Shown piece after piece: positions 1 through 64,000 of a stretch of DNA of 64,000 nucleotides. Every line of letters starts with the position of its first letter. Within the stretch, counting starts at the first letter, position 1. The notes beneath the pieces were generated by a model. That model made no database searches. It was not told the DNA's origin and was given only the letters and a program-made list of their open reading frames with translations. Where the stretch lies: contig CM059432.1 in the NCBI GenBank assembly GCA_030390025.1, positions 81,532,001-81,596,000 of the forward strand, written 5' to 3'. A program made the position numbers and the translations under genes. The stretch comes from Squalus acanthias (taxonomy: Eukaryota).

Positions 1-589
1 AACTGACAATTCAGATTGAGTGTCTAGAAACCATGCACCATTGGTTTTCTGAGTTTGCTCATGCAGTAATATTGAGTCACAGACTTCATACTGAATCCAC
101 ACATTTTGATGCACCTTTTTGCTGATTTTTTTCCGTGATCTGCACATGATGCAATGGGTAAGGGAACCTCACAACCTAGTTAAGATCTATTTATTCTCTG
201 GTAGAAACCGCTGTTCCACTGGGGGAATCTGGGAGGCTTGGTAAATATTCTCAGTTCACATCAAAATGCAAGATAAACATTCATTGAATTATTTCCAAAT
301 ATAAGTTGGTTTCATTGATGTGGCCAGCATTAGCAGTGAGCAATGGAGCCAACCATGGGACAGAGTTAACCCTTTGAGTACCGAAAGATCTTTAAAAGAT
401 TTCTCACAGGTTCTTATTCCTACCTGAGAGGTACAGAATTTGGTTTGAATGACGAGAGTTTTCATATCTTTTCATTTATGTTTGCGCATGGAGCACTATT
501 TTATGCAACTTGTTTGTTAAATGAGAAAATTGGGGAAAAGAATAAAGGTCAACGTTCCAAAGAAATTGGAGTCAGGATTGAGTGGTATG

Positions 590-850
590 CACGGAATTAG
601 AAGCAGTAACAACCAAAGAGGAATATCATCTAGTGGCTCTGAGAGAGGCAATGCTTAAGTATGGACAGGATTTGCAACTTAATGTGTATTACCAAACAGT
701 AAAGATCAGATAGAGATGGAGATCTGCAAACATTTGAAAGAGATATTTAAGAACAACAGGACAATATCATAGGACAATATTAACCATCCCAGGATAAACT
801 GGAATAGAGGTAGTGCATGTAGTCACATGGGGAATGCTTTTTAGAATGTA
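590..850 (+). mobile_element. Highly degraded CR1 LINE ORF2 endonuclease fragment
   Basis: Reads ..EMEICKHLKEIFKNNRTI.., resembling EEQIFWQISEKCKNNRAVIVG of the CR1 at 36.9 kb; many stops. Confidence 0.4.
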
Positions 851-911
851 CCCAGTACTGCTTCCTACATTAGTACATTTCAAGTCCAACATGGAAAGAG
901 TCATTGTGAAT

Positions 912-1042
912 AAAAAGCAAAGTACTGCAGATGCTGGAAATCATGAAACAAAATCAGAAAATGTGAAAAACACTCAGCAGGTCAGGCAGCACCTGTGCAG
1001 AGAACAGACAAGACTTTTGGGTATAGACCCTTCCTTAGAACT
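912..1042 (-). mobile_element. Solo Penelope 3'-terminal unit with degenerate hammerhead
   Basis: Matches 32045-32180 (GCAGATGCTGGAAA...CTCAGCAGGTCAGGCAGC); minus strand reads AGTT-CTAAGGA-A-GGGT CTAT ACCC-AAAA. Confidence 0.7.
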
Positions 1043-2479
1043 CTGTAGCCATTTAAGTTTTGTTGTTAACTCACAAAATTCTTGGCATTATCTTGAAAAC
1101 TGTAAACATTATGCTTCTGCATTAGAGCAGAGGTACTACTGCAGGCCACAAAGGGTTACGTGAAGCAGTGCAATGCAGTTAATAATAACAGTTCAACATG
1201 AAAACATGCTTTGTTTTGCACACTGGAAAATAAATTATAAAAGAGATTTTTTTTTAAATCAAACTTTCTTGTATAATACCGGATATTATTATTCCTGATT
1301 TGCTTCTTTGACTCAAGCAATTATATTTCCTATAAAACTCATCTCATATGATGCTTTCCTGACCTTAAAGGTAATGGGCACTGAAGAGCTGTGATGGCAG
1401 TTACCCTTTTCTGCTGATTTTATTGTACGTTTTACTTTAAGTCTTTTACAAGGGCAGAATATATCAGCTGAAAATGAGGTTTGCTTACACTAATCTGCTG
1501 ACTTGCCATTGTGCTGCACCATTAGGTTATTCATCTGAAACACTGGCTGCATTGTGCTATAGAATACCTAACTTGCACCAGCTTAAAGTTCATAAAATGA
1601 CGCTGACCTGTTTATTATTCAACATACGCGGAGGTAACATCAAAGGGGAGAGGCAGAAGGGGCCCTCTGCCCCCATCGCAGTTGACACTTGTCTCCCTTT
1701 TAGACACCAATGTTGAGATGTGTTAGCCTAGTAGACCGCTGCAAGTACATTTAAAATAGCAAGGGCTGAGACTGTCTCCTTCAAATTTTAGCTCGAGTCC
1801 ACAATTTACACACTGAAACTTTTGGGTCAGAGGGGGTTACGATTTTGCACAGCAGTCAGGCTCTGGAGAGGACCATGGGCATGCAGATCTTGGTTAGTTC
1901 AGTTGAAGACACTCAGTATCTTTGTGTTTTGTTATAAAGCTGAATAAGAGCTGACTCAAGAGTTTAAAATGGAAGCAGCGTCTGAAAATATCCTCATTCT
2001 TTTTGCAGCTTACTTGAGACACAAAGCTGCACACAGCACAGATGCCGGCCAGTCCTCGCTGCACAAGTTCTCCCAAGGCATTTTGTCACCAATTACCAAG
2101 TCTGTGCCAAGAAACAATATTAAAGTGTACAAAGAGGCCTGTGTTATACAGGACACTTCAGCTGCCTTTGAGAAGCTTGTTTTTAGCCTTTTAATAGAAC
2201 GGGAAATTAATTTTGAAGCTTGATCCATTTTAATTAATTCTGATTAAGTAATGTGCCTATTTACACTGTCTGGTATGTAAATTAAAATACTCCGGCTGGT
2301 AGTAAAGCACAGCTATAGTAATGTTGAACAAGTAGTGACAGTAACAGTACACTCATTGCCTTGTACAACTTCATTCCTGCAAATACAAACTTTAGTTGCT
2401 TTTGGGTCCTATTATTTGACAGATACTGGGATAAAGAAATCTAACATCCCTGTGCCCATTTTTTGGGTGTATAATCAGA

Positions 2480-4530
2480 ATTGGGGGGGACAAATCTTGG
2501 GTTGCAATCTCCCATGCCCGATCTCCCCTGGAAGTGCACTGGCCACCATTTTGGATCTGGCAACTTTTAGTTGTCCCAACCAGCTGCCTGTAAGGAGCAA
2601 AGGCGTCATTAATATATTAATATAAAGGTCTTTCGCCTGTTGAAGGACCCTTTTGCCAAATTGAACTGTGGGAGCGACAGATTCACCAATTCTTTACCCG
2701 GTCCAGTAATTCAGCACCAACAGTTGGTAACCAGGCTGCATCAACGATATTTAATGGGATCCTCAGCTGCATTCGGGTAAGTCTCTAGTTAGTCGTTTTT
2801 GGCTGCTAGTGTGCTTGTAGGCAATTTTTTGGGGCTATTGTGGTGTTTTCAAAACTTGTGGAAAGTGAGTTTTAGGAGCTATAGCACTTAGTGCAGGGTC
2901 TTGAGCTCTTTATTGATGAAAAATGGGTCTGTTACTGTGTCTACTATTAGGGCTTGAGTGTGAGGAGGAGGAGGAGCAAGGAAGAGAGCAGAGATCTGTA
3001 GCTGCTGTCACAAGAGGGGGAACGAGGGAGAGCGCAGGAGGCCTTACACCATATGGGTGTACCGCAGTAGAACTTTTTACCTCAACTTCAGTGAAGAGCA
3101 ATGTGTCCAGTGGCTCCGCTTTACCAGAAAGGCTGGTACTGAGCTATGTCACCTGTTGCAGTAAGAACTGCAGCTTAGCACCAGGTCATGTGGCTGTAAA
3201 GGACTCAGGGAAATCCAGGTTGCAACAGGTGGCGTAAGCGACATATGTCAATTTTTAGTCCATTGCTGCATAAGGCAGGTCATAGATGCCCTCTTCAATA
3301 AACAGAACCATTTTGTCACCTTTCCTAAGGAGGCAGCTAAACAAGAGGAGAGAGAGTTCTGGGCTTCGCCCAAATTGCTGGCTTCCCAAGGGTCCTGAGC
3401 GTCATTGATTGCACCCACATTGCCCTGCGTGATCCATACGAAGATTATTCATCAACAGGAAGGGCTTCCACTCCCTGAATTTACAGCTGGTGTGTGACCA
3501 CAGGCAGCGGATCATGCACGTCTGAGCCCGGTTTCCTGGCAGTAGTTGCGATGCCATTGTCCCACGCCAGTCCTCAATCCCATCTCTCTTAAACCCAGAC
3601 CATTGGGTGTCAGGCTGGCTGCTTGGGATCAAGGAATATTCCCTGACCACCTGACTCATGAACCCGAGCACAGAGGCAGAGGAATGATATATAGAAAGCC
3701 ACACCTCCATCAGAGTGCTGATACAGCAAACCATTGGCCTTCTAAAATAGAGCTTCTGTTGCCTTGACAGATCTGGGGGTTTCCTTTAGTATAGTCTGAG
3801 AGGGTCTCAAGAATTGGTGCGATCTGATGCATTCACAACATCACCCTACTAAGTGAGCAACCCTTGGAGCCACCTCAGAAGGAAGACATGGAGGAGCAAG
3901 ATGAAAAGGATGACCAGGATGTCGAGGACAAGCAGGAAGAGCAAAAGCCAGCAATGCTGCCAGAGCCATACGGCAGCAAATCATAAATGAACAGTTCCAT
4001 TGAATCATCCCCCCGACCCAACCCAATACACCACAGTCCCTCCTACCATCACCTCCACTCCTCATACCCAACTGATGAATGCCCTCATCTTGATCTCCAA
4101 ATCAGTGTAAAGAAACATCATAACAACGCAAACTGGTTCATAACTGTTCATTTCATGATTCATTACAGTGAAGTTTGAAATCTAAACATTACCCTTGTGC
4201 AGATCCCTAGTGCCTCAGCACTCCCACTGCTCTGCGCAACAACAGAGTGCAGGAGTGTAGTAACACTTTGGAATTCCCTATCATACTTTCCTTCCTGCTT
4301 TGAAAGCCAGAAGAGATGCTGGAACCCAGAGCCAAGATGGCAGCAGACTGAACTTCCATCAAAGCTGTCGGCACTGTGTGCATAGAGTTCAGCACATGCT
4401 CCATGATTGATTGCAATGTTTCTTTGCCCTGCCCGAATATCCCACACAAGTTGGATCTGGACTTCTCCAGACTCGCCGTCTACAGATGGAGCCTCATCAC
4501 TCTAACGTCTCAGAAGGCTAATACCATCCT
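2480..4530 (+). mobile_element. Degraded PIF/Harbinger transposon (transposase pseudogene ~2920-4000 on +, Myb-gene 3' remnant on -)
   Basis: Broken frames give [54 protein letters not shown], matching the ORF at 49824-50888. Confidence 0.85.
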
Positions 4531-4639
4531 ACCAGAACTCCTGCACTCCGTTGTTGTGCAGAGCAGTGGGAGTGCTGAGGCACTAGGGATCTGCACAAGG
4601 GTAATGTTTAGATTTCAAACTTCACTGTAATGAATCATG
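4154..4639. repeat. 103-bp inverted repeat with 280-bp spacer
   Basis: 4154-4256 is the reverse complement of 4537-4639 with 2 mismatches. Confidence 0.95.
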
Positions 4640-4664
4640 GTGAGGCAACCGGTTCATCCACATT

Positions 4665-5427
4665 GGCCCAAAAATTCGGCCGAATACGGGAGAGTACCCG
4701 CTGCGTACTCACCCGTATTCGGTCCCGAAGTGCCGGTTTCCTGCATGCACTGCGCATGCGCGGGAAACCGGCACTTCCGGTATGGCGAAGGGGGCGGTTC
4801 CTAAGTGAACCGCGTGCGCACTAGAGGCTGCGCGCACGCATCGCACTTAGGTTTTTTTTCAGGTTTCAACGCGAAGGTAAGTATGGAAGATTTTACACAT
4901 GAAAAAAGGAGGCGTAAGACCCCCTTTTAACAAGGTAAGTAGTTAATTAAGTATTATTTTAAAAAGATTTCAACAGGTTTATCTTTTTTAGAGACTTTAA
5001 AGAAAGGTAAGTTTATTTTTATAACTTTTAAAAAGAATTTAAATTTTTTCAAAAATTAAAATTTTTGTTTAAAGTGGTTAATTTATTTAACTATAGTTAT
5101 TTTATTAATGTGATGGGTTTTTAAAAATTTATTTGAGGTTTAGCTGTTCTTTTGGGGGCAATTTGTATTCATAGATTTGACAGTTCTCCTGTCAAATCTA
5201 TGAATGAAAGATGGTGTGCTGCCATTGGCTCTCCATGGCCCACGTGATCCCAGGAGTCGCATCGCACTAACTGCGCCTCTGGGACACGCACATACTGCGC
5301 GCCGGCACTAGGGAGAGGCCCAGGACCCGAAGTTCGTGTGGGCCCGAAACACAATGGCAGGCGCGGTAGGTAAGATCGCGCGCGATCCTTACCCCCGCGG
5401 CAAGCCTCCGAGTCAAATTTCTGGGCC
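4665..5427. mobile_element. Harbinger-type MITE
   Basis: TIR GGCCCARAAATT...AATTTCTGGGCC; 3-bp TSD ATT (4662-4664/5428-5430); second copy begins at 63927. Confidence 0.9.
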
Positions 5428-6059
5428 ATTATCTCATAAGGACAAGTTTGTATAAGTTGTCGACATGTTACTAACTGCGGCCATATAGAATTTAATCTAT
5501 TCAATAGACTGGCTATCTAACTTGTTAGCTTTCTAAAGAGTCTAATTATGAATTAATTTCATCAATTTATATCAATCTCAGACACTAATTTTAACTATAA
5601 TTAGCAAGCAGTTAATGCTGAATTACTGTGACATAACTAAACTATCTTTGCAACCTCTGTTATGTATTTCATAAATTAACCTTATCTACTAATTATTTGC
5701 ATACTCAATGTTTGAGTTTAAGTGCTGCTATCTATGATTCTAAGGTTAATAAATAATTGTTAGTTCATGGCTTTGTTGTCTGACTTCTTTGCTAATTGAC
5801 AAGAAAGAGTTAATTAATTCACTCAGTAACTTGTGCAGATCCTGATGGGAGGTTGGTAGAGTAAATGTGAATATAATCTGAACTGCTTTACATCAACCAA
5901 TTCAATAAGCCAAATTTATGCATCATTAACTCATAGACATAAATTAGGTGATAAACCCCAGACAGTTCCTTGACGAGTAGTTAAGGTGAAGGGTTAAGGG
6001 TTTGTCTTGTGCCCTTGTTGAATATTCTTGTCAGGGTATCGATTGCATTCTTACAATTG

Positions 6060-6400
6060 TCAGTGCACTGCGTTGTCAATGTACTACATCACCATTACAC
6101 AGCATTACCAATGTCCTGCTTCACCAATGTAATAGATCATCAATGCACTACATTACCAATATACAGCTTCACCAATACATTGTAATACCAATACGTACCA
6201 CACCGTGAATATATTGCAACACCAATATACTACCCAACTAATATACTGTGGTATCATTGTGCGCCACCAATATACTGCACTATATGCTGCACACCCATTA
6301 CATTGCACTACTAATATATTGCATTATCAATGTATTACACTATCAATTTACCGCATTACCAACATACTGCACAATCATAATATCACATTACTAATGTACT
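6060..6400. repeat. Degenerate ~15-nt minisatellite (CACCAATATACTGCA-like)
   Basis: Recurring ACCAAT/ACTAAT ATA(C/T)TGC motifs at short spacing. Confidence 0.6.
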
Positions 6401-6840
6401 ACCTAAATTGCGAGACACATTCTCACAAAGTTCCTGATCTCAATCTTAGCACTGGGAAGTGCCAAGCAGATGAAAAGGGTTTTCCTGCAGAAGGGAAATG
6501 AATAATCACAGTGCCACTCTCAGCGGGTGGTTTCAGAGTTGTAGTGGCAGAATCCTGTTGGCAGAGGATGGTGTATAGCATGGAGAAACCTAAATGAAGC
6601 AAAGGGGAGAAAGTACCTCAGAGTGAGGGGACCTGATATTTACTTGGGGCCATGAAGAGAGCGGTGGGGGAAGGATTTCTGAACTGGAAACCTGGGAGTA
6701 TGTGTTTCCCGGATGTCCTGCTGAAATGAATACCAGGATGTCTTTTAAAGTTTTTCAGGTTTCCCGCCTGACGGCCAGCCAGATTGACAGACTGACTGCC
6801 TGTCAGGCAGGAAAGCAGAGAAGCGGATGCCAGGTAACTA

Positions 6841-7313
6841 TTGCTGTTGCCAGGGCTGGAGAATTTTAGCTATGAGGAGAGATTGGATAGGCAGGGGTTG
6901 TTTTCTTTGGAACAGAGGAGGCTGAGGGGAGACTTAATTGAGGTGTATAAAATTATGAGGGGCCTAGATAGAGTGGATACGAAGGATCTATTTCCCTTAG
7001 CAGAGAGATCAATAACCAGGGGGAATAGATTTAAAGTAATTGGTAGAAGGATTAGAGGGGAGTTGAGGAGAATCTTTTTCACCCAGAGGGCGGTGGGGAT
7101 CTGGCACTCACTGCCTGAAAGGGTGGTAGAGGCAGAAACCCTCATCACATTTAAAAAGTACTGGGGTATGCACTTGAAATGCCGTAACCTGCAAGGGTAC
7201 GGACCAAGAGCTGGAAAGTGGGATTAGGCTGGACAGCTCTTCTTTTGAATGGTGCAGACACGATGGGCCGAATGGCCTCCTTCTGTGCCGTAAAGTTCTA
7301 TGATTCTATGATG
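6841..7313 (+). mobile_element. 5'-truncated CR1 LINE 3' end, inserted in a Harbinger-like MITE that ends ~7756
   Basis: LFSLEQRRLRGDLIEVYKIMRG...FFTQRAVGIW; (TATGATTC)-type tail; possible TSD AACTA 6836-6840/7314-7318. Confidence 0.9.
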
Positions 7314-8781
7314 AACTAGCAGATCCGGGGTGGGGGGGTTGCGAGGGGGTGAGGGGAGTTGGAGATCAGGGGTGGGGGAGTTGGAGATTGTGGGGTCTGT
7401 AAAGAGGTAAGTTTGTTAGGCCTGGAGGAAACACACCAGCTCCTCCTGGCCCACAAGCATTGCTGTAAATGTACTTACCTCATGGATCCGGCCCTTTTCG
7501 CCTACTTTTACCTGCTGGGTTACCGATCCCCGGGGATCCCGGCCTCCATGAGTTAAAAATAAAAATCCTGTTAAAATGGAGGCACGCAGCCTCTTTAAAA
7601 GCTTTTACTGACCAGCCTGCCTCCTGGAAGCGAGTTGTTCGCCCCCCTCCATTAAAACCAGAAGTTGGCGGATTGGGGTCGGGTTTGAGATTTAATATTT
7701 TTTTACTTCCCACCCACCCCCAACCCACCCATCCTTGGGGGTTAAAACTCCCCCCAGGGAATCTCACCTTAAATTTAAAAAAAGGAATATAGTCTCAATA
7801 CTGGTATTGAGGACCGAGCCCATGAAGTGATTTATTACATTTCATTGCAAAGAAAGGCGGGCGACCTGGCCACCCAGCAGTAGGTCCTTCTGAAAACAGT
7901 GTCAGCTGGATCAGGAGCGGGAATGGGATAGTAAGCTTTCCCCATTGATAAAAATAATAAAAATAAAGTGGCGAGCTGATAAGGAGCTGTGAGGCTCCCC
8001 GTATTACTTCATTCAGTGTTAAGGAGCAAGATTGGATGTAGATTGCAATGTCGTCTACCATCCTCCAATACATTTGCGGTACCCTCACCTGGCGATAGGG
8101 CATTAATCTCTGTTTGAATACACAAGGCAGAATGAGTTCAGCTCACAGATTTTGCTCTCTAAATTCGTATGGCTGTCCAAAAGATGATTAAATGATGTGT
8201 TCTTAGCGTCTGTTGAGGACATACAGATTGCTGCTTTTTTTAAGTACACTGATGTGAAGATTAAAAAAGAATCTACACGGAAGATAAGGCCCCCGAGAAA
8301 GAGTGTGCACGTCATAAAGCATATCTGTAGCAATACTGATCAAAGCATACTTTAAAAATTGGGATTAATGACATTTCTAGATGCCAGCTATGGAACAATG
8401 AGCTTGTTTTCTGTAGGCAGTTACACCAAAGGCATATTGAAGAAAAATCAATGACTGATTATTTCTTTTCAATGAATTCATTGTGAATGCCCATGTTTTT
8501 TTTTCTCTAAGACTCTTTGTGAAGCATTATACTGTCAGTTCCAAAATTAAAAATCAAAACCAGACATTCAAGACTAGACTGATCATTTTTACTTGACTTA
8601 GTAATTTTTTATAAACTTTTGATGATCCAGTGCAAGGGATTACTTGTGTATGGTGTCTCTTGATAGAAGTGGTTTAATCTTTTCATAACTGCTTTCAGTT
8701 ACCTGTAAAGAGGCCAAGATACTAAACTAAATTATATTCCCTCAGAAGTATATGAACACTGTTGTCTGTCAAACTTATTAT

Positions 8782-9446
8782 AGAAAGAAAGAAAGACATG
8801 GATTTATACAGCACCTTTCATGACCTCAGGATGTCCCAAAGCACTTTACAGCAAATGAAGTACTTTTTGAAGTGTAGTCACCTGTTGTAATGTAGGAAAC
8901 ACAGCAGCCAAGCTGCGCACAGCAAGCTCCCACAAACAGCAATGTGAAAATGACCAGATAATCTGTTTTAGTGATGTTGATTGAGGGATAAATATCGGCC
9001 AGGACACTGGGGATAACTCCCCTGCTCTTCTTTGAAATAGTGCCATGGAATCTTTTACATCCACTTGAGAGAGCAGACGGGGCCTCAGTTTAACGTCTCA
9101 TCCAAAAGACAGCACCTCCAACAGTGCAGCACTCCCTCAGCACTGCAAACAGCGGAAGGAGCGCATGTCAACCCAAGCACCCCACCCACCTGCCCCTTCA
9201 ACCACCGTCTGGCCCACCTGTGACAGAGACTGTAGGTCCCGCATTGGACACATCAGTCACCTAAGAACTCATTTTTAGTGTGGAAGCAAGTCATCCTTGG
9301 TTCCGAGGGACTGCCTAAGAAGAAGAAGAAGAAGAGTACTGCACTGGAGTGTCAGCCTAGATTTTTGTGCTCAGGTCTCTGGAGTGAGACCTGAACCCAC
9401 AATCTTCTGACTCAGAGGCGCGAGTGCTACCAACTGAGCCATGGCT
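8782..9446 (-). mobile_element. tRNA-derived Deu-domain SINE (SacSINE1-like), interrupted by an RTE fragment
   Basis: Minus strand has A box TGGCTCAGTTGG, B-box-like GGTTCAGGTC, core GGATGTAAAAGATTCCATGGCACTATTT and a (TTTC)n tail; homologous to 54640-55478. Confidence 0.85.
9148..9334 (+). mobile_element. RTE-clade LINE 3' end
   Basis: Encodes TVWPTCDRDCRSRIGHISHLRTHF* (decayed C2H2-like end), (GAA)n tail, 9-bp TSD AG(C/T)ACTGCA. Confidence 0.75.
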
Positions 9447-9569
9447 CACACCCAAAGTTTTGGTACCATTTGGCAAACAGCAGCTAGGTCTAGTGTAGCA
9501 TTCCTTCTAGTCTGCAGTGTAAGAGTTATTGACAAGAACTCAAATATTTGTGAAATTAGAAATTAAAGC

Positions 9570-10920
9570 TTTGAGAAACAATAATCCAGGAAAAAATTAA
9601 CAGCCACTTGGACAAGCATGGGCTAATAAAGGAGAGCCAGGACAGATTAGTTAAGGGCCAATCATGTTTGACTAACTTGATTGAGTTTTTTGATGAGGTA
9701 ACAGAGAAGGTGGATGAGGGCAGTGTAGTTGATGTTGTGTATATGGACTTTCAAAAGATGTTTGATAAAGTACCACATACTAGGCTTGTTAACAAAATTG
9801 AAGCTCATGGGATAAAAGGGCCAGTAGCAGCATGGATACAAAATTGGCTAAGTGATAGAAAACAGAGCGATGTGGTGAATGGCTGTTTTTTGGACTGGAG
9901 GGAGGTATACAGTGGCGTTCCCCAAGGTTCAGTACTGGGACCACTGCTGTTTTTGATACACATTAATGACTTGGACTTGGGGGTAGAGGACACAATTTCA
10001 AAATTTGCAGATGACACAAAACTTGAAAGTGTTGTAAACAATGAAGAAGATAGTAATAGACTTCAAGAAGACATAGACAGGCTGGTGGAATGGGTGGACA
10101 CATGGCAGATGAAATTCAATGCAGAGAAGTGTGAGGTGATACATTTTGGTCGGAAGAATGAGGAGACCATACATACTAAATGTTACAATTTTAAAGGGGG
10201 TGCAAGAACAGAGAGACCTGGGGGTGCTTGTTCACACATCTTTGAAGGTGGCAGGACCAGTTAACAAAGCAGTTAATAAAGCATATGGGATCCTGGGCTT
10301 TATAAATAGAGGCATAGATACAAAAGTCAGGAAGTTGTGCTAAACCTTTATAAAACACTAGTTCGGCCCCAGCTGGAGTATTGTGTCCAATTCTGGGCAC
10401 CATACTTTAGGATGGACGTGAAGGCTTTGGAGAGGGTACAGAGAGATTTACTAGAATGGTTCCAGGGATGAGGGAACATAGTTGCGTGGATAGACTTGAG
10501 AAGTTGGGGTTTGTTGTCCTTGGAGTAGAGAAGGCTAACAGGAGATTTGATAATGGTGTTTAAAATCATAAAGGGTTTAGATAAAGTAAATAAAGAGAAA
10601 TCGTTTCCAATGGCTGAAGGGTCGATAACCAGAGGGCACAGATTTAAGGTAATTGTCAAAAGAACCAGAGGCGACATGAGGGAAAACTTTTTTACACAAC
10701 GTGTAGTTAGGATTTGGAATGCACTGCCTGATAGGGTGGTGGATACAGATTCAATAGTAGCCTTCAAAAGGAAATTGGATAAATAATTGAAGGAGAAAAA
10801 ATTGCAGAGATATGGGGAAAGAGCGGGGGATGGGAATAACTGGATTGCTCTTCGAAAGAGCCAGCGCAGACTCATTGGGCCGAATGGCCTCCTTCTGTGC
10901 TGTACTATTCTATGATTCTA
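9570..10920 (+). mobile_element. 5'-truncated CR1 LINE, RT region frameshifted
   Basis: SCLTNLIEFF, YMDFQK, GVPQGSVLGP, FADDTK; CR1 C-terminus; TATTCTATGATTCTA tail. Confidence 0.95.
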
Positions 10921-12788
10921 CAGAAGATACCATAAAGTTTTGCTACACTATCCAATGATGGATCTGGCTGACTTTACACATAATCTTATTATTTTCAATG
11001 TTATCCAGTCAGATTAACGTCCCTAAGTGTTGAATCATAACCGATGGAGCCATATAGCATCACAGCAAAGACACTAATTGATTTTATCCAATCAGAGTTT
11101 AAAGAACATAAGAAAATAGGCATGAAGATGGTCATTCCTTCCACAATCCAATCCATGGTGGACTACCAAAACCATTTAACTTACAAGGAAAGATTCTGCA
11201 AATTTTTCCCTACCCTTCAAAGCTAATTTTAATCCTACATCATTTTTCTATGTCTCATCGACTTCCTCAGCATGACATTCTCAAGGCCTGGGCAGATCAG
11301 AAACCCTCATATTCAAGCAGTATTCAATAACTTTAGCATCACATTTAGATTCATGTGGTATATGTTTTCTACAATGAATGTGCTGAGAAATGTCAGGACT
11401 TTAATTCCTTAAAAGTTATTTTTGATATCTTTTCATTTTAAAGTAGTACTTGCTTTTGCAGAGATAAAGGCCCCGACTTTAAGGGCTGGCCTGGAGCCCC
11501 CGAAGTGGGCAAGGCACTGGCCTAATTTCCATGAATGTTCCCGGAGTCATGCCAGAAGCCGGCCAGATACCCCCGCCGTCAAGGGTGGAGGTCCGGAGAC
11601 GTTCGGGATCGGTGGGGGTGGGGGGGGGGGGCAGGCTTCTAGCCATGATTGAGGGGGGTGGGGAGTCTGTGTCAAGAGAGGCCCATGGCTTCCTTGTGAG
11701 GCACTCCTGCTCCTCCTGGTTCATAAGGAAACCTAACATAAAATTTTAAGGCCTAGAAATTCCAGAACGCTGGAAACCTGCCGGTGGCACCGCGGGCCGC
11801 AGTTAAAGGCCGCCAAAATTATTAGCGCAGCGCTAAACTTATTGTGCAAGGCCGGTTTTCAGGCGGAGTCTCAACAGGAGGCCCAATGTAGCGTGGCCGT
11901 AGAGTCATTGCAGCAAGAACAGCCTTCTCTTAAAGCAAGGCTGTCGTTTTAGGAAGCAGTGCAGTCCCTTAAAGAGGAACTGCCTTCTAAAATAATAAAC
12001 ATAAAAATCATTCAAAAACAGGCAGTTTTTAGCCCTTACAGCTCAACTGCCTTCTGAAAAAATAATTAACATTAAAAAGGATTCCCAAATGGCAGTTTTC
12101 AGCTCTTAAAGCTGAATTGCCTTCCGCACCTAAAAAATTTTTTAAAGTACTTCAGCACTAACACAAATGGCTCAGCAACCCAGGAAGGGGCACCCAGGGT
12201 CTTGCATACAGCACTCCAGCTTTGTGCAGAGGGGCAACACTGCAAGAGAGGCCCTCTACCCACACTGGCCAGGAAGCATTCCAGAAAGAACGATGTGGGA
12301 CCAGATATCCAAGGCCGTCACTGCCAGCAGTGATGCCCCACCACCTGGATCCAGTGCCCAAAGAAGCCTCATGACCTCAGACCAGTGGTCAAAGTCAGTG
12401 AATGCATCTTCAAAAGCCATCTCCTACCAACTGCACCACTAGCCTCACACACTTCTCAATGCATGACCATCCCCCACCCATTCACTCACCAACCAACAAT
12501 CTGTACCAAACATGAGGCATACTTCCCATTCTTAGCTTCACCTCACCCCCTTGGAGGAGACGGTGCAGGCCATTCTTGGCAGGGGCATGGCTGAGCCCTT
12601 GGCCAGCGGCGGGGCTCAAAGGATATAAGATGTTGGTATCCTCATAAGTTATCCTCCTTCTCACATGCACTTCTTGCTTTCTCGCCCTCCCCTCACCACA
12701 ACTCTACCCTTGCGCCTTCCTCATTTCACACACCCAGGAAATCCAGCCTGCCCAACCAGTGGTTGACCAAGAAGAGGGAGAGGAGAGA

Positions 12789-12843
12789 GAAGAAGAAGAA
12801 GAAGAAGAAGAAGAAGAAGAAGAAGAAGAAGAAGAAGAAGAAG
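12789..12843 (+). repeat. (GAA)n microsatellite
   Basis: About 18 perfect GAA units in the acidic part of the Myb-like remnant. Confidence 0.95.
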
Positions 12844-12868
12844 AGAAAACAACAAACAACACCATCAT

Positions 12869-15049
12869 TTGATTTCACACACTCAGCCACCAGCTCCAAC
12901 AGTTGGATCTCAAACAAGCGTGCTAAGCTTGAATAAAGGAGACTATGAAGGTATGCGAGCGGAATTGAGTAGAGTGGATTGGGAAAATAGATTAAAGGGT
13001 AAGACAATACATGATCAGTGGTGTACATTTAAGGAGTTATTTTACAACTTCCAAAAAATATATATTCCACTGAGAAGAAAAGGGTGTAAAAGAAAAGACA
13101 GTCATCCGTGGCTAAGTAAAGAAATTAAGGATAGTATTCGACTAAAAACAAGGGCTTATAAGGTAGCCAAATCTAGTGGGAGGATAGAGGATTGGGAAAA
13201 CTTTAAAAGACAGCAAAAAATAACAAAAAGATTGATTAAGAAAGGGAAGATAGATTATGAAAGTAAATTAGCAAAAAATATAAAAACAGATAGTAAGAGT
13301 TTTTATAGTTATATAAAAAGAAAAAGGGTGGCTAAAGTAAATGTTGGTCCCTTAGAGGATGAGACCGGGAAATTAATGGTGGGAAATATGGAGATGGCAA
13401 ATACACTGAATGGATATTTTGTATCAATCATTACAGTAGAGGACACTAAGAATATCCCAACACTGGACAAACAGGGGGCTATAGGGGGGGAGGAGCTAAA
13501 CACGATCAAAATCACTAAGGAAGTGGTACTCGGTAAAATAATGGGACTCAAGGCGGATAAATCACCTGGACTTGATGGCTTACATCCTAGGGTCTTGAGG
13601 GAAGTGGCGGTAGGGATTGTGGATGCATTGGTAATAATTTTCCAAAACTCCCTGGACTCAGCAAAGATCCCGGCAGACTGGAAAACTGCTAATGTAACAC
13701 CTTTATTTAAAAAGGGCAGTAGACAGACGGCTGGAAACTATAGAGCGGTTAGCCTAACATCTGTGGTAGGTAAAATTTTGGAGTCCATTATTAAGGAGAC
13801 AGTAATGGGACATTTGGATAATCATAATTTAATCGGACAAAGTCAGCATGGTTTTATGAAGGGGAAGTCATGTTTGACAAATTTGCTGGAGTTCTTTGAG
13901 GAAGTAACATACAGGGTGGATAAAGGGGAACCAGTGGATGTGGTGTATTTGGACTTCCAAAAGGCATTTGACAAGGTGTCACACGAAAGATTATTGCTTA
14001 AGATAAAAAATCACGGGATTGGGGGTAATATTCTGGCATGGATAGAGGATTGGCTATCTAACAGAAGGCAGAGAGTTGGGATAAATGGTTCATTCTCAGA
14101 CTGGCAATCAGTGACTAGTGGTGTTCCGCAGGGGTCAGTGCTGGGTCCCCAACTCTTTACAATCTATATTAACGATTTGGAGGAGGGGACCGAGTGTAAC
14201 ATATCAAAGTTTGCAGATGATACTAAGATGGGAGGGAAAGTAGTGAGTGAGGAGGACATAAAAAATCTGCAAGGGGACATAGACAGGCTAAGTAAGTGGG
14301 CAGAGATTTGGCAGATGGAATACAATACTGGAAAGTGTGAGGTTATGCACTTTGCTAGGAAAAATAGTAGAGCAAGTTATTATCTTAATGGCAAGAAACT
14401 GGAAAGTACTGAAGTACAAAGGGATCTGGGGGTGCTGGTGCACGAAACTCAAAAGGTTAGTATGCAGGTGCAGCAAGTGATTAAGAAGGCCAATGGAATG
14501 TTGGCTTTCATTGCTAGGGGGATAGAATATAAAAATAGGGAGGCATTGCTTCAGTTGTACAAGGTATTGGTGAGACCGCACCTGGAATACTGCATACAGT
14601 TTTGGTGTCCATACTTAAGAAAAGACATACTTGCTCTCGAGTCAGTACAAAGAAGGTTCACTCGGTTAATCCCGGGGATGAGGGGATGGACATATGAGGA
14701 GAGGTTGGGTAGATTGGGACTCTACTCATTGGAGTTCAGAAGAATGAGAGGCGATCTTATTGAAACATATAAGATTGTGAAGGGGTTGGATCGGGTGGAT
14801 GCGGGGAGGATGTTCCCGATGATGGGTGAAACTAGAACTAGGGGGCATAGTCTTAGAATAAGGGGCTGCTCTTTCAAAACTGAGATGAGGAGGAACTACT
14901 TCACTCAGAGGGTGGTAGGTCCATGGAATATGCTGCCCCAAAAAGCTGTAGAAGCTACATCATTACATAAATTTAAAACAGAAATAGACAGTTTCCTAGA
15001 AGTAAAGGAAATTAAGGGTTACGGGGAGCGGGCAGGAATTTGGACATGA
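12869..15049 (+). CDS. CR1 ORF2 reverse transcriptase (726-aa open frame, endonuclease missing; first ~10 codons are flank)
   Basis: KSPGLDGLHP, NYRAVSLTS, QHGFMKGKSCLTNL, YLDFQKAFD, GVPQGSVLGP, FADDTK, RPHLEYC. Confidence 0.9.
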   Translation: MISHTQPPAPTVGSQTSVLSLNKGDYEGMRAELSRVDWENRLKGKTIHDQWCTFKELFYNFQKIYIPLRRKGCKRKDSHPWLSKEIKDSIRLKTRAYKVAKSSGRIEDWENFKRQQKITKRLIKKGKIDYESKLAKNIKTDSKSFYSYIKRKRVAKVNVGPLEDETGKLMVGNMEMANTLNGYFVSIITVEDTKNIPTLDKQGAIGGEELNTIKITKEVVLGKIMGLKADKSPGLDGLHPRVLREVAVGIVDALVIIFQNSLDSAKIPADWKTANVTPLFKKGSRQTAGNYRAVSLTSVVGKILESIIKETVMGHLDNHNLIGQSQHGFMKGKSCLTNLLEFFEEVTYRVDKGEPVDVVYLDFQKAFDKVSHERLLLKIKNHGIGGNILAWIEDWLSNRRQRVGINGSFSDWQSVTSGVPQGSVLGPQLFTIYINDLEEGTECNISKFADDTKMGGKVVSEEDIKNLQGDIDRLSKWAEIWQMEYNTGKCEVMHFARKNSRASYYLNGKKLESTEVQRDLGVLVHETQKVSMQVQQVIKKANGMLAFIARGIEYKNREALLQLYKVLVRPHLEYCIQFWCPYLRKDILALESVQRRFTRLIPGMRGWTYEERLGRLGLYSLEFRRMRGDLIETYKIVKGLDRVDAGRMFPMMGETRTRGHSLRIRGCSFKTEMRRNYFTQRVVGPWNMLPQKAVEATSLHKFKTEIDSFLEVKEIKGYGERAGIWT

Positions 15050-15288
15050 GTCTAGGTTCGGATCGGTCATGGCCCTGTGGGTAGCGTAGCGGGCCCAGGG
15101 GCCGTGTAGCCTGATCCTGCTCCTATTTCATGTGTCCAATTCTGTTAGGTTCAGGAGATGGTTCTGTGATAGTAGATTGGCGGTTAGGATCAGATCAGCC
15201 ATGATCTTATTGAATGGCGGAGCAGGCTCGAGGGGCCAATTGGCCTACTCCTGCTCCTATTTCTTATGTTCTTATGTTCTTATTATGT
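12897..15288 (+). mobile_element. Young 5'-truncated CR1 LINE
   Basis: Uninterrupted ORF to 15049, 3' UTR and (TATGTTCT)n tail. Confidence 0.95.
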
Positions 15289-15444
15289 TCTTCAAGGTCG
15301 TCCAGCAAGGCCATTTGCAGTGTCCCCCACTGGATGTCAGCAGCCTTCCGCCAGCCATACTGCAGCCACTGGGGTAGTATTGCATGACATCACTAGGATA
15401 GGCAAAGGCACACACAAGACAGTAACTAAGGGTGATTAGTTAAC

Positions 15445-16153
15445 CACCACCCCTTGACATTCAATGGCATTACCATCACCAAATCCCCCACCATCAACAT
15501 CCTGGGGGTCACCATTGACAAGAAACTTAACTGGACCAGCCACATCAATACTGTGGCAACAAGAGCAGGTCAGAGGCTGGGTATTCTGTGGCGAGTGTCT
15601 CACCTCCTGACTCCCCAAAGTCTTTCGACCATCTACAAGGCACAAGTAAGGAGTGTGATGGAATACTCTCCACTTTCCTAGATGAGTGCAGCTCCAACAA
15701 CACTCAAGAAGCTCAATACCATCCAAGACAAAGCATCCCGCTTGATTGGCACCCCATCCACCACCTTAAACATTCACTCCCTCCACCACCGGCACACCGT
15801 GGCTGCAGTGTGTACCATCTTCAAGATGCACTGCAGCAACTCGTCAAGGCTTCTTCGGCAGCACCTCCCAAATCCACGACCTCTTCCACCTAGAAGGACA
15901 AGGGCAGCAGGCACCACCACCTCCAAGTTCCCCTCCAAGTCACACACCATCCTGACTTAGAAGTATATCGCCGATCCTTCATCGTCGCTGGGTCAAAATC
16001 CTGGAACTCCCTACCTAACAGCACTGTGGGAGTACCTTCACCACATGGACTGCAGCAGTTCAAGAAGGCGTCTCACCACCACCTTCTCAAGGGCAATTAG
16101 GGATGGGCAATAAATGCTGGCCTTGCCCACATCCCATAAACGAATAAAAAAAA
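15445..16153 (+). mobile_element. CR1/L2-group LINE 3' end (distinct family) with AATAAA and poly(A)
   Basis: ILGVTIDKKLNWTSHI..YKAQVRSVMEYS; second copy on - at ~36300-36620. Confidence 0.8.
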
Positions 16154-16396
16154 GTTGATTTCTTGATGTCATATTGGATGGATAGATGCATAAAGTTGGA
16201 TTGGAAGGTTTGGTTTGTGGTGGCTTTTATTTCAGTATTGTGGCCAAGAGGACGCTGTGATGGTCAGTAACAGAGGGAAGGTAAGGTGTAGGACAAATGT
16301 TGAAAGGGAATGGGGTTGTGTTCACTGGTACCGCAGGCGAATGATTTCATCCCAGATATCCCGGCCAGAAAGGTTCTGTGTGGGTTGCATCCTTCC

Positions 16397-16490
16397 TTCT
16401 GCTTCTTCCTCTTCTGCTTCCTCCTCTTCTGCATCTTCCTCTTCTGCATCTTCCTCTTCTGCTTTCTCCTCTTCTGTGTCTTCCTCTTCC
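16397..16490. repeat. 15-bp tandem repeat (TTCCTCTTCTGCWTC-like) encoding the acidic transposase tail
   Basis: About 6 imperfect units. Confidence 0.8.
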
Positions 16491-16497
16491 CTCTACG

Positions 16498-16640
16498 AGC
16501 AGATGCTGGAAATCTGAAATAAAAGCAGAAAATGCTGGAAATACGCAGCAGGTCAAGCAGCATCTCCACCTGAGACGTGAACGCTGTTTCACTCTCCACA
16601 GATGCCACCTGACCTGCTGAGTATTTCCAGCATTTTCTGT
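16498..16640. mobile_element. Fold-back pair of Penelope 3' termini
   Basis: CAGAAAATGCTGGAAATAC.CAGCAGGTCA ... TGACCTGCTGAGTATTTCCAGCATTTTCTG. Confidence 0.8.
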
Positions 16641-18269
16641 CTCCTCAGAGGCCTTCCTTTACCATCTGAGGCCTTGCAAGTGTCCAGCAGCATTCCCTGC
16701 ACTCCGTGCACACTTTAATAACTTTTAACATCTATTGCACCAAGCCACTACAATAAAATATTAAAAAACCCGTCCAAAAGCTTAAATGCAAACTTACCTG
16801 AAAGATGTGTGTGTCCCTTTAAGAAGTGCTGAAAGCATCTCTGTCAGTCTGCTGCACGCTCGCTTTTCAGAGTGAGCTTAGGACACAGCGCTAAACTCAG
16901 TGCAAAGGTTCAAGTTCGCAGAGCGTGGCGTTAAGTTGGCATTGCACACCGACTGACATCACGCTCTCCAGATTTGCATGTCCAGGGCCAGTGCTGCTTA
17001 TGGCAGCGCTATGGCCCTCGCCAAAATGGCGGCCGCCGAGTCCCATGCCAGAGGCCAGCGGAAGAGCGGCGGCTGACATTTTTTTCTTGGAATCTACCGC
17101 TAACGGGTGGCGGTAAGTAGCCCAATTTCTAGGCCTAAAACTTACCTGCTTGGCCTCTTCAGGCCCATGATCCCTCCTCTTGGCAGGTTTGGCCTGAAGG
17201 GGAAGCTGTCACTGCTCCCCACTAGGGCCTTCAACTAAAATTTCAGATTGTCTCCTGATAACATCATTGGATCCGATTTGCATATTTAAAGCAGGACCCC
17301 ACTTCCTTCCTGCAGGTTTCAGAAGAGCAGGTAAAGGTTGGGACATGGCGGGAAAACCTCATTTTAATTGCCCTTCAGCCTGGTTTCCGCCAGGTGGGGA
17401 AAGTTAAAATCCGGACCTAAGTGTTGGATTTTCCTTTGTAATGCCACAGTAAATGGGGCAAGATAGCAGTGGAGAATGAGGAAAAATATAGTGGTGAGAC
17501 CTACTGCTGCTTCACTGCCCTGACCTGGATTTCCCTCCCCGCTACCTCTGGGTTCCATTGGCCACCCCTTCTCTGCCACATGCAAATACCAGAAGTGTGG
17601 GGCATGTGAGGTACTCAGTCCATTTCTCTCCCATCCGCTCCAGTTTCTGCCACTTCCCAGGGCCACCAATGTGGATGGTGGTGGTAGGAACAGGGAGCAA
17701 GGTCAGGTAATGGAGGGAGAATGTCTAGTACAGGCCTCCCATCCCACCGACCTTGCTCTCACACAGTTACCTGTATAGGCCTACAAAGCTGCAGCTTCAA
17801 TGATCTGTGAGGCACTTCTGTCCCCTTAAATGCCTGGCACCTCTTCTGGTTCTGCAGTGGCAGTGGCACTGCAGCACCGACAAGATTCTGCAGCTGGGCA
17901 CTGGCAGGTGTCCGCTTGATAATGGGACTCCAACCAAGAGCTTGCTACGAATCTTCAATGATCCTGATCCAGGAAAATGGGTTGCATTTGGGGCAGAGAT
18001 GGAGGGGCAGGTGGAAGTCCTGCCCCATCACTACTCCACCCCAAAGAGGAGAGCGCCACCCAATGGTACCTGACAGAAGCCAGTGATGGGAGTCAGGGTG
18101 CGCTTTTGGGCTGGTGCATTGATAAAATTTGCTCTGGGCTTTGGAGAGTGTGGTATCAATTCATCATATTATCAGGTTAAGTTGCAGGACCTTCTTCATT
18201 GTTAAAAATGTTTCCTCCCAGTGTCTTCACATTATTTAAAAGGCTCTATAAAGTGTAGTGCATGCACAG

Positions 18270-18690
18270 TAGATATCAAATTATAGATGTAATTCATGAG
18301 AAACAGATACAAAGTGGGTGCAGGAAGGACAATTGAATTGATAGCTGGGATTAGGCAATTCAGTTATGAGCATAGGCTGCATTGGCTACGTGTGGTTACA
18401 CTGGAGGAGGGAAGGCCCAGGAGTGATCGTATGCAAGATTCAGAAATGCATAGACAAGATAAATGTCAATATGTTTAACATAGTCACAGATTCTACTACA
18501 AGACGGCATGGCCTTAAACTTTGAAGAGGGAGGGGGGAAAAGACAGTTTAGATTGACCTACTTTATAGATAGCTTAGTGAATGTGTGGAATGAATGGCTA
18601 TGGGAGGCATTGGGGATTGATTGCATCATCAAATTCAACATAGCGCTGGATAAGTACCTGCAAAAATATTTGATAAAGGGGTATGAGCTT
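18270..18690 (+). mobile_element. Old degraded CR1 3' coding end
   Basis: LIAGIRQFSYEHRL, TRRH, LVNVWN, LDKYL..IKGY. Confidence 0.7.
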
Positions 18691-20183
18691 CCATGCCATC
18701 CAATATTGCACCAGCCCAGGGCCAGCAAGCTGCAGCGCAATGCTTGTTAGGGGCATGCAGTTCGCCAGCAAGATTTAAATGAGGCCAGAGCTCAAAATGG
18801 CTCAGGCCTCCTCACTCACTCGATGGGTGAGCAGAGGTGCACTCTGCTGGTTGGCTGCAGAAAAGTGAAAATCAAAACAAGCATGGAACGGCACCCTCTG
18901 GGATTTCGGGGTTTCATTTCCCATGATTTTCCATCTATTCATTTTAATGGATGGAAGGTTGTGGGTGGAGCATGCTTGAATTCCCGTTATGCATTTCCAA
19001 TAGACAAAGCTCCACACTGGGAGCACAAATTCATAAAATTGCCCCTTTTAAATATGTGTTTCTCTAGAGTACAGATGTTTGATTTGGCCAGTCACACTGT
19101 TGTACAGAAGACTAGTGGAATTGTTGTATTAACAAAATGTCAACTAAGTAAATTCCTATTTTTACTTTCTAAACCAGGCAATTGATGTTGTATATATTTT
19201 TCTAAAATAAAATGCTATTTGAACCAGTTGTGTTACATTTAATGTGACAATAACATATTTCTGTGCAAGATCTGTAAACACTGATATTGCCTTTGTTAAC
19301 ACCACTTTAAAAATATAGGGCAGAGGATAATAATCAGCTAAATAAAGCAGCACAACATTTTCAAAATTAGGTTTCACTTTGCTGTTTAAGAAAGTAATGT
19401 ACCGTAAGTGCAGTTTGCTGCAAAAAATAACAAAAAATATTTTTTATATTTTGGCATTACTAAGTAATTCTAAGGTTATATTTCACAACTAGAGATTATA
19501 GTCTAGGTAATGTGATGTCATCTACCATAATATGTTGGTAATGAGCTGCAGTGAGATTGTGTAAGAAACTGGAGGTATTGTGGGGCAGCCCACAGGGGCA
19601 CCAGCACACAATGCCATATTGAGAGCAGGTTAGATCCTCCACTCCACTGAGTTTAACATCTCATCTGTGTTAATGTGGGCAAGAGCTCGAAACGTCATTA
19701 TAGTAGAGTTTAAAATCAGGGCGAGAGTTGTCTAGAGACCAATGCTGTCAGAGGTCCGGGAGCAAATTGCCCGTTTGCCCTTTTTGGGCATTAGGGACAC
19801 ATAACCCAGGAACATTGGAAAAGGAGAAAAATAACAAGGGAAAAGCAGAAAGTAAACACCTAAAATAAGAAAGTAGGTTAAAATATGATCTTTGGCTGAA
19901 ATTATATCATTGTCTAACCACAGAGCAGTCTGCATGTGCTCTTACACTAGACCCTATCCCTTCTTTTAATATTAGCAGATCTCCTGTAGCTTTGCTCATG
20001 GTGAGTTGGAGATTTTATATGAAGTGGATTTATGCCAAATAGTGTTACCAGGGACAGTGACTTATCGGTATTAGGGGTGGTGCTGGAAGCTGGGAACACT
20101 AGTAAGAGACCCAGGGGGTCGATCAGTACCAGCATTATTTTGAGTGGGTCCCAGAATCGGGCAGTATTGGGAGTGGAGACTTC

Positions 20184-20475
20184 GGGCTGGATTTTGTCTT
20201 GGGGTCGGGTTGGGGTCGTGTAATCCGCATTTCGTGTTTCCCCCCCGACTCCAGATTAATGTGGATGCCTGATGCAATTTTCACTTAATTGGGCAATTGA
20301 GTTGGAGCATGTGGGAACCCATGAACTAATTAGTGTTTTCAGTCTGAAAGTCGCCTCTGATGATGTCATCATTGCTGACTGCCTAGTCTCAGAGACTGTT
20401 GGTGAGAGAGGACCTGCTTGGCTTTTGATGTGAGTGGACCTGGATGGATGCAAAAATGGGGTGGGGGTAGGGGGG

Positions 20476-20526
<51 letters not shown>

Positions 20527-20961
20527 TTTTTGCCAAGCAAGTCCTCCCAGGCAGTCTCTGAAGACATTCAATGCAGCAGCATCAGAGTTGACGACTACTA
20601 CTACCTTCATCACATCTCCGTTGTAATAGTGGACCTGCAGCCGATAGTCAGCTATCCACTTGTGCTCCCGCTAGGTTTCACTGGAGTGTTTCACACCAGG
20701 CGTGCTTCACGTCAAAAGAGGGTTAAACTAGCTACAGCATTTCAAAATGGCATTACAGAGCCAATTTAGAGCTTGTTAAGGGCTTTAATTGCCTCTCCCG
20801 CCTCTTGAAGGCGGGACGGAGTTGGGAACCCCGCGACTGATTATGTCAAAATTGCGTGGAGGCGGGATGGAGTCGGGATGGGGTCGGAAACCCCGACCCC
20901 GCAAATTTAACCCTCCACACGCCTCCAAACCCGACTCCATGGGTCATTCAAAATCCAGCCC
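20184..20961. mobile_element. Harbinger MITE related to the end of the 49125 element
   Basis: TIR GGGCTGGATTTT/AAAATCCAGCCC, TSD TTC; inverse homologue at 45511-46177; internal (GA)n at 20479-20523. Confidence 0.92.
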
Positions 20962-21924
20962 TTCATGTTTCAGGAACACTGGGATCTAATTCTGGGATTC
21001 AGGTTCTGGGATCTAGAAGTATAAGGGAGGGAGGTCTCAGGCTCTGGGAGCATTAGAGGTAGTTCAGGGATCAGAGAGCAATGGAAATGTGGTGTAGCGG
21101 TGGACCTGGAATCTGGGGAGAGGGGCCCTGGGATCCAACAGGACTCTGGGAGGGGTGAGGGGAACAGACTCTGGCAATACTGAGGTTAGTTGGCATCTAA
21201 CAGAGGGAGGGGAGGGGGGGACGGGAGAATGAGACCAAATCTACTCATGGTTCCTTTTAAACCATCAGCCCCTAGTCCTCCACTACTTTCCCAACCACCA
21301 GCCTGTTTCCCTGACAATCTGCAGCCCTTTTTGAGCCTTTGCGTTTCACCACACCCCGCCCGCAACCCCCACCCCCCACCACCACCCCTCCCTCCCCGCC
21401 ACCCGACAGCACACATTGCTTTGCTCATCATCAGACAGGCTCCTTTTTGTAAATTCCTGTCATTATGTTAAAGGCACTTAAAAAAAAATATTCTGCTTGA
21501 AATTAATGGAGGGAAAGTCATGAGCCGGGGATCAAGAGTTTCCAGACATGTGCTCCCGGCATTTGCCAGATGCACAGAAGTGGAAAATTTACCCTTTAGT
21601 GCACTATTTTGCCACCTTATACAGTCTTTAATAGAGATATTTTCTAAAAGCAAACAAACATTATTTTATAAAGTATGTAGATATATTTCATCCTTTCTCA
21701 TCTCTCTGTGTCACCTCCTGCAGCTCCCACACCTCTGCTAATGCCTTGAGACCACTCTTCCTCTGATTCTGCTTCTTCTTTGCTTGGTGTATCCCCACAG
21801 TTACATTGCTGCGATCAGGGACTTAGTGGAGTGGGGGTTGCATCCCAACCCTCAGTGGAGCCATACTTTGGTGTTCAAAACAGCATACAAGCAGACAAAG
21901 AGCAAATCTTAAGGTAAGATATTT

Positions 21925-22105
21925 TTTATTTGGTCTTGGGATGTGGGTGACACTGGCAAGGCACCATTTTTTGTCCATCCCTAGTTACCCTGAGGGCATT
22001 AAGAGTAAACCACATAGTGTGGGACTGGAGGTACATGTAGACAAGACCAGGTAGGGGTTGAAGGCCCCTTTCCCCGAAGGACATTAATGAATCAGTTGGG
22101 AACTG
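21925..22105 (-). mobile_element. SINE-like retroposon 3' part sharing the tail of the 15.4-16.1 kb LINE
   Basis: Plus strand GGGATGTGGG..GGCAAGG..CCATCCCTAGTT; second copy at 63682-63860. Confidence 0.6.
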
Positions 22106-23204
22106 AAGAGCTAGGTGCAATGAAGAGGAAAATCTTTTGCTTTAACTTCAGGATGGTCACAGACTGACAAACATGAGGGGAGCAAAATTACACGGGAATA
22201 CTGCCAGTCTCCTGCTATAACTCCCCTGGCAAACAGTAGAGACCCTGGATTGCATCCCAAAGAACTTTGGCCTCAAGATCAGCAAGTACACTGGCACGTG
22301 GTAATATGGCATTATTGACAGCGAGTTGCTGCAGAATAGCTCTGCCTAATATCTTCTTACAGGATCTCTCCAGTGTCACTTGTTCCTTTTATACGACCTA
22401 TCATTATACGGCATATCTTGTTCCCATTATACGGCTTATTATTTTACCCTGTTATCTCTATTCTATCCAGTATATTGGATTATTTTCTCATTTTTTTCAT
22501 TGCTTTCTTTTTCATTTTTTGGCATTGCTCTGCTTTTCATTTGCTTTTATAATGTCACGTAATGTATTTTTTAAATTGGCTAGCAAGCTGGGCATAATAA
22601 CAAGAGGGCTCCATTGTATTGCCACTTCAGTCCTCACAGTTAATCATTCGTCCTAGGAGGATTTGGCTCCTAGAAACAACATTTTAGGAGCCAAGTTTTA
22701 AAAAAAATCTTTTGGACGTAAGCCACATGGAATGTCACAGGTTACTGTGAGTGAAGTAACCTGTGGAAATTTTTAGGTATGTTAACAACAAAATAATGTC
22801 TTTCCATCAACTTCAAGTCAGTATTATAAATTCAGTAAACCTACTAGTGCTTTTATCAACTGTGGCCAAGGCTCAAAGCCATCAAGTTATTTTAAACAAA
22901 AGAACAAAAATAGAAAAAATTGTATATTTTTGCTTCTCTCTACGACTTTCCAAAATTGCTTAAAAAATACCAAGGTTGAGTTGTAACTTCACAAAGTAAC
23001 ATTTACGTCACAACTGTAGACATTTTGGGCCCAAGTATTCTTCTGCCCCTACACCCAGACTGCAGGTGGACTGCACCCGAAGTGTGCCGCGCCTGGCCAG
23101 ACCTGAACACCAACCCAACTGCATTTCTGGGTTCCTTTCCTCTCCAAAGGCCTTGAACGTGTTGTCGCCTCCCAAATCCATGCTCACCTTTCCCGCAACA
23201 CCAT

Positions 23205-24608
23205 GTTTGAACTTCTCCAATCAAGTTTCCGCCCTGCCACAGCACTGAAATGGCCCTTATTAAAGTCACAAATGACATCCTATGTGACTGTGACCATGAT
23301 AAACTATCCCTCCTCAACGTTTTCAGCCTGTCTGCAGCTTTTGACACGGTTGACCACACCATCTTCCTCTAACGCCATTCCTCCATTGTCCAGCTGGGTG
23401 GGACTGCCCTCGCCTGGTTCCATTCTTATCTATCCAGTCATAGCCAGAGAATCACCGGCAATGGTTTCTCTTCCCACTCCTGCACAGTTACCTCTGGAGT
23501 CCCCTAAGGAGCTACCCTTGGCCCCTTCTTTTTCTCATCCAAGTGCTGCCCCTTGGCGACACTGTCCGAAATCTCAACGTCAGGTTCCACATGTACACTG
23601 ATGACACCCAGCTCTAGCTCACCACCACCTCTCTCAACCCCTCTCTGATTTATCACACTGCTAGTCTGACATCCAGTGCTGGATGAGCAGAAATTTCCTC
23701 CAACTTAATACTGGGAACACCGAAGCCATTGTTATCGGCCCCTGCCACAAATTTCGTTCCCTAGCCACCGACTCAATCGTCTCCGTGGTCACTGTCTGAG
23801 GCTGAACCAGACCGGTTGCAACCTTGGCGTCCTATTTGGCCCTAAGATGAGCTTCCAACCACAGATCTGTTCCGTCACCAAGACCGCCTATTTCCACCTC
23901 CGTAACATTGCCCGTCTCCGCCCCTGCCTTAGCTCATCTGCTGCTGAAACCCTCATCCATGCCTTTGTTACCTCTAGATATGACTATTCCCATGCTCTCC
24001 TGGCTGGCCTCCCATCTTCCACCATCCATAAGCTTGAATGTATCCAAAACTGCCAGTATCCTAATTGGCACCAAATCCTGTTCACCCATCAGCCCTGTGC
24101 TCACTGACCTACATTGGGTCCTGGTCGGCAATGCCTCGATTTTAAAATTCTCATACTTGTTTTCAAATCCCTCCATGGCCTCACCCCATCCTATCTCAGT
24201 AACCTCCTCCAGCCCTACAACCCTCTGAGATCTCTGTAACCTCCTCCAGCCCTACAACCCTCGCTATCTCAGTAACCTCCTCCAGCCCTACAACCCTCTG
24301 AGATCTCGGCACTCCTCCAAATCTGGCCGCTTGCACATCCCCGATTTTCTTTGCTCCACCATTGGCGGCCGTGCCTTCAGCTGTCTGGGCCTAGAGTCTG
24401 GAATTCACTCCCTAAGCCTCTCCGCCTCTCTCCTCCTTTAAGACGCTCCTTAAAACCTACACCTTCGACCAAGTTTTTTGTCACCTGTCCTAATATCTCC
24501 TTATGTGGCTCAGTGTCAAATTTTGTTTGATAAAGTTCCTGTAAAATGCCTTGGGATATTTTACTACGTTAAAGGCACCATATAAATGCAAGTTGTTGTT
24601 GTTGTTGT
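23205..24608 (+). mobile_element. L2 LINE 3' portion, degraded RT
   Basis: QSSFRP..STE, SAAFDTVDH, YTDDTQL, TAYFHLRNIARLRPCL, LIHAFVTSRYDY; (GTT)n tail; internal ~36-bp triplication at 24191-24308. Confidence 0.9.
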
Positions 24609-25815
24609 TCAGGTCATAAGCATGGCCCTGAGAGGTCTGCAGAAGCCAGACGTCCTCCAGCCGTGCAGATTTTGCTCCTGGTGATATAAAGTGAAAGTAC
24701 CAACCTTCTGGTGGCCTCCAACAGGTGGGTACCGGGCTCTGTTTAGATCCTCTGATCTGATTCGGTCAAAATCTCTGACCTGAGTGGGTCTGGGCACAAG
24801 GACTACCAACTTATGTTCTTGCAAGAGCTCCCACCTACAGTAACATAGGCTGCAATTCTTGGCATCAGTGCCAGAGCAATGAATAGTGGAGATACAGACC
24901 CAGTCCATGCAACAGCAGTTGGATTTGGGTAGGAGCGGGACGAGGAGGAAAATCACCCGCTGACGCTGACACTGACACACTGAGCAGGTCCCCAAAGTCC
25001 AGGCTTGTCAGTCGGATAGGCTGACAGTCAGCTAGTCATCTCCGTAGTACTAAATTCAAGATCGCAGGCAAAAATACTTTGAGCAATTTGAATTGTTTGC
25101 CTTCTTTTTTTAATCAGGAGCTATGCTAACTGTTCATTTTTGATTCCTAGATTTTGGATCTTTTTGGATGATGGATAGTTTCATTTTTGCAAGGTAAACC
25201 TGCGGGCAGAAGGCTTGCAGCAAAGGTGCCTGGGACGTTCCTTCAACGCCGCGTTGGCCAACCTCAAAATGATTGAAGGGGTCATGACTCCTCGATCCCG
25301 CACTGGTACAATGTTTATATTAAGGTGGATTTTTGTTAAAAGCAATTTCAGCTAAAAGCACATGTTATATTGGAATTTTCTACATCCTCTTAAAAGAAAT
25401 TGACTGTAGTCTATTTTCATGCTGTGAAAGGTAGCTTGCTCGCCTGACCTAAGTGTTGAAAACTAGCTGCATTCCACTTGACTTGCACAGACAGCAGGGA
25501 TTAATTAAAGTGTGTCAGAATGTTCTGGATCAATGTAAAATGTATGTGTGTGCAGATGCATACACCTGTCAGCATTTTACATTTTATTTGTGATTTCTTA
25601 CATATTTATTTGTTAGGTATGTAGCGCACACACAAGGTAACGTGGTAAATTACTTACGGGGCTTACTAAATTGCATATGGCATGTCATATCTGTGTTCAA
25701 ATAAAACCAGACAGAATGTGCAAATGTTTTAGCATTAGTTTCAAACTGAGTGATACCACATGTAATGATGTTACATTAATGACTTTAAACAAACACATAT
25801 GTAAATTATTTTAAT

Positions 25816-26057
25816 AGCAAAATACTGCAGATGCTGGAAATCTGAAATAACAGAAAATGCTGGAAACACTCAGCAGGCCAGGCAACATCAGTGGAGAGAG
25901 AAACAGAGTTAACGGGCTGGATTTTGCCAATGGGGAGCTTTTGGAGGCGGGACTCCCACTTTTTGGGTTTTAGTCCCGCCTCCATCGACTTCTGGCCACC
26001 CCCAACGTTTCAGATCTGTGACGGATGCTGCCTGGCCTGCTGAGTGTTTCCAGCATT
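25816..26057. mobile_element. Fold-back pair of Penelope 3' termini with a 90-bp insertion
   Basis: AAATGCTGGAAACACTCAGCAGGCCAGGCA ... TGCCTGGCCTGCTGAGTGTTTCCAGCATTT. Confidence 0.8.
25914..26003. mobile_element. Very short Harbinger MITE derivative
   Basis: Starts GGGCTGGATTTTG, ends CCC, TSD AAC (25911-25913/26004-26006). Confidence 0.6.
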
Positions 26058-26567
26058 TATTATTGTAAATTATTTTGTTTTTTCACTGTTTACGTTTCTG
26101 TTATATCCTTCTGATCGGCATCAAAGGAAATGCAGAGGTTTTAATTTGAATTTGGCACATGTAAGGCAACATTTTAATATTGATAAATTTTGCCTTTTTA
26201 ATTTAATTGATGGAAAGTTTGATTTTACATGGTATTTTCAGTTTAAATGCTCAGATGCTGAAATTCATGGCCCTTTTCTTTTATTGAATCTTTATTGATT
26301 GTGACTATTAATCGTCATACTATATTAAGATTTCAATTAGCCCGCTTTATTGTGTTTTTCTGGCAATGGATCTGACAACACTGCAGTGCAACCTAGCCAT
26401 AGCTTCAAGAAAAATATCATCCGTCATTCAAAAATCATGAGACAGCTCCCTTTTTTTTAAACAAAAAGTAGTATTAGAAGATGGTTCTTTTTATTCTGTA
26501 ACGGTTGCGTTAATTCTCTAATATCGCCAGTGAATGAAGCTTATGAACAGTTCTGTAGACTCCTGTC

Positions 26568-26922
26568 TCATAGAATCAATGGTTACAGCACAGAAGGAGG
26601 CCATTCGGCCCGTTGAGCCTGTGCTGGCTCTCTGCAAGAGCACTTCAGCTAGTCCCACTCCCCCGCCCTTTCCCCGTAGCTCTGCAAATAGTTCCCTTTC
26701 AAGTATTTATCCATTTCCCTTTTGAAGTTACCACTGAATCTGTTTCCACCACCCTTTCAGGCAGTGCATTCCAGATCATAACAACTTGCTTCATAAAAAA
26801 AATTCTCCTCATCTCCCCTCTGGTTCTTCTGCCAATTACATTAAATCTGTGTCCTCTGGTTAGTGACCCTCCTGCCAGTCTAAACAATTTCTCCCTATTT
26901 ACTCTATCAAAACCACTCATTT
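26568..26922 (-). mobile_element. CR1 3' end
   Basis: TRGHRFNVIG..RIFFMKQVVMIWNALP; GATTCTATG tail. Confidence 0.9.
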
Positions 26923-27795
26923 TCTAAAGAAAGAGAAAATGCACCTATTTTCTCATGACATGCTTTTTCTAGAATGATGAAAGGGTAAAATATTTGGTCA
27001 AAAATGGGAAAAGATGGCTGTACAAACAGCTATAGGTTTCTGCTACACAATCTTTAGAGACTTGCAACAGGGAAGCTCAGAACCATAGTAAATTACAGAA
27101 TGTTGGCTAATTTCATGTAAGACAAACATGACAATGGGACATTAAGTGAATTAGTCAGTAATGAACTGTGATACCAGTCTTTTATTTATTTTTATGGCTG
27201 CATTTCAACCTGGCGCGGAAATACTTTATTTGGAAATGTTATAGCACCTTAGAGTAGCTTTTGTAGCATTCTCGTAAATTGAATATTTTTTCATAAAATA
27301 ATCTCAAACCTGACAGCCTCAGCTGCCCAGATTTTCCAAAAACTGGTGGAAGCGACTGGAAAATCTAAGCCTCAATGTTGGTGTGGCATCTTTTCAGGAT
27401 AAAATGGTCAAATGCACACAGTGTGCTGTTGGAATATACTGAAAATATTCCTACCTAATTGCTGAACTAGAACAAGAAAGCAGAATCAGCGTATGAGAGA
27501 AGTTAAAGCAGCAGACAACATATTGAATAAGAATAACCAAGGAGGATACTGGCACACTATCAAATATCATAGCGACTGCACACAGAGACCCTGAAATTCT
27601 GTGGCGTTCCCGTGAACTCTTGCCATAACTTCAGTGTGAGATTGATAGAACTCCCAGAGAAATTGCATATACGGCTGTTGTTAGAACCCCACAGAAATTC
27701 TAAGCAAGAGTTTGTTTGTCCATTTCTGCTTACCACAGGTATGCAGGAATTGGAAAGGATTCAGGTTTAAGATGATCAAGCGATGAAAAAGATAA

Positions 27796-28491
27796 GGGGG
27801 GAAAAATTTGGTTGCTTTGCGCCTCCCGTTAGCGCCCTCAGAGGTCGCTAACGGGGGGCACAAAGCAACTGGAGCCCGGGCGCGTGCCGCCAATGCCTCC
27901 CGCGAAATTCAGCGGGAGGTTAACCGCGGCGGTAACCGTGAGCGCCCCACTCGCGTCGCGGCCGCGATCTTCGGTAGCGCCCCCTGACTTACCGCCGGAC
28001 GCTATGTCCGACGGGGTCAGGGGGGCCCACCTGCGGCCCGGGCGGCGCTAGTTAAAGGGGAGGTGGCGGGCGGCTATTTTTTTTGCTTGCTGCCTGCCAG
28101 CACCTGCCCCCGTTGCTGTCCCCGGCCCCCGTGAAGCCCTCCCGCGGGGTGCCGGCTGCTCTCCGTGAGCCTGGCACTCCTCTTGAGTGCCGGGCTCATT
28201 TGTCGGCACTCCCGATCCGTGGTGGCCCAGCTGGGCGCCGGGACGCGCTGCGTCAGGCCCCTCCCCTTTAATAAGGGGAGGAAGGCCTGCAGTACCACAG
28301 CACGTAGCGGCATGATATTGCCTCGCAGCACTCCAAGAGGGATGTGGGTCGCTTCTAGTAGCGCCCCTCCTCCCTCTCGGGGTGCTACCTGGGAAAATCG
28401 GCCGCAGGGGCGCTAATTTTTTCGGGGCACTAAAAGTAGCGCCCCGGCGAAGTTAGCACCCCAAAGGGGTCGCGACTCAATTTTTCCCCCC
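27796..28491. mobile_element. GC-rich Harbinger MITE (GGGGGAAAAATT family)
   Basis: TIR GGGGGGAAAAATT/AATTTTTCCCCCC, repeated TAGCGCC subterminal motifs; TSD not clean. Confidence 0.85.
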
Positions 28492-28625
28492 TTGGTGTAT
28501 TTTAATTTTTTAAGATTTAAGAAGGCATAATCCAAGTCTTTAAAATAACTAGCTGATCTTCCCGGGCATTCTTCATGACAAGACGGATGATGCACTGTTT
28601 AATAAGAAAAGGGGCTTGTGCTGAG

Positions 28626-29297
28626 AAACAAAAACAGAAAATGGTAGAAACACTCAGCAGGTCAGTCAGCATCTGAGTTAATATTTCAGGTGTGAATCCT
28701 TCATAAGATCATGAAGGGGGAGAAATTCAATTCACATCCATCCGTTTGGCACCTGAAAAATAGGTGGCCAGAAGTTGAAAATTAGAGAGGGGGCACTTTG
28801 GCTTCCCCATTGATGCTCAAGACCCGCCTGATGCCATATTCAGCTGGGCCTGCAAATGGACGAGCAGCCTGCCTGCCTGAAACTGGTGAAACAGGTCCTT
28901 TGCTGGTTGTAGGACCCTTGTTGCAAAGCTCAGGTACAAATGGTTGGAGCTTGCGCTGCACAAACTCCACCCATTTGTTCTAGATCTTGAGCAGTCTAAC
29001 CAGTGGTCCTTAAAGGGACCTACCTGCGGGAGCTGGCCAGAATTTGTCCCAACCAGCAAGCTGCATCAGGACGCCCGATTGGCATCCACAGCTCACCGCT
29101 TACATTTAAAAGAGGACCAATGCTAAATCATCTGTTGACTTACCTCTCATTTTGGGCACACGTCCAATTTCTCCCCCAAAGGGTCTATAATTGAAATGTT
29201 AACTCACCTGTTCTGTCCACAGATGCTGACTGACCTGCTGAGTGTTTCCAACATTTTCTGTTTATGCTTCAGATTTCCAGCATCTGCAGTTTTTTGC
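28626..29297. mobile_element. Head-to-head Penelope termini with a Harbinger MITE (28716-29177) at the centre
   Basis: Arms 28626-28710 and 29178-29297 are inverse homologues; MITE TIR GGGGGAGAAATT/AATTTCTCCCCC. Confidence 0.8.
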
Positions 29298-29312
29298 TGC
29301 TTGCATTATACC

Positions 29313-30001
29313 ATGATGTGGAGATGCCGGCGTTGGACTGGGGTGGACAAAAATGAGAAGTCGCACAACACCAGGTTATAGTCCAACAGATTTATTTAAT
29401 TTTACAAGCTTTCGAAGCAGTTCGCTCCTTCGTCAGGTAAGTTAGCAATGAGAGAATCTCCCAGAATTCACAATTTAAACACAGACAAAATCTATTCACA
29501 TTTTTCCTACAACAAAGAGCACAGCCAAGACAATGAGATGTGTCCCAGGGGGTCCAACGTGTCAAACCACCTGCTGGCTGCATATCCTGTCAATTTGTGT
29601 TCTTGTGTTAGTAAAAAAAAAAATTTTTTAAAACACCTGGGAAGACCGGCCATGATGTCAAGTCACGTTCTGTATCGTGACATGAACCCGATATCGCGAT
29701 TGAGGCCATCCTCATGAGTGCGGAACTTGGCTATCAGTTTCTGCTCTATGCGCTGTCGTGTATCTCGAAGGCCGCCTTGGAGAACGCTTACCCGCAGATC
29801 CGAGGCTGAATGCCCCTGGCTGCTGAAGTGTTCCCCGACTGGGAGGCAACCCTCCTGCCTGGCGATTGTTGCGCGGTGTCCGTTCATACGTTGTCTCAGT
29901 GTCTGCATGGTCTCGCCGATGTACCATGCTCTGGAGCATCCTTTACTGCAACGTATCAGGTAGACAACGTTGGCCGAGTCACATGAGTATGTACCGTGTA
30001 C
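29313..30001 (-). mobile_element. 5'-truncated Penelope-like element: GIY-YIG endonuclease end plus pLTR
   Basis: NVVYLIRC..WYIGETMQTLRQRMNGH..VGEHF..GLNRD; homologous to 52583-53732. Confidence 0.95.
29402..29440 (-). ncRNA. Minimal type I hammerhead ribozyme motif, intact
   Basis: TTAC-CTGACGA-A-GGAGC GAACT GCTTC-GAAA-GCTT-GTAA. Confidence 0.85.
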
Positions 30002-30200
30002 CTGTATACCATGTAATACCATTATACCATTATATCATGTAATATATAATGCTGCTAATGTCGCTCTCTGTCCCTCAAAGTTTTATTGCTATTAAATAAA
30101 TACAGAGTGAGATCAGTCAGAGTTATTTTGCAGATTTGTCCATTAATGTCAGGCTCCAAGGCAGTGATTGACATTTTTTCTTGATTATTTTGTCATTTGT

Positions 30201-30333
30201 AACACACACACACACAGATGCGCACACACATACAGACACACACATCAGACACAGATGCAACATAGACACACCGACACACACGCACATACACAGACACACA
30301 GAAACATACAGACACATACAGACACACACACAC
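30201..30333. repeat. Imperfect (CA)n microsatellite
   Basis: CA-rich run. Confidence 0.9.
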
Positions 30334-32044
30334 AAATAGAAGTCCTATGACATTGTTCATTATGAGTCAGATGATACGCTGTTTTATAATAATTGGGGCA
30401 TTATGTCATGCATTACAACAGGGCTAATTACTTACCGTGACTGTATAAGTACACAGTATTCTGAGTTTTTTAACCAATGCTTTGGGGATCAAGGTCTGTG
30501 ATAATGTCCATTATTCTGCTAAAACTAAATGAGTGGCCTTTATTTTATATACATTCCTTTTTCTGTGCATTTAATTTTTATCCCTTACCATTTTAAAGCT
30601 GAGAACTCATAGCAAGATGACATGCAAGATGTACCAGTGTGAGGTATTAGGGAATTCCACACTGAGCTGCACCACCTTTAAGCCAATGGTAAATGAGCTG
30701 TGACCACCAATGTTGTGAACAATTTACATGAGAATTTCCTGAGTTTGCTCATTTGCATATCCATTGGAGTAGCAATTGGCGTAAAACGGGAGTAATCTGC
30801 AAAGATGCATGGAAATTTGGTCACTCCATCTATGCACCTGAGCTTTTACTGGAGGGCGGCTGTCAGCCCCAAAGCCTTTGTTTGATGCAAATGTTGCACC
30901 AGGGCCTCCAACTCTTCTGCATCTAAAAGAGTACTGTTGCCTAAATGGCTCTGCTGTGCCATTATGAACACTTAGTCCAATTTTCTGTTATCAGCAGAAT
31001 TGGGCAGTGGCAAGCAATTGGGGCTTCAAAAAATGCAAGAGAGGTAAAAGAACAAAGTGGGCCTCAAAAGAGACTAGGAAACAAAACAAAACAGAGTGGG
31101 CAACAGGCCTTGACAAAAAGATCACAGACCTTCAAAAAAAGGTGTACAAACATAAGAACATACATAATGGGGAAGAAAAAAGAAAATAGAAAGCGGAGAA
31201 CGAGGAAGGCTGGTAAAACTTACTTGGAAGCAGTTTCTGCTGGAGTTAGGTCTTCTGGCCCATGACGGAACTGAGAATTACAGCTGGGAGAACCAAGGCC
31301 AATTGGGGTAAGTAGAAAAAATAGAACTGAAAATTGCATCCTTTAGCATGACAGCCAGCCATAACAGCCAGCACTGACAGGCGGGTGTAACTACTGTGTG
31401 ACAAATTAAATAGACAGTTTCCATTATAAATGTAGACATAGGAATTTATAATAGCAAAACAAAAATAAGGACAGAATGCTTGACTTTAAAATGGGCACTG
31501 AATTACAGCTGTGCTCTGTGGTCCAATTACCCCCCACCCCAATCTCTGACCTAACCTCTTCTGAAAGCCACACGTGGTCTTGACTATCCGTGTGCAAACC
31601 CCTGAGGGAAATTGAAACACTAATATATTAAAAATTTTATGGCTGTGTGCACTTTCTGACAACTTTGCCATTCTGAATTCCTATGTTCATATTTATATTT
31701 GGAACACATGATACCCTCCCAATAGTGCTGGTAATGTACCACCTCAAATTACTCCCAGCTCCTCAGCCTGTACTGCACAGAAACTCCTACACACCAACCA
31801 ACTCTACTTCCCTACTTCTCAAATTGCCGTATGTCTTCCTATTTAACCTTAAATAATTATATCAAATTAAAGTATTATATAAAAATAATGATACAATAAA
31901 TGACTTTAAGGTGGGAACTGAATTACATCTGCCTGCCTTGATCTAATTGTCCCCCACCCTCTCAGCTTCATTCAGTTGAAGTCTATACTTGGGGGTAGGG
32001 GGGGATTTTAACCCTGGGGAAAACCAGGTGGGTAAGCAGTTAAA

Positions 32045-33752
32045 CAAAAGCAAAATACTGCAGAGGCTGGAAATCTGAAATAAAAACAGAAAATGCTGGA
32101 AATACTCAGCAGGTCAGGCAGCATCTGTGGAGAGAGAAACAGAGTTAACGTTTCAGGTCGATGACCTTTCATCAGAACTGGAAAAAGTTAGAGATGTAAC
32201 AGATTTTAAGCAAGTGTAGGGGCAGGGAAAGGGGGCAGGGGAGGAAAGTGCTAAAGGGAAGGTCTGTGATAGGATGGAAGGCAGGAGTAATTAAAGGACA
32301 AAAGGTATGATTGTACAAAGCAAAAGGAGATGGTAATGGGACAAGTAAAGAAACAAAAGATGGGTCTAGAAGAGGTGTAAATGGGAATGGCAGAATCATC
32401 AACAGCTGCCATCTGAAAAAATAGGGCCAGAGGTTCTGGTCTGAAATTGTTGAACTCGATGTTGAGTCCAGAAGGCTGTAAAGTGCCTAATCGAAAGATG
32501 AAGTGCTGTTCCTCGAGCTTACGTTGAGTTTCATTGGAACAGTGTAAGAGGCCGAGAACGGAGAGGTCAGAGTGGGAGTGGAGCAGAGAATTAAAGTGAC
32601 AGGTGACCGGAAGCTCGGGGTCAGGCTTGCGGACTGAACAGAAGTGTTCCGCAAAGCAGTCACCCAATCTGCATTTGGTCTCCCCAATGTAGAGGAGACT
32701 GCACCGTAAGCAGCGAATATAGTATACTAAATTGCAAGTACAAGTAAATCGCTGTTTCACCTGGAAGGAGTGTTTGGGGCCCTGGACGGTGGGAAGGGAG
32801 GAGGTAAAAGGGCAGGTGTTGCATCTCCTGAGCTTGCACAGGAAGGTGCCGTGGGACGGGGTGGGGTGTTGGGGGTGATTGAGGATTGGACCAGGGTGTC
32901 GCGGAGGGAGTGGTCCTTCATAATGCTGAAAGGGGAGGGGAAGATGTGTTTGGTGGTGGGATCACGCTGGAGATGACGGAAATGGCGGAAGATGATCCAT
33001 TCAATGTGGAGGTTGGTGGGATGAAAGGTGAGGACAAGGGGAACCCTATCGTGGTTTTGGAAGAGAGGGGAAGGGGTGAGAGCAGAAGTGCGGGAAATGG
33101 AACGGACACGGTCGAGGGCCATGTCAACCATGGTAGAGGGAAATCCTCGGTTGAGGAAAAATGAAGACATATTATGGCACTAGTATGGAAGGTGGCATCG
33201 TCAGAACAGATGCGACAGAGCCGGAGAAACTGGAAGAATGGAATAGAGTCCTTACAGGAAGTGGGGTGGGAGGAAGTGTAGTCCAGGTAACGGTGGGAGT
33301 CAGTGGGCTTATAGTGGATGTTTGTCGATAGCCTATCCCCAGAAATGGAGATAGAGAAGTCGAGGAAGGTGAGGGAAGGGTGGAAATTGGAAGCAAAGTT
33401 AAATAAATTTTCAAGTTCAGGGCGAGAGCAGGAAACGGCACCGATACAGTCATCAATATACCAGAAAAAGAGGTGAGGGAGGGGACCTGAGTAGGACTGG
33501 AACAAAGAATGTTCCACATATCCCACGAAAAGGCAGGCATAGCTAGGACCCATGCGGGTTCCCATAGCAACACCTTTAATTTGGAGGAAGTGAGTGAAGT
33601 CAAAGGAGAAGTTGTTCAATGTGAGAACAAGTTCAGCCAGGCAGAGGAGGGTGGTGGTGAATGGGGACTGGTTGGGCTTCTGTTCAAGGAAGAAGCGGAA
33701 CACCCTCATGGTGTCCTGGTGGGGGATGGAGGTGTAGAGGGATTGGACGTCC
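32045..33752 (-). mobile_element. Penelope-like element, second family: RT plus GIY-YIG pseudogene and pLTR
   Basis: MDVQSLYTSIPH, GVAMGTRMGPSYA, YIDDC, FLD, KPTDSH; LVYYIRC..LLYIGETK..FAEH; frameshifted. Confidence 0.95.
32143..32179 (-). ncRNA. Minimal type I hammerhead ribozyme motif, intact
   Basis: AGTT-CTGATGA-A-AGGTC ATC GACCT-GAAA-CGTT-AACT. Confidence 0.85.
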
Positions 33753-34427
33753 ATGGTGGTACCCACGTCCATGGGTTAAAACCCAATGGGTGGCTCACCC
33801 ACCAATGCCCCGTCCGAATCCTGCTATTGCCGATTTTTACTGGCACTTCTAGATAGACAGCTAAGCCGCCCACTTAAAACAGATGAAGTGCTTCTTTAAA
33901 TACACAGATCAGGGTCTGATGACAGGCAATTTTAACTCCAACCTCAGTTTTTTTACTTACCTTTGCCAGGCCAGTAGGAGTAGGAGTGTTCCTCCAGGTC
34001 CTTTCCCCGGACTTCCCTCTTTCCCTATTGCGAGATATCCCCAAATCTGTGTCCCAACGCCTACCTTTGTGGTGACAGACAGCCAAAGGCCTCTCGATCT
34101 TCCACAGGCCAGCAGTCACTTCCTGGGATGGCGGCAAATTAACTGCATCCTGCGGTTTCCCACCAGAAACCTGCAGGGAGTTATAATTGAATTCTAGATC
34201 TTGACTCCCCGATGTACGACACCATGGGAGATTGATTAGTAATCTCTTAAAAGTCTTGCATAAAGGAAGCACTTCCTACAAGTGTCATACTTACTTCCTG
34301 TAACACTTCCCCGATGCACTTTATTGATTTTACAGAACAGAATTTGTCTTATTGATCACCGTAAATTAGCAGCCTGATAATAATACATTGTGAGTTCATG
34401 ACATCACACAGTTATTATGAAATAATA

Positions 34428-35430
34428 GGGTCGATTTTACCTGCAGATGGTTTTCGGACAGACAGTGGGCGGAGCAATCTGCCTGATGTCATCCGTCTGA
34501 GGCCCGAACCATTTTGACATTTGGGCTTCATTGATAGGCTGCCCACACCTTTCCGGCACTGACTTTTAACCTGCCCAATTGGAGGGAACGATTTACAATG
34601 GGCTTAACGCCCATTTAAAGAGTGAATGTACCTCTTAAAGCAAAGTTTCATTCAACTCATTCCACTGAGAGTATGTCTCAGCCAAGAGCATTTCACTTCG
34701 CTGATACAGAGGTGGAGTTGCTGGTGGTGCAGGTGAGGACACACAGGCAGGTCCTGTTCCCATCAGATGGCAGTAAAGTGCCCAAAAAGATGCTACAGCA
34801 GGCTTGGAGGGAGGTGGCAGACAATGTCAATGCTCAGAGCATCGCCCCCAGGTCATGGGTTCAGTGCCAGACGTGCTTCAATGACCTGAACTGGACAGCA
34901 ATGGTCAGCATGAGGTCTTCATATCTCTACTTCTCTGCATTGGATCTGGCCACAGCAATTCCAGCCCCTCCCCGAGCACATTAAAGACTTCCTGCACCTG
35001 CTCCACATGCTCCTCCACCAATCACTAGGGAACACTGCAACAACTCTCCTCATTCCAATAACCTGTTGTTGCTACCCTCACAGCAGGCACTAACAGACAT
35101 CTGCTTTTACCCGATAGTTACTGCTAAGCATTTCGCTCCTCTGCTGATTGCTTTCTCATTTCACAGTGGAGTCACTTTCCTTCACATGACCACCCCCCCA
35201 TCCTGTTCGCAACTTGCTGCTCCTCCCACTCAGTATGCACACTATATGAAGCTGGTGCACACACTTGTACAACCCTTTTCAACACTCACTCATTAACTCT
35301 CTCCCTTTCTTTCTGTAGGAGAAGCTGGCTCACAATAACTGGGATAGAACCAGAACTAGGGGAGGGCCGGTCTCCATCCAGGCCCTCAATCAGATGGAAG
35401 TGGAGGCGATAGACATCATTGGGGCAGGTA
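34428..35430 (+). mobile_element. Harbinger end carrying Myb/SANT-like exons 1-2
   Basis: MSQPRAFHFADTEVELLV..AWREVA..RSWVQCQTCFNDL, GT intron, then TTCTGTAG|EKLAHNNWDRTRTRGGP; possible TIR GGGTCGATTTT. Confidence 0.8.
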
Positions 35431-36211
35431 AAGCAAGGAGTGTAGAAATGCAGTTGTTATAGGGGATTCGATAGTCGGGGATAGACAGTCGATTCTGCAA
35501 CCGCAACCGTGAGTCCCGAATAGTGTATTGCCTCCCTCTTCTAGTGCCAGGGTAAAAGATATCACTGAACGGGTGCAGGACATTCTGCGAGGGGAAGGGG
35601 AACAACCAGAAGTTGTGGTCCATGTTGGAACCAATGACATGGATAGAAAAAGGGTTGAGGTCCTACAGGCAGGGTTTCAGGAGCTAGGAAAAAGATTAAA
35701 GAACAGGACCTCAAAGGTGATGATCCTTGGATTACTCCCAGTGCCACATGCTAGTGAGTACAGAAACAGGAAGATAATGCAGGTGAATGTGTGGCGGGAG
35801 AAGTGGTGCAGGAGGGAGGGCTTCAGATTCCTGGGGCACTGGGACCAGTCCTGGGGCAGGAGAGAACTGTGCACACTGGATGGATTGCCCCTGAACAGTG
35901 CTAGGACCAATGTCGACATGGGGAGGTTAACTAATGCTGTGGGGGAGGGTTTAAACTAATTTCGTGGGGTGGGTGGGGTGTGGGGTTTGCGACAATGGGG
36001 TGCGTCAGCAGAGAGGAGAGACATGGTGCATAGAAAACTAACAGGGACAAACAGGAGCAGAACAAAGAATATTGTAGTAAGAGCAGGAATTAGATGGAGG
36101 GAAAAAACAAAGCAGACTAGCATGGTGTTGGAATGCATGTCTATTAATGCAAGGAGTGTAACAAATAAGGTTGACGAGTTACAGGTACAAGTTGCCACAT
36201 GGGGTTATGAT

Positions 36212-36660
36212 CAATGTTCCCTTTAAACTCTCTGGACCTCCCGCGCAGCCGGCTCACTGGCTTTTCAATACGAAAAACTGTGCATGCACAGTATTTTGAA
36301 TTTTTTAAATTCATTCATGGGATGTGGGCATCACTGCCAAGGCCAGCATTTATTGCCCATCCCTAGTTGCCCTTGAGAAGGTGGTGGTGAGCCATCTTCT
36401 TGAGCCACTGCAGTCCGTGTGGTGAAGGTACTCCCACAGTGCTGTTAGGGAAGGAGTTCCAGGATTTTGACCCAGCGACGATGAAGGATCGGCGATATAT
36501 TGTCAAGTCAGGATGGTGTGTGACTTGGAGGGGAACTTGGAGGTGGTGGTGTTCCCATGCGCCAGCTGCCCTTGTCCTTCTCGGTGGAAGAGGTCGCGGG
36601 TTTGGGAGGTGTTGTCGAAGAAGGGGCTGCGCACTCAAAAAAAAATTAACGTGAACATTG
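36212..36660. mobile_element. hAT-type non-autonomous element containing a LINE 3' fragment (~36300-36620, -)
   Basis: TIR CAATGTTC/GAACATTG, perfect 8-bp TSD GTTATGAT (36204-36211/36661-36668). Confidence 0.85.
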
Positions 36661-37808
36661 GTTATGATATAGTGCCTGTAACGGAGACCTGGCGTAAACA
36701 TGGGCAGGAATGGGAACTAAACATTACTGGCTACAATGTGTTCAGGAAGGACAGGGAATGAAAGAAGACAGGGGGAGGGGAATAGCAGTATTGATCAAGG
36801 ATAATATTACAGTTCTACAGAGGGACGATATACTTGAGGGTTCAAAGACTGAATCTATTTGGTTAGAGTTAAGGAACAGAAAAGGAGCTGTTCTGTTGCT
36901 GGGTGATTGCAATAGACCCTCAAATAGTGAGAAGGAGATTGAGGAGCAAATCTTTTGGCAAATTTCAGAGAAATGTAAAAATAATAGAGCAGTAATAGTA
37001 GGGGGCTTCAATTATCATCATATAGATGGCGGGGGGGGGAGAGGCGACAGAGGAAAGGGCAAGGAGGGTAATGAATTCCTAAAATGTGTACAGGAGAACT
37101 TCCTTAGTCAGTATGTTTTTAGCCCAACGAGGAATGAAGCAGTGCTGGATCTAGTTCTGGGGAATGAAGTAGGGCAAGTGGAGTGTGTTTCAGTGGGAGA
37201 ACATCTGGGTAATAGTGAACATACTATAATTAGGTTTAAAATAGTTGCGGAAAGCGACGAAGAAAAATCAAACGTGAAAATATCCAGTTGGAAGAGAGCC
37301 AATTTCAGTGATTTAAGAAGGAAACTAACACAGGTGGACTGGAAACAAAGATTGGCCAGGAAAACAGTAAATGAGCAATGGCAGGCCTTCAAGGCGGAGA
37401 TAGTTCAAGTACAAACCAAGCATATTCCCACAAGGAGGAAAGATGGGGCATCCAAAGCTAGAGCTCCCTGGATGATAAAGGAAATAGAGGTTAAAATAAA
37501 ACAGAAAAAGGAGGTTTATGGCAAATGTCAGGTACAGAATACAATCAAAAACCAGGCAGAATACAGAGAGTGCAAGGGGAAATTGAAAAAGGATACAAGA
37601 AGGACAAAGAGAGAGAGACACATGGCAGATGCAATTTAATGTGGATAAGTGTGAAGTGATTCAGAAGGCAATTTGACATGTACTTGAGGATTAATTGGCA
37701 TGTAATGGGGATAAAACTAGGGTGTGGGATTAAATTGGGCAGCTCTTTCAAAGAGTCGGCACAGGCACGATGGGCCAAATGGCCTCATTGTGTGCCGTAA
37801 GATTCTAT

Positions 37809-38573
37809 GGGGGAAAAATTTGGTTGGTTAGCGCCTCCCTTTAGCGCCCGAGCGCGGTGATTTTAGCATCGCTCGCGAAATTGACCAGTCATTTTGCGGC
37901 GGAGCTAAACACTACCGCCACGATCTCCTGCGCCCGCAGGTCGTGACGTCAGTCAAACGTGCAACGCCCTGGTAGCAGTCCAGACCGGATATTGAGTCGC
38001 GCCCCCCTGCCTTAGTGCCAGCCACTAGGAACGACAGGTAGAGGGGAACGTTTTCAAGTCGGGAAGGGGCTGGGGGAACGCTATTTAAAGGCGGGCACTT
38101 CCTGCCTTTTCTTGTCAGCAAAATTTTTGGTTTTAACGCTGTCCTAAGGAGTTTTGGCCTCAGCACCACTTTTGAGGTTCCTAAGCGCCGAGCTCTTTCC
38201 CTGGGCCGATCCATTAGTGCTTCCAACACAATTGCTTTAGAGGTCTCTCCAGGCTGAGATTCAAGGCTGCAATGAGCAGGGTGTGGCTGGCCAGCAAGAT
38301 GGCTCCTCCCCTTTAAGAACTGGACGGCGCCAGTCTGTCTGGCTTCCATGGTAACTGACATCGCCTGAGCTTCGTTAGCGTTCTGAGATAGCGCCTCGCT
38401 CCCTGATGTTTGCGCCTTAAGAGAGGAGTGTTGCGCCTGATTTAGCGCTCAAATCACCTCCAGGGGCGATAGAGGTGAATTTTGCAGTCGGAGGCGATAA
38501 TTAGCACCGGGCGCTAACTTTGCGCCCGGCCGATATTAGCGCCCCAAAATGGGCGATACCGAATTTTTCCCCC
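37809..38573. mobile_element. Harbinger MITE inserted in the CR1 tail
   Basis: TIR GGGGGAAAAATT/AATTTTTCCCCC, TSD TAT; homologous to 60530-61422 and 41930-42316. Confidence 0.92.
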
Positions 38574-38585
38574 TATGATTCTATG

Positions 38586-40361
38586 GCTCAGCACGTCTCC
38601 TCGAGGAGCCTGGTGCCAAGGACCCACATCCAATGTCGGAAGAAGTTCAACAACCTCACTCGGGTGGTCAGGGTGAGTACCTGCTTTTCAATATCTCTAC
38701 ATCCCTCCATCTCAACTTCACTCTGTGCCCAGATGGTTTAAAAACCCAAATGTCCAACACTCATCTAAGAGCTATGGCCATCTCATAAAACTCACATGCA
38801 TATCCCACACCTTACACACATTAATGGCTATTCAACTATGGTGGGCACATCTGCCAAACGTATGGTTGCACACTCACTCACACTGTCCTTTTTCTTGCAG
38901 GCCAAGCTGTCTCATAACAGACGGGAGCAGCAACGCACGGGAGGAGGACTGGCGGACTGACACCCCTGACTGAGTTGGAGGACAGAGTGCACAGGATCAT
39001 TGCCAGCCAGGTCATCGGTACTGTGGCTGCTGGAGAGCTCGACCCCCCTGGGGACAACAATGGTATGTTCATCAGCTTTCTCTCCTCTCTCATACCACTT
39101 CCCCCTCACAACACCAGCCTTTTACACTTTCAATCCAACTAACTGTCTCCAGTCCTTGCTCCCTTCCTGCCCCCCTGCCCTCACGTTAAAGCCACTCTTG
39201 TACCTTCCTGCTTTCAGATAGTGAACCACCAGCTGACCAGCCTGTCCCTCAGCCTGCCAGTGGCAGCGACACGCCAGACAAGGAGGAAGAGGAAGCCGGA
39301 GACTCACCGCCTGCGTGTCCCGAGGGTGACACATCTGACACTGGGGCCACGACTTCCCTGGAGGGGAGCAGGGGGTTAGTGTCTGATGAGGGTGAAGCTC
39401 CTGGGCCCAGCGGGCTGCAGCGACACCATGGGGGTAGGGAAGCTCGGGAGCTATCTCCCCGGAGAGTGAGTAGGTGCGCGAGTTCTGCTGCACTGGACAC
39501 GGATGAGGACCTCGACATCACGGCCAGGAATTGAGGACCTCGACATCACGGCCAGGAATACCCAGGCCTTGAGCGTGCACACTGAGCTCATGGTTGCAGT
39601 GGCAAGGGTACCCGACAGCATGGATGCACTGGCTAGGTGTGTGGAGGAGTCTGCCTCTAGCACAGCTGTCATCTGTGCGCAATCCCTTGAACCCATCCTT
39701 GCCTCGTTGCAGAGGATGGTGGAATTGCAGGGAGACCGTGGTGAACCAGAGCCCATGCCGCGTGTAATGGGTGAGGTGGCAGGATCCATTGCAGCACAGG
39801 CCGACGCAACGGGTTAGTGCTGCAATTGAGTCAGTGGTTGGTGCCATCCAGTCTCAGACTGCTCTCATGCAGTCTCAGATTGATGCCACGCAAGCACTGA
39901 CTGCTGCCATCCTCGCTGGGTCGACCACTGTCCCCCGGGGATCTCACGGTGCCGCAGCAGGCCAGCAATCTGTGCTCGAGCAGATTGCTCCGGATGCTAT
40001 GGTACTGCCCTGTGGGAGTGCCAGTGTGTCGGTCGAGCAGGAAGGTGCTGTCCTCTCTCAGGATGACAGCATTCCTGCTCCCACCACTGGCACTTCCCCA
40101 TTGCACTTGGCATGGCCTGCAACACAGCCAGCCCAGACTGCTGCCGCCCATGCAGAGTTGGTGCAGTCTGCAGCCGGGCCCTCCAGGCCCAGAGCTGGTC
40201 GCGGGCGTCCTGCAAGGGCATCTGCAGTCTCTGGATCCAGCATTCAGCAGCCTTCCACCAGCCTTGCTGCAGCCACTGGGGCCACAATACGGAGGAGCAG
40301 TAGGATGGGAAGGGGGGAAGTGTGCAGGGGATGGAGATCACCCTCGAAGGCCCAACAGTAG
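38586..40361 (+). pseudogene. Harbinger Myb/SANT-like accessory gene, spliced and disrupted
   Basis: PRTHIQCRKKFNNLTRVVR|GTGAGT..TTGCAG|AKLSHNRREQQRTGGG; 28-bp tandem duplication 39504-39559. Confidence 0.85.
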
Positions 40362-40657
40362 AATCTGTAAATAAATGGGGGGAATGTTTGTGGGAAAGTT
40401 CGATGTTGATGTTATTATATTTGTTGACTGTTTTGCCGTTTATCTCCATGTTGTGAGAATGAGTTTTGTTAGTTCATGAATTGTTGGGTTTGTTTCTAAT
40501 TGTTTGTCCTGAATAAATGACAGAGTTTGTAATATAAATAAAAACATTTATTCTTACTTTGCTGATTTGACTAATTGCAGCTTTGCCTGGCAATAGGGGG
40601 TGCGGGATGCTTGCGATGATGTGTTTCTTGATCCCAGTAGCCATCTTCTCTGTAAAG

Positions 40658-41826
40658 GTTAGAAGCGGTGTCTTATGAGCCGTTCACGAATGGCCCTTGC
40701 AGTGGCAACATTGTGTGCCACCCTCCCACGTTGGTGCTGCTGATCCTCCTCATCCTCCTCCTCCTCCTCTCCCTCCTCCCTCCTCCTCCTCCTCAGGTGG
40801 TGCACCAATCCCTGGTGGCAATGGCTGGGTCCTCATGATCGCAATGTTATGAAGCATGCAGCACACAACAATGAAGAGGGAGACTCGCTCGGGAGAGTAC
40901 TGCAGGGCTCCTCCTGAGTGGTCCAGACACTGGAACCGTTGTTTCAAGATGCCGATCGTCTGCTCTATGAGGTTCCTGGTGGCGCTATGGCTCTCATTTT
41001 ATTGCAGCTCGGCAGGGGTGTTGGGGTTACGGAGCGGTGTCATCAGCCAGGTGCAGAGTGGATAACCCTTGTCCCTGAGGAGCCAGCCATGAGGTTGAAA
41101 CGGTGGTTGGAAGAGATCTGCGACACCAGTCTGGTGCAGGATAAAAGCATCGTGGCTGCTGCCAGGATAGCGGGCATTGACTGGCGAGGATGCGCTGTCT
41201 GTGGTCACAGACCAACTGGACATTCAGAGAGTGGAAGCCCTTGCGGTTTCGGAACACCTCTGCATTCTCAAGAGGTGCCCGCAATGCCACATGCGTGCAG
41301 TCAATGGCACCCTGAACCATAGGGAAGCCCGCTATCCTAGCAAAGCCACATGCACGTTCGCGCTGTTTGTCCCAGGTCATGGGGAAAGAGATGTACTGGC
41401 GTCTCCTTTTATACAGAGCATTTGTCTCCTTCCGATGCAACAATGAACAGCGAACTGGGAGATATTCGCTATGTCCCTAGTAGGAGCCTGAAAGGAGCCG
41501 CTGGCATAGAAATTGAGAGCCACCGTCACCTTCACTGCCATCGACAGAGACGTCCTGTTCCTGAGCTGAGGCTGCAGATCTGGTTGCAGGAGGCGGCAGA
41601 GCTCAGTGACCACCTCCTTGCTGAAGCAGAGCCTGCGGAAACACTGCTCCTCAGACAAATGGATATAGGAGAATTGCTCCCGGAATACCCTGGGAGGGTA
41701 AGGTCTCCTGTGCAGAGGCCTGTTGGCCCTCCTCCCTCTGGCCACGTTTGCCACTCTCTCTCTGCACCTCTGCTGCCTCCAAAGGTGAAACTGGAGGACG
41801 ACGCCCCGACTTAGTGCAGCCCCCAT
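40658..41826 (-). pseudogene. Harbinger DDE transposase (HARBI1-family), frameshifted
   Basis: [72 protein letters not shown]. Confidence 0.95.
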
Positions 41827-41997
41827 AAAATCTTCTAAATATGGTAAATATGAAGGTCAGATAAATATGAACCTCAAAAGTGGTGCTGAGGACCCAAAAC
41901 TCCTTAGGGCAGCGTTAAATCTCTCCAGACGTCTCTCTCCCTTTCAACCTGCGTGTACCAAAAATTTTGCCGACAAGAAAAGGCAGGAAGCGCCCGC

Positions 41998-42007
41998 CTT
42001 TAAATAG
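41998..42007 (-). promoter_or_regulatory. Candidate TATA box of the transposase gene
   Basis: CTATTTAAAG ~175 nt upstream of the ATG at 41826; conserved in both derived MITEs. Confidence 0.45.
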
Positions 42008-43854
42008 CGCTCCCCCAGCCCCTTTCCCACTTGAAAACGTTCCCCTTTATCTGTCATTCCTAGCGCAAGGTGCGAAGGCAATGGGCGCAACTCAATTTCC
42101 AGTCCGGGACACTAACGGGACATTGCACATTTGCATGACGTCACGATCTGCGGGTGCAGGAGATCGTGGCGGTAGTGTTTAGCGCCAGCGCAAAACGACT
42201 GGTCAATTTCGCGAGCGGCGCTAAAATCGCTGCACTCGGGCGCTAAGTTGCTAATGCTCCGTTAGCGCCCCCCGGAGGCGTTAACGTGAGGCGCTAACCA
42301 ACAGAATTTTTCCCCCAATGAGTGTTGGCGACAGTCAGGCTGGAGAGAAGTTGTCTGGTGGGATTTAAATGAGCCTCGGTGGTTAAAATTGGCCGGAGCT
42401 CATTCTGCCACAGGCGGGCGGGAAATTAACTTGCCAGAGTGATTTCCTGCTAAAAACCCGCTGGCACTTGAAATTCAGGCTACAATCAATTCAAAAACAA
42501 ATCACTCTTCTTTAAGATTCATTTATACAACTGCAGTGGTTAAGTTGAAGCATTCATTATTTGTTATGATGGGAGCATGGATCAGATATAAGGTTACAAC
42601 ACCGTAACTCCAAATCACTGACCTGTGCTCCCTCCGAACCCAGTTCCCCACTAGGAATGCAGTAGCGCCGAATTTAGCAAATTGTTACTTATCTGGTATC
42701 CACTTCAGGAATAAATTGGCTAACCAAACTTCTAATTCTGCAAATCTGAGGGCCGATTTTCTGAACGTGTGCTTCTGACTGGGAGTCTTAGTCACACAAA
42801 TCGAGAAATTATGGGCATGCTGGCTGTAATTAAAATGAATGGGTGGAAAATCATGGGCAGCATGACTCCTGTCAGTAGTACGCATTCATAATATTGTCCA
42901 TATGGTGATATCCTTCATATGTAACACAGCAGCCTTTAATATTTTCTGCAGTACTTCATGAGAAATTATAAAGTAGTAATCCATTAGTTATAAAGCACTT
43001 GGGGACGTCCTGAGAATGTGATAAGATGCTACATAAATTCAATTTCTTCCTTTCTAAATAAAATAAAGGTTAAAGATATTTATCTGCAGTAAAAAAAAAT
43101 CCAACTGCTGGATCTACTTTATAAACTTCAATTATCCTATTTTGAAGCAGTAAAAAAATAAAGTTTGGCTGGGATTCATGTTTTACTTGAAATTAATAGC
43201 TTTGCTAGACAAGGGTGGAGGAAAGAGTATGGGCACCGGGTTCTGTATTAATGCGTGCCAATTAGATCATCTGGCACGCAGATATTGGAGCTCTTTCTCT
43301 GGAGCTCATAGAACACATCACCATCAGTTAATTCAGATTTGAATTTCAATCAAAGTAGCAGTTGTGGAAGGAAGCTGATATCCACCAAGAAATTTCTACA
43401 GAAGTGTTAATTATTGGCAGCAATAACATTTGGAAACCATAACGCGGCATTTGATATTGTTAACCACAGCCTGAATCTGACAGCCTTGATGGAAATATCA
43501 CTTAGGTGATTAGGATTTTAATGGCACTGCTCTTTGATTCCTTCATTTACTGGGCACATTGTATGGTACTCTCCAATGCTGATGTATTAGTGCTATATCA
43601 TTTTTCTAGTCAAAGACAAATAATTCACTGAAATGTTGCTTGTACACTAAGGGGTTGAAATACCTTTGCATGTGATTTTTAACGCATAACTTAATGCATT
43701 CATGACAAATTGTTTGCATTTTTAAGAAATAATTAAACTATTTAAAATTAATGGCTTAATGTCTTTGCATCAAATTCTTGTATGTACTATTTTAGCAAAC
43801 TCATTGTGCTAAAAATAACTCGGAGGAATTTCAACCTTTAATAGCTAAATGCAA

Positions 43855-44290
43855 ACATATGAACATATGAAAAAGACCAACAGTAAGAGATCAGCTGGTC
43901 CATCAAGTCTATTTGATTTAGATGAGTTGCAACTAGGCAACACATCCCTCAATGCTCCCCACACACCAGCAGCCATGTAATCTCCTGGGAGAAGCAAAAA
44001 GCAGATTTTTTTAAACTCTAGGCCAATTCAGGGGGAAAACATTTATGGTAAATTTGTCTCTGACCCCTGAAGGTGATTAAAACAAGTTCCAGGAGATAAC
44101 AATGACCACAAGGTGCATTACTCAACATCCACCTACCTGTAGTGTGCAGTAATATCAGCCTTCTCCAGAAACCTGTCCAGCTCCCTTTTGAACATTTGCA
44201 GTGGAGTTAAGATCCAGACCAAACGTGATCTAATTGAATGGCGGAACAGGCTCGAGGGGATGAATAGCCTATTCCTGTTCCTATGTTCCA
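43855..44290. mobile_element. Two short CR1 3' ends (- strand 43855-44200; + strand 44205-44290)
   Basis: FKRELDRFL on -; GAATGGCGGAACAGGCTCGAGGGG..CCTATGTTC on +. Confidence 0.65.
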
Positions 44291-44399
44291 GTGAATCTAC
44301 ACCCACTGCAGATTCAGCCATGTTGAACATCGAAAGGACTACAGCCAATCATTTACCTTGCTCTATCTCATCGATATCAGACAGAGCTGTCAATCAAAA

Positions 44400-44665
44400 T
44401 CACCATGTCCAAGCTGGCCTTGTTGAGGAATGAATGTTAGCCAGGTGGTAATTTTGATTGATCAGGAGAACTTCCTGTTTTTCTTCAAAAATGCCATGGG
44501 ATATTTCACATCCACTTGAACCGGCAAAGCCACAGTTTTAACGTCTCGTGAAATTGGACAACTTTGACAATGTAACAATCCCTCAGTATTGCACTAATAT
44601 GTCAACCTAAATTATATGCTCATGTCCTGGAGTGTAGTTTGAAGCCATGAACTTCTTACTCAGAA
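44400..44665 (-). mobile_element. Degraded Deu-domain SINE
   Basis: Aligns by eye to 8980-9415. Confidence 0.65.
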
Positions 44666-44924
44666 ATATGTGAAAGTGTGTTGAAGAAGATAATATTTAA
44701 GATTTAACAGTATCAGCTGTGCATTCCTCAACATAGTCAATATACTTCACCAGCCCCAAAGTCAACAATTTAACTTCCACATTTTTGCCACATGTAATGC
44801 ACTAGAACCTAGTTTCTGTGCTTATCAAGGGTTAACTAAGTTGTCACATTTCGTGTTTCTCCAGATACTTTTTTCCTGTGTGCAGCACAAAAAACAGCTC
44901 CCTTGTGCACAAAGTATTCTGGGA

Positions 44925-45015
44925 TAGAAATAGAACATGTTGGAAATACACAGCAGGCCAGTCAGCATTGGTAAAGGGCAAAAAACATTTCAGGTGTGTA
45001 CCCTTCCTCAGACTG
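44925..45015 (-). mobile_element. Solo Penelope 3'-terminal unit with hammerhead core
   Basis: Minus strand CAGT-CTGAGGA-A-GGGT ACAC ACCT-GAAA-TGTT; 3' arm of stem I decayed. Confidence 0.65.
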
Positions 45016-45510
45016 CCGCTTCTCATCCGGGAATGCCAGCCTTGGCGGACTCTGGATTAAATGTAGGAATTACACTATGTACCTTCATAACTTCAGAGGA
45101 TGATTAATAACAGTCACATCAATTACTTTCACAACAGATTAAACTACCAACCAAGTATATTCATAAAGTAATTTACAGCAGCAAGCAGTTGTTGAAGTCG
45201 GTTCAAATAATACAGAAGTTTTGAACCAGTTTATGAAAGGGTTAAACAGACAGACCAATCAATTGAATTCCTTTGAATGGCTTTCTTTGCACAACTTTCA
45301 AACAAGCAATGGAAAAATGTTTCTCAGAAAGGGAATAGTTGCTTGATGCCTGTTGGTTATCGTCTTTCCCAGAATTACATGGACATCTTACCCATGGAGT
45401 CTTGCCTCCCCATTGATTGTGGCCAAGTCAAAATTGTAACTAACTGGCATATCAAAAGTGTCTCATTCTTAGACCCCGAAAACCCTTTGAAATATGATCT
45501 CAAACAAGAA

Positions 45511-46177
45511 GGGCTGGATTTTCATTGACCCGTGGAGGTGGGTTTGGAGGCGTGTGTGGGGTTAAAATTGCAAAAACTGGCGGGCGGGCACAAGTCCGCC
45601 TCCATGCAATTTTCATTAAATCGTGTCTGCTGGTCCCGACTCCGTCCCGCCTTTAAGAGGCGGGATAGGCTGTTAAAGCCCTTAACAAGCACTAAATTGC
45701 CTCTATAATGCCATTTTGAAAGGCCTTTGTGATTTTAACCCTTTTTGTACGTGAAGCACGCCTGTTCTGAACCACGAATGTGAAACCTGGCGGGAGCACA
45801 TTTGGATAGCTGACGCTGGCTGGCTGGCTGGCTGGGAGTGGTGGTGCAAGGGAGACATATCTGGGAGTGGTGGTGCAAAAATATCTGGGAGCAGACTTAG
45901 GGCTGCTGCTGCTCATTTTGCATCCAGGTCCTCTCACAGCAAAGGCCAGGCAGTCTCTGAAGACCTTCAATGCAGCAGCAATGATGACATCATCAGAGGC
46001 GACTTTCAGACTGAAAACACTAATACACTAATTGGGTCATGGATTCCCACATGCTGGAACTCAATTGCCCAATTAGGTGAAAATAGCATCAATCTCCCAC
46101 ATCCAATTGCAGTCGGGTGGATAACACGAAAAGTGGATAACACCACCCCAACCCGCCCCAGTATCAAAATCCAGCCC
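45511..46177. mobile_element. Harbinger MITE
   Basis: TIR GGGCTGGATTTT/AAAATCCAGCCC, TSD GAA. Confidence 0.92.
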
Positions 46178-46969
46178 GAAATATGCATCGTAAAGTTCTA
46201 GCATACAATGTTCCCACGAAGCTGTGCAGCTGTATGGCATTGTCACTGCCCTATGGACTTTCAATGTCTCTGTTGTATTCTTCTGCTTTGAGAATAAGAT
46301 AGAATTGTTGGGAATTAATTTGTAAAGGTGGTGGTCCCAACATTTCAACCCCTTCATCTCTTTCAAAGATATCGTTCTTATGATAATTGTCCAGGAAAGC
46401 ACTGAGGGAATGGGGAACAGTGAAACTGGAGGCTCCCCCAAGCTCATGAGTATTACTGTAAAGTTCACATTGTATAATGGTTGTCTTACTGAGAGACTGT
46501 CAGATAGTCAATCACATGCTGAATATCAGTAACATCACAGACAGTATTATTACATGCAAATAATGCTTGAAGATGGATGTTCAAGGCAATGTTTTGACAT
46601 TTTATTAATTCTGTTTTCTTAGACAAGGAAGGAAAACTATCTGCCACAGTGTCGCTGAACAAGTCAGCAACTCACAGCACCCTATGTCACCATTATCTCT
46701 GCCAAGCACCAGCACAGTGACATACACACTAGAGGATGCAGATAGTGAAGGACACCCAGGGTGAGTCATAGTACATGGGGTGGAGCTAAATTGTCTTGTG
46801 CCAAAAAAATCTTAAAGATGCTGTTTTGGCCATCAGCAAGATGGTGGATGAGTGTATAGAGACAACTTTGAGGCAAGAATTTAATACAACACATCTCTAA
46901 TAATCCTTTCTAACAACTTGCCAAGAACTAAAGTTAACGAATGGATCTATAGTTTCCTAGTTCTGACTT

Positions 46970-47740
46970 ACTGCCCTTTTCAAATATAGGCACCACATGG
47001 CCTCACTGGGAGAAATCCCAGACCTCAGTGATCTGTTAAATATTTGAGCTATCTTGTCACTCTACCCAAATCTGCCCTACAGAATGCAGTCATTGATGGC
47101 TCTCTGACTCCAAGCATATATATAAAGCCTTGATATCACTGCCACACCAATCCATTAGCCTCTTTTCCTTTGTTCTTTTGGCCAATCTGATAACAGATTT
47201 TGTTACCCTCAACTGAATCCGATATCTATCCCTATTCTCTTGAGAATTCTTTATCTTGTACCTGGTCAAATATTCCCGCTTTAGTTGAATTTGTCTTTGG
47301 ACATCCCCAGTTAACCATTTTGGTTTTGTTTTACCATGTGCCCCTCTTTTGACCATGGGGTCATATATTCCTTCTGAATGCGTAAGAATGCTTTTAAAAG
47401 TACACCATTTTTCATTCACGCTGCAATTATACTCTCCCCCAGCCAATCTTACTCAAGTTGCCTGCCATTTTTATAAATTTAGCCAGCACTACCATTAAAT
47501 TTTCAGCAACATTGGCTTAAAGGATCAAGTTGAATCTAATGATATTATGGTCACTGTTGCCCAGATGTTCCCCTATATGGAGGTCTGATACAGCATTGAG
47601 GTCACTGCCAAGAATTAGGTCCAGTACATGATTTTCCCTTGTATCTACACTAACATACCATGTAAGGAAGCAATCATTTATAACATACACAAATATTTCT
47701 AACCTGTCCTCATAATATTTGATTGATCATTCTTGGACCA
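46970..47740 (-). mobile_element. Degraded CR1 ORF2 endonuclease/linker fragment
   Basis: LDLILGS, HLGNSDHNIIRF, VNEKWCTFK, KPKWLT. Confidence 0.8.
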
Positions 47741-47744
47741 CTAT

Positions 47745-48530
47745 AGAAAGAAAGAAATTGCATTTATATAATGCCTTTCACGTCCTCAGGACATGCCAAA
47801 GTGTTTCACAGCCAATGAAGTACTTCTGAGGCGTATAATGTAGGGAAATGCGGCAGCCATTTTGCACATAGCAAGTGTTGCTACATGGACAGAAAGGAAA
47901 AGGCGAGTACAGGCGAATCTGGACATGAAGGAAAACCGCTGGAAGAGTAGTACCATATAAGGTGCTGTAATAATAAAAAGGGACCAATAGGAGACAGAAA
48001 TGATTTTCCGCAACACCCACATTGGAAATATATAGCGTACACCCACTAACAATAGATGGTACAATATGAAGAACGCATACCTGCGTTTAATTGTACTCTG
48101 TCTTCATAACTACTGTCTGTGCCAAAGCAAGAATAAAAGTGTTGTAACCAGAACCAAAAGCTGACTTTGTTACTGCTCAAGCAAACGACGTACGCACATG
48201 TTTTTTTTTAATTCAACAGCAAGGTCTCACAAACAGCAATGAAAAAATTAATCTGTTTTAGTGATGTTGGTTGAGGGATAAATATTGGCCAGGACACTGG
48301 GAGAAATCCCTACTGTTCTTCCAATAGTGCCGTGGGATCTTTAACATTCACCTGAACAGGAGACAGGCTTTAGTTTAATGTCTCATGCGAGAAAAGGCAC
48401 CTTCAATAGTGCAGCACTTGCTCAGTCCTGGCACTGGGAGTGTCGGCCTAGATTATGGGCTCAAGTCTCTGGAATGGTGGCTTGAATTCACACCCTTCTG
48501 GGTCAAAGGGGAGAGTGGGGACCACTGACG
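47745..48530 (-). mobile_element. Deu-domain SINE split by a solo LTR
   Basis: Tail 47745-47875 and body 48219-48530 match 8782-9446. Confidence 0.8.
47876..48218 (+). mobile_element. Solo LTR (343 bp)
   Basis: TGTTG...CAACA termini, perfect 5-bp TSD GCAAG, internal TATA-like motif and AATAAA (48132). Confidence 0.8.
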
Positions 48531-49823
48531 TTTCAACTGTGCTGCTGAGCCTGGACAACCCGAGAGATCCACAAGCATGTTTCTCAATTTCCTTTTAACA
48601 GGCTATTCATTTCCTGGTGTTAAGGTGGGATAAAAGGATTTCTTGCAAGTTTGTCGATGTAGCACATTTCCAGGCACTAGATGCTTGTGAAATTAAAATT
48701 TCTGCCTAACACAGACATGACTTAATTCTGTAGTCCTTCTAATTGGTGCCCAGAATGCCTCGTTTAGATGGGTCCCTTGACCTGAAGGCCTATAACAGGT
48801 ACCTGTGATCAATTTTAGACCAACAGCTTGATCCACCTGCACCCAATTGCTTCAGCTTTACTGTGCAGACCAATATCATCTGTATCTAGAACACTTGGTA
48901 ACAAACAGAGCTCCATCCCTCTGATTTTCCCTATTCTGTCCTTTCAGAATCCCTTGTATCCCTTTAATTGAAATTCTGCCTCATAATTTGTATCCAAGAC
49001 TGAGACACTTGTTTTGCATTAGTGGTGCCCTCCTCCTGAGAGGGGCACACAGTGGTATTTGTCCAGGTGGCATTGCGCTCACATCCAGTGCCACTCTATG
49101 TACCCAGATTCAAAACAGAACCATGGGCTCGATTTTGCCAGGCCCGAGGAGGCAGGTTTGGAGGCGTGTGAGGTGTTATCATCACAGAAAATGGCGGACA
49201 GATCCGATCCTGCCTCCAGCCCGCCTCCGAGTAATTTTCCCAAAATCGGGGTTTCAGACCCCGTTTCCATCCCGCCTTCAAGAAGCGGGATAGGCCCTTA
49301 AGGCCCTTAACAACCAGTTAAGTGCCTCTATAATCCCATTTTGAGAGGCCTTTGTGAGTTTAACACATTTCCCCCGTGCTGCACGTCTCCTCTGGAACAC
49401 GCCAGTTAATCCCGGCGGCCTCACAAATGGATGGCTTACTAACAGCTGCAGCTCCACCATTAAAAAGGAGTTTTCAGCAATGATCATTTGCAGGTGGCAG
49501 AACTTTGTTGTCTCAGGTCTGGGGGAACTTTTAGCAAGCCTACTCATTGTTGTGGAAGTTTGGAGCCTGAGACCCATCTCCAGTGTGACCTCCTGGGAAA
49601 CCCCTCTCCCCACCTTGACTGAGCGCTTCCTCAACTGAGGTATATACCTGCAGCATGGGAACCATTTATTTCCTTTCCTCCTGGACATCAGATTCGGACG
49701 AAGACCAGCCGCGGCAGCAGCAGAATCCTGAACAATAGCAGCACCAACAGCAGGAGCAACAACAGGAGCGCCAAGCTGCTGCCTCACCTACCTGAAGCTG
49801 CACAGGCCAGAAGGCGCCAGCGC

Positions 49824-50888
49824 ATGGAAGCACGTCGCCGCAGGAACTACCCCCAAAACAGGGTTTACAGACAGAGGATGAGCTACCTCAACATGACTGA
49901 GCAGCAGTGCCAAAGGAGGCTCAGACTTTCGCGAGAGGTAGTGGGTGACATCTGCGCAATGCTGCAGCAAGACCTGGAGCCCAGAGGAGCGGGTGGACAC
50001 CCCTTACCAGTGGCCGTCAAAGTCACCACTGCACTCAACTTTTTTGCTTCAGCATCATTCCAGGGATCAACAGCAGACATCAACGGCGTCTCCCAGGCGG
50101 GCGCACACACTTGCATCACGCAGGTAACCGATGCCCTCTTTGCCATCGCGCACAATTACATCAACTTCTCCAAGGATCAAGCAAGTGTAAGCGCGCGTGC
50201 GGTTGGATTTGCTAATCTGGCAGGCTTTCCAAGGGTGCAGGGCATTGTTGACTGCACACATGTGGCCCTTAAGGCACCCCATCACAATCCAGGTATTTTT
50301 GTCAACCGCAAAGGCTTCCACTCCCTTAACGTGCAGCTGGTGTGTGACCACAAGAAGGAAATTTTGCATGTTTGCGCCAAGTACCCTGGCAGTTGCCATG
50401 ACTCCTTCATCCTGCGGCAGTCTAGTGTGCCAGACCAACTTTTCGGATGGCTACTTGGAGACAAGGGCTATCCCCTGAAGACGTGGCTAATGACACCATT
50501 GAGGAGGCCATCCAATGAAGCTGAGGAGCGCTACAACTCCAGCCACATTTCCACCAGATCCATAATCAAGCAAACCATTGGCTTGCTGAAGATGCGATTC
50601 AGATGCCTTGATAGATCAGGTGGAGCCCTGCAGTACTCAGCAGCCAGGGTCTCCAGAATCGTCGTGGTCTGCTGTGCACTTCACAACATGGCGCAGCATC
50701 GTGGCTTGCAGCTGCCTGAGGTACAAGTGGCTCATCACATAGCCTCCTCAGATGAGGAGGAGGAGGAGGAGGAGGAGGAGAGCGACAACGAACAGCTTGC
50801 GGAGGCGCATCAACCAGCGGCAGCAGCACGCGAGCACATTGCTGCCCGGGATGCAAGGGATGCACTCATCTTGGCCAGATTTGCTTAG
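49824..50888 (+). CDS. Harbinger DDE transposase (HARBI1-family), 354-aa open frame, third catalytic residue E>K
   Basis: [50 protein letters not shown], acidic tail. Confidence 0.9.
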
Positions 50889-51124
50889 CCTGCCCAATCA
50901 AACACTTTTGCCTCGCACCTTCTTACCAGAGCATCGACAATGGCCAAGAACCTGCGGATTCCTATCACTCTGACCACCATACTGACAATTGCAAGTCACC
51001 CTAAGCCCTCAATGTGGTAGTCCCATTTGCAAAATGACACAGGCCACAACTTCAACAGTTTGCCATCAAGTTTTTTATCACAAAGTCACGGATGGCTTTT
51101 CATAAAATAAACACAACAGAACAC

Positions 51125-51424
51125 GGTGGCATAGTGGTTAGCACTGTTGCCTCACAGCGCCAGGGACCCGGGTTCGAATCCGGCCTTGGCTGACTGTCTG
51201 TGTGGAGTTTGCACATTCTCCCCGTGTCTGCGTGGGTTTCCTCCGGGTGCTCCGGCTTCCTCCCACACTCCAAAGATGTGCGGGTTAGGTTGATTTGGCT
51301 ATGATAAATTGACCCTTAGTGTTAGGGGGATTAAATACGTGGGGTTATGGGGATAGGGTGGGATATGTGTCGGTGCAGGCTCGATGGGCAGAAATGGCCT
51401 CTATCTGCATTGTGGGGATTCTGT
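51125..51424 (+). mobile_element. V-domain tRNA-SINE (HE1-like)
   Basis: A box TGGCATAGTGG, B box GGTTCGAATCC, V core TGTGTGGAGTTTGCACATTCTCCCCGTGTCTGCGTGGGTTTCCTCCGGGTGCTCCGG, CR1-like tail; TSD GAACAC. Confidence 0.92.
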
Positions 51425-51451
51425 GAACACCCAAGTGACACTACTTGTGCT

Positions 51452-52497
51452 TTATCTTCCTCTTACACGTGGTCCTACGTGGTTCTTCCCCTGTGGCTTC
51501 AGCAGATGTGAAGGCCCCTTGCTCACTTTCTTGCTGCTCCTGCCTCGACACCTTTGGCGGGAGTCCTCTGGGGTTGCGAACCTGTGAGGGCTCGGCAACA
51601 GTCTGCTGCTCCTGCGGCTGTGCAGGGGCTGAGATGCCGATCTCAGTTGGGTGAGCACTCTGGTAGGGCTCTGCAGTGGCATGGTCATGTGAGTGCTTGG
51701 AGAGGAGCCCCCACTTCCTTGTTCTCTGCCACCAACATCCCTCTCATGGGTCAGCCCCACTTCAGAGCTAGAAAGTGGCTTGACAGCACCTTGCTGCACA
51801 TCAGGGGGGCCATGAGGACCTGTTTCTGCACTGGAAGTACGACTGCAGAGGACTTCCATGAAGGTCTGGTTTGTATGCTCAATAGCTGACCATTGCTCCT
51901 CAAGAGATGTCAGTCTATTCTGAACAATGACCATGTTTTCAAGACCCTGGCGACTGGCTGTAGACATCCTCTCCTCTACTGTAGCCATCCTCTGCTCTAT
52001 GGTAGTCAACCTTACCACGGAGGTAGCCATCCTTTCCGTGGTGATGCGTTCATGCGCCAATGCCTCCACAAAGGCTCTGCTCATGTTAGCGATGGACTCC
52101 TCCATTCGCTCCACACTCGCAGCGACCCTGGAGACAAAACCTGCTAGAGACTCCTGCACCTGTTTCTGGAGTCCCAGCACCGCTCTCCTTCTGGATGGAC
52201 CCGGAGGCACAGGGTCGACATGCAGTGAGCTGGGAGAGTCCTGCGCCCTCCGACGAGGACTCTCCACTGCTGTCCCTGTCTCCACCATCTGCTGATGCTC
52301 ACTTGTGAGCTGTGATACACCAGGTGACAACTCTACTCTATGTCCCGAAGGTCCCACCGAGGTGTGAGTGTCTGCGCTGGTGCTAGGTGCGCTTAATTCT
52401 GCTGATGCTGTGCCCTTAGAGATTGCAGCTTCCTCTGAGGAGTCTGGGGGCTCAGGCTGTTCCTCCTGGACAATGGGGAGGGGGTCTGTTGATGGTC
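51452..52497 (-). pseudogene. Last exon of the Harbinger accessory (Myb-like) gene, still open
   Basis: Acceptor CCCCCACAG at ~52498; PSTSADT motif, coiled-coil-like region, basic tail; upstream Myb exons not found. Confidence 0.7.
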
Positions 52498-52582
52498 CTG
52501 TGGGGGAGTAAAGGAAAGAGTTAGACATGTGAGATAAACGTTGCATGCACATTGAATTGTGCAGATGATCATAAGTCAATCT

Positions 52583-53732
52583 ATCGATCGACAGTTCCGA
52601 CGGGCCACAGCGAAAAATCGCATAGACCTCCTCAGAAGGCAAACACGGGACACAACCAACAGGGTACCCTACGTCGTCCAGTACTTCCCCGGAGCGGAGA
52701 AACTACGCCATGTTCTTCGCAGCCTTCAACATGTCATCGATGACGACAAACACCTCGCTAAGGCCATCCCCACGCCTCCACTACTTGCCTTCAAACAGCC
52801 GCCTAACCTCAGAAGTACCATCGTTCGCAGCAAATTACCCAGCTTTCAGGATAACAGCGACCACGACACCACACAACCCTGCCACGGCAAACTCTGCAAG
52901 ACATGCCAGATCATCAACACAGATACCACCATCACATGTGAGGACACTACCCACCAGGTACATGGTACATACTCATGTGACTCGGCCAACGTTGTCTACC
53001 TCATACGTTGCAGGAAAGAATGCATGGTACATCGGCGAGACCATGCAGACACTGAGACAACGTATGAACGAGCACCGCGCAACAATCGCCAGGCAGGATT
53101 GTTACCTCCCAGTCGGGGAACACTTCAGCAGTCAAGGACATTCAGCCTCGGATCTGCGGGTAAGCGTTCTCCAATGCGACCTTAGGAACACACGACAACG
53201 CAAAATCATCGAGCAGAAACTGATAGCCAAGTTCCGCACTCATGAAGACAGTCTCAACCGGGATCTTGGGTTTATGTCACGATACATGACGTGATCCGGA
53301 CTCGAGTCGTCGTTGGCTTGTTCACAGATGTGATTCCCAGTAAAAAAGTAAAAATTTTAAAGCTTATCGTTTTACATACAGACGGCAGCTTTTGACACGT
53401 TAGACCCCCTGCGACTCCACCTCATTGTCTCAGTTGTATCTTGCTATGTCTTTGATGTGGTACCTTCCTGGCTGACCTGATTAACTTTATCACACCTCGG
53501 CAGATAAACAGTCAGGATGATTTAATTTAGTTGTCTGCAATTGTAAGGTACACATGCATTGTTCTCTATCTATATATGCTTTGGCGATTCTGTATCTCTT
53601 TACTTCACCCGACGAAGGAGTAGTAAGCTCCGAAAGCTTGTGATTTCAAATAAAACTGTTGGACTATAACCTGGTGTTGTGCGAACTCTCAATTTTGTCC
53701 ACCCCAGTCCAACACCGGCATCTCCGCATCAT
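52583..53732 (+). mobile_element. 5'-truncated Penelope-like element (Cys-rich linker, GIY-YIG, pLTR; Neptune-like)
   Basis: PCHGKLCKTC, NVVYLIRC, [frameshift] WYIGETMQTLRQRMNEH, LNRDLG. Confidence 0.95.
53605..53643 (+). ncRNA. Hammerhead motif with core mutation (CCGACGA)
   Basis: TCAC-CCGACGA-A-GGAGT AGTAA GCTCC-GAAA-GCTT-GTGA. Confidence 0.75.
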
Positions 53733-53809
53733 TCCCACATGAAGACAGACAGACAAGCAAACTTAATTCACAGTCAGTCCTGCAAGTTGTCATCTGTCTC
53801 AACTACTGA

Positions 53810-54420
53810 TCGAATTAACACTCAATGCCAGGATCCTGGGAAATAGCTAACATATGGGTGATGATGCTGTGTTCATTACAGACTACCAGCACATTCACAC
53901 GGCACAACTCTTTGCATTTATGGAATAGGATTGGGCTCTCTTGAGGTGTATTTATTACTCTCAGGACTATGGAGCAGCCAGTCATTTTATAAAAATATGA
54001 ATTTTCTGATGCTGCTCCCTTGTTTCTGGAAAATATATGCCAATCTCCCACCCTATGCAAACAATCAGTATGCTAGCTTGGCTGAGGCCTGTAGTAAAAT
54101 CTGCAGGAGCCTGAAATTTGCCAGAAGCGTAGAAGGTATGAGCAGCTTTAACATTAAGTAGTACTGGCAACAGCAGTTCACTAAATAATCTGTTTCTAAA
54201 TCAGCCTTCAAATCCTGACGGAAGACAAGAACTGTTTGCTTTGACAACCAAAGTCACAGGAGACGTTGGTTGTCTGTCAGGTCAGGAAATCTTAACGAGA
54301 GTTTATAACCCAGTAGTAGAATATCTCTACCTCTGTGACTGTTCTGCACTCATCTTATCTCAGCATCAATAATGAAACTGCATTCGGTGTGATGTGAACT
54401 ATTTAGTACAGGCCCCATTA
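53810..54420 (-). pseudogene. Old degraded Harbinger transposase
   Basis: VKAAHTFYASGKFQ..GLSQ, RVNVLVVCNEH. Confidence 0.7.
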
Positions 54421-54639
54421 GACCTTTGAGAATAAAATGAAATTAGAAGTGATCGTAACAAAAGCCAAGTTCATTTGTATGAGAGTTTAAAGCACTACTT
54501 CATACATAAGCCCCAAAATTGTGAGACTGTTCTTGGCACAGAGGTTCGCTTGAAGGAAGCACAAATTAGAGCATTGGTCTGCATGCCCCATTCGCTCCAC
54601 TCCTGATGTTATGGTCATTAAAATTAAGGCACCAGCATC

Positions 54640-55478
54640 CCAGTCATGGATTAAAGATAACACTTGCCTCTAAATCAGGATTATGGGTTCAAGTCCCACT
54701 CCAGACACTTGAGCACATAATCCATGCTGACACTTCAGTGCAGTACTGAGGGACTGCTGCACTGTCGGAGGTGCTGTCTTTTGGATGAGAGGTTAAATCA
54801 AGGCCTCTGTCTGTCCTCTTGGGTGGATGTAAAAGATCCCATGCACTATTTCGAAGAAGAGCAGGGGAGTTCTCCCCATTATCCTGGCCAATATTTATCC
54901 CTCAACCAATATCACTAAAACAGATGATCTAGCCATTTATTGCACTTCTGTTTGTGGGACCTTGCTCTACAAATTAGCTGGGGAGTTCTCCCAGGTCCAA
55001 GCCAATAATTATCTCTTGACCAACATAACTATAAAGAGATTATTTGGCCTTCATCTCATTGCTGTCTGTGGGACCTTGCTATGTGCAAATTAGCTGCCAC
55101 ATTTCCTACATTTCAACAGCAACTACATTTCAAAAAGTACTTAATACGTCTTTCGGATGAGACGTTAAACCGAGGCCCTGTCTGCTCTCTCAGGTGGATG
55201 TAAAAGATCCCATGGCACTATTTCGAAGAAGAGCAGGGGAGTTAACCCCGGTGTCCTGGCCAATATTTATCCCTCAAACAACCTCACTAAAACAGATTAT
55301 CTGGTCATTATCACATTACTGTTTGTGGGAGCTTACTGTGTGCAAATTGGCAGCTGCGTTTCCCTGCATTACAACAGTGACTATACTTCAAAAAGTACTT
55401 CATTGGCTGTAAAGTGCTTTGGGATGTCCGGTGGTCGTGAAAGGTGCTATATAAATGCAAGCTAATTCCTTCTTTCTT
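54640..55478 (+). mobile_element. Cluster of Deu-domain SINE copies (near-full, partial duplicate, 5'-truncated copy)
   Basis: B box GGTTCAAGTCC; GGATGTAAAAGATCCCATG core twice; tail AAAGGTGCTATATAAATGCAAG. Confidence 0.88.
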
Positions 55479-56854
55479 TACTCCATCAAAGTGGGAGTTC
55501 ACCAAGTGTCCGTCCCAAGAGTGAGGTTTGGCAGGCTATTCAACTGTGGGAAGCACTACAACCAAGTTTGATCCTGTTCTCATCTGACCTGCATGATTTT
55601 CCACAGGAGTCAGGAAACAGAAATCAAGAAGTAGGTTCATTTTCTTCTCCTGTTTTCAAAGGCAATAAGCCCTATGGTAGCTTCCTGCCATCCTGCCTGA
55701 AATCAGCTAACTCAGTACAAACTGTATTTCAAACCTAAGATCTCTCTGATCTGTATGGCTCAGCACCAGATCACATGGTTCATTCGCCTACTAAGGTATT
55801 GTCATTTACCCACTGAGACCATTTGCTCTGTAATGAAAGACCAAAACAAAGAATCATTGGAAGAATTTGAGGTACAGCTGATATTGCAATGTATTATTAC
55901 AGCAGCAGTCAATATATGGGCTTTCAGCTGAGTTTATAAAGCAGATTATTCCTAGTTGTTCCATAAACTTGATACGTGGAAAAGAACTTCTCACTGCAGC
56001 AACAGTGGCCTTGTTCCATGCTGCCATTTAGCTATACATATAATTAAATATAAGCTTTCTGTTTTTATAATCGCTGACACAAGTCTTTGGATTCAATCGC
56101 TCCCTTTCCAAGTTCACATTATCAACCTTGGAGCCATTTAGAACTTTCAGTACTTTTTCCAGTCCCCTGACAGCAGATCTGTAATTACTGGACAACCATC
56201 TTTGGATGCAATCTAAACAAACTGAACCACCTTGGCAAACGTACATATTTTAATCCAATTCTAGCTCTGTTAGTTAAATTTGTGAATGTTGCCTGCACAC
56301 TAATCTATTGACAATACAGCCCTATTTGAAAAACGTAATTTTTTCAGCTAAAGTTTTCTTAAAGGGGCAACGTCCTGAATTTAGTATTCAATGAAAAAAT
56401 AAATTTATCAGTGGATATTCTACATAAAACAGTGGCCTGTAATTTGCAGTCAGCGGCGAAGCAAAGGCGTTCGCCGTTGGCCCCGAAGTAAGCTTCGCAC
56501 AAAGATCTCGTGATCTCTGTGTCGCGAAGTTAGACTTTTCCGATGGACAGTTAAAATCAACGTAGCTTAGTGGAAATCCCATAGTGCGAGTTGCAAGGAC
56601 ATCAACAAGCTGTCTAAGCAGCCAATCACAATGCAGAATTCGCACAGACAGGGAACCAGGAAATAGAAAGCACTAATAATCAATAACTTTTTAAAAAATT
56701 ACAAAGAGTGAAATAAAGATTGGGACATACACATTGGGTTAAGGTAGAAGCTGAAATATCATGAACAAACTTTATAAAACATATTTTTATTAATTTTAAA
56801 ATCTAATAATTTTTAACTTAATGGAGAAATTTGACATTCCAGAAATATAAAATT

Positions 56855-57242
56855 AGCATATATAGATAGAGAACAATGCATGTGTAAGTATCTACAGAGA
56901 TGCAAGAAAGCAGACAAGATCCCGAAAGGACTACAGATACACGTTAGACCCCCTGCGACTCCACCTCATTGTCTCAGTTGTATCTTGCTATGTCTTTGAT
57001 GTGGTACCTTCCTGGCTGACCTGATTAACTTTATCACACCTCGGCAGATAGTCAGGATGATTTAATTTAGTTGTCTGCAATTGTAAGGTACACATGCATT
57101 GTTCTCTATCTATATATGCTTTGTCGAGTCTGTATTTCTTTACTTCACCTGAGGAAGGGGCGATCGATAGCTCCGAAAGCTTCTGATTTCAAATAAAACT
57201 GTTGGACTATAACCTGGTGTTGTGCAACCTCTCAATTTTGTC
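56855..57242 (+). mobile_element. Solo Penelope pLTR with short 5' inversion
   Basis: 56939-57242 nearly identical to 53395-53700; 56855-56886 is the exact reverse complement of 57089-57120. Confidence 0.9.
57145..57186 (+). ncRNA. Hammerhead motif, core intact, one stem I mismatch
   Basis: TCAC-CTGAGGA-A-GGGGC GATCGATA GCTCC-GAAA-GCTT-CTGA. Confidence 0.75.
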
Positions 57243-60200
57243 CTCTGATAATGCCATTGCCTCTTTAAGCAGCATCAGGTTTTATCTGCTGCTGCTGCAC
57301 TGGGTTTCGCCCCCTTTCACACCACCCCCCCCTCCCGGCCCCCCGCCCCAGCTTCTAGCGATTTCCCAGCCCCCTCATCACTCCTCCCCCTGTGGCTCAG
57401 GCATTGGTGAAGTTTGGGTGGCCATAAGTAAAGTCCCAATTCATGGACCATAATGTTCAAACAAATGCGCCTGTGCAAGCTTCTTTTTTAGTTGCCCTAG
57501 AGCTGTGGGATCTGTCTTGTGATATAAACAGGATGAATTTCACAACACTGGAAGACGAGGGTGTATAAAAACTATACCTCTGAGGTGCTTATAAGAGAGA
57601 ACGAAATGAAAATATGGACTCGTTTACTATCCTACTAATGCTAATTAACAATAACAAACTGGGAATCAAAACTTAGCTTCTTGGTAGAAGAAATATTTGG
57701 GACACAGAGACAAATAAATGGGTCATAGTCTCGACCACTGACATTTATTTATTAGGTGGTGTGCAAAACCTCATGCTGCTCAGGGTGGCCTAGAAGCTGT
57801 AGCAGTGGAGCATTGCTGCTAACCGCAAGGCCTGAATTTGGATTCCAGCCTAAGTTCACATTTGCAGTGAATGGGTAGGTTTTGCTAGTTCTTGGCTGGG
57901 CTGTTGGATAAAACCCAATGATTCTGTCGAGTGCTGCATCTCTCGGGGGAGGAAGACCAACTGGCACGAACTGTCCCGCCCCATAGAAGCTTGCCTCCTG
58001 CTGAGTGATCATTAAGCACCATTGACAGCAGTGATAGAGAGCTCTATAGTTAGATGGTTCTGCCTAACTAGTGCTGCAACCTAAACAGAGATAATTAGGA
58101 AAGAATCACTTTTAATTTTAAAATATATTATTGTAAAATAAGTACATTAAATAAATTCATAATGCTATTACACACAGCATGATTGATTTGCTTCTGGAAA
58201 AACATTCTACAAGTCTGTCAGTCTGGATTAGTCAAGCTCCTTTGCATAAAGGCAAGTCTTTAGTTAATACTTTTTAAATGAAAATTTTGTAGTTCAGGAG
58301 CCATAAATGGCAGGTATGTTCGTAAGACGAGGCACTTAAACAATCATCTCCTGATGCTGGTTTGAAACTAGTTCCAAAGCAAATAGATTTGAATCAGCCT
58401 GGTGTAAATAGTCTGATTCAAATCCCTGTTGGTCTCCTGTTCTTCCTGGCACGCCAGTGCGTGCATCAAGCAGGTAACTTGATAGCGTCCGGCATAACTC
58501 CAGATTGAGGGCAGAGAGAAGTGTAAACTTTAGAGAGATAGAATTCAGCCTAACTGAACAGATCACTGTGTTCCTGGGGTAACAGTGAATAGGATATGAT
58601 CAACGACCAGAAATACATTAGTGCCAAGATCTGTTGTTTGACAGTTTGGCTTTGAAAGGGCAGAAAGGGCTGTTGACACTGGCTGTCAATGACCTTGCAG
58701 CACTGAGAGAAATCTTAATCTCTTTATTCATGTGGAGATGAGGGTAGGTTTCATCTTCCAGCTCACATACTATGTATGAAGTCAGTTGCTAGGCTTTCTT
58801 TGAGGTTCATTTCCATGTGCCTCAATCATTTGAATGGTTGAGTTCTGGAACCTGGATTGTTTTTAACAGACATAGTCATTCTTTCCCTCTGTTTGAAGAG
58901 ACATGGCAACCTTGGTGGGAGGAGTAGAAAGGGCATGAATTTGATTAAATCAGCAACACTCCAAAACTGGGACTGTCAGTGCTAAAATGTAGGCTGTGAG
59001 AATTGTAAGTTCGGTACATATTAGCTATCTGAAATTTAGAAATGTGTCAGGAAAATACGGCACCAGATTTGTCCAGTTAGCTCTTTACATTTCTTAAAAG
59101 AATAACAAAAGTAAATACCTGCTGCTGTTGATCAGGAGAGTCCATTTTTAGAGGTACTTTTGTGAAGTTACTTTAAGCAAGCTGTGCGTAGATGGCAATA
59201 TACCAGTTTGCTACCTGTATTTATTTTTTACAATTATGTTACTGTAACTATGCTGTTGTAATGGTTCCATAATTTATCAACCCTTTGAGAAAAGGAATTA
59301 TCTTTGACCTTTTCAAATCACCATGTTTTCAGTCAGAAATGTTGTCAGTATTTGTTATAAAATTCTGACACTTGGTGTGAAACAGGATTACATGCAACAC
59401 AGAGATTTACAGAATATGTCAGGCAGGATCTTTGTCATATTGTGGAGAACAAAATAATCTTAGATTGTTAGAATTTTCTATGTGTGTGTGTATATTGAAT
59501 GGCAAAAGGTCAATATGATCAGGTTTTGTGAGTCGAAAGACTATCCTTCATTTTGTCTGTGGTTTCTGTGAAGGATCAGTGCATTCTTGCAAAAGATGAA
59601 AATGTTCTCCAGGCCCCCAAGGTGACAGGAAATTTGAGTTCATATAAGTTGATCGAAGCAAATCAAAACTATTATTTGACCATCGCTTTCCCAGGGGCAT
59701 TTACTACTACAAGAGTAGTGCTGATTCAAAGTGGTTTCACTTCTAACCTACAGTAAGATGAGGGCTCAATCTAACTCAAGAGTGAAACAGAGTTATACAT
59801 CCAGGGTATATTTACACTACAGGTTTAGCGTTGTTATGAAGTGGTTTCTGCTTCGCAACAATGCTAAACTTGCATAATGTAAATCCTGAGTCTAGTCAAC
59901 TTGATTCCAGGGCTCAGAACTTATGCATATTTTGAAGTGATTTGGGGGCATAATTTGAACCTACTGGCATTTTTGGGGTGCATTCTGGAATGGGACCGTT
60001 TCTACTGAGTAACCGCCAAGTAACAGCTGCACTGGTGCTTCTGGCGCTACCTGGCGTTGTCCATGGATGTGCTCGCCAATGCTGCTGCAAGATCATTAGC
60101 AAATATTGGCATATATTACAATGAGAATGACCAGCGTTGTGCCCAAAACCCATGCTGTGCGCCCAGTGCACCAAGGTCATTAATGACAAGTTGAAAGAGG

Positions 60201-60399
60201 TGCACCTGTTGCCAGCGTCAGCAGCGACTGGTGGAAGTGCTTTACTTTGGAGCCTGCAGTCTGAGGAAACCTTGACGAGTGATTGTTTGAGTTGCAAAAG
60301 AATTTTGGAATTTTTAATTTTATTTTTCACATCACCAGTACTTTGCTAGCCTGTGGGCATTTGAGACCCACTGGGAAATGTTTCCACCTCCACAGAAAG

Positions 60400-62630
60400 G
60401 TAATGAGTTACAGTTATGGGATTCACAATCAGTATTCCCTTGTTTGCTACTTTACTGGAGTAGGAGAGTGAGGATGGATGAAAAGAAAAGTGAGACAGCA
60501 TTTGAGGAGGATTTTCCCTATAAGATAATGGGGGGAAAATTCAGTCGCGCCCCGTTTGGGGCGCAAATATCGTCCGGGCGCAAAAATTAGCGCCTGGCGC
60601 TAATTATCGCCACTGACTGGAAACTTCACTTTTATCGACCCCTGAGGTGATTGGAGCGCTAAATCAGGCGCTTCACACCTGTCTTAAGGCGCAAAGGCCG
60701 AGGAGCGAGGCGCTAACTCAGAGCGCTGGCGAAGCTCATGTGATGTTAGTCAGCAACGGAACACACACTCAATGGCACCGGCCAGTTCTTAAAGGGGATG
60801 GTTGATCTTGCTTTCCATCCACATCCTGCTCATTGCAGCCTTGAATCCCGGCCTGGAGAGACCTGCACATCAAATCTGCTGGAAAGAACAATGGAGAGTA
60901 CCAGGGAAAGAGCTTAGAGTGCAGCCCCAACAGTCTCTTCTAAATCGATACAAGGAATGGCAAATCAAAATGAACCTGCAAAGTGCTGCTCAGTACCCAA
61001 AACTCCTTCACACAACGTTGAATCTCTCCAGATGTCTCTCTCTCTCTCTCTCAGAATGCGTAGTTCAAAAATGGCACCAACAATAAAAGGCAGGAAGCGG
61101 TCACCTTTAAATAGCGCTCCCCCAGTCCCTTCATGACTGCAGAACGCTCCCCTCAACCTGTCGTTGCTAGCGTCAGGCGGTAAGGCAGGGGGCGCCACTC
61201 AATATCCGCTCCGGGGCGATACCGGGGCGTTGCACACTCGACTGACGTCACGATCTGCCGGCGCAGGAGATCGTGGCGGTAGTGTTTAGCGCCGCCGCAA
61301 AATGTCTAGTTAAGTTCGCGAGCGGCGCAAACATCGCTGCGCCCGGGCGCTAGCTGCTTTGCGCCCCATTAGCGCCCTCTTAAGGCGCTAACGGGAGGCG
61401 CAACCAACTGAATTTTTCCCCCAATAACTCCTCCCCCAAGTAATTTACAGGTCATGCAGATCTTATGAAGCCCTCAGCGATGAGCTCTGCATGAGAAGTG
61501 TGCACTTCACCGAAGAGACTATAAGAAAGCCATGTCACCTTCTGTATGCAGTCCTGCAGCCAAGATCATCTGCCTAGACAACTCTGTCTGTGGCAGTAAT
61601 AGTAACCATGGCACTCAACATTAGGCCACCGGCTCATTTCAACCAGCCGTTGCAATATCACCCAGGGTACCATGCATTCATCAGGTCAGTAAAACCATTT
61701 CCCTGCACTACAACAGTGACTACACTTCAAAAGTACTTCATTGGTTGTAAAGCGCTTTGGGACATCCTGAGGTCGTGAAAGGTGCTACATAAATGCAAGT
61801 CTTTCTTTTCTTTATTTGTAGGAGAGCAGGGGATTTCATTCAGTTTGGCATAAATGTCAGGCAGCTGCATGATAGAGGCACACAGATTTATCAAGTTGCT
61901 GGGTTTCCCGAAGTGTAGAGTGATACAGATGGCACTTCATGTAGCATTGTGACCTCCTACAGTAAACCTCCAAACTTTCTGAATAGAAAGGGCTTCCACC
62001 TGCTGAATGTACAGATCATAAGTGAGCAGATACAAAGAATTCTACATGTAATTACCAAATTTTCTGGAAGTTGCCATGACACTTTTTCCTAGATTACAAC
62101 AGTGACTACACTTCAAAAGCTGTAAAAGTGCTTTGGGATGTCCTGAGATCGTGAAAGGCGCTATATAAATGCAAGTCTTTCTTTTTCTCAGGAATTCTGC
62201 CTTTCCTGATTTCTTCAAGGAAGAATCTGAAGTAACCAGATGACTCCTGGGCAACAACATGTATCTCCTGCAACCTCTCTGCGACTTGTGAGACCAGCAG
62301 CTGAAGAGCACCAAAGTGAGGCAGATGCTTCTACAGGAGTTGCAATTGAGAGAACGTTAAGGGCTTAAAGATGTGCTTTCACTGCTTCAACAGATCTGGA
62401 GAGGCTTTGCAATATGCTCCCAAGTGGGTAACCTGCACAGTGGTAACTTGGTATACCCTGCACAACTCATAGTCCAAAAAGGCCTAAGCATGGAAATTCC
62501 TGGGGACGTAATCCTGCTTTGGAGGTAGAAGAACATGGAATGGAGCATCATGAAGACCGTGACTCAGAGGACTCCTCATTGACGGTTGCAAGGGGCATCA
62601 GAGCTCAATTTAGCAATGAAGTTCTCATTG
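60400..62630 (+). pseudogene. Old Harbinger transposase interrupted by a MITE and two SINE tails (~61696-61812, ~62085-62188)
   Basis: LSDELCMRSVHFTEE, LSVAVIVTMALN, AGFP, FLNRKGFHLLNVQ, GSCHDTF, RSGEALQY. Confidence 0.8.
60530..61422. mobile_element. Harbinger MITE (GGGGGAAAAATT family)
   Basis: TIR GGGGGGAAAATT/AATTTTTCCCCC, TSD AAT. Confidence 0.92.
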
Positions 62631-63681
62631 GTTTAACAGTCTCCCTTTGTAACAACTGCCTTTACTCCATTTCAATTGTCTTCGCATAATTCCCAACTCC
62701 TTCAGTGCAAAACCCATCCTAGAACTTCGCAGCATATCAAACCTGTTTGTCCCTACATGTCTATGTCCAATCTTTAAAATCTCTCTGAATAACTGAGCAT
62801 GAAATAAATTCAGCTTCTTTCTTATTACAAGCAATTCAAAAGTGAGCATAAGCCGTCCTACTCCTCCCACAGACCAGGCTTCCCTGGATGTGCATTCAAG
62901 CCCAAAGTGTCTAAAAACCAGTGTGCAATGTGCTGTCTAATCTGTTTCCTATGTCACCAGGGCTGCAGTCTGTGCTTCCATGGGGTAGGAAGCACCAACT
63001 GGTCCCTGGCCACTTGAGAGGTGGGGGGACTAATGCAGATTCCAATGAAGCTGTCATATGCCCCATTGATGGCTGCAACAAAGAAAAAGCTTCCATGGTG
63101 TTCTCGCAAATGATGCCTGTAGACTCTAGACTTGCAGTTAAATCTAGTTTGGTAAATTTGCTTGTCATTTCAGGGGCTGATTAAATAGCGGCAACAGCCT
63201 TGTAAGTGTTCTGAGCTGTGGAATTAAGGCTACGTTGTTATCAGTCTCCTCCTTTAGTATAATAATCTATACTCAATTCCATGGCACAGACCGTGTACCT
63301 AAATTAAAGTTTTGTCCTTTCCTCTGAAGAGACAGAAAGGAGCCTTGGTGACTGACATCTCAAATTCTACAGTAAGCAATTATCTAATCAGAGTTGTCTG
63401 AGCATCTGAAGGAGAATTCACTGAAGACAGATTTAATGCTCATTGTAATTAAAGTTGTACAGTAGGTGCATGCTAAAGAGTATCAAGTTTCAGAAATCTA
63501 GTTTTCAAGTAGAAATGCACCTTGACATATTGAATGCAGTCTATGTGTAAGGCATTCATCCCTTTAAGGAATTTTTAAACAGAGGATTAAAAAGACTTTT
63601 ACTGTGATGGGATATTACAATTTAATTGTTTGTGTCTCCATGCTACCTCTCTCCAATACCCTTTGAGGCCAAATCGCGCCT

Positions 63682-63860
63682 TTTTTTAATTGGATGTGGA
63701 CATCGCCGGCAAGGCCAGCATTTATTGCCCATCTTCTTGAATACAACTGAATGGCTTACTCAGAGGGCAGTTAAGAGTCAACCACATTGCTGTGGGTCTG
63801 AAATCACATATAGGTCAGCAAATTTCCTTCCCTAAAGAGATGAATTAGAAGTGTTATAAT
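63682..63860 (-). mobile_element. SINE-like retroposon fragment, family of 21925-22105
   Basis: GGCAAGGCCAGCATTTATTGCCCATC..TTAAGAGTCAACCACATTG. Confidence 0.6.
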
Positions 63861-63926
63861 AAGAATGGGTGACGTTACCATTATGCACACGATGACATGT
63901 CACTGGCTGCTGACATCAGTCACAAT

Positions 63927-64000
63927 GGCCCAAAAATTCGGCCGTTCTCGGGTGAGTACTCAATGCGTACTCACCCATATTCGTTCCTGAAGTGCCGGTT
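63927..64000. mobile_element. Start of a second copy of the 4665-5427 MITE
   Basis: GGCCCAAAAATTCGGCCG...GAAGTGCCGGTT; runs off the window. Confidence 0.85.

What the first reader, a model, noticed from the sequence alone, without database searches (positions are those of the whole stretch)
29402..29440. Intact minimal hammerhead with covariation support
Seen: stem I TTAC/GTAA here versus TCAC/GTGA at 53605 (compensatory pair); stem II pairing kept across GGAGC/GCTTC, GGAGT/GCTCC and GGGGC/GCTCC while loops differ freely; stem III reduced to palindromic AAGCTT. Known: minimal hammerheads with palindromic stem III in Penelope pLTRs are thought to cleave as dimers. Predicted site is CUU, with an extra A after the core.
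Basis: partly seen in the sequence, partly recalled or inferred. Interest (0 to 1): 0.75.

Follow-up and report, generated by a model that had tools for sequence, protein, structure and literature searches.

The report
Penelope retrotransposon's minimal hammerhead ribozyme
This is a real, intact copy of the small self-cutting-RNA motif that Penelope-like jumping genes are already known to carry, one of tens of thousands in this genome; it would likely cut only slowly and only when paired with a second copy, which this lone, truncated insertion lacks.

Summary
The motif is real, on the minus strand (29440->29402): stem I TTAC/GTAA, core CUGACGA, extra A, 5-bp stem II, GAAA-GCU-U. It sits at the 3' end of a 5'-truncated Penelope-like element with a Neptune/Nematis-type linker. 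The genome holds 66,826 matches to the pattern (control 2), 1,949 exact copies of this 39-mer, and full-length tandem elements with the same motif at both ends. Every feature named (extra A, palindromic helix III, GCUU site) is in Cervera & de la Pena 2014. Selection on structure is visible: N7 and loop II vary freely and stem changes keep pairing. This copy has no compatible same-strand partner in the window. Side results: 98 of 100 copies read through the cut site; a U4C lineage spread to about 1,500 copies; 5' truncations cluster at the ribozyme's 5' edge. Cleavage was not tested. The scan found this kind of motif, and the U4C variant, before on other DNA.

The parts
29402..29440 (-). Minimal type I hammerhead motif: stem I 4 bp, core CUGACGA, extra A, stem II 5 bp with one G-U, GAAA-GCU-U; predicted cut between 29406 and 29405
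   Evidence: sequence; 1,949 exact genome copies
29407..29410 (-). AGCU palindrome (A15.1 G15.2 C16.2 U16.1): helix III can form only between two copies
   Evidence: sequence; cofold
29312..29401 (-). pLTR part 3' of the ribozyme plus the optional tail, ending at the ATG that starts the ORF in tandem copies (ATG at 29314-29312)
   Evidence: identical to L061 through the ATG; bimodal 3' ends of the family
29441..29662 (-). 3' UTR of the element, upstream of the ribozyme
   Evidence: alignment to L061
29663..30007 (-). C-terminal GIY-YIG endonuclease remnant; the element is 5'-truncated near 30007
   Evidence: PF01541 E=5e-05; 5' end
53605..53643 (+). Comparator copy of a sister subfamily with a U4C core (CCGACGA), in a longer 5'-truncated element
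   Evidence: subfamily of 1,051 matches
57145..57186 (+). Third copy, short insertion; pair 2.1-1.1 broken (TCAC/CTGA)
32143..32179 (-). Minimal hammerhead of a second Penelope-like family (AGTT/AACT stem I, ACGU palindrome); nearest same-strand motif, helix III incompatible with AGCU
   Evidence: 56,700 matches against 56 control

Best explanation
The motif is the minimal hammerhead carried in the terminal repeat of a very abundant Penelope-like retrotransposon; it likely self-cleaves only slowly, as a dimer or with help from the element's protein, and this lone truncated copy is likely a passive passenger. Shown: the anatomy, the host element, the copy number, and a pattern of change across subfamilies that fits a hammerhead (N7 and loop II free, position 17 U or C, stems kept). 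Inferred from published work: two motifs pair through AGCU, swap stem I strands and cut after CUU. In a full-length tandem transcript the two motifs lie 3.0 kb apart and the cut is 91 nt ahead of the ATG. Selection acted in the source elements, not on this insertion. Most new copies were made from RNA that was uncut, or cut and re-joined, at this site.
For: Host: GIY-YIG upstream. L061 has identical motifs at 5348-5378 and 8372-8402 around a 919-residue stop-to-stop frame with RT (PF00078 E=2.5e-08), YIDD, a C-X4-C-X2-C linker and a GIY-YIG-like end. Sample chosen by an anchor 3' of the ribozyme (first 100 of 76,701 hits): 84 parse as whole motifs, 15 are cut short by truncation, 1 lacks the extra A. 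In the 84: N7 = C34/G34/A13/U3; position 17 = U73/C11, never G; GCU at 15.2-16.1 in 84 of 84; stem II pairs kept in 83-84 of 84; 18 loop II variants. On 38 distinct motifs 96.8% of cells pair, with 15 double-sided changes (0 of 500 shuffles; at most 2 in slid controls). A second family has all four stem I pairs and the palindrome changed compensatorily. The motif fits the published consensus, and the turtle entry has GC-U-U.
Against: No cleavage was measured. The monomer's minimum-energy fold is not the hammerhead fold and is not unusual (z -1.44). In the nearest-neighbour model the double hammerhead (-11.1 kcal/mol) is much less stable than a dimer held by the 6-bp AAGCUU duplex (-22.3), though the model ignores core tertiary contacts. 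Only 2 of 9 pairs show a double-sided change (68 of 500 shuffles as high), and the stem I change has one origin on the tree. A U4C lineage spread widely, so a fully active core is not required. Part of the conservation could come from promoter or RT-start constraints on the same repeat.
Confidence: 0.85

Rival explanations
1. The ribozyme cuts tandem transcripts into unit lengths that are circularised; reverse transcription starts inside the circle at the tail and runs through the re-joined site, giving partial tandems.
For: Proposed in PMC4209133. Read-through of the cut site in 98 of 100 copies, more-than-unit arms (L061) and 2-4-unit arrays at about 3.14 kb spacing are all compatible with it.
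Against: The same data fit uncut tandem transcripts. In the anole element, ribozyme mutants inserted normally in vitro and no RNA-seq reads ended at the site (PMC11167929). The U4C lineage spread.
Confidence: 0.25
2. The motif no longer acts as a ribozyme in this family and is kept for another role of the repeat (protein binding, promoter, RT pausing).
For: Read-through copies; U4C spread; unfavourable fold energies. Naiad and most Chlamys elements lack the motif and still proliferate (PMC8557442).
Against: The one core position that varies freely is N7, the one known to be free in hammerheads (established knowledge), and position 17 keeps to the NUH rule. U4C is the core change reported to lower activity without abolishing function in a viroid (PMC3088659).
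Confidence: 0.1
3. This particular copy was co-opted by the host as an active cis-acting ribozyme.
For: It is intact.
Against: It is one of 1,949 identical young copies, so intactness reflects age. There is no same-family, same-strand partner in the window, and the nearest same-strand motif has an incompatible palindrome.
Confidence: 0.02

Closest known systems
Minimal hammerheads (min-HHR) in pLTRs of metazoan Penelope-like elements (Cervera & de la Pena 2014, PMC4209133)
   Same: Type I; no helix III; palindromic 15.2/16.2; extra nucleotide between 9 and 10.1; G10.1-C11.1; short helix I; mostly single truncated copies and opposite-strand pairs. The Chrysemys entry has the same GC-U-U site and the Petromyzon entry the same UCAC/GUGA stem I.
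   Different: Copy number (66,826 for one pattern, plus 56,700 for a second family) exceeds the about 4,000 and 9,000 reported there for coelacanth and Xenopus, by a different search method. No cartilaginous fish name was found in the supplement file searched (file 1 not searched).
Poseidon element of Anolis carolinensis (Frangieh et al. 2024, PMC11167929)
   Same: Ribozyme near the ORF start; two 3' end positions giving an optional tail; insertion from unprocessed RNA.
   Different: There the ORF begins inside the ribozyme and the clade lacks the Zn-finger linker. Here the ATG is 91 nt after the cut and the linker has C-X4-C-X2-C (Neptune/Nematis type).
Non-LTR retrozymes (Cervera & de la Pena 2020, seen as a search listing; Li et al. 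2026, bioRxiv 10.64898/2026.07.22.740005)
   Same: Type I hammerhead; link to Penelope pLTRs.
   Different: Retrozymes are short non-coding tandem units. This copy is a single truncated piece of a coding element.

Membership tests
PLE minimal hammerhead (min-HHR) | Core CUGANGA ... GAAA ... NUH | tested here: met
   CUGACGA / GAAA / CUU
PLE minimal hammerhead (min-HHR) | Extra nucleotide between A9 and G10.1; G10.1-C11.1 pair | tested here: met
   A at 29429; G-C in 84 of 84 parsed copies
PLE minimal hammerhead (min-HHR) | No intramolecular helix III; palindromic 15.1-16.1 | tested here: met
   AGCU here, ACGU in the second family
PLE minimal hammerhead (min-HHR) | Located in both pLTRs of a PLE | tested here: met
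   L061 and L062 have motif-ORF-motif; the window copy keeps only the 3' one
PLE minimal hammerhead (min-HHR) | Structure-keeping variation across families | tested here: met
   few independent events
PLE minimal hammerhead (min-HHR) | Self-cleavage as dimer and not as monomer | not testable with these tools
   needs an assay; the one raw-read RNA run laid gave 0 reads
EN+ Penelope-like element | Single ORF with RT and C-terminal GIY-YIG; partial tandems; inverted truncated copies; 30-40 nt tail | tested here: met
Neptune/Nematis clades | CX2-5CxxC motif in the RT-EN linker | tested here: met
   C-X4-C-X2-C in P0001; criterion from PMC8557442
Neptune clade | RT groups with Neptune rather than Nematis in a tree | not tested
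   no reference RT sequences were fetched
Canonical (Rfam) type I hammerhead | Helix III with loop; match to an Rfam model | tested here: not met
   no hammerhead family among 13 matches at E<=10
Non-LTR retrozyme | Short non-coding tandem units, each with a hammerhead | tested here: not met
   single copy attached to a GIY-YIG remnant

The most novel reading that the evidence does not exclude
With tens of thousands of copies this genome is a natural experiment on what the Penelope hammerhead is for. It is not used to cut the template of new copies (98 of 100 read through; a weakened U4C lineage spread), yet its catalytic pattern is kept. It could instead be a brake that depends on concentration: transcripts of one family pair in trans through a family-specific palindrome (AGCU or ACGU) and cut 91 nt ahead of the ATG, uncapping the element's mRNA when expression is high. 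Its hairpins also seed the fold-back junctions where many 5' ends cluster.
Probability: 0.12. Interest if true: 0.6.

Novelty: new member of a known kind. Interest (0 to 1): 0.18.

Why it matters
As a single motif it matters little: it is one of many copies of a published ribozyme form. The family is a useful test bed for an open question, namely why Penelope elements keep a barely active hammerhead. It offers young full-length elements with open ORFs and natural U4/U4C and CUU/CUC variants whose spread in the genome can be counted.

Tried and rejected
Rfam scan: no hammerhead model matched. Single-strand folding gave no signal for any of 5 stretches (z -0.2 to -1.6). RNA evidence: no RNA holder listed; the one raw-read RNA run (X22, about 12% read) gave 0 reads, so no test; the three contig runs laid (X1, X4, X18) hold the element but cannot show ends or strand. 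Idea that templates are linear cleavage products: rejected. None of 100 anchor copies and none of 29 placed ORF-start copies (30 fetched) begins at the cut; 2 of 100 begin 2-4 nt after it, no more than background. Idea that a transcription start about 50 nt upstream of the cut explains the clustered 5' ends (suggested by L061 and L062): not supported. ORF-start copies begin anywhere from 84 nt downstream to 871 nt upstream (upstream lengths are lower bounds). The first estimate of 5' ends was confounded by inverted arms and was redone. Alignment A1 misplaced the second-family row and was replaced by A2. Heterodimer with the 32143-32179 motif: rejected, since AGCU against ACGU leaves two mismatches. 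Lunse et al. (PMC5785218) is not held; I saw only its title and the summary in PMC6765202. Searches for shark PLE hammerheads and for truncation at the ribozyme found no paper reporting them; the library lacks most subscription papers, and Repbase/Dfam annotation could not be checked.

Full report
Observation. On the minus strand, 29440->29402 reads stem I TTAC, core CTGACGA, an extra A, stem II GGAGC/GCTTC around GAACT, then GAAA, GCT, U17 and GTAA. The predicted cut is between 29406 and 29405. Helix III cannot close in one molecule (A15.1-U16.1 would enclose two bases), but AGCU is self-complementary. The window holds two relatives, at 53605 and 57145 (+). Rfam does not call the motif, and the loose core pattern is not enriched in the window. 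The case rests on the family.

Host element. A GIY-YIG remnant lies directly upstream at 29663-30007 (PF01541). The insertion runs from about 30007 to 29312 and is about 96% identical to the end of a full-length element in L061. L061 has two motifs identical to this one, 3,024 bases apart, around a 919-residue stop-to-stop frame with RT (PF00078, E=2.5e-08), a C-X4-C-X2-C linker and the endonuclease. By the criterion in Craig et al. (PMC8557442, passages) the linker means Neptune or Nematis; I built no RT tree. The 3' ends of the family are bimodal, near +52 to +60 and +90 to +98 from the cut, which is the optional tail of these elements. The window copy has the long form, ending at the ATG of the next unit. 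That the host is a cartilaginous fish is my recollection of such repeats and the wording of earlier notes; no call names it.

Abundance. The pattern CTGANGAAG..CGAAAGCTT has 66,826 matches (control 2). A downstream anchor has 76,701 (control 0), the exact 39-mer 1,949, and tail-into-ORF junctions 621. Among the 100 listed exact copies one pair is a same-strand tandem at 3.0 kb; many are opposite-strand pairs. A second family with an ACGU palindrome has 56,700 matches (control 56), one of them at 32143-32179.

Covariation. I took the first 100 exact anchor hits (contig C1), chosen without regard to the ribozyme. Eighty-four parse as whole motifs; by eye 15 of the rest are cut short by 5' truncation and one lacks the extra A. 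In the 84, N7 takes all four bases (34 C, 34 G, 13 A, 3 U), position 17 is U (73) or C (11), GCU is invariant, loop II has 18 forms, and each stem II pair is kept in 83 or 84 copies. Stem I pair 2.3-1.3 is C-G (53), U-A (25) or U-G (2); the 4 mismatches are copies truncated inside stem I. The outer pair 2.4-1.4 is kept in only 64, so stem I is three firm pairs. Alignment A2 holds 38 distinct motifs: 35 from the sample (4 stem-I-truncated haplotypes and one identical to the window's were left out) plus 3 window copies. In it 96.8% of cells pair and 15 cells change on both sides (0 of 500 shuffles; slid controls at most 2), but only 2 of 9 pairs do so (68 of 500 shuffles). On a tree of the endonuclease region (29 rows kept of 50 that had it, at most two per haplotype; the finding's own copy did not pass the length filter, its subfamily did) the C-G form is one side of one branch, with U-G forms near its base. 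The stronger argument is the whole pattern plus the second family, where all four stem I pairs and the helix III pair differ and still pair.

How it likely works. Cervera & de la Pena (PMC4209133; main text parts 1-2 of 4, supplement file 2 part 2 of 3) defined this form, with the extra nucleotide, G10.1-C11.1 and the palindrome. They found no monomer cleavage and low dimer cleavage. Their alignment has GC-U-U in a turtle. Frangieh et al. (PMC11167929, parts 1-2 of 4) found that the anole ribozyme cuts only with the element's protein, is not needed for insertion in vitro, and leaves no read ends in RNA-seq. A review (PMC6765202, passages) reports dimer cleavage from Lunse et al., which I could not read. 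By inference this motif does the same. Energy models give it no special support: monomer z -1.44; double hammerhead -11.1 kcal/mol against -22.3 for a dimer held by AAGCUU, in which A14 pairs with U17. In the window there is no same-family, same-strand partner, and the nearest same-strand motif has an incompatible palindrome, so this copy could cut only in trans.

What the copies say about function. Ninety-eight of 100 anchor copies read through the cut site, two begin 2-4 nt after it and none at it. None of 29 placed ORF-start copies begins at it. Templates were thus uncut or re-joined; these data cannot tell which. Two subfamilies carry U4C from their source: 462 and 1,051 matches, with CC in 98 and 97 of the 100 listed; the few CT copies fit CpG decay. 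U4C is one derived change on the tree, with weak support. Perreault et al. (PMC3088659, passages) cite U4C as lowering activity in vitro while allowing viroid infectivity. Finally, 5' ends cluster 30-60 nt upstream of the cut, at the ribozyme's 5' edge: 26 of 85 arms at risk (28 less one reference-limited pair) against 9.6 expected from neighbouring bins (nominal P 1e-6, overstated because arms of one insertion are not independent). In the finding's own subfamily it is 4 of 30 against 1.4 (P 0.05; one duplicate row dropped). Many of these junctions are fold-backs in stem II or just upstream of the core. Self-priming at palindromes is already proposed for these elements (PMC3846280, passages). 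One search found no paper on clustering at the ribozyme.

Verdict. Real, well formed and ordinary: a new member of a known kind. RNA data gave no test. A bioRxiv survey (10.64898/2026.07.22.740005, part 1 of 5 and passages) already includes one chondrichthyan with PLE-linked hammerheads; its supplements are closed and may list this family. PMC6155905 (passages) added nothing specific. Earlier scan notes reached the same reading, including U4C in this genome; I had found U4C before that look-up.

Noticed in passing
window 53609-53615 (+); genome-wide: U4C core variant inherited by two subfamilies totalling about 1,500 exact copies; L252 shows a third loop variant with U4C in a copy that runs on into the ORF start.
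   Followed up: yes
L031-L164 sample: 5' truncation and inversion junctions cluster at the 5' edge of the hammerhead (30-60 nt upstream of the cut), often as fold-backs within its own stems.
   Followed up: partly
window 32143-33775 (-): Second Penelope-like family: broken RT and GIY-YIG frames plus an intact minimal hammerhead with an ACGU palindrome; 56,700 genome matches.
   Followed up: partly
window about 29165-29300 (+) and 44950-45015 (-): Decayed copies of the second family's ribozyme end; the first abuts the tail of the finding's element, tail to tail.
   Followed up: no
window 29434-29442 (+): The antisense of stem I plus core reads CAG|GTAAGT, a consensus splice donor; 1,949 identical copies share most of it and could act as cryptic donors in host introns.
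   Followed up: no
window 30008-30050: The 5' junction carries short repeated pieces resembling the element's 3' junction, suggesting template slippage during insertion.
   Followed up: no
L061 (G000:C9:59337500-59347000): A 4-kb inverted duplication (99.9%) that includes a full-length element and its flank, giving two open 919-residue frames.
   Followed up: no
G000 C2:175562959-175569273 and C2:211213573-211223016: Head-to-tail arrays of 3 and 4 units at about 3.14 kb spacing.
   Followed up: no
window 49623-50888 (+), 51452-52702 (-), 41027-41856 (-), 34619-34984 (+): Harbinger/PIF-like DNA transposon genes: an open 421-residue DDE_Tnp_4 frame, a broken second copy and a Myb/SANT-like frame; the 416-residue frame has no Pfam match.
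   Followed up: partly
window 12767-15049 (+): Open 760-residue RT frame of a LINE (PF00078 E=1e-29), CR1-like by recall.
   Followed up: no
window 4726-4778 and 16513-16649: Near-perfect hairpins that gave weak miRNA-model scores in Rfam; the second looks like an inverted pair of the second family's 3' end.
   Followed up: no
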